Assembly (NCBI GenBank): GCA_033763315.1
Contig: JANRKS010000004.1
Span: 1-13,794, forward strand
Direction: 5' to 3'
Origin: Deltaproteobacteria bacterium
Lineage (GTDB): Bacteria > Myxococcota_A > Polyangia > Fen-1088
DNA: 13,794 bases
Part shown: positions 1 through 13,794 of the stretch, one piece after another
Numbering within the stretch: position 1 is the first letter of the stretch
Layout: the number at the start of each line of letters is the position of its first letter
Position numbers and translations under genes: made by a program
Notes under the pieces: model-generated
What the model saw: the letters and a program-made list of their open reading frames with translations, nothing else
Database searches by the model: none
Told to the model about the DNA's origin: nothing

Positions 1-160
1 CCTTCCAGTTTCCGGATGCCAACTTCTCAAGCGAGTCGATCCAACGCTGTGTTACCTCTTGTGAGTAGAACGCAGGAGGTAGGTCTTTGCAGTTGCAGGG
101 AACCATATGCTTACGCCATCGAGTTGATTCGTCCGGCCAACTTGTCGGTGAGCTGTTCAT
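1..160 (-). CDS. Partial hypothetical protein running off the window edge (MNSSPTSWPDESTRWRKHMVPCNCKDLPPAFYSQEVTQRWIDSLEKLASGNWK...)
   Basis: ATG at 160-158, and the frame is open to position 1. It is missing from the ORF track because there is no stop in the window. The start is uncertain because the frame is also open upstream. No recognisable motif. Confidence 0.4.
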   Translation of the reverse strand, partial: MNSSPTSWPDESTRWRKHMVPCNCKDLPPAFYSQEVTQRWIDSLEKLASGNWK

Positions 161-200
161 GATAACCAATATTCTCGACTTCGGGTTAAGAGCCAAACGG

Positions 201-223
201 GACGGCGTTGATGACGGCGTTGA
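201..223. repeat. Two copies of GACGGCGTTGA in tandem (period 12)
   Basis: Exact copies at 201-211 and 213-223. Confidence 0.8.
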
Positions 224-365
224 CCGCGCCTCAGCTGAAAGTGTCGATAAAGTTTTACCCCCAACCCAAAATACTGATAAGCCAATATCCGTGTTCGGGC
301 ATACGTTGTTTATCGGCACAGTGATTCGTCGCAGGACGGCGATCACACCCGCCCAACCCCCGCCC

Positions 366-2138
366 TCACAAAACGATCCGCATACACGTATACGTCGCCC
401 CGTCATCAACACTGTCGCACCTCAACGTTGAGTCACAGCACGTGTCAGCCACGGGATCGCATTTCTGATCCGCCGTCACGCACATGCCGGCGTCTGGCGT
501 TGGCGGTGGGGGTGTGGTGGGTGGATCGCGGACGTCTAAGGTCCAAAACGCGCGGTGGTTGTCTTCGTTGAGGCCTTGGAACTGAAGTCGGAATGCGGGG
601 AAGCTTGGATCTTCGTTTGTGCCCAATTTTTCGGGATCAATGGCAGCCACCCAGATCTGCTGGCGGCCCGCGGGGGACACGACGCCGTATTCGCGTTGCG
701 AATTGAATGCGACCCAAAGTAGATCGCCCGAAGGCGCCCACGTTGGTTGGCTGTTCTCTGTGAGTCCATCGCCCATCGCGTTCGAGACCACTCGATTCGC
801 GTTCACCAATTCGATCGGTGCGCCACCCGCTGAAGGCATCACCCACAATTGCGCTGACAGATCGCCGTGCCCGCCTTTGCCGCGAGAAAACGCAATCCAT
901 TGCGAGTCCGGCGAATGCATGGGGAACAAGTTGCTGCCGCCGGGCGGAGGTGGCATTCCTTTCACAGGCTTGGTGGTCGCCGTAGCCGCAAGCAGAACTT
1001 TCACCGCCCCCCAAGCGCCATTCATGAACGGAATCACCGCAAGGCTTGCAGCGGCTGGCGAATCACCTTTGCCCGTTGAGAATACAACTTGCGTGCCGTT
1101 GGGCGACCAATCGGGGTGAGTCGCCAACGTGGCACCCAAAGGCAGATCCATCTTCTTTGTGCCCGTCACACGATCGAGCATCCACATCTTGCCTCCCCAC
1201 GCCGCCACAACGTTTTCGTTGTCGGGTGAGATCGTGGCAAAGCCATGGCCGCCGGTGTTCGCCACATTCTTCACCAACGGGGTTGGTGGCGCGGCGCGGG
1301 TGACTTCCATGATCCACAAGCCGCCGCCCGATGCTGCCTGCACCGGAGCCAACATGAATTTGCCATCTCGAGATACAACATGGCACGCAACGCATTTCAC
1401 GCTGTCGGTTGGGCTTGCGTATGTCGTCGCTGGTTTTCCGGCGATGTAGTTTTCTGGCTCTGCCGCAGATACGTTCGCGCGGCGAATGCCCGCTGAAGTT
1501 GTGGACCAGTAGAAGATCGCGCCTTCCACCTTCTTCAGCGAGAACCCAAGCGTCACCGCGTCCGAACGCTTCACCACCGCTGCGGCCCCGCTGGTATCCA
1601 GGCCGTCAACGATCCACGAAACGGTTCTTCCCGCGTTTCCGTCCGCTATCAAATGCCACGATGATTCATCCGCCTCCCAACACGCTGTGCCCGCTTTGCC
1701 GGCGCACAGTGGATGGACGCCATCAGTGAACACCGTGACGGTGGTGCCAGGCCCCGTGAAGATCAGGCGATACTCGCTGTTGCCCGTGGCCTTCCACTGG
1801 AACAGCGTGCGGTAGATGTTGCGAGGAAACCGTGTTTGATTGCTTGGGTAAACGATTTGCGGTGCACCTGCGCCCGTTTTGGGATCGGCATTCCAATCCG
1901 TGCCTTGGCGAGGCGCGCCCAAGGTGAAGCTGCCTTGCGGATCCGCCACTGTGGCGCCGCCCGTGGCTCCTCCACCGCCTCCGTTGCCCGCAACGCCATT
2001 GCCGCCCAAAGCGACGGGCACATCAGGGCCTCCATCACCTGACGTTGTGCCGCCGTCCCCCACCTGGCTCGCATTGTCGCTGCACGCCGAAAACAACAGC
2101 ATCGCGCCAAGACAGAACACGTTACGCCGCTGGATCAT
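366..2138 (-). CDS. Lipoprotein with TolB/PD40 (WD40-like) beta-propeller repeats, a CxxCH motif and a C-terminal Cys-rich domain (~590 aa)
   Basis: Preferred start is ATG 2138, preceded by GGGGAG. Signal MIQRRNVFCLGAMLLFSA-C with a lipobox, then a Gly-rich linker. PD40-like repeats: HPDWSPNGTQVVF, FPMHSPDSQWIAF, QPTWAPSG, ATISPDNENVV. CVACH at 1380-1394, a Pro-rich linker and a six-Cys tail. Confidence 0.85.
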   Translation of the reverse strand: MIQRRNVFCLGAMLLFSACSDNASQVGDGGTTSGDGGPDVPVALGGNGVAGNGGGGGATGGATVADPQGSFTLGAPRQGTDWNADPKTGAGAPQIVYPSNQTRFPRNIYRTLFQWKATGNSEYRLIFTGPGTTVTVFTDGVHPLCAGKAGTACWEADESSWHLIADGNAGRTVSWIVDGLDTSGAAAVVKRSDAVTLGFSLKKVEGAIFYWSTTSAGIRRANVSAAEPENYIAGKPATTYASPTDSVKCVACHVVSRDGKFMLAPVQAASGGGLWIMEVTRAAPPTPLVKNVANTGGHGFATISPDNENVVAAWGGKMWMLDRVTGTKKMDLPLGATLATHPDWSPNGTQVVFSTGKGDSPAAASLAVIPFMNGAWGAVKVLLAATATTKPVKGMPPPPGGSNLFPMHSPDSQWIAFSRGKGGHGDLSAQLWVMPSAGGAPIELVNANRVVSNAMGDGLTENSQPTWAPSGDLLWVAFNSQREYGVVSPAGRQQIWVAAIDPEKLGTNEDPSFPAFRLQFQGLNEDNHRAFWTLDVRDPPTTPPPPTPDAGMCVTADQKCDPVADTCCDSTLRCDSVDDGATYTCMRIVL

Positions 2139-2228
2139 GAACGCTCCCCGTAGGTTGAACCAAGGAGCATCGACGGCTTTGAATCGCGGCTTAACGGCGC
2201 ACTGCAAACATGTGGTTCGGGAAGATCT

Positions 2229-4073
2229 TCAAGGCCCGTAATGCAGCACGACGCCGCCCCAGCCGGTGGCCCAAACGCCTGTTGAGCCTCCAGTGATTTT
2301 GTAAAGCGGAGTGGTGGTTGGGGTTGGTGTTTCGCGCCACGATTTTCCATCCCACGAAATGATCAAGCCATTGTCTCCACTGGCCCACACGTCGTCTCGC
2401 CCGCCGCACCAGATGGATAACATTTTGCCTTGTTCAGGCGTCTCCTTAACCAGCCATTGAGCCCCATCCCAGTGGGCCATTCCATTTAACCCCGCGATCC
2501 AAGCGTCATCGCGAGCGTTAACACAAACATCCATTGGATAAAGGTTCTCTGGTAGCGCAGCCGGCACAGCGTTTTTGCCGTCGAAATGCAGCACTGAAGC
2601 GTTGTCGCTTATCAACCAAATGTCGTTCAATGCTGTGCCTGCTGTCTTCACTAGTTGGGTGCCTGCAAGCGCGTGCGCTTTCCATTGTTTGCCGCCTCGC
2701 CAGGTCAGCAGTTCGTGACCACGCACGGCCCAGACCTGTGCACCGTCTGCGCTTGATAAATCATCAATGCGTCCTTGCAACACGCCGTTGCCCCACTGCT
2801 TATGGGTGCGAACCGAGCAGCCCAGCATGCCGCACGCCCAAAGCTGCTTTGTTCCATCCACATGAAAACGGAACTGAGCCAACTCACCACGACCGGCAAG
2901 ACCATCAAGCAACGAATCGTCGACGTGCCAATTCCCATCCTTACGCCGAGCGTGTGCGGCGCTTTCGTCAAACACCCAAACAGCGCCCTGGTCATCCGCC
3001 AGGGGTTGGCGCACTAGCGTGAAGTCAACGGGCCGTATTGTTTTCATCGGTTTGCCACTCTCCTGAAGCATCACGCTGCCATTGGAGCCCACCATCCACA
3101 ACGCTCCTCCGTTGCGCCCCGCCACCGCTTTGATTTGCATCGCATCTGGATAACCCTGATCCTCCCATCCCATCGTTCTTTGCTCCCACACTATGGTGTG
3201 CGAGTCGGTTACAACCGACTCTTGCCAGCGAGGTTTCTTGATGTGCCAAGGTCCATTGCCACCCGTGGCCCAAACATTGTCACGGCCAGTTCCGCTGATC
3301 GCAGTTAGAAACTGTTCTTCAACCGAATGCAGGCTCCATGCCTCGCCGTTCCAATGCGCCATCGTGCGATGGCCGCCGATCGCCCAAACGTCATCCGCGC
3401 CCGTGCCCCAAATGCCAGCCACGTTGAAGTCTTCAAAGGAATGCGTGCTCCATGCGCTTCCGTCAAAGTGCCTGATCGAGCCACGGGCGCCCACATAGAC
3501 GTCTGTCCGAGACGTCCCCCAAACAGCGGTGAACCGGGTGGCTGCATCACGCGCAATCACCGACCATTGCTTATTATCCCAGTGCAGAATCGTCCCGCCG
3601 CGGCTTCTGGGCTTACCATCCACAAGGGTGACGGCAATCGCCCACACGCTGCCGCTATCGCTTCCCCAGATCGCCTTTAGATCGTCTTCGATGGGCGACG
3701 GCACCTTCTTCCAAACATGTCCGTCCCAGTGAAGAATGGTGCCATGCCTACCCACGGCCCAGATGTCATTGCTGCGCGAGCCCCATATGCCATGCAACGT
3801 TTGCCGCGTGGGCGTTGGCAGCACCTCTTCGTGTTTCACACTTAGGTGCACAATGGTACCGGCGCTGCCCGCCGCCCACGCATCGTCGTTTGGCGCCACC
3901 CACACAGCGTTGAGCATGTTGCCGTGCGGAACAGGCAGGCTCCATTTCCACGACCAATCGGTGTGGCGGCTGTGGTGCCATCCACCTTTGCTGGCCACTC
4001 CGATCTTTGCAGACGCACACGCACCAAGGCAGAGGACAGAAAGCAAGGCATAAACGCGGTTTGCCATGTACAT
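2229..4073 (-). CDS. Lipoprotein built of ~40-aa beta-propeller repeats (L..VWG...DVWAVG..G.ILH[WF]DG..W)
   Basis: Start is ATG 4073 or 4067, just after the upstream stop at 4087. Signal RVYALLSVLCLGA-C. Repeats include LHGIWGSRSNDIWAVGRHGTILHWDGHVW, VAGIWGTGADDVWAIG and MLSIWCGGRDDVWASGDNGLIISWDGKSW, a type common in myxobacterial surface proteins. Confidence 0.85.
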   Translation of the reverse strand: MYMANRVYALLSVLCLGACASAKIGVASKGGWHHSRHTDWSWKWSLPVPHGNMLNAVWVAPNDDAWAAGSAGTIVHLSVKHEEVLPTPTRQTLHGIWGSRSNDIWAVGRHGTILHWDGHVWKKVPSPIEDDLKAIWGSDSGSVWAIAVTLVDGKPRSRGGTILHWDNKQWSVIARDAATRFTAVWGTSRTDVYVGARGSIRHFDGSAWSTHSFEDFNVAGIWGTGADDVWAIGGHRTMAHWNGEAWSLHSVEEQFLTAISGTGRDNVWATGGNGPWHIKKPRWQESVVTDSHTIVWEQRTMGWEDQGYPDAMQIKAVAGRNGGALWMVGSNGSVMLQESGKPMKTIRPVDFTLVRQPLADDQGAVWVFDESAAHARRKDGNWHVDDSLLDGLAGRGELAQFRFHVDGTKQLWACGMLGCSVRTHKQWGNGVLQGRIDDLSSADGAQVWAVRGHELLTWRGGKQWKAHALAGTQLVKTAGTALNDIWLISDNASVLHFDGKNAVPAALPENLYPMDVCVNARDDAWIAGLNGMAHWDGAQWLVKETPEQGKMLSIWCGGRDDVWASGDNGLIISWDGKSWRETPTPTTTPLYKITGGSTGVWATGWGGVVLHYGP

Positions 4074-4086
4074 CTGTTCTTGGCGC

Positions 4087-5385
4087 CTACTGCCGGTCAA
4101 GCTGTGGCAAGTGGCCTGTGAGATCCAACGTGCCGCCATTTTTCGTCACGAATGATTTTGCGCCGATGCTATCAACGTCCACGCCAAAAAGACGCGCGAC
4201 GCTTGTCAGCAGCTTGTTGTGTGGTGGCCCCGTGTTGATGACGTCAGTGCCCGTGTTGAACGCCGTGTCTTGCGGCAGGGCGATGTAGCGGCCCGTGGCA
4301 AGGCCCAGCTTGTGGCCACCCAGCATAATTGCGTGCCAAGGAAACGGGTTGTGATCGGGTTGGCCTTCTCTGCCAACCCAAACGACCAGAGTGTTCTCAA
4401 GCAGTGGTGCTCCGTCGCGCCCTTGATGCGTTGATAACGCTTCGCCAAGCCTTGCGACCTGTGTGGCAACAAACGCGTTATACCTTTGCATCACCGCACG
4501 TGCGTTGCGTCCGTCTTCTCCGGGCACGCCGATCCGGTGAGCCGCGTCTTGAGCCAAGTTGCCGGGGAAGGAGAAATCTTGCGACGACGGGCGCGCCAGG
4601 TTCAGAGCGAACACGCGTGGCCCGTCACAGAGCAGGGCGCTTGTGAGCAGTGGGATCGCCCGATCCATCCAAACAGCAAGTCCATCGGTGAGCGACGCTT
4701 GCGGTCTCACATCGATGTTGCAATTCGTCTCTGCCACGATCGCCTTCGCCGCGTCGGTGAACGAGTTCATGGCCAGCACGTTGTTTCCGGAGGCATCGAA
4801 CGTGAACGACGGCCGGCCGATCACCATAACTTCGCGTGCACCCGGCGATGCGTCGAGGCGAAGGTGATGTCCCACAAGCCAATCGATGGAGGGCCCCAGG
4901 GCTCGCGGCGGATCGCCGGGGCGTGCTGAGGGCGAACGCCAATAAGGATGACCCGTCAAAAGCATCATGGGTTCGTAAACGTTTTGGTTCCAGCTGACGT
5001 GATAACCCGCACCCGCAACGGCAACCAATTGCTGTCGCAAAGCAGAGAAGGGCTCAAGCACGGCGCTTCCCAGCACCCCTACCGCTGGCAAAGACATTTG
5101 CTGTCCGTCAGGGACGTCCGGCAGACGAAATGATTCGTTCAGAAAACCGAACTCGTGTGTAAGCAACACAAGACTCAGTGGCTGCGTTGAACCTAAAGGC
5201 CCCGCGGCATCGTTTCGCACGTCCGCGCTGATGGCATCCGCACTGGCATCACCAAATGCGATGCTGGCGTCCATCTGAGCCGCGTCGGGGTTCGTATCGA
5301 AGCTTGGGGCATCGCCATCCTCACAAGCCGAGCCAAACGCAGCAAGCGCGCAGAACAACAACGACGCTTTCTTCATGACAGCCAT
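4087..5385 (-). CDS. DUF1552 (HXXSHH)-family protein, lipoprotein form
   Basis: Family motifs LEPF...LVAVAG, LLTG, GPSIDWLVG, ALLCDGPRVFAL, DGAPLLENTLVVW, AIMLGG..LGLATGRYI and PHNKLLTSVARLFGV. Start is ATG 5385 or 5376. Signal MKKASLLFCALAAFGSA-C. Confidence 0.8.
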   Translation of the reverse strand: MAVMKKASLLFCALAAFGSACEDGDAPSFDTNPDAAQMDASIAFGDASADAISADVRNDAAGPLGSTQPLSLVLLTHEFGFLNESFRLPDVPDGQQMSLPAVGVLGSAVLEPFSALRQQLVAVAGAGYHVSWNQNVYEPMMLLTGHPYWRSPSARPGDPPRALGPSIDWLVGHHLRLDASPGAREVMVIGRPSFTFDASGNNVLAMNSFTDAAKAIVAETNCNIDVRPQASLTDGLAVWMDRAIPLLTSALLCDGPRVFALNLARPSSQDFSFPGNLAQDAAHRIGVPGEDGRNARAVMQRYNAFVATQVARLGEALSTHQGRDGAPLLENTLVVWVGREGQPDHNPFPWHAIMLGGHKLGLATGRYIALPQDTAFNTGTDVINTGPPHNKLLTSVARLFGVDVDSIGAKSFVTKNGGTLDLTGHLPQLDRQ

Positions 5386-5388
5386 GCT

Positions 5389-5406
5389 TGCTGCAAGAAT
5401 GCAGCA
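5389..5406. promoter_or_regulatory. Perfect inverted repeat TGCTGCA-N4-TGCAGCA just upstream of the DUF1552 gene (candidate operator or hairpin)
   Basis: 7-bp perfect arms ending 3 nt before ATG 5385. It overlaps a weak minus-strand TTGTGG-N17-CATTCT promoter-like arrangement. Confidence 0.4.
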
Positions 5407-5457
5407 GAGGGTATCAACCCACAAGGGCCCTGGAGAAAAGGCCCGGGATGAGCCGCG

Positions 5458-6690
5458 TCACCAGCCGGTTTGCGCCTTGATTGCGTCCGTCAGTTTCGTC
5501 GCCATCTTTGCGTGCGTCTTCAGGCTCGGATGGTAGTCGCCGCCAAGTCCATCTCCCGGCAGCTGCGTTCCGAAATCTACGAAGAACACGCGCTTGTCGT
5601 TTGCGGCGTTGCGCTTGTTTACGAAGGCTTGCGTCGCTGCTTCTGCGAGCATCGGGCCCGTGGTGCAAAAAATAAAAACATCGCCATAGACCTGGCGAAT
5701 GCGGGTCACAAAAGCGTCATAACGGGCAACGAAATCAGCGCTGGATGGTTGTTCAGCGGCAGGGGCGTCGAAGTCGTTCGTGCCTAAGTTGATAACAACG
5801 ACCTCAGGCTTCCAACGAGAAAAATCCCACGCTGGCTTGCGAGCGCCGCCCACTGTTCCCTCCCAAGCATCCGGCATGCCATCGATTCCCGTCAAGCGCC
5901 TGCCCGAGATGGCAATCGTGGCGGCGTCGGCTTCAAGAGCTCGCGCGGTGAGACTGCCATAAGCGAGGAAGTTGTTTTCACCTTCGGCGCTAAACGGTTC
6001 ATTCACAGATTTGGCCTCATTGCCATAACCACACGTGATCGAATCGCCGATGAATTCGATGCGGTGTTTGGCTGGCAAGGCTTGCTCAAGCTCACCGGTG
6101 ACCTCAAAGCCTGCGATTTCGTGGCGGCCAAGCACGGGCTCCGTTCTCAAGAACAATTCCAACACGTGTGGGCCGGGCGGAAGATCCGATACAACGTTCG
6201 TCCACTCATCAACGGCCGGAACCTTCAGCACAGACTTGGGCACGCCATCGACCACCACTTGGTACATTGGTTTGCCCGTCCACACGCCGAAGCGCGCGCG
6301 TACGCCCGTTCCGCGCATCCGAATGCGAACCCCTGCACCCGCCCAGTCGGTATTGGGACGCGCACTGTCTGTGCGATCCCAGCGGCCCAGGTAAAGCACC
6401 CGAGGGTCATCCGCGCCAAACATCACGGGCCGTGGCGCACCACCGGTGCCGGCCATCGCGCCGTCGCCACCCATGCCGCCTGAGGCGCCGCCAGATCCAA
6501 CGCTGCCGCTGTCGCCGCCTGCCGCACCAGCGGCAGCCGAGCCACCGCCGCCCCCTCCTTGGTTCTCGCCCGCGGCGCCCCCTGCATCGGCGGTGTCCAT
6601 TTCTTCATCACCGCTGCAGGCCGCAAACGCCGCCAATACGGCAAGTGGCGGCAAGGCCCAGATGTCAGCAAAACCACAACGAACGCTCAT
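5458..6690 (-). CDS. SGNH/GDSL hydrolase of carbohydrate esterase family 2 type (acetyl esterase-like), lipoprotein (~410 aa)
   Basis: ATG 6690 preceded by CAGGAG. Lipobox AFAA-C and a Gly/Ala linker. CE2 N-terminal domain (VLYLGRW, YQVVVDG, HVLELFLRTE). SGNH blocks FIGDSITCGYG, NLGTND and DYHP. There is no Asp at the canonical DxxH position, consistent with the Ser-His dyad of many CE2 enzymes. Confidence 0.9.
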   Translation of the reverse strand: MSVRCGFADIWALPPLAVLAAFAACSGDEEMDTADAGGAAGENQGGGGGGSAAAGAAGGDSGSVGSGGASGGMGGDGAMAGTGGAPRPVMFGADDPRVLYLGRWDRTDSARPNTDWAGAGVRIRMRGTGVRARFGVWTGKPMYQVVVDGVPKSVLKVPAVDEWTNVVSDLPPGPHVLELFLRTEPVLGRHEIAGFEVTGELEQALPAKHRIEFIGDSITCGYGNEAKSVNEPFSAEGENNFLAYGSLTARALEADAATIAISGRRLTGIDGMPDAWEGTVGGARKPAWDFSRWKPEVVVINLGTNDFDAPAAEQPSSADFVARYDAFVTRIRQVYGDVFIFCTTGPMLAEAATQAFVNKRNAANDKRVFFVDFGTQLPGDGLGGDYHPSLKTHAKMATKLTDAIKAQTGW

Positions 6691-6951
6691 GGGTTTCTCC
6701 TGCGGGCTGAACACAACTCACTGTACACGTCGCGAACGCAACTGCGGTGGGCGCAAGCATATCGCGTTGAAGGCGCTGGGGTCACGTGCCAGGCGCCATC
6801 CATCTTCGTGACTGGGCCCAACGGAAGCCCAAAGTAGGTCGCAGGGCCCGGCTTGGTGCAGCCCTTCGTGGCACGGCACCGCCCCGTCGGGCCTCGGCGT
6901 AGATGAGTTCGGCGCAAGACGCGGGATCGTGCGAAGGAACCCGCGGCTTCG

Positions 6952-6983
6952 AAAAGAAAAAAGGCCCGGTTTGATCCAGGCCT
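6952..6983 (-). terminator. Rho-independent terminator downstream of tRNA-Gly
   Basis: Minus strand AGGCCTGG-ATCAAA-CCGGGCCT stem-loop (one G-U pair) followed by TTTTTCTTTT. Confidence 0.85.
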
Positions 6984-6989
6984 GATGCG

Positions 6990-7061
6990 AGCGGGAGAAG
7001 GGGGTCGAACCCTCGACGTCCACCTTGGCAAGGTGGCACTCTACCACTGAGTTACTCCCGC
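6990..7061 (-). tRNA. tRNA-Gly (anticodon GCC), 3' CCA not encoded
   Basis: Minus strand GCGGGAG TA ACTC AGTGGTA GAGT G CCACC TTGCCAA GGTGG ACGTC GAGGG TTCGACC CCCTT CTCCCGC T folds into a full cloverleaf with a U discriminator. The next bases are CGC, not CCA. Confidence 0.97.
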
Positions 7062-7073
7062 AGTGGGACGCCT

Positions 7074-7102
7074 GGTTTACGACAGGACCTTGGGGCTGTC
7101 AA
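7074..7102 (-). promoter_or_regulatory. Sigma70-type promoter of tRNA-Gly
   Basis: TTGACA (7102-7097), a 17-nt spacer, then TAAACC (7079-7074), 12 nt upstream of the tRNA 5' end. Confidence 0.75.
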
Positions 7103-7307
7103 CAGTTCAGGGTGTAGAAAAAGGATGGTTTTGCGGAGAACGGGCAGGTGAGGGCCAAAGTGGTGGGGCGGTAGGGCAAGTGGACGTATTTAAAGCGAAT
7201 TTCAAGGGCATCAGGGGCCCTGCAAATCGGGCGGGCGCGCATGTATTGAAGGCTCCAAGGTTGGCGTGGGAGAGGGCTGAATGGGGGGCCTCTGATGACC
7301 GTGGGCT

Positions 7308-7388
7308 GAGGGAATTGCAGGGGGGCACTCTCGGCAATTTGGCGCCCGAGGGAATAACGAGGGAATCGCGGCCCCAAAAACGAGGGAA
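7308..7388 (+). repeat. Four copies of GAGGGAA, two as tandem CGAGGGAAT with an 11-bp period
   Basis: GAGGGAAT at 7308, CGAGGGAAT at 7347 and 7358, CGAGGGAA at 7381. Confidence 0.7.
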
Positions 7389-7421
7389 AACACGGGTGGC
7401 ACTCGGCCTACGTGGGAGATG

Positions 7422-7482
7422 TCGAACGGATTTGATCTTTCGTTGATCGTTTTGATCTTTCGAACGGTTTTGATCTTCGTTG
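7422..7482 (+). repeat. T-rich, GATC-containing direct repeats
   Basis: TCGAACGG(A/T)TTTGATCTT(T)CGTTG at 7422-7445 and 7460-7482. TTTGATCTT at 7431, 7451 and 7469. GATC at 7434, 7445, 7454 and 7472. Confidence 0.85.
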
Positions 7483-8382
7483 TGGCCGTGGTCTGGCAAT
7501 CCCGTTGCTGGTGGGCACGCTGTCTTGGTGGCCCCGCGCGATCAGCTTCGGTTGGTGGAATCTGGCGAGACCTCTGCCGAAGGGGATTCGCGGGGCCATT
7601 GCTCGCGCGTTGAGTTCGTTCGTGGCTTGCGGTGCGAAGATGTGCTCCCGCTACTGCCAGAGCACGCGTTTGATGCATGTGTGACCGATCCGCCCTACGG
7701 CATCGGCATTGCTGATTGGGACGCAGATGTGCCGAGCGTCGAGACGTGGGCGGCTGTGCTTGGTGCGCTCAAGCCTGGTGCTTGGTTGGTTGCGTTTGGA
7801 GCGCGGCGGACCGTGCACAGGTTGGCCACGCGTGTGGAGGCTGCGGGGTTTTGCGTGGTGGACATGGGGGCATGGGTTTACGGGAATGGGCGGCCGCCAT
7901 CGAAGGTGCATTTGAAACCGGCGCATGAGCCGATCTTGATTGCACGCGCGCCGGGGAAGCCCCTGGCCGTGGGTATTGAGGACGCGCGCGTGCCGTGGCG
8001 CGATGATGATGATCGCGTGAGTGCTTCACGGGTGGACAGTCTGCGTGCGCGCACGGTGAAGCGGCGGGCGTATCGCGGATCGCTGGGCGCGCATGGACGG
8101 GATGCGTTTGTGGCGAAGGTGGCGGGGCGGTGGCCGTCAACGGTTATGGCGACCGATGATGAGCTGTTGGGGGATGGGTCGCATGTGTTTGCGGTGCCGA
8201 AGGTGCGCGATGCTGGGGGGCATGTTTGTGCGAAGCCACGCGCGCTGATCGAACATTTGGTGAAGCTGTATGTGCCCGTGGGTGGCGTGGTGTTGGATCC
8301 GTTTGCCGGCAGCGGAGGGGTGGGGGATGTGGCGGCGGCGTTGGGAAGGCGAGCGGTGTTGATCGACGACGGGGCGCGGTGA
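7480..8382 (+). CDS. Site-specific DNA methyltransferase, beta class N6-adenine/N4-cytosine (N6_N4_Mtase family)
   Basis: Catalytic motif IV (DACVTDPPYGIG) precedes SAM-binding motif I (VVLDPFAGSG). Also ALKPGAWLVAF, LKPAHEPILIAR, GRWPSTV and H...KP..LIEHLVK. The true start is uncertain (TTG 7480 or a later TTG/GTG such as 7525, 7528 or 7555). Confidence 0.92.
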   Translation: MWPWSGNPVAGGHAVLVAPRDQLRLVESGETSAEGDSRGHCSRVEFVRGLRCEDVLPLLPEHAFDACVTDPPYGIGIADWDADVPSVETWAAVLGALKPGAWLVAFGARRTVHRLATRVEAAGFCVVDMGAWVYGNGRPPSKVHLKPAHEPILIARAPGKPLAVGIEDARVPWRDDDDRVSASRVDSLRARTVKRRAYRGSLGAHGRDAFVAKVAGRWPSTVMATDDELLGDGSHVFAVPKVRDAGGHVCAKPRALIEHLVKLYVPVGGVVLDPFAGSGGVGDVAAALGRRAVLIDDGAR

Positions 8383-8623
8383 TAGATGATAGCGAGGACC
8401 TTGGCGCCTTGGGCAAATCACCTTGACTGCCACGGCGGTCCTTTACTTCGCTTGAAACTGCCGATGTTTCCGCGCCGATCTGCGTGGTCTTCAGCACAGG
8501 CCCCTTAGCCCTCCTAGCGTCTGATCCACCTCCTCACGATCAAGTCACGGGTGACGCGCGGCTGCCGACATCGACCGCGAACGTGCTGCGGTGAATTCAA
8601 GGCATGAATCGACTGGGCAACTT

Positions 8624-9496
8624 CTAAGAACCCGAAAGGCTGTCAGCGATGCGACTTTGGACCGAAGGCAGCTCATCCCTGGAAAACAGCTTCCAAATCA
8701 GCTCGTTATTGGCATCTCTTGACCCCGCCAATGCGTAATAACAAGCTGTAACCTTTCCAGTTCGGCCAAGTTCATGGGCGGTTGAAGGTGCCAATACCTC
8801 GGGTGCCCCGAGCAGGATGTTCACCTGGGTTTCAGATGGAACACACACAACAATTACGAACGCTGCAATTCCCGAGGCAAGCGCTGAAGAAAACTTCGCT
8901 CCCACTTTTTCGTCAGCGTGCGTAATGAGTTCGTGACGGGCCTCATCCGCCGTTTTGAACCTTGGTCGATGTTTCATAACAACGTCAAGATAGATGTCAG
9001 CTCGGCCGCTTTCCCCAACCAGGAGGTCTGCATCTTTAGGCTTTTGACCTCGTACGCCACAAGGCAACGGCTTCCCAAACTGCTTTACAACGTATGCGCC
9101 TCTATCAAGCAGAATCGACACATATGCAAGCGCCAACACAGACCAGAATTCGGGGTCATGGTGCTTCCAGATACCGTGATGTAAGGGGGAAAAAGCACCG
9201 CGGAAACCAGGAACTAAAGAAAAGCGTTCACAGAAATGGTCGAGTGTGATCAGGATCGAGCGACCAATTCCATTTGCATCGGGACTGCCTGGATGGGAGG
9301 CCATGTAGAGCACATATGGGAGGTTAAGTAGGTGCGAATGTCCTGTTTGCTTTTCGCGATCCTTCTCCATCGCCCTCAATTGTGCTGAAGTCGCGACACC
9401 GGATGGATAGTCCCTGTCGAAGTTGCGTGCGAGATTCGGATGTTGCAGAAGGCGGGCGTTTAGATCGGCGCTAGCGTCTTGATCTGTCGGATCCAT
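8624..9496 (-). CDS. Hypothetical protein (~290 aa) with a possible divergent PD-(D/E)XK restriction-endonuclease-like fold
   Basis: Long ORF with preferred start ATG 9496 after AGGTAAGG. Helix FWSVLALAYVSILL followed by KDADLLV...IYLDVVMK resembles PD-(D/E)XK motifs I-III with substitutions. The ORF is likely real but the fold call is tentative. Confidence 0.6.
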   Translation of the reverse strand: MDPTDQDASADLNARLLQHPNLARNFDRDYPSGVATSAQLRAMEKDREKQTGHSHLLNLPYVLYMASHPGSPDANGIGRSILITLDHFCERFSLVPGFRGAFSPLHHGIWKHHDPEFWSVLALAYVSILLDRGAYVVKQFGKPLPCGVRGQKPKDADLLVGESGRADIYLDVVMKHRPRFKTADEARHELITHADEKVGAKFSSALASGIAAFVIVVCVPSETQVNILLGAPEVLAPSTAHELGRTGKVTACYYALAGSRDANNELIWKLFSRDELPSVQSRIADSLSGS

Positions 9497-9649
9497 AGTG
9501 TTCGCCTTACCTATGGATGCAGTCCCAAATTGCCTTCGATGCCGCATCCTTTAGAGTGTTACGCCCTATTTCAATTGGAAAAGTCAACGGCACCAAGTCT
9601 TCCACCAATGCTTGTCGCCTCCATCGAGATGTCGAAATCGCGCGGTCGA

Positions 9650-10306
9650 CTATTCGCCGGTGTATTCTGCCTCAAGGCGTTTTGCCGCCGCTTCCGCGTA
9701 TGCGAAGGTTGTCGGTGTTGAAACAACGCCTGAAGCAGCCGACCCTCCGGCCACTTCAAGGGGGCGAAAGCGCACTGATCCAATTTCCTTTTCTAACAAC
9801 ATCGCGTGGCCTTCATGACCAGAGCGTCTTAACCGATGGACGATGAAGGCATGCCACGCTGCATCCTCCGGCCGTTGAGGCCACGATTTGTGATCTAACA
9901 GAACGATCCCAACTGAACTGAAAACGGCCATCACGAAAGTGGCGCACGTTAGCCCGACTTCTGACCCACCTAGGACTAGGCCTCCAGCACTGTCGAAATG
10001 GGTTGCCGTGTAAGAGAATCCAAACGGAATCCGACCATCAGCATGGCGTTTCCAAATCAGTCTACATTTTGCTGCTACCTGTTTTGCTCGCTCGGCTGGG
10101 ATGGTATGACGGACCCAAAGGGCATCCGGCCCCGGTGCTTCGCAAGCTAGATCACAATGCCATTTGAGATGAAGCATTCTTAGGTTCGAGCCCTCAGACC
10201 AAGCGATACCACAGTGCCAATAGCGCATATCCTCTCGAACGAACGCCACTCCACATCCTTGCTTGCGAAGGGCGTCGTGCTCCCCGAACAACTCCGCGAC
10301 CCCCAT
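9650..10306 (-). CDS. Circularly permuted papain-like (NlpC/P60 superfamily, YiiX/YaeF/LRAT-type) thiol enzyme
   Basis: His-before-Cys order: YWH31CGI, MLH46LKWH, IPFG and GLTC121ATFV at the start of a predicted helix. This is the arrangement of permuted NlpC/P60 enzymes. No signal peptide. Confidence 0.7.
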   Translation of the reverse strand: MGVAELFGEHDALRKQGCGVAFVREDMRYWHCGIAWSEGSNLRMLHLKWHCDLACEAPGPDALWVRHTIPAERAKQVAAKCRLIWKRHADGRIPFGFSYTATHFDSAGGLVLGGSEVGLTCATFVMAVFSSVGIVLLDHKSWPQRPEDAAWHAFIVHRLRRSGHEGHAMLLEKEIGSVRFRPLEVAGGSAASGVVSTPTTFAYAEAAAKRLEAEYTGE

Positions 10307-10317
10307 GGCAATCTCGC

Positions 10318-11088
10318 CTACAGGCCGGACATCAGCTCGTCAACTTCAGAAGCCGTTCGGGTTTCCAAAGCTTGACGGCGAACTCGCTCTAGGAAAGGTT
10401 CACGACTCGCAACCCGGTCTCTTGCTGGAAGCGATGCAACCAAGAATCCAATCGCTATGAGCAGATCCAGTTTTTTTTGCATGAGCGCATCGAAGACAGC
10501 ATTGATCAGTCCAAACTTTGATTCGCGCATCCAGCGGTCAAGCGTTTCGTAAACCATGTCGAGAGCCGCGTCAACGTCGGATTGGCAAACCCGGTTCACG
10601 TTGCCGAGGAATTCGGCGATTTCACTGCTCTGATCGAACGGGCGTTGGACAATTCGGTTTAAACAAGCCGCGAATGCCGCTATCTGTAAACCCTGTTGGT
10701 CGGTAGATAGTTGATCGAGGCGTTCTACAAAGCGCGTCAATTGAAGAGGACTAAGGAGGTCCTTGAAGATCTCGCTGAGCAACCCTTCTTCGGAAGGATC
10801 AGGGTGAGCCGGGTTGATCCGTGGCGTTGCATCCACTCGATAAGCGATTCTGGGGCACAACTCATCGTTGATTTCAGAACCATCTCTTTCGAAGAAATTG
10901 ATGAGGCTTGCAGCTTCGTCAATCCGCTTATTGTGAGGTTCCGTCCAAGCGCCGACGTCAATAGGCAGACGTGAGGGTGCACTTCGCCACGAGGCCTCAG
11001 AATTCCTGCGACTCTCATCGAAGGCCACCCAGTCGCGATGCGGCTTTCGTGCTAGACGTTCACAGTCCGTTTCACGGGCGGTCGTCAT
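10318..11088 (-). CDS. Hypothetical protein (256 aa) with a probably disordered N-terminus and an alpha-helical C-terminal domain
   Basis: ATGA overlap with the upstream stop (11085-11088) and an 11-nt gap to the downstream ATG. Amphipathic helices such as DVDAALDMVYETLDRWM and LLIAIGFLVASLPAR. Ends DELMSGL. Confidence 0.8.
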   Translation of the reverse strand: MTTARETDCERLARKPHRDWVAFDESRRNSEASWRSAPSRLPIDVGAWTEPHNKRIDEAASLINFFERDGSEINDELCPRIAYRVDATPRINPAHPDPSEEGLLSEIFKDLLSPLQLTRFVERLDQLSTDQQGLQIAAFAACLNRIVQRPFDQSSEIAEFLGNVNRVCQSDVDAALDMVYETLDRWMRESKFGLINAVFDALMQKKLDLLIAIGFLVASLPARDRVASREPFLERVRRQALETRTASEVDELMSGL

Positions 11089-11771
11089 TCAGACTGTTCC
11101 TGGGTTCGAATGATTGAGAACCTCGCATTGTTGAGGCGCCCTTCCAAGCTCTTTTCTTTTTCAATGGCTCGTTCAATGACCTCGCGAAGATCGTGAAGGT
11201 CGGACCCATCCAGCGTGACATAGTAGTCCTTGTCGGCTCCGTCATCGTGGACTTGAAGCTGGAGGGAGTGCGTTATGATGAATGCTGTGGGGCCACTCGG
11301 CACCGCTTCAGAGTATACCGGTCGAGCATCTGTGAATACCCTAGCCTTGTGGAGATGTCGTGGATATTGATAAGCGACGTAGGCTGCCTTTGATGTAACC
11401 CGCAAGGTGTCTAACTGAAGCAGTGAAACTAAATGCGACGTGAAGGCGGGCCACCCTGCAGCGGGCGGATCCATCTTTAGTTCATTTGCAGCAGCCTCCA
11501 GGTCTTTCGCAAGCACATCCGCTTGAATCGCTTCGTTAAAACAGAGCCAATGGAGTGTGACCAACAGCCTGATGACATCTACTAGGGAAGTGTAGTCAAG
11601 CGACACCCTGGATTCTATGGACCTTGCCAGCGCTCGCGGCAGCAAACGAGGTGTGGCAGACTCTAAGGCAGTCCTCAGCTCACTTAAGGAATGGAGATTT
11701 AAGGCCAAGAGACCTTTCAACCTTGGTCGATCGGCCTCGGGAATCGTTAGACCTGAACGGATTTTTGACAT
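11085..11771 (-). CDS. COMMD-like protein (helical N-terminal domain plus COMM-like C-terminal domain), 228 aa
   Basis: About 125 helical residues, then YPRHLHKARVFTDARPV...PTAFIITHSLQLQV.DDG..KDYYVTLDGSDLHDLREVIERAIEKEKSL. The three strands plus long terminal helix match the size and pattern of COMM (HCaRG) domains. Recognised by pattern only. Confidence 0.65.
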   Translation of the reverse strand: MSKIRSGLTIPEADRPRLKGLLALNLHSLSELRTALESATPRLLPRALARSIESRVSLDYTSLVDVIRLLVTLHWLCFNEAIQADVLAKDLEAAANELKMDPPAAGWPAFTSHLVSLLQLDTLRVTSKAAYVAYQYPRHLHKARVFTDARPVYSEAVPSGPTAFIITHSLQLQVHDDGADKDYYVTLDGSDLHDLREVIERAIEKEKSLEGRLNNARFSIIRTQEQSE

Positions 11772-11846
11772 TGGTTTTCGATCCCGCCCTGTTGCCGTAA
11801 TTTAGTAGAATTGATCTGAAGAAACGATACTACAACGTTCTTCGCC

Positions 11847-12173
11847 TTAGTTCGCTTGCTCGTCATCCGGATCAACGAACTCAACTCCGTCGACGGGAAG
11901 GAAGGAAAGATCTTCACCAATTACATCTTGGCAGTGCAGGTCCAGCTGAAAGCAAATCGACCGAATCATTGTTGGCGTCAATCGGTCGTCGTCTGCCATG
12001 TCTGGATATGGTGCGACCCGGTCGCCTTTTGACAGATACTTCACTTCAACCGGACCTCGCGGTCCCATCAGCAAGCTCTTGAGGCTCTTTACTTCCACTG
12101 ATCTGTCGGCACTCTGTAACGCCTTCACAAACTCGCACAGCGTTGGCGCTCGGAAAAACGGATATGCTGCCAC
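11847..12173 (-). CDS. Divergent HicA-like small protein (putative toxin, dsRBD-like fold) with an acidic tail
   Basis: GTG start overlaps the upstream TAG by 1 nt (TAGTG). Helix-strands-helix pattern PTLCEFVKAL...KYLSKG..VAPYP...DRLTPTMIRSICFQLDL. Adjacent to a HicB-like gene. The canonical HicA G-S-H catalytic motif is absent. Confidence 0.55.
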   Translation of the reverse strand: MAAYPFFRAPTLCEFVKALQSADRSVEVKSLKSLLMGPRGPVEVKYLSKGDRVAPYPDMADDDRLTPTMIRSICFQLDLHCQDVIGEDLSFLPVDGVEFVDPDDEQAN

Positions 12174-12502
12174 TACGCGACCCGCAGCTCGGCTTCCACC
12201 CTCGGCGCAGCCGGGATGTTCTGAATACTGAAAGGCAAGGACAGGTCATCCTTCATCTGCCAACCGCTCTCCCATTTGGTCCAATACGTTTGAGGGGCGG
12301 GACCGGGTAAAGTTGCCAGTGGGTTTTCCTTGAGCTCCAATCCCATCGCGAGATGAGACACGAGCGCCTTTTCGACCGCATAGGCCGCGTCTTGTACGGA
12401 TTTCCCTTGCCCAGCTACGTCATGTTGCAGGCACTGTGCTACCCAATAAGGTCCCTCCTTCTGAAGTAGCACGTGAACATTCAATTGGATGATGTGTGAC
12501 AT
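12173..12502 (-). CDS. HicB-like antitoxin-fold protein lacking a C-terminal DNA-binding domain
   Basis: LNVHVLLQKEGPYWVAQCLQHDVAGQGKSVQDAAYAVEKALVSHL fits the HicB N-terminal pattern (three strands, QG-[KE]-[ST]-x-x-[DE]A helix). No HTH or RHH domain is evident in the remaining ~55 aa. Confidence 0.75.
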   Translation of the reverse strand: MSHIIQLNVHVLLQKEGPYWVAQCLQHDVAGQGKSVQDAAYAVEKALVSHLAMGLELKENPLATLPGPAPQTYWTKWESGWQMKDDLSLPFSIQNIPAAPRVEAELRVA

Positions 12503-13133
12503 TTTGGTGTCTCGTAGAACGTTAGATCGGAAGATCTCAGCGTGAAATTAATCGAACGCGGCTATGACCTTCTCCGCTTCGGTCGAAATTGCCACAAGGA
12601 GCCTGGCCGTTCAAGCTTAGTTCCTTACACCTGAACACCTGCGCCCCTTCCCTGAACGCGTCGCGCGGGGTCTCAATCCTCGCTGTCACGCGGCAGGCTG
12701 CCACCGACCTTCGAATGCCCACCGCAATCACCAGCCTCAGATCGCCTCGACGTCGGCCAATGCTGATCTCAATGCATAGGGTCGGCCTCTGGCCTTTGGC
12801 TGTCAGCCGTGAAGGATGGCCTGGACAACGCGGTCGATTTCGACCTTTACCGGCCGCGTCGCGACTCCTTTAGGGTCCCGATGCCTGGATGTTCCCCCAC
12901 CGTGACTTGGTCCTTGCCCACAAGCCGACGGGTTCAGCGCCTCTTGGAGCCCTCGAAACCGAAGTGGCGGATCTAGGTTCACGGATGGCCTAGCGCCCCT
13001 CTGCGCTCACGTGGTGCGGCCGGGCGCCATGCTCGATGGTGCGGGCGTGTGGGGCATCGTTAAACACGTCGACCGTGCCGACTCCTTCCGCCCCCACTCG
13101 CCACGAGGCGACGCCGCACTTTGAACACCGAGA

Positions 13134-13733
13134 TTAGAAGCGCGCATTGCAAAAATGCACTCCGCCTTGCCTTATCGCGCTTGTCAGAACCAAAGCCGTC
13201 CTCGATACCGATCCGCCAGCGGCCAAACGCACCGCCCACCTGCTCTCGGGCAGAAGCGCATCGGGATAGACGCGACATGTTCCGGGTCGGATAGGATCGT
13301 CCGCGCTATACGCCGCCTCAAGCGTATGGCCATAGTGATCGCGCCACTTGTTGCTGTGCACGTGCGGTTCTCCGCACCTATCAAAGACGAAGCATGCGCC
13401 GTCGCCCGACGCGAAGTAGCCGTCAAGCGTGGTGGACTTCCTGGCCACAGGAGGCGGCTCTTGTGGCGAACGCGTGAGGGCAGTTGCTGCCTCGAAGAGC
13501 CGTTCTGTCTTTGCCGCAAGACGACGGATCTCTCGCATTCGTGGCCGCTCAGCGAAACACGCAAGCCGAAGATTCTCCAGCGAACGCACGGCACGACGCC
13601 ACGCCGGCTTGCTCTTCTTCTTCAGGTTGGCGCCGTGTATGCGCGCCCGAATAAGCGCGAAATGAACATCGTCGGTCAGAATCTGAAGATCAGGCGAGAC
13701 TCGCAGCATCCATGCGGTTTCACGGTCTCTCAT
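13134..13733 (-). CDS. Hypothetical protein (~199 aa), possibly frameshifted near the 3' end
   Basis: Preferred start ATG 13733 after GGGGAG..AGGGA. GC-rich third codon positions over most of its length. No family recognised. Confidence 0.55.
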   Translation of the reverse strand: MRDRETAWMLRVSPDLQILTDDVHFALIRARIHGANLKKKSKPAWRRAVRSLENLRLACFAERPRMREIRRLAAKTERLFEAATALTRSPQEPPPVARKSTTLDGYFASGDGACFVFDRCGEPHVHSNKWRDHYGHTLEAAYSADDPIRPGTCRVYPDALLPESRWAVRLAAGGSVSRTALVLTSAIRQGGVHFCNARF

Positions 13734-13794
13734 GGTCGCGATTCCCTGCTCCCCGAACACAAGATGTTGCCCCCAGTGCAAGGCAGCCGGCGCA

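Follow-up and report, generated by a model that had tools for sequence, protein, structure and literature searches.

A COMMD-like gene at the head of a recurring helical protein and papain-fold enzyme pair: a candidate modular three-gene conflict system on a low-GC island

Introduction

Prokaryotic relatives of the COMMD proteins have recently been described by Liu et al. (Nat Commun 2026, PMC13392464). Part of that paper counts 250 bacterial and 111 archaeal COMMD-like members, states that what they do is unknown, draws attention to T6SS-like neighbours in Myxococcota and reports AlphaFold multimer predictions with neighbouring gene products, which gave no COMMD-containing complex. Its main text contains neither the words operon, peptidase, protease, toxin or phage nor any word beginning with 'defen'. 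In the eukaryotic Commander assembly, peripheral HN domains of the COMM ring bind N-terminal stretches of helical partners, as stated in a section of a preprint (bioRxiv 10.64898/2026.02.02.703414). Two further groups are relevant to the locus described here. Circularly permuted NlpC/P60 enzymes with a papain fold are the subject of Xu et al. (2011, PMC3142127), and ternary systems composed of a third component, an antitoxin and a papain-like toxin are outlined in portions of another preprint (bioRxiv 10.64898/2026.10.19.760177).

Gene layout and composition of the island

The window, i.e. the whole stretch of DNA that was analysed, is an entire contig of 13,794 bp from a fragmented genome (40 contigs, 90.85% complete, 4.1% contaminated), and the visible gene context is therefore limited to this contig. 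The ORF listing contains six co-oriented minus-strand ORFs, designated P1 to P6 (Table 1). GC content in 400-nt windows is 0.50-0.56 across the island that carries them and 0.59-0.70 on both sides, with a genome-wide value of 0.606. GC3 is 0.50-0.56 for P2 to P6, 0.63 for P1 and 0.63-0.69 for every flanking gene including the methylase. The island is supported by this difference in composition between P1-P6 and their flanks. No convincing direct repeat was found around it. A consensus scan detected no terminator-like site between the six genes, and the sole minus-strand site of this kind (9729-9760) lies inside P5.

An earlier note on this DNA had described six co-oriented minus-strand ORFs of lower GC, five particular junctions, and a DNA methyltransferase and a tRNA as neighbours. 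The ORF coordinates, the GC and GC3 values and a reading of the sequence agree with each of these points. The cassette had also been said to match no named system, and indeed no PADLOC model matches any of the six proteins at E<=1, nor does any Pfam or NCBIfam model match one of them.

Table 1. Positions of the genes, junctions and neighbouring features in the window.
Feature	Position	Strand	Remarks
P1	12173-12502	-	109 aa, ATG start
P2	11847-12173	-	108 aa, GTG start
P3	11085-11771	-	228 aa
P4	10318-11088	-	256 aa
P5	9650-10306	-	218 aa
P6	8624-9547	-	307 aa
P6 from second ATG	8624-9496	-	290 aa, the length of stored protein P0165
Core trio P3-P4-P5	9650-11771	-	conserved unit
P1/P2 junction	12171-12175	-	TAGTG stop/start overlap
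P2-P3 junction	11772-11846	-	75-nt gap, AT-rich
P3/P4 junction	11085-11088	-	ATGA overlap, P4 start on P3 stop
P4-P5 junction	10307-10317	-	11-nt gap
P5-P6 junction		-	153-nt gap with P6 start at 9496; 102 nt with start at 9547
Low-GC island with P1-P6	8400-12600 (approximate limits)	.	GC by window
tRNA-Gly(GCC)	6989-7061	-	
N6_N4 DNA methylase	7480-8382	+	PF01555, E 2.1e-23

Proteins of the conserved trio

P3 is a prokaryotic COMMD-like protein with an HN helical domain followed by a COMM domain. A profile of 74 homologues matches PDB 9q6a, 'COMMD-like protein MBK5214510', with an E-value of 6.5e-37, and the AF2 model (pLDDT 94.7) shows seven helices, then three strands and a long helix. In a Foldseek search with this model, 9q6a_B ranked first (E 3.9e-12, TM 0.75) and was followed by human COMMD chains (E 3e-6 to 4e-5). 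At E<=1e-3, 3250 representative clusters make up the family.

P5 is a thiol enzyme with a papain fold of the circularly permuted NlpC/P60 (YiiX/LRAT-like) type. Across 14 sequences the invariant positions are H31, H50, the segment G118-LTCATFV-V125, W142, R145, D148, R179, R181 and E184. Both His31 and His50 precede Cys121 in the chain, and in the AF2 model (pLDDT 90.2) C121 begins the helix 121-131. VIA-align matched the model to YiiX (2if6, Z 10.2), 3kw0 (Z 8.4) and TseH (Z 6.9), and more weakly to RID (Z 5.7), Aichivirus 2A (Z 5.6) and PLAAT4 (Z 5.2). Foldseek returned no PDB match at E<=0.001; P5 has no Pfam match at E<=1, nor does any member of the 14-sequence family match a related Pfam family. 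The most likely activity is that of an acyl-hydrolase, acyl-transferase or peptidase, and P5 is proposed to be the effector.

P4, located between the two, is probably a helical protein, judging from the look of its alignment. Its N-terminal region is variable and is followed by a conserved C-terminal domain of ~110 residues ending in Gly-Leu (alignments A4 and A7). G255 and L256 are invariant in alignment A7, and GL plus 0-2 residues forms the C-terminal end in 55 of 62 distinct P4 C-termini. Neither a Pfam or PDB match nor a DNA-binding domain was detected. An N-terminal motif, defined post hoc, occurs in 8/14 COMMD-linked P4s and in 0/19 other P4s; P4s sharing a head type are also more alike N-terminally, a similarity confounded by their closer kinship. 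P4 is proposed to act as an adaptor or inhibitor of P5.

The names that the earlier note gave to all three proteins hold up. The COMMD-like assignment is supported by profile, predicted fold and Foldseek, and the permuted papain-like enzyme with Cys121 by the invariance of this residue, the AF2 model and VIA-align; the helical neighbour is sustained by the appearance of the alignment.

An obligate pair with an interchangeable head gene

The search of metagenome contigs yielded 209 P5 relatives, and neighbourhoods were counted for the best 80 of the 209, many of which are short and some near-duplicates (62 distinct P4 C-termini among 71). P4 and P5 form an obligate, strictly linked pair. Of the 80 loci, 71 have a P4 homologue immediately ahead of that of P5, among them 53/53 of those with at least 700 nt of upstream DNA, while the other nine have <=330 nt; 57 of the 71 called gaps measure -4 to +19 nt. 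Right after P5, the strand usually switches or an unrelated gene comes next.

The gene ahead of the pair is modular and interchangeable. Among the 48 loci with 1500 nt or more upstream, 16 have a COMMD-like gene in this position. Other heads are an unnamed family, here called c1 (10 loci), TIGR04255 (6 loci and a Rhizobium plasmid), a ParA-like ATPase (loci L055 and L065) and an AAA_21/MAD3-like ATPase. Head types are clustered on the P5 tree, with 6 changes compared to 16.8 after shuffling. On the COMMD tree, P3 of the window joins type-B loci (99/97 support), outside the main clade of P4-P5-linked COMMD-like genes, and the P4-P5 label requires at least 3 changes over well-supported branches. 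This architecture therefore has more than one origin; the modules have been re-assorted repeatedly. In the trees, the branches of the window's three proteins (P3, P4 and P5) are long or atypical.

COMMD-like genes of other loci are usually followed by pairs different from P4-P5. In all 20 other loci a co-oriented gene directly follows the COMMD-like gene, and in 19 a second one does; in the remaining locus (L004) the contig ends first. These followers are YA and DUF7689 in 11 loci, YB and ZB in 5 and other pairs in 4. In one locus counted as YA and DUF7689 (L087), YA itself is uncalled, and in L118 a single ORF fuses the COMMD-like HN half to YA.

Genomic neighbourhood and distribution

By our own reading, a defence or mobile-element family lies <=3 genes away in 12 of 30 scanned loci. 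Examples are HmaB/HmaC, type I R-M, a SIR2 protein, ParE, an integrase and IS elements, and the copy on a Rhizobium conjugative plasmid adjoins multiubiquitin-ThiF-DUF6527 genes and IS110. Several loci are flanked by housekeeping genes (urocanase, hemC/D, metH, yidC). P5 relatives also occur in four viral contigs, three of them ~40 kb long with the match <=~3 kb from the contig end. The distribution is sporadic, with 2/401 genomes in Myxococcota and 7/351 in a second phylum, each count including the genome of the query itself.

Other genes of the island

As judged by homology searches, P1, P2 and P6 are not conserved partners of the trio and would be co-resident passengers. None of the 80 P5-relative loci contains a homologue of any of the three (phmmer, E<=1e-3). 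The earlier note had combined all six genes into one functional unit, to be checked by co-occurrence of the homologues: P4 accompanies P5 and a COMMD-like head recurs, as reported above, while this result gives no support to P1, P2 and P6 as members of the unit. The note is borne out in singling out the last gene as the one with the loosest link.

P1 may be antitoxin-like. It has an E-value of 0.019 to PHROG 12841 and three weak relatives in 300 other genomes, two of which match Pfam DUF7387. Its N-terminal 50 residues look, by eye, like short HicB-type proteins; the label 'HicB-like' is weak. The label 'HicA-like' for P2 finds no backing, the protein having no family match and a best PDB match of E 0.42. 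The 300 other genomes of the phylum sample contain no convincing relative either, the single match (E 0.009) being interrupted by an internal stop. The P2 call depends on a GTG start. P6 has four homologue clusters of 42-58% identity, all named hypothetical and one from a Polyangia MAG. It has a conserved stretch, KDAD...D.Y.D.VMKHRP. No PDB, Pfam, NCBIfam or PADLOC match was obtained, and the designation 'nuclease-like' is unsupported.

Interpretation

The functional unit is probably a three-gene operon, P3-P4-P5, on a small horizontally acquired island, with P1, P2 and P6 as passengers. The trio is most likely a modular conflict system, for which we infer physical binding, toxicity, a trigger and a role in defence along the following lines. 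P5 would damage the cell once released, and P4 would act like an antitoxin by holding it inactive; the conserved Gly-Leu tail of P4 may be placed in the P5 active site or close to it. By homology, P3 would form an octameric or decameric ring that serves as sensor or scaffold and holds P4-P5 via the variable N-terminal region of P4. The ring would release or activate P5 on a trigger, for example infection by a phage. Points that weigh against this reading are the housekeeping flanks of several loci, the lack of a PADLOC match to P3, P4 or P5, the multimer predictions of Liu et al., the long or atypical branches of the window's three proteins, the post hoc N-terminal motif, the confounding of N-terminal similarity by kinship, and the short or near-duplicate loci among the 80. 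The recurring unit of a COMMD-like, a helical and a papain-like protein provides a testable lead on the function of bacterial COMMD-like proteins.

The closest competitor, though rather improbable, differs from this explanation mainly in biological role: P4-P5 would keep mobile DNA stable as a toxin-antitoxin addiction module, with the head gene as an antitoxin chaperone or regulator that senses no invader. SecB is an antitoxin chaperone in TAC systems. The strict pairing, the small helical gene before the enzyme, the copies on a conjugative plasmid and near IS elements, integrases and ParE, and the viral contigs all fit an addiction module, and three-component toxin-antitoxin systems offer a precedent in the part of the preprint available for comparison (bioRxiv 10.64898/2026.10.19.760177). 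It is disfavoured by the lack of a detected DNA-binding domain in P4, by heads that include ATPase classes typical of defence and by neighbours such as Hma, type I R-M and SIR2. That all six genes constitute a single six-component defence operon is very unlikely. Co-orientation, common low GC3, the P1/P2 overlap and the consensus scan for terminators are in its favour, but P1, P2 and P6 are missing from the 80 loci, spacers precede P3 and P6, in other loci P5 is usually followed by a change of strand or an unrelated gene, and P2 lacks relatives.

Two proposals remain. If P5 were an antibacterial effector that is exported, comparable to the type VI secretion effector TseH or to the amidase Ssp1, with P4 as its immunity protein, COMMD-like proteins would be tied to secretion, in line with the published synteny in Myxococcota. 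Apart from the fold match to TseH, this would accord with the T6SS amidase 4bi3 (Foldseek E 0.18) and with part of PMC13392464, which mentions VgrG, PAAR and DUF2169 folds in the vicinity of COMMD-like genes from Myxococcota. Against it, VgrG, PAAR, DUF2169 or other secretion families were found neither in the window nor among 124 neighbours of the 30 loci, and the top structural matches are cytoplasmic YiiX-type proteins. Immunity genes are usually located downstream of the effector gene, whereas here the helical gene precedes the enzyme gene. The chance of this explanation is slimmer still than that of the six-gene operon. Unlikely, but less so than either, is P6 as the restriction endonuclease of a Type II R-M pair with the methylase, unrelated to the trio. 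The methylase gene converges on that of P6 with 241 nt between them, its product matches Type II models (PADLOC PDLC03371, E 3.6e-22), and the acidic/lysine stretch KDAD...D.Y.D.VMK could be a variant PD-(D/E)XK site; restriction enzymes are typically without a family match. However, P6 has no nuclease family or structure match, and its GC3 of 0.50 differs from the 0.69 of the methylase, so that the two were probably not acquired together. The three-gene operon remains the preferred reading.

Comparison with known systems

P1 and P2 resemble HicAB as two small overlapping genes, but they lack HicA or HicB matches in Pfam and NCBIfam, and the weak relatives of P1 point to DUF7387. hicA is usually the first gene, and the P1/P2 order is thus reversed. 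With PADLOC PDC-M32 the relation is indirect: one type-B second gene matches PDC-M32A (E 6.2e-4) and one type-B third gene PDC-M32B (E 2.6e-4), weak matches of one sequence each among those scanned, whereas P3, P4 and P5 do not match. PDC-M32 hence concerns type-B partners of other COMMD-like genes, not the genes of the window.

P5 shares its fold with the YaeF/YiiX-like and LRAT-like permuted NlpC/P60 enzymes, as well as conserved His residues before the catalytic Cys and the position of this Cys at a helix start, without belonging to these families at the sequence level (no Pfam match). P5 has an obligate upstream helical partner, which is not known to be described for YiiX. The proposed logic of the trio is that of the ternary 'ParA plus toxin-antitoxin' apoptosis-like systems, in the subtype with papain-like peptidase toxins and as far as the preprint excerpts describe them, in which a third sensor or switch component captures a two-gene toxin/antitoxin-like unit; two P4-P5 loci have a ParA-like ATPase in the same place. 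In contrast to those systems, the third component here is a COMMD-like ring protein, and elsewhere TIGR04255 or c1.

P3 also matches the human COMMD chains of the eukaryotic Commander/CCC complex, a COMMD decamer with CCDC22/CCDC93 (PDB 8f2r, 8p0w). Unlike in Commander, P3 would by homology form a homo-oligomeric ring, and P4 is a putative binding partner of P3. The closest relatives are the prokaryotic COMMD-like proteins (PDB 9q6a/9q6c/9q6d), whose HN and COMM architecture P3 shares and whose solved Flavobacteriaceae member it matches in both profile and fold. Compared to the members counted in the cited part of PMC13392464, the family found here is far larger and heads a tight three-gene operon.

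The low-GC island and its surroundings

The genes P1 (first) to P6 (last) lie on contig C4, which the window covers entirely, in a genome of 7.6 Mb and 40 contigs (90.85% complete, 4.1% contaminated, GC 0.606). The earlier note had described six minus-strand, low-GC open reading frames, and these were recovered with the same junctions, which from P1 to P6 are TAGTG, 75 nt, ATGA, 11 nt and 153 nt. For the P5/P6 gap, 153 nt applies only if P6 starts at its second ATG (9496), a choice that gives 290 amino acids, the same length as the stored protein P0165. GC3 is 0.50-0.56 in P2 to P6 and 0.63 in P1, compared to 0.63-0.69 in all flanking genes including the methylase; the six genes therefore occupy an island of about 4.2 kb that is set apart by its composition.

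Coordinates of the features in the window and in related loci
Sequence	Feature	Coordinates	Strand	Detail
Window	P1	12173-12502	-	ORF call
Window	P2	11847-12173	-	ORF call, GTG start
Window	P3	11085-11771	-	ORF call
Window	P4	10318-11088	-	ORF call
Window	P5	9650-10306	-	ORF call
Window	P6	8624-9547, or 8624-9496 from second ATG	-	ORF call
Window	N6_N4 DNA methylase	7480-8382	+	adjoins island
Window	tRNA-Gly	6989-7061		about 1.3 kb from island
Window	14-nt inverted repeat	8566-8579 / 12829-12842		13/14 complementary
Window	18-nt direct repeat (family D6)	7422-7439 / 7460-7477		17/18 identical
Window	215-aa ORF at contig end	13134-13781	-	GC3 0.64
L035	split AAA_15/AAA_21 ATPase	1519-1980 and 2011-2787		two ORFs
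L035	ORF with P5 homologue	2744-4030	+	open for 428 aa
L035	P4 homologue	2787-3359		other frame
L055	SIR2_2/ThsA-like, ParA-like, P4, P5	1-6633		one strand
L081	722-aa protein with P4 homologue	2582-4750	+	ends 1 nt before P5 homologue
L097	TIGR04255-P4-P5	4466-6639		NZ_CP104160.1
L118	COMMD-YA fusion	1492-2205	+	237 aa
L118	DUF7689 gene	2216-2647	+	after the fusion

Direct repeats bounding the island were not found in a repeat scan of the window. The 14-nt inverted pair brackets the low-GC island almost exactly and may be due to chance, because 18 such inverted pairs occur in 7.3 kb. Just upstream of the methylase start, the 18-nt direct repeat, TCGAACGG[A/T]TTTGATCTT, is present in two copies that start 38 nt apart and could be an operator or the remnant of an insertion. 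The tRNA gene was considered as an integration site and rejected: the island lies on its 5' side, beyond the methylase, and a tRNA-derived repeat was not seen. No sigma-70-like promoter was detected in 8300-13200, where 2.3 are expected by chance, with a consensus that may not fit this phylum. The open reading frame at the contig end is host-like in GC3 and is without a match in Pfam, PADLOC, NCBIfam and PHROGs.

Searches of P1 to P6 against Pfam, PADLOC and NCBIfam (E ≤ 1) and against PHROGs returned nothing meaningful, the methylase alone being recognised. The cassette had been proposed to match no named anti-phage system, and this is confirmed for PADLOC-DB 2.0 at E ≤ 1, where P1 to P6 have no match and the neighbouring methylase alone matches MTase_II models.

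P3 is a prokaryotic COMMD-like protein

The identity of P3 is deduced from a profile match to a solved family member, its AF2 fold and Foldseek. When 74 homologues were combined into a profile, its positions 2-214 matched PDB 9q6a_A ('COMMD-like protein MBK5214510'; E 6.5e-37). [quoted passage not shown] Foldseek ranked 9q6a first (TM 0.75), the top matches being 9q6a and 9q6c, followed by human COMMD chains, and the COMMD-like assignment made from the sequence alone thus holds. On the basis of homology, P3 is assumed to assemble with itself into a ring of eight or ten subunits.

A word-indexed protein search with P3 returned the query itself and no relatives; HMMER, run in full against 1.84 billion representatives, gave 3250 clusters at E ≤ 1e-3, 1195 of them at E ≤ 1e-10. 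The window genome contains one COMMD-like copy. Its nearest relative comes from a Polyangiaceae MAG, and one P6 homologue comes from a Polyangia MAG. The COMMD-like family was described in 2026 with a list of 250 bacterial and 111 archaeal members and solved structures of homo-octameric and homo-decameric rings (PMC13392464). The function is given there as unknown, T6SS-like folds are reported within 10 kb of Myxococcota COMMD-like genes, and complex prediction with the products of neighbouring genes yielded none that contains a COMMD protein. The main text is free of the words operon, peptidase, protease, toxin and phage and of any word that starts with 'defen' (PMC13392464).

P5 is a permuted papain-like thiol enzyme

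An alignment of P5 with 13 homologues (35-45% BLASTP identity) revealed invariant H31, H50, GLTCATFV (containing C121), W142, R145, D148, R179, R181 and E184. In the AF2 model (pLDDT 90.2), C121 is placed in the first turn of helix 121-131, with H31 and H50 on or beside the preceding strands. VIA-align comparison with 48,161 chains gave YiiX (2if6) at Z 10.2 (rmsd 3.5 over 152 residues) and 3kw0 at Z 8.4, the only two matches above the level of about 8 that this tool regards as meaningful. The lower rows are all papain-like: TseH (6.9), RID acyltransferase (5.7), Aichivirus 2A (5.6), PLAAT4 (5.2) and, at the end, DeSI (4.0) and CLN5 (3.2). These structural matches belong to the 'permuted' branch of the papain-like superfamily, in which the histidine precedes the cysteine. 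Foldseek found no PDB match for the P5 model at E ≤ 0.001, and its weak rows mix papain-like and unrelated proteins; no Pfam, NCBIfam or PADLOC family matched P5 at E ≤ 1, nor did any of the 14 aligned homologues match a papain-like Pfam family.

P5 thus shares the YiiX/LRAT-like fold without membership of the family at the sequence level, and its predicted structure identifies it as a circularly permuted papain-like (NlpC/P60) thiol enzyme, in keeping with the proposal of the earlier note. Several of the matched permuted enzymes are described as acting on acyl or lipid groups and not on peptides (PMC3142127, PMC7387801, PMC9012467), so that P5 might be a peptidase, an acyl-hydrolase or an acyl-transferase.

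P4 and P5 form an obligate pair

The P5 alignment was used to scan JGI metagenome contigs, which gave 308 stretches, 209 of them encoding a relative, and the best 80 of these 209 loci were retained. Linkage was counted on six-frame open reading frames with a P4 profile iterated three times. In 71 of these 80 loci, the gene immediately ahead of P5, in the same orientation, is a P4 homologue; P4 is present in all 53 loci with at least 700 nt of upstream sequence, and the nine loci without it have at most 330 nt. The gap between the two genes as called ranges from -4 to +19 nt in 57 of the 71, the outliers being mostly over-extended ORF starts. P4 and P5 are therefore an obligate pair, with the small partner first and the enzyme second. 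Downstream of P5 there is usually a strand switch or an unrelated gene.

What P4 homologues have in common is limited to a domain of about 110 residues at the C-terminus, helical by the look of its alignment; the N-terminal regions vary. Near-duplicates among the 71 loci reduce the set to 62 distinct C-termini, 55 of which end in Gly-Leu followed by 0-2 residues; P4 of the window ends exactly in ...SGL. The relatives of P4 and P5 have no relevant Pfam family and no solved structure detectable by sequence, and profiles of P4, of the unnamed head family c1 and of TIGR04255 matched no solved structure. A short N-terminal motif, defined after the fact, occurs in 8 of 14 COMMD-linked P4s and in none of 19 with other heads. 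The idea that the N-terminal region is a head-specific docking part, argued from its higher similarity within the same head type (mean 15.4 versus 8.4 bits), was set aside: kinship confounds the comparison, because C-terminal similarity is likewise higher within head types (71.6 versus 37.9 bits).

Two loci deviate from the common form. In L081, a 722-aa protein carries the P4 homologue as its C-terminal part and is preceded by a 794-aa ORF without Pfam or PADLOC match; this may be a fused or enlarged form of head and adaptor. In L035, the frame containing the P5 homologue covers the whole P4 homologue and is probably an over-extended ORF call and not a fusion. P5 relatives were also observed on four viral contigs, three of them about 40 kb long with the match some 3 kb or less from a contig end; the same scan gave no P6 or COMMD-like relatives.

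P1, P2 and P6 stand apart from the core

The proposal that all six genes form one functional unit did not survive the comparison of neighbourhoods, which sustains the pairing of P4 with P5 (53/53) and dissociates the remaining genes: homologues of P1, P2 and P6 never co-occur, being absent from all of the best 80 P5 loci (phmmer, E ≤ 1e-3). Among 300 further genomes sampled from the phylum, P1 has three weak relatives, two of them matching Pfam DUF7387, and a HicB-like fold is possible. P2 had been called HicA-like and is without family or convincing relative, its open frame and overlapping start being all that marks it as a gene. Neither protein matches HicA or HicB in Pfam or NCBIfam at E ≤ 1, and phmmer searches of the PDB returned nothing for P1 and MTH1895 alone (E 0.42) for P2.

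Four homologue clusters, all annotated 'hypothetical', were found for P6. They share an acidic/lysine stretch with invariant D157, D167, D171 and K175; compared to the D...(D/E)xK signature of PD-(D/E)XK nucleases, the spacing is D-x3-K. No match exists in Pfam, NCBIfam, PADLOC or the PDB, and an ESM Atlas search with a P6 homologue returned unnamed clusters only. P6, adjacent and convergent to the methylase, could be the endonuclease partner of that enzyme in a Type II restriction-modification pair; in GC3, however, it resembles the island (0.50) and differs from the methylase (0.69).

The head gene is interchangeable

The gene preceding P4, referred to as the head, is COMMD-like in 16 of the 48 loci in which at least 1500 nt precede P5; in all, 17 COMMD-headed P4-P5 loci were identified, of which 13 are distinct. 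The head is a member of the unnamed family c1, one similarity cluster, in ten loci, a TIGR04255-family protein in L030, L069, L076, L077, L079, L083 and a Rhizobium plasmid copy, a ParA-like ATPase of the KGGVGR type in L055 and L065, and an AAA_21/MAD3-like ATPase in L035. Upstream of the frame with the P5 homologue in L035 lies an AAA_15/AAA_21 ATPase split in two ORFs. The alternative heads, c1, TIGR04255 and ParA-like included, show no relation to COMMD-like proteins by hhalign (probability <1%). P4-P5, unmatched by any model of Pfam, NCBIfam or PADLOC, is thus an obligate module that is also joined to TIGR04255, ParA-like and other heads.

A tblastn search of plasmids gave one match for P5 and nothing for P3 or P6. 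The match lies on the conjugative plasmid pCB3060_2 of Rhizobium sp. CB3060 (L097), where a TIGR04255-P4-P5 trio, annotated as TIGR04255 family or hypothetical only, directly follows a multiubiquitin / ThiF-type E1 / DUF6527 cluster and precedes IS110 and ISNCY transposases. In L055, and likewise in L059, a 1484-aa SIR2_2/ThsA-like protein, a ParA-like KGGVGR ATPase with a weak PADLOC PDC-M28B match, P4 and P5 are encoded on one strand with small gaps, an arrangement that may be a four-gene system.

Other COMMD-like genes have other partners

With a narrower COMMD alignment, a survey limited to a single genome for each species uncovered 12 further COMMD-like loci in Polyangiaceae, Planctomycetota, Acidobacteriota, Binatia, KSB1, Armatimonadota, Rhodospirillaceae and others, which were combined with six loci from a second phylum and two from the phylum of the window. 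In all 20, the COMMD-like gene is directly followed by a co-oriented gene and in 19 by a second one, the contig ending first in L004; a COMMD-like gene heads a tight three-gene operon in every locus examined. None of the following genes is a P4 or P5 relative, and the second (YA, YB) and third (ZA, ZB) genes of the two recurrent pairs show no relation to P4 or P5 by hhalign. The distribution is sporadic (2 of 401 sampled Myxococcota genomes and 7 of 351 of the second phylum, each count including the genome of the query).

YA together with a Pfam DUF7689 protein, which has conserved Cys and His residues, occurs in 11 of the 20 loci, DUF7689 being matched by all eight third genes scanned. The pair of YB and ZB occurs in five loci, with one member each weakly matching the PADLOC candidate PDC-M32A/B (E 6.2e-4 and 2.6e-4), and four loci have other downstream pairs. 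The COMMD-like/YA/DUF7689 trio was seen in L088, L089, L091, L092, L094, L096, L087, L002, L115 and L117, mainly Acidobacteriota MAGs, with a short ORF only ahead of DUF7689 in L087. YA carries the motifs HP[SA]YQ.IIGMG and HWFWAL and a conserved aromatic C-terminus. The DUF7689 motifs (YNC[IV]AWA ... HMARQ ... SKLG ... EDI.H) suggest that this protein, of which no mention was found in the literature searched, is likely a Cys/His enzyme. In a further locus, L118, one ORF ahead of a DUF7689 gene joins YA (E 3e-39) to the N-terminal half, with the HN domain, of a COMMD-like protein (E 1.1e-13 over profile positions 6-116; 4.2e-16 for the ORF). This fusion hints that the products of the head and the second gene may act together physically.

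Re-assortment and genomic context

Head types are strongly clustered on the P5 tree (34 rows), with 6 changes compared to a shuffled mean of 16.8, and the COMMD-linked P5s form one 17-row group whose support of 90/80 is below the star threshold of the tool. The 32 rows of the COMMD-like tree exclude duplicates, the truncated L010 and the L118 fusion. In this tree, ten proteins linked to P4-P5 group together as a clade (96/95); P3 of the window groups instead with two loci of the YB + ZB type (99/97), one of them from a Polyangiaceae MAG, and the P4-P5 label requires at least three changes across well-supported branches. The combination of a COMMD-like protein with P4-P5 thus appears to have arisen on more than one occasion, subject to the long branches of the window's proteins, and such repeated assembly argues for functional coupling and not for inherited adjacency alone.

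The neighbourhood of 30 loci was scanned (124 neighbours, and a further set against PADLOC). Within three genes, a defence or mobile-element family was present in 12 of the 30, a classification made by the author's reading; other loci are flanked by housekeeping genes.

Defence or mobile-element families within three genes
Locus	Neighbour
L029	HmaB/HmaC directly upstream
L038	type I R-M and Mutator transposase
L055	1484-aa SIR2 protein
L035	AAA_15/21 ATPase
L040	ParE
L022	integrase
L066	IstB
L076	IS91 transposase
L043	RadC and DUF3871
L051	methylase fragment and FtsK
L060	UvrD-like helicase
L005	GHKL ATPase

A probable three-component conflict system

The analysis establishes what kinds of protein P3 and P5 are, that P4 and P5 are an obligate pair, that the head varies and that the modules have been re-assorted. 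P3, P4 and P5 follow the layout of three-component toxin-antitoxin-like systems, in which a constant two-gene pair is joined in the same operon by a variable third component, here COMMD-like, c1, TIGR04255, ParA-like or AAA_21. The trio is most likely such a conflict system, built from undescribed parts. P5 would be a harmful thiol enzyme that antitoxin-like P4 holds in check, perhaps through the conserved C-terminal Gly-Leu tail, and the COMMD-like ring would serve as a sensing or scaffolding head. The ring might bind the variable N-terminal part of P4, in analogy to eukaryotic COMMD proteins, whose HN domains are described as binding the N-terminal regions of CCDC22/93, and a trigger would then free or activate P5.

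It is conceivable, and as a whole rather unlikely, that COMMD-like rings are the hub of widespread modular three-gene conflict systems, with docking, release, ancestry and the Gly-Leu tail all included. The ring would dock swappable cassettes of adaptor and enzyme (P4/P5, YA/DUF7689, YB/ZB), short N-terminal peptides of the adaptors binding the HN domains as CCDC22/CCDC93 thread the eukaryotic Commander ring. Infection would cause the ring to release or activate the enzyme, and P5 might even act on the C-terminal Gly-Leu of P4 as an end to be processed or transferred. If this were true, the COMMD scaffold of eukaryotes would have its ancestor in a scaffold of bacterial immunity.

The conserved modular trio provides prokaryotic COMMD-like proteins with their first consistent genomic partners and makes the question of their function experimentally concrete. 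Should the defence reading hold, one more scaffold of eukaryotic cell biology would be rooted in bacterial conflict systems. Neither the place of COMMD-like genes at the head of a compact three-gene operon whose downstream pair can be swapped nor P4-P5 as an obligate module with varied heads was found in the literature searched. The closest published logic is that of the ParA ternary systems, which combine a 'third component plus toxin-antitoxin' and include papain-like toxins (bioRxiv 10.64898/2026.10.19.760177).
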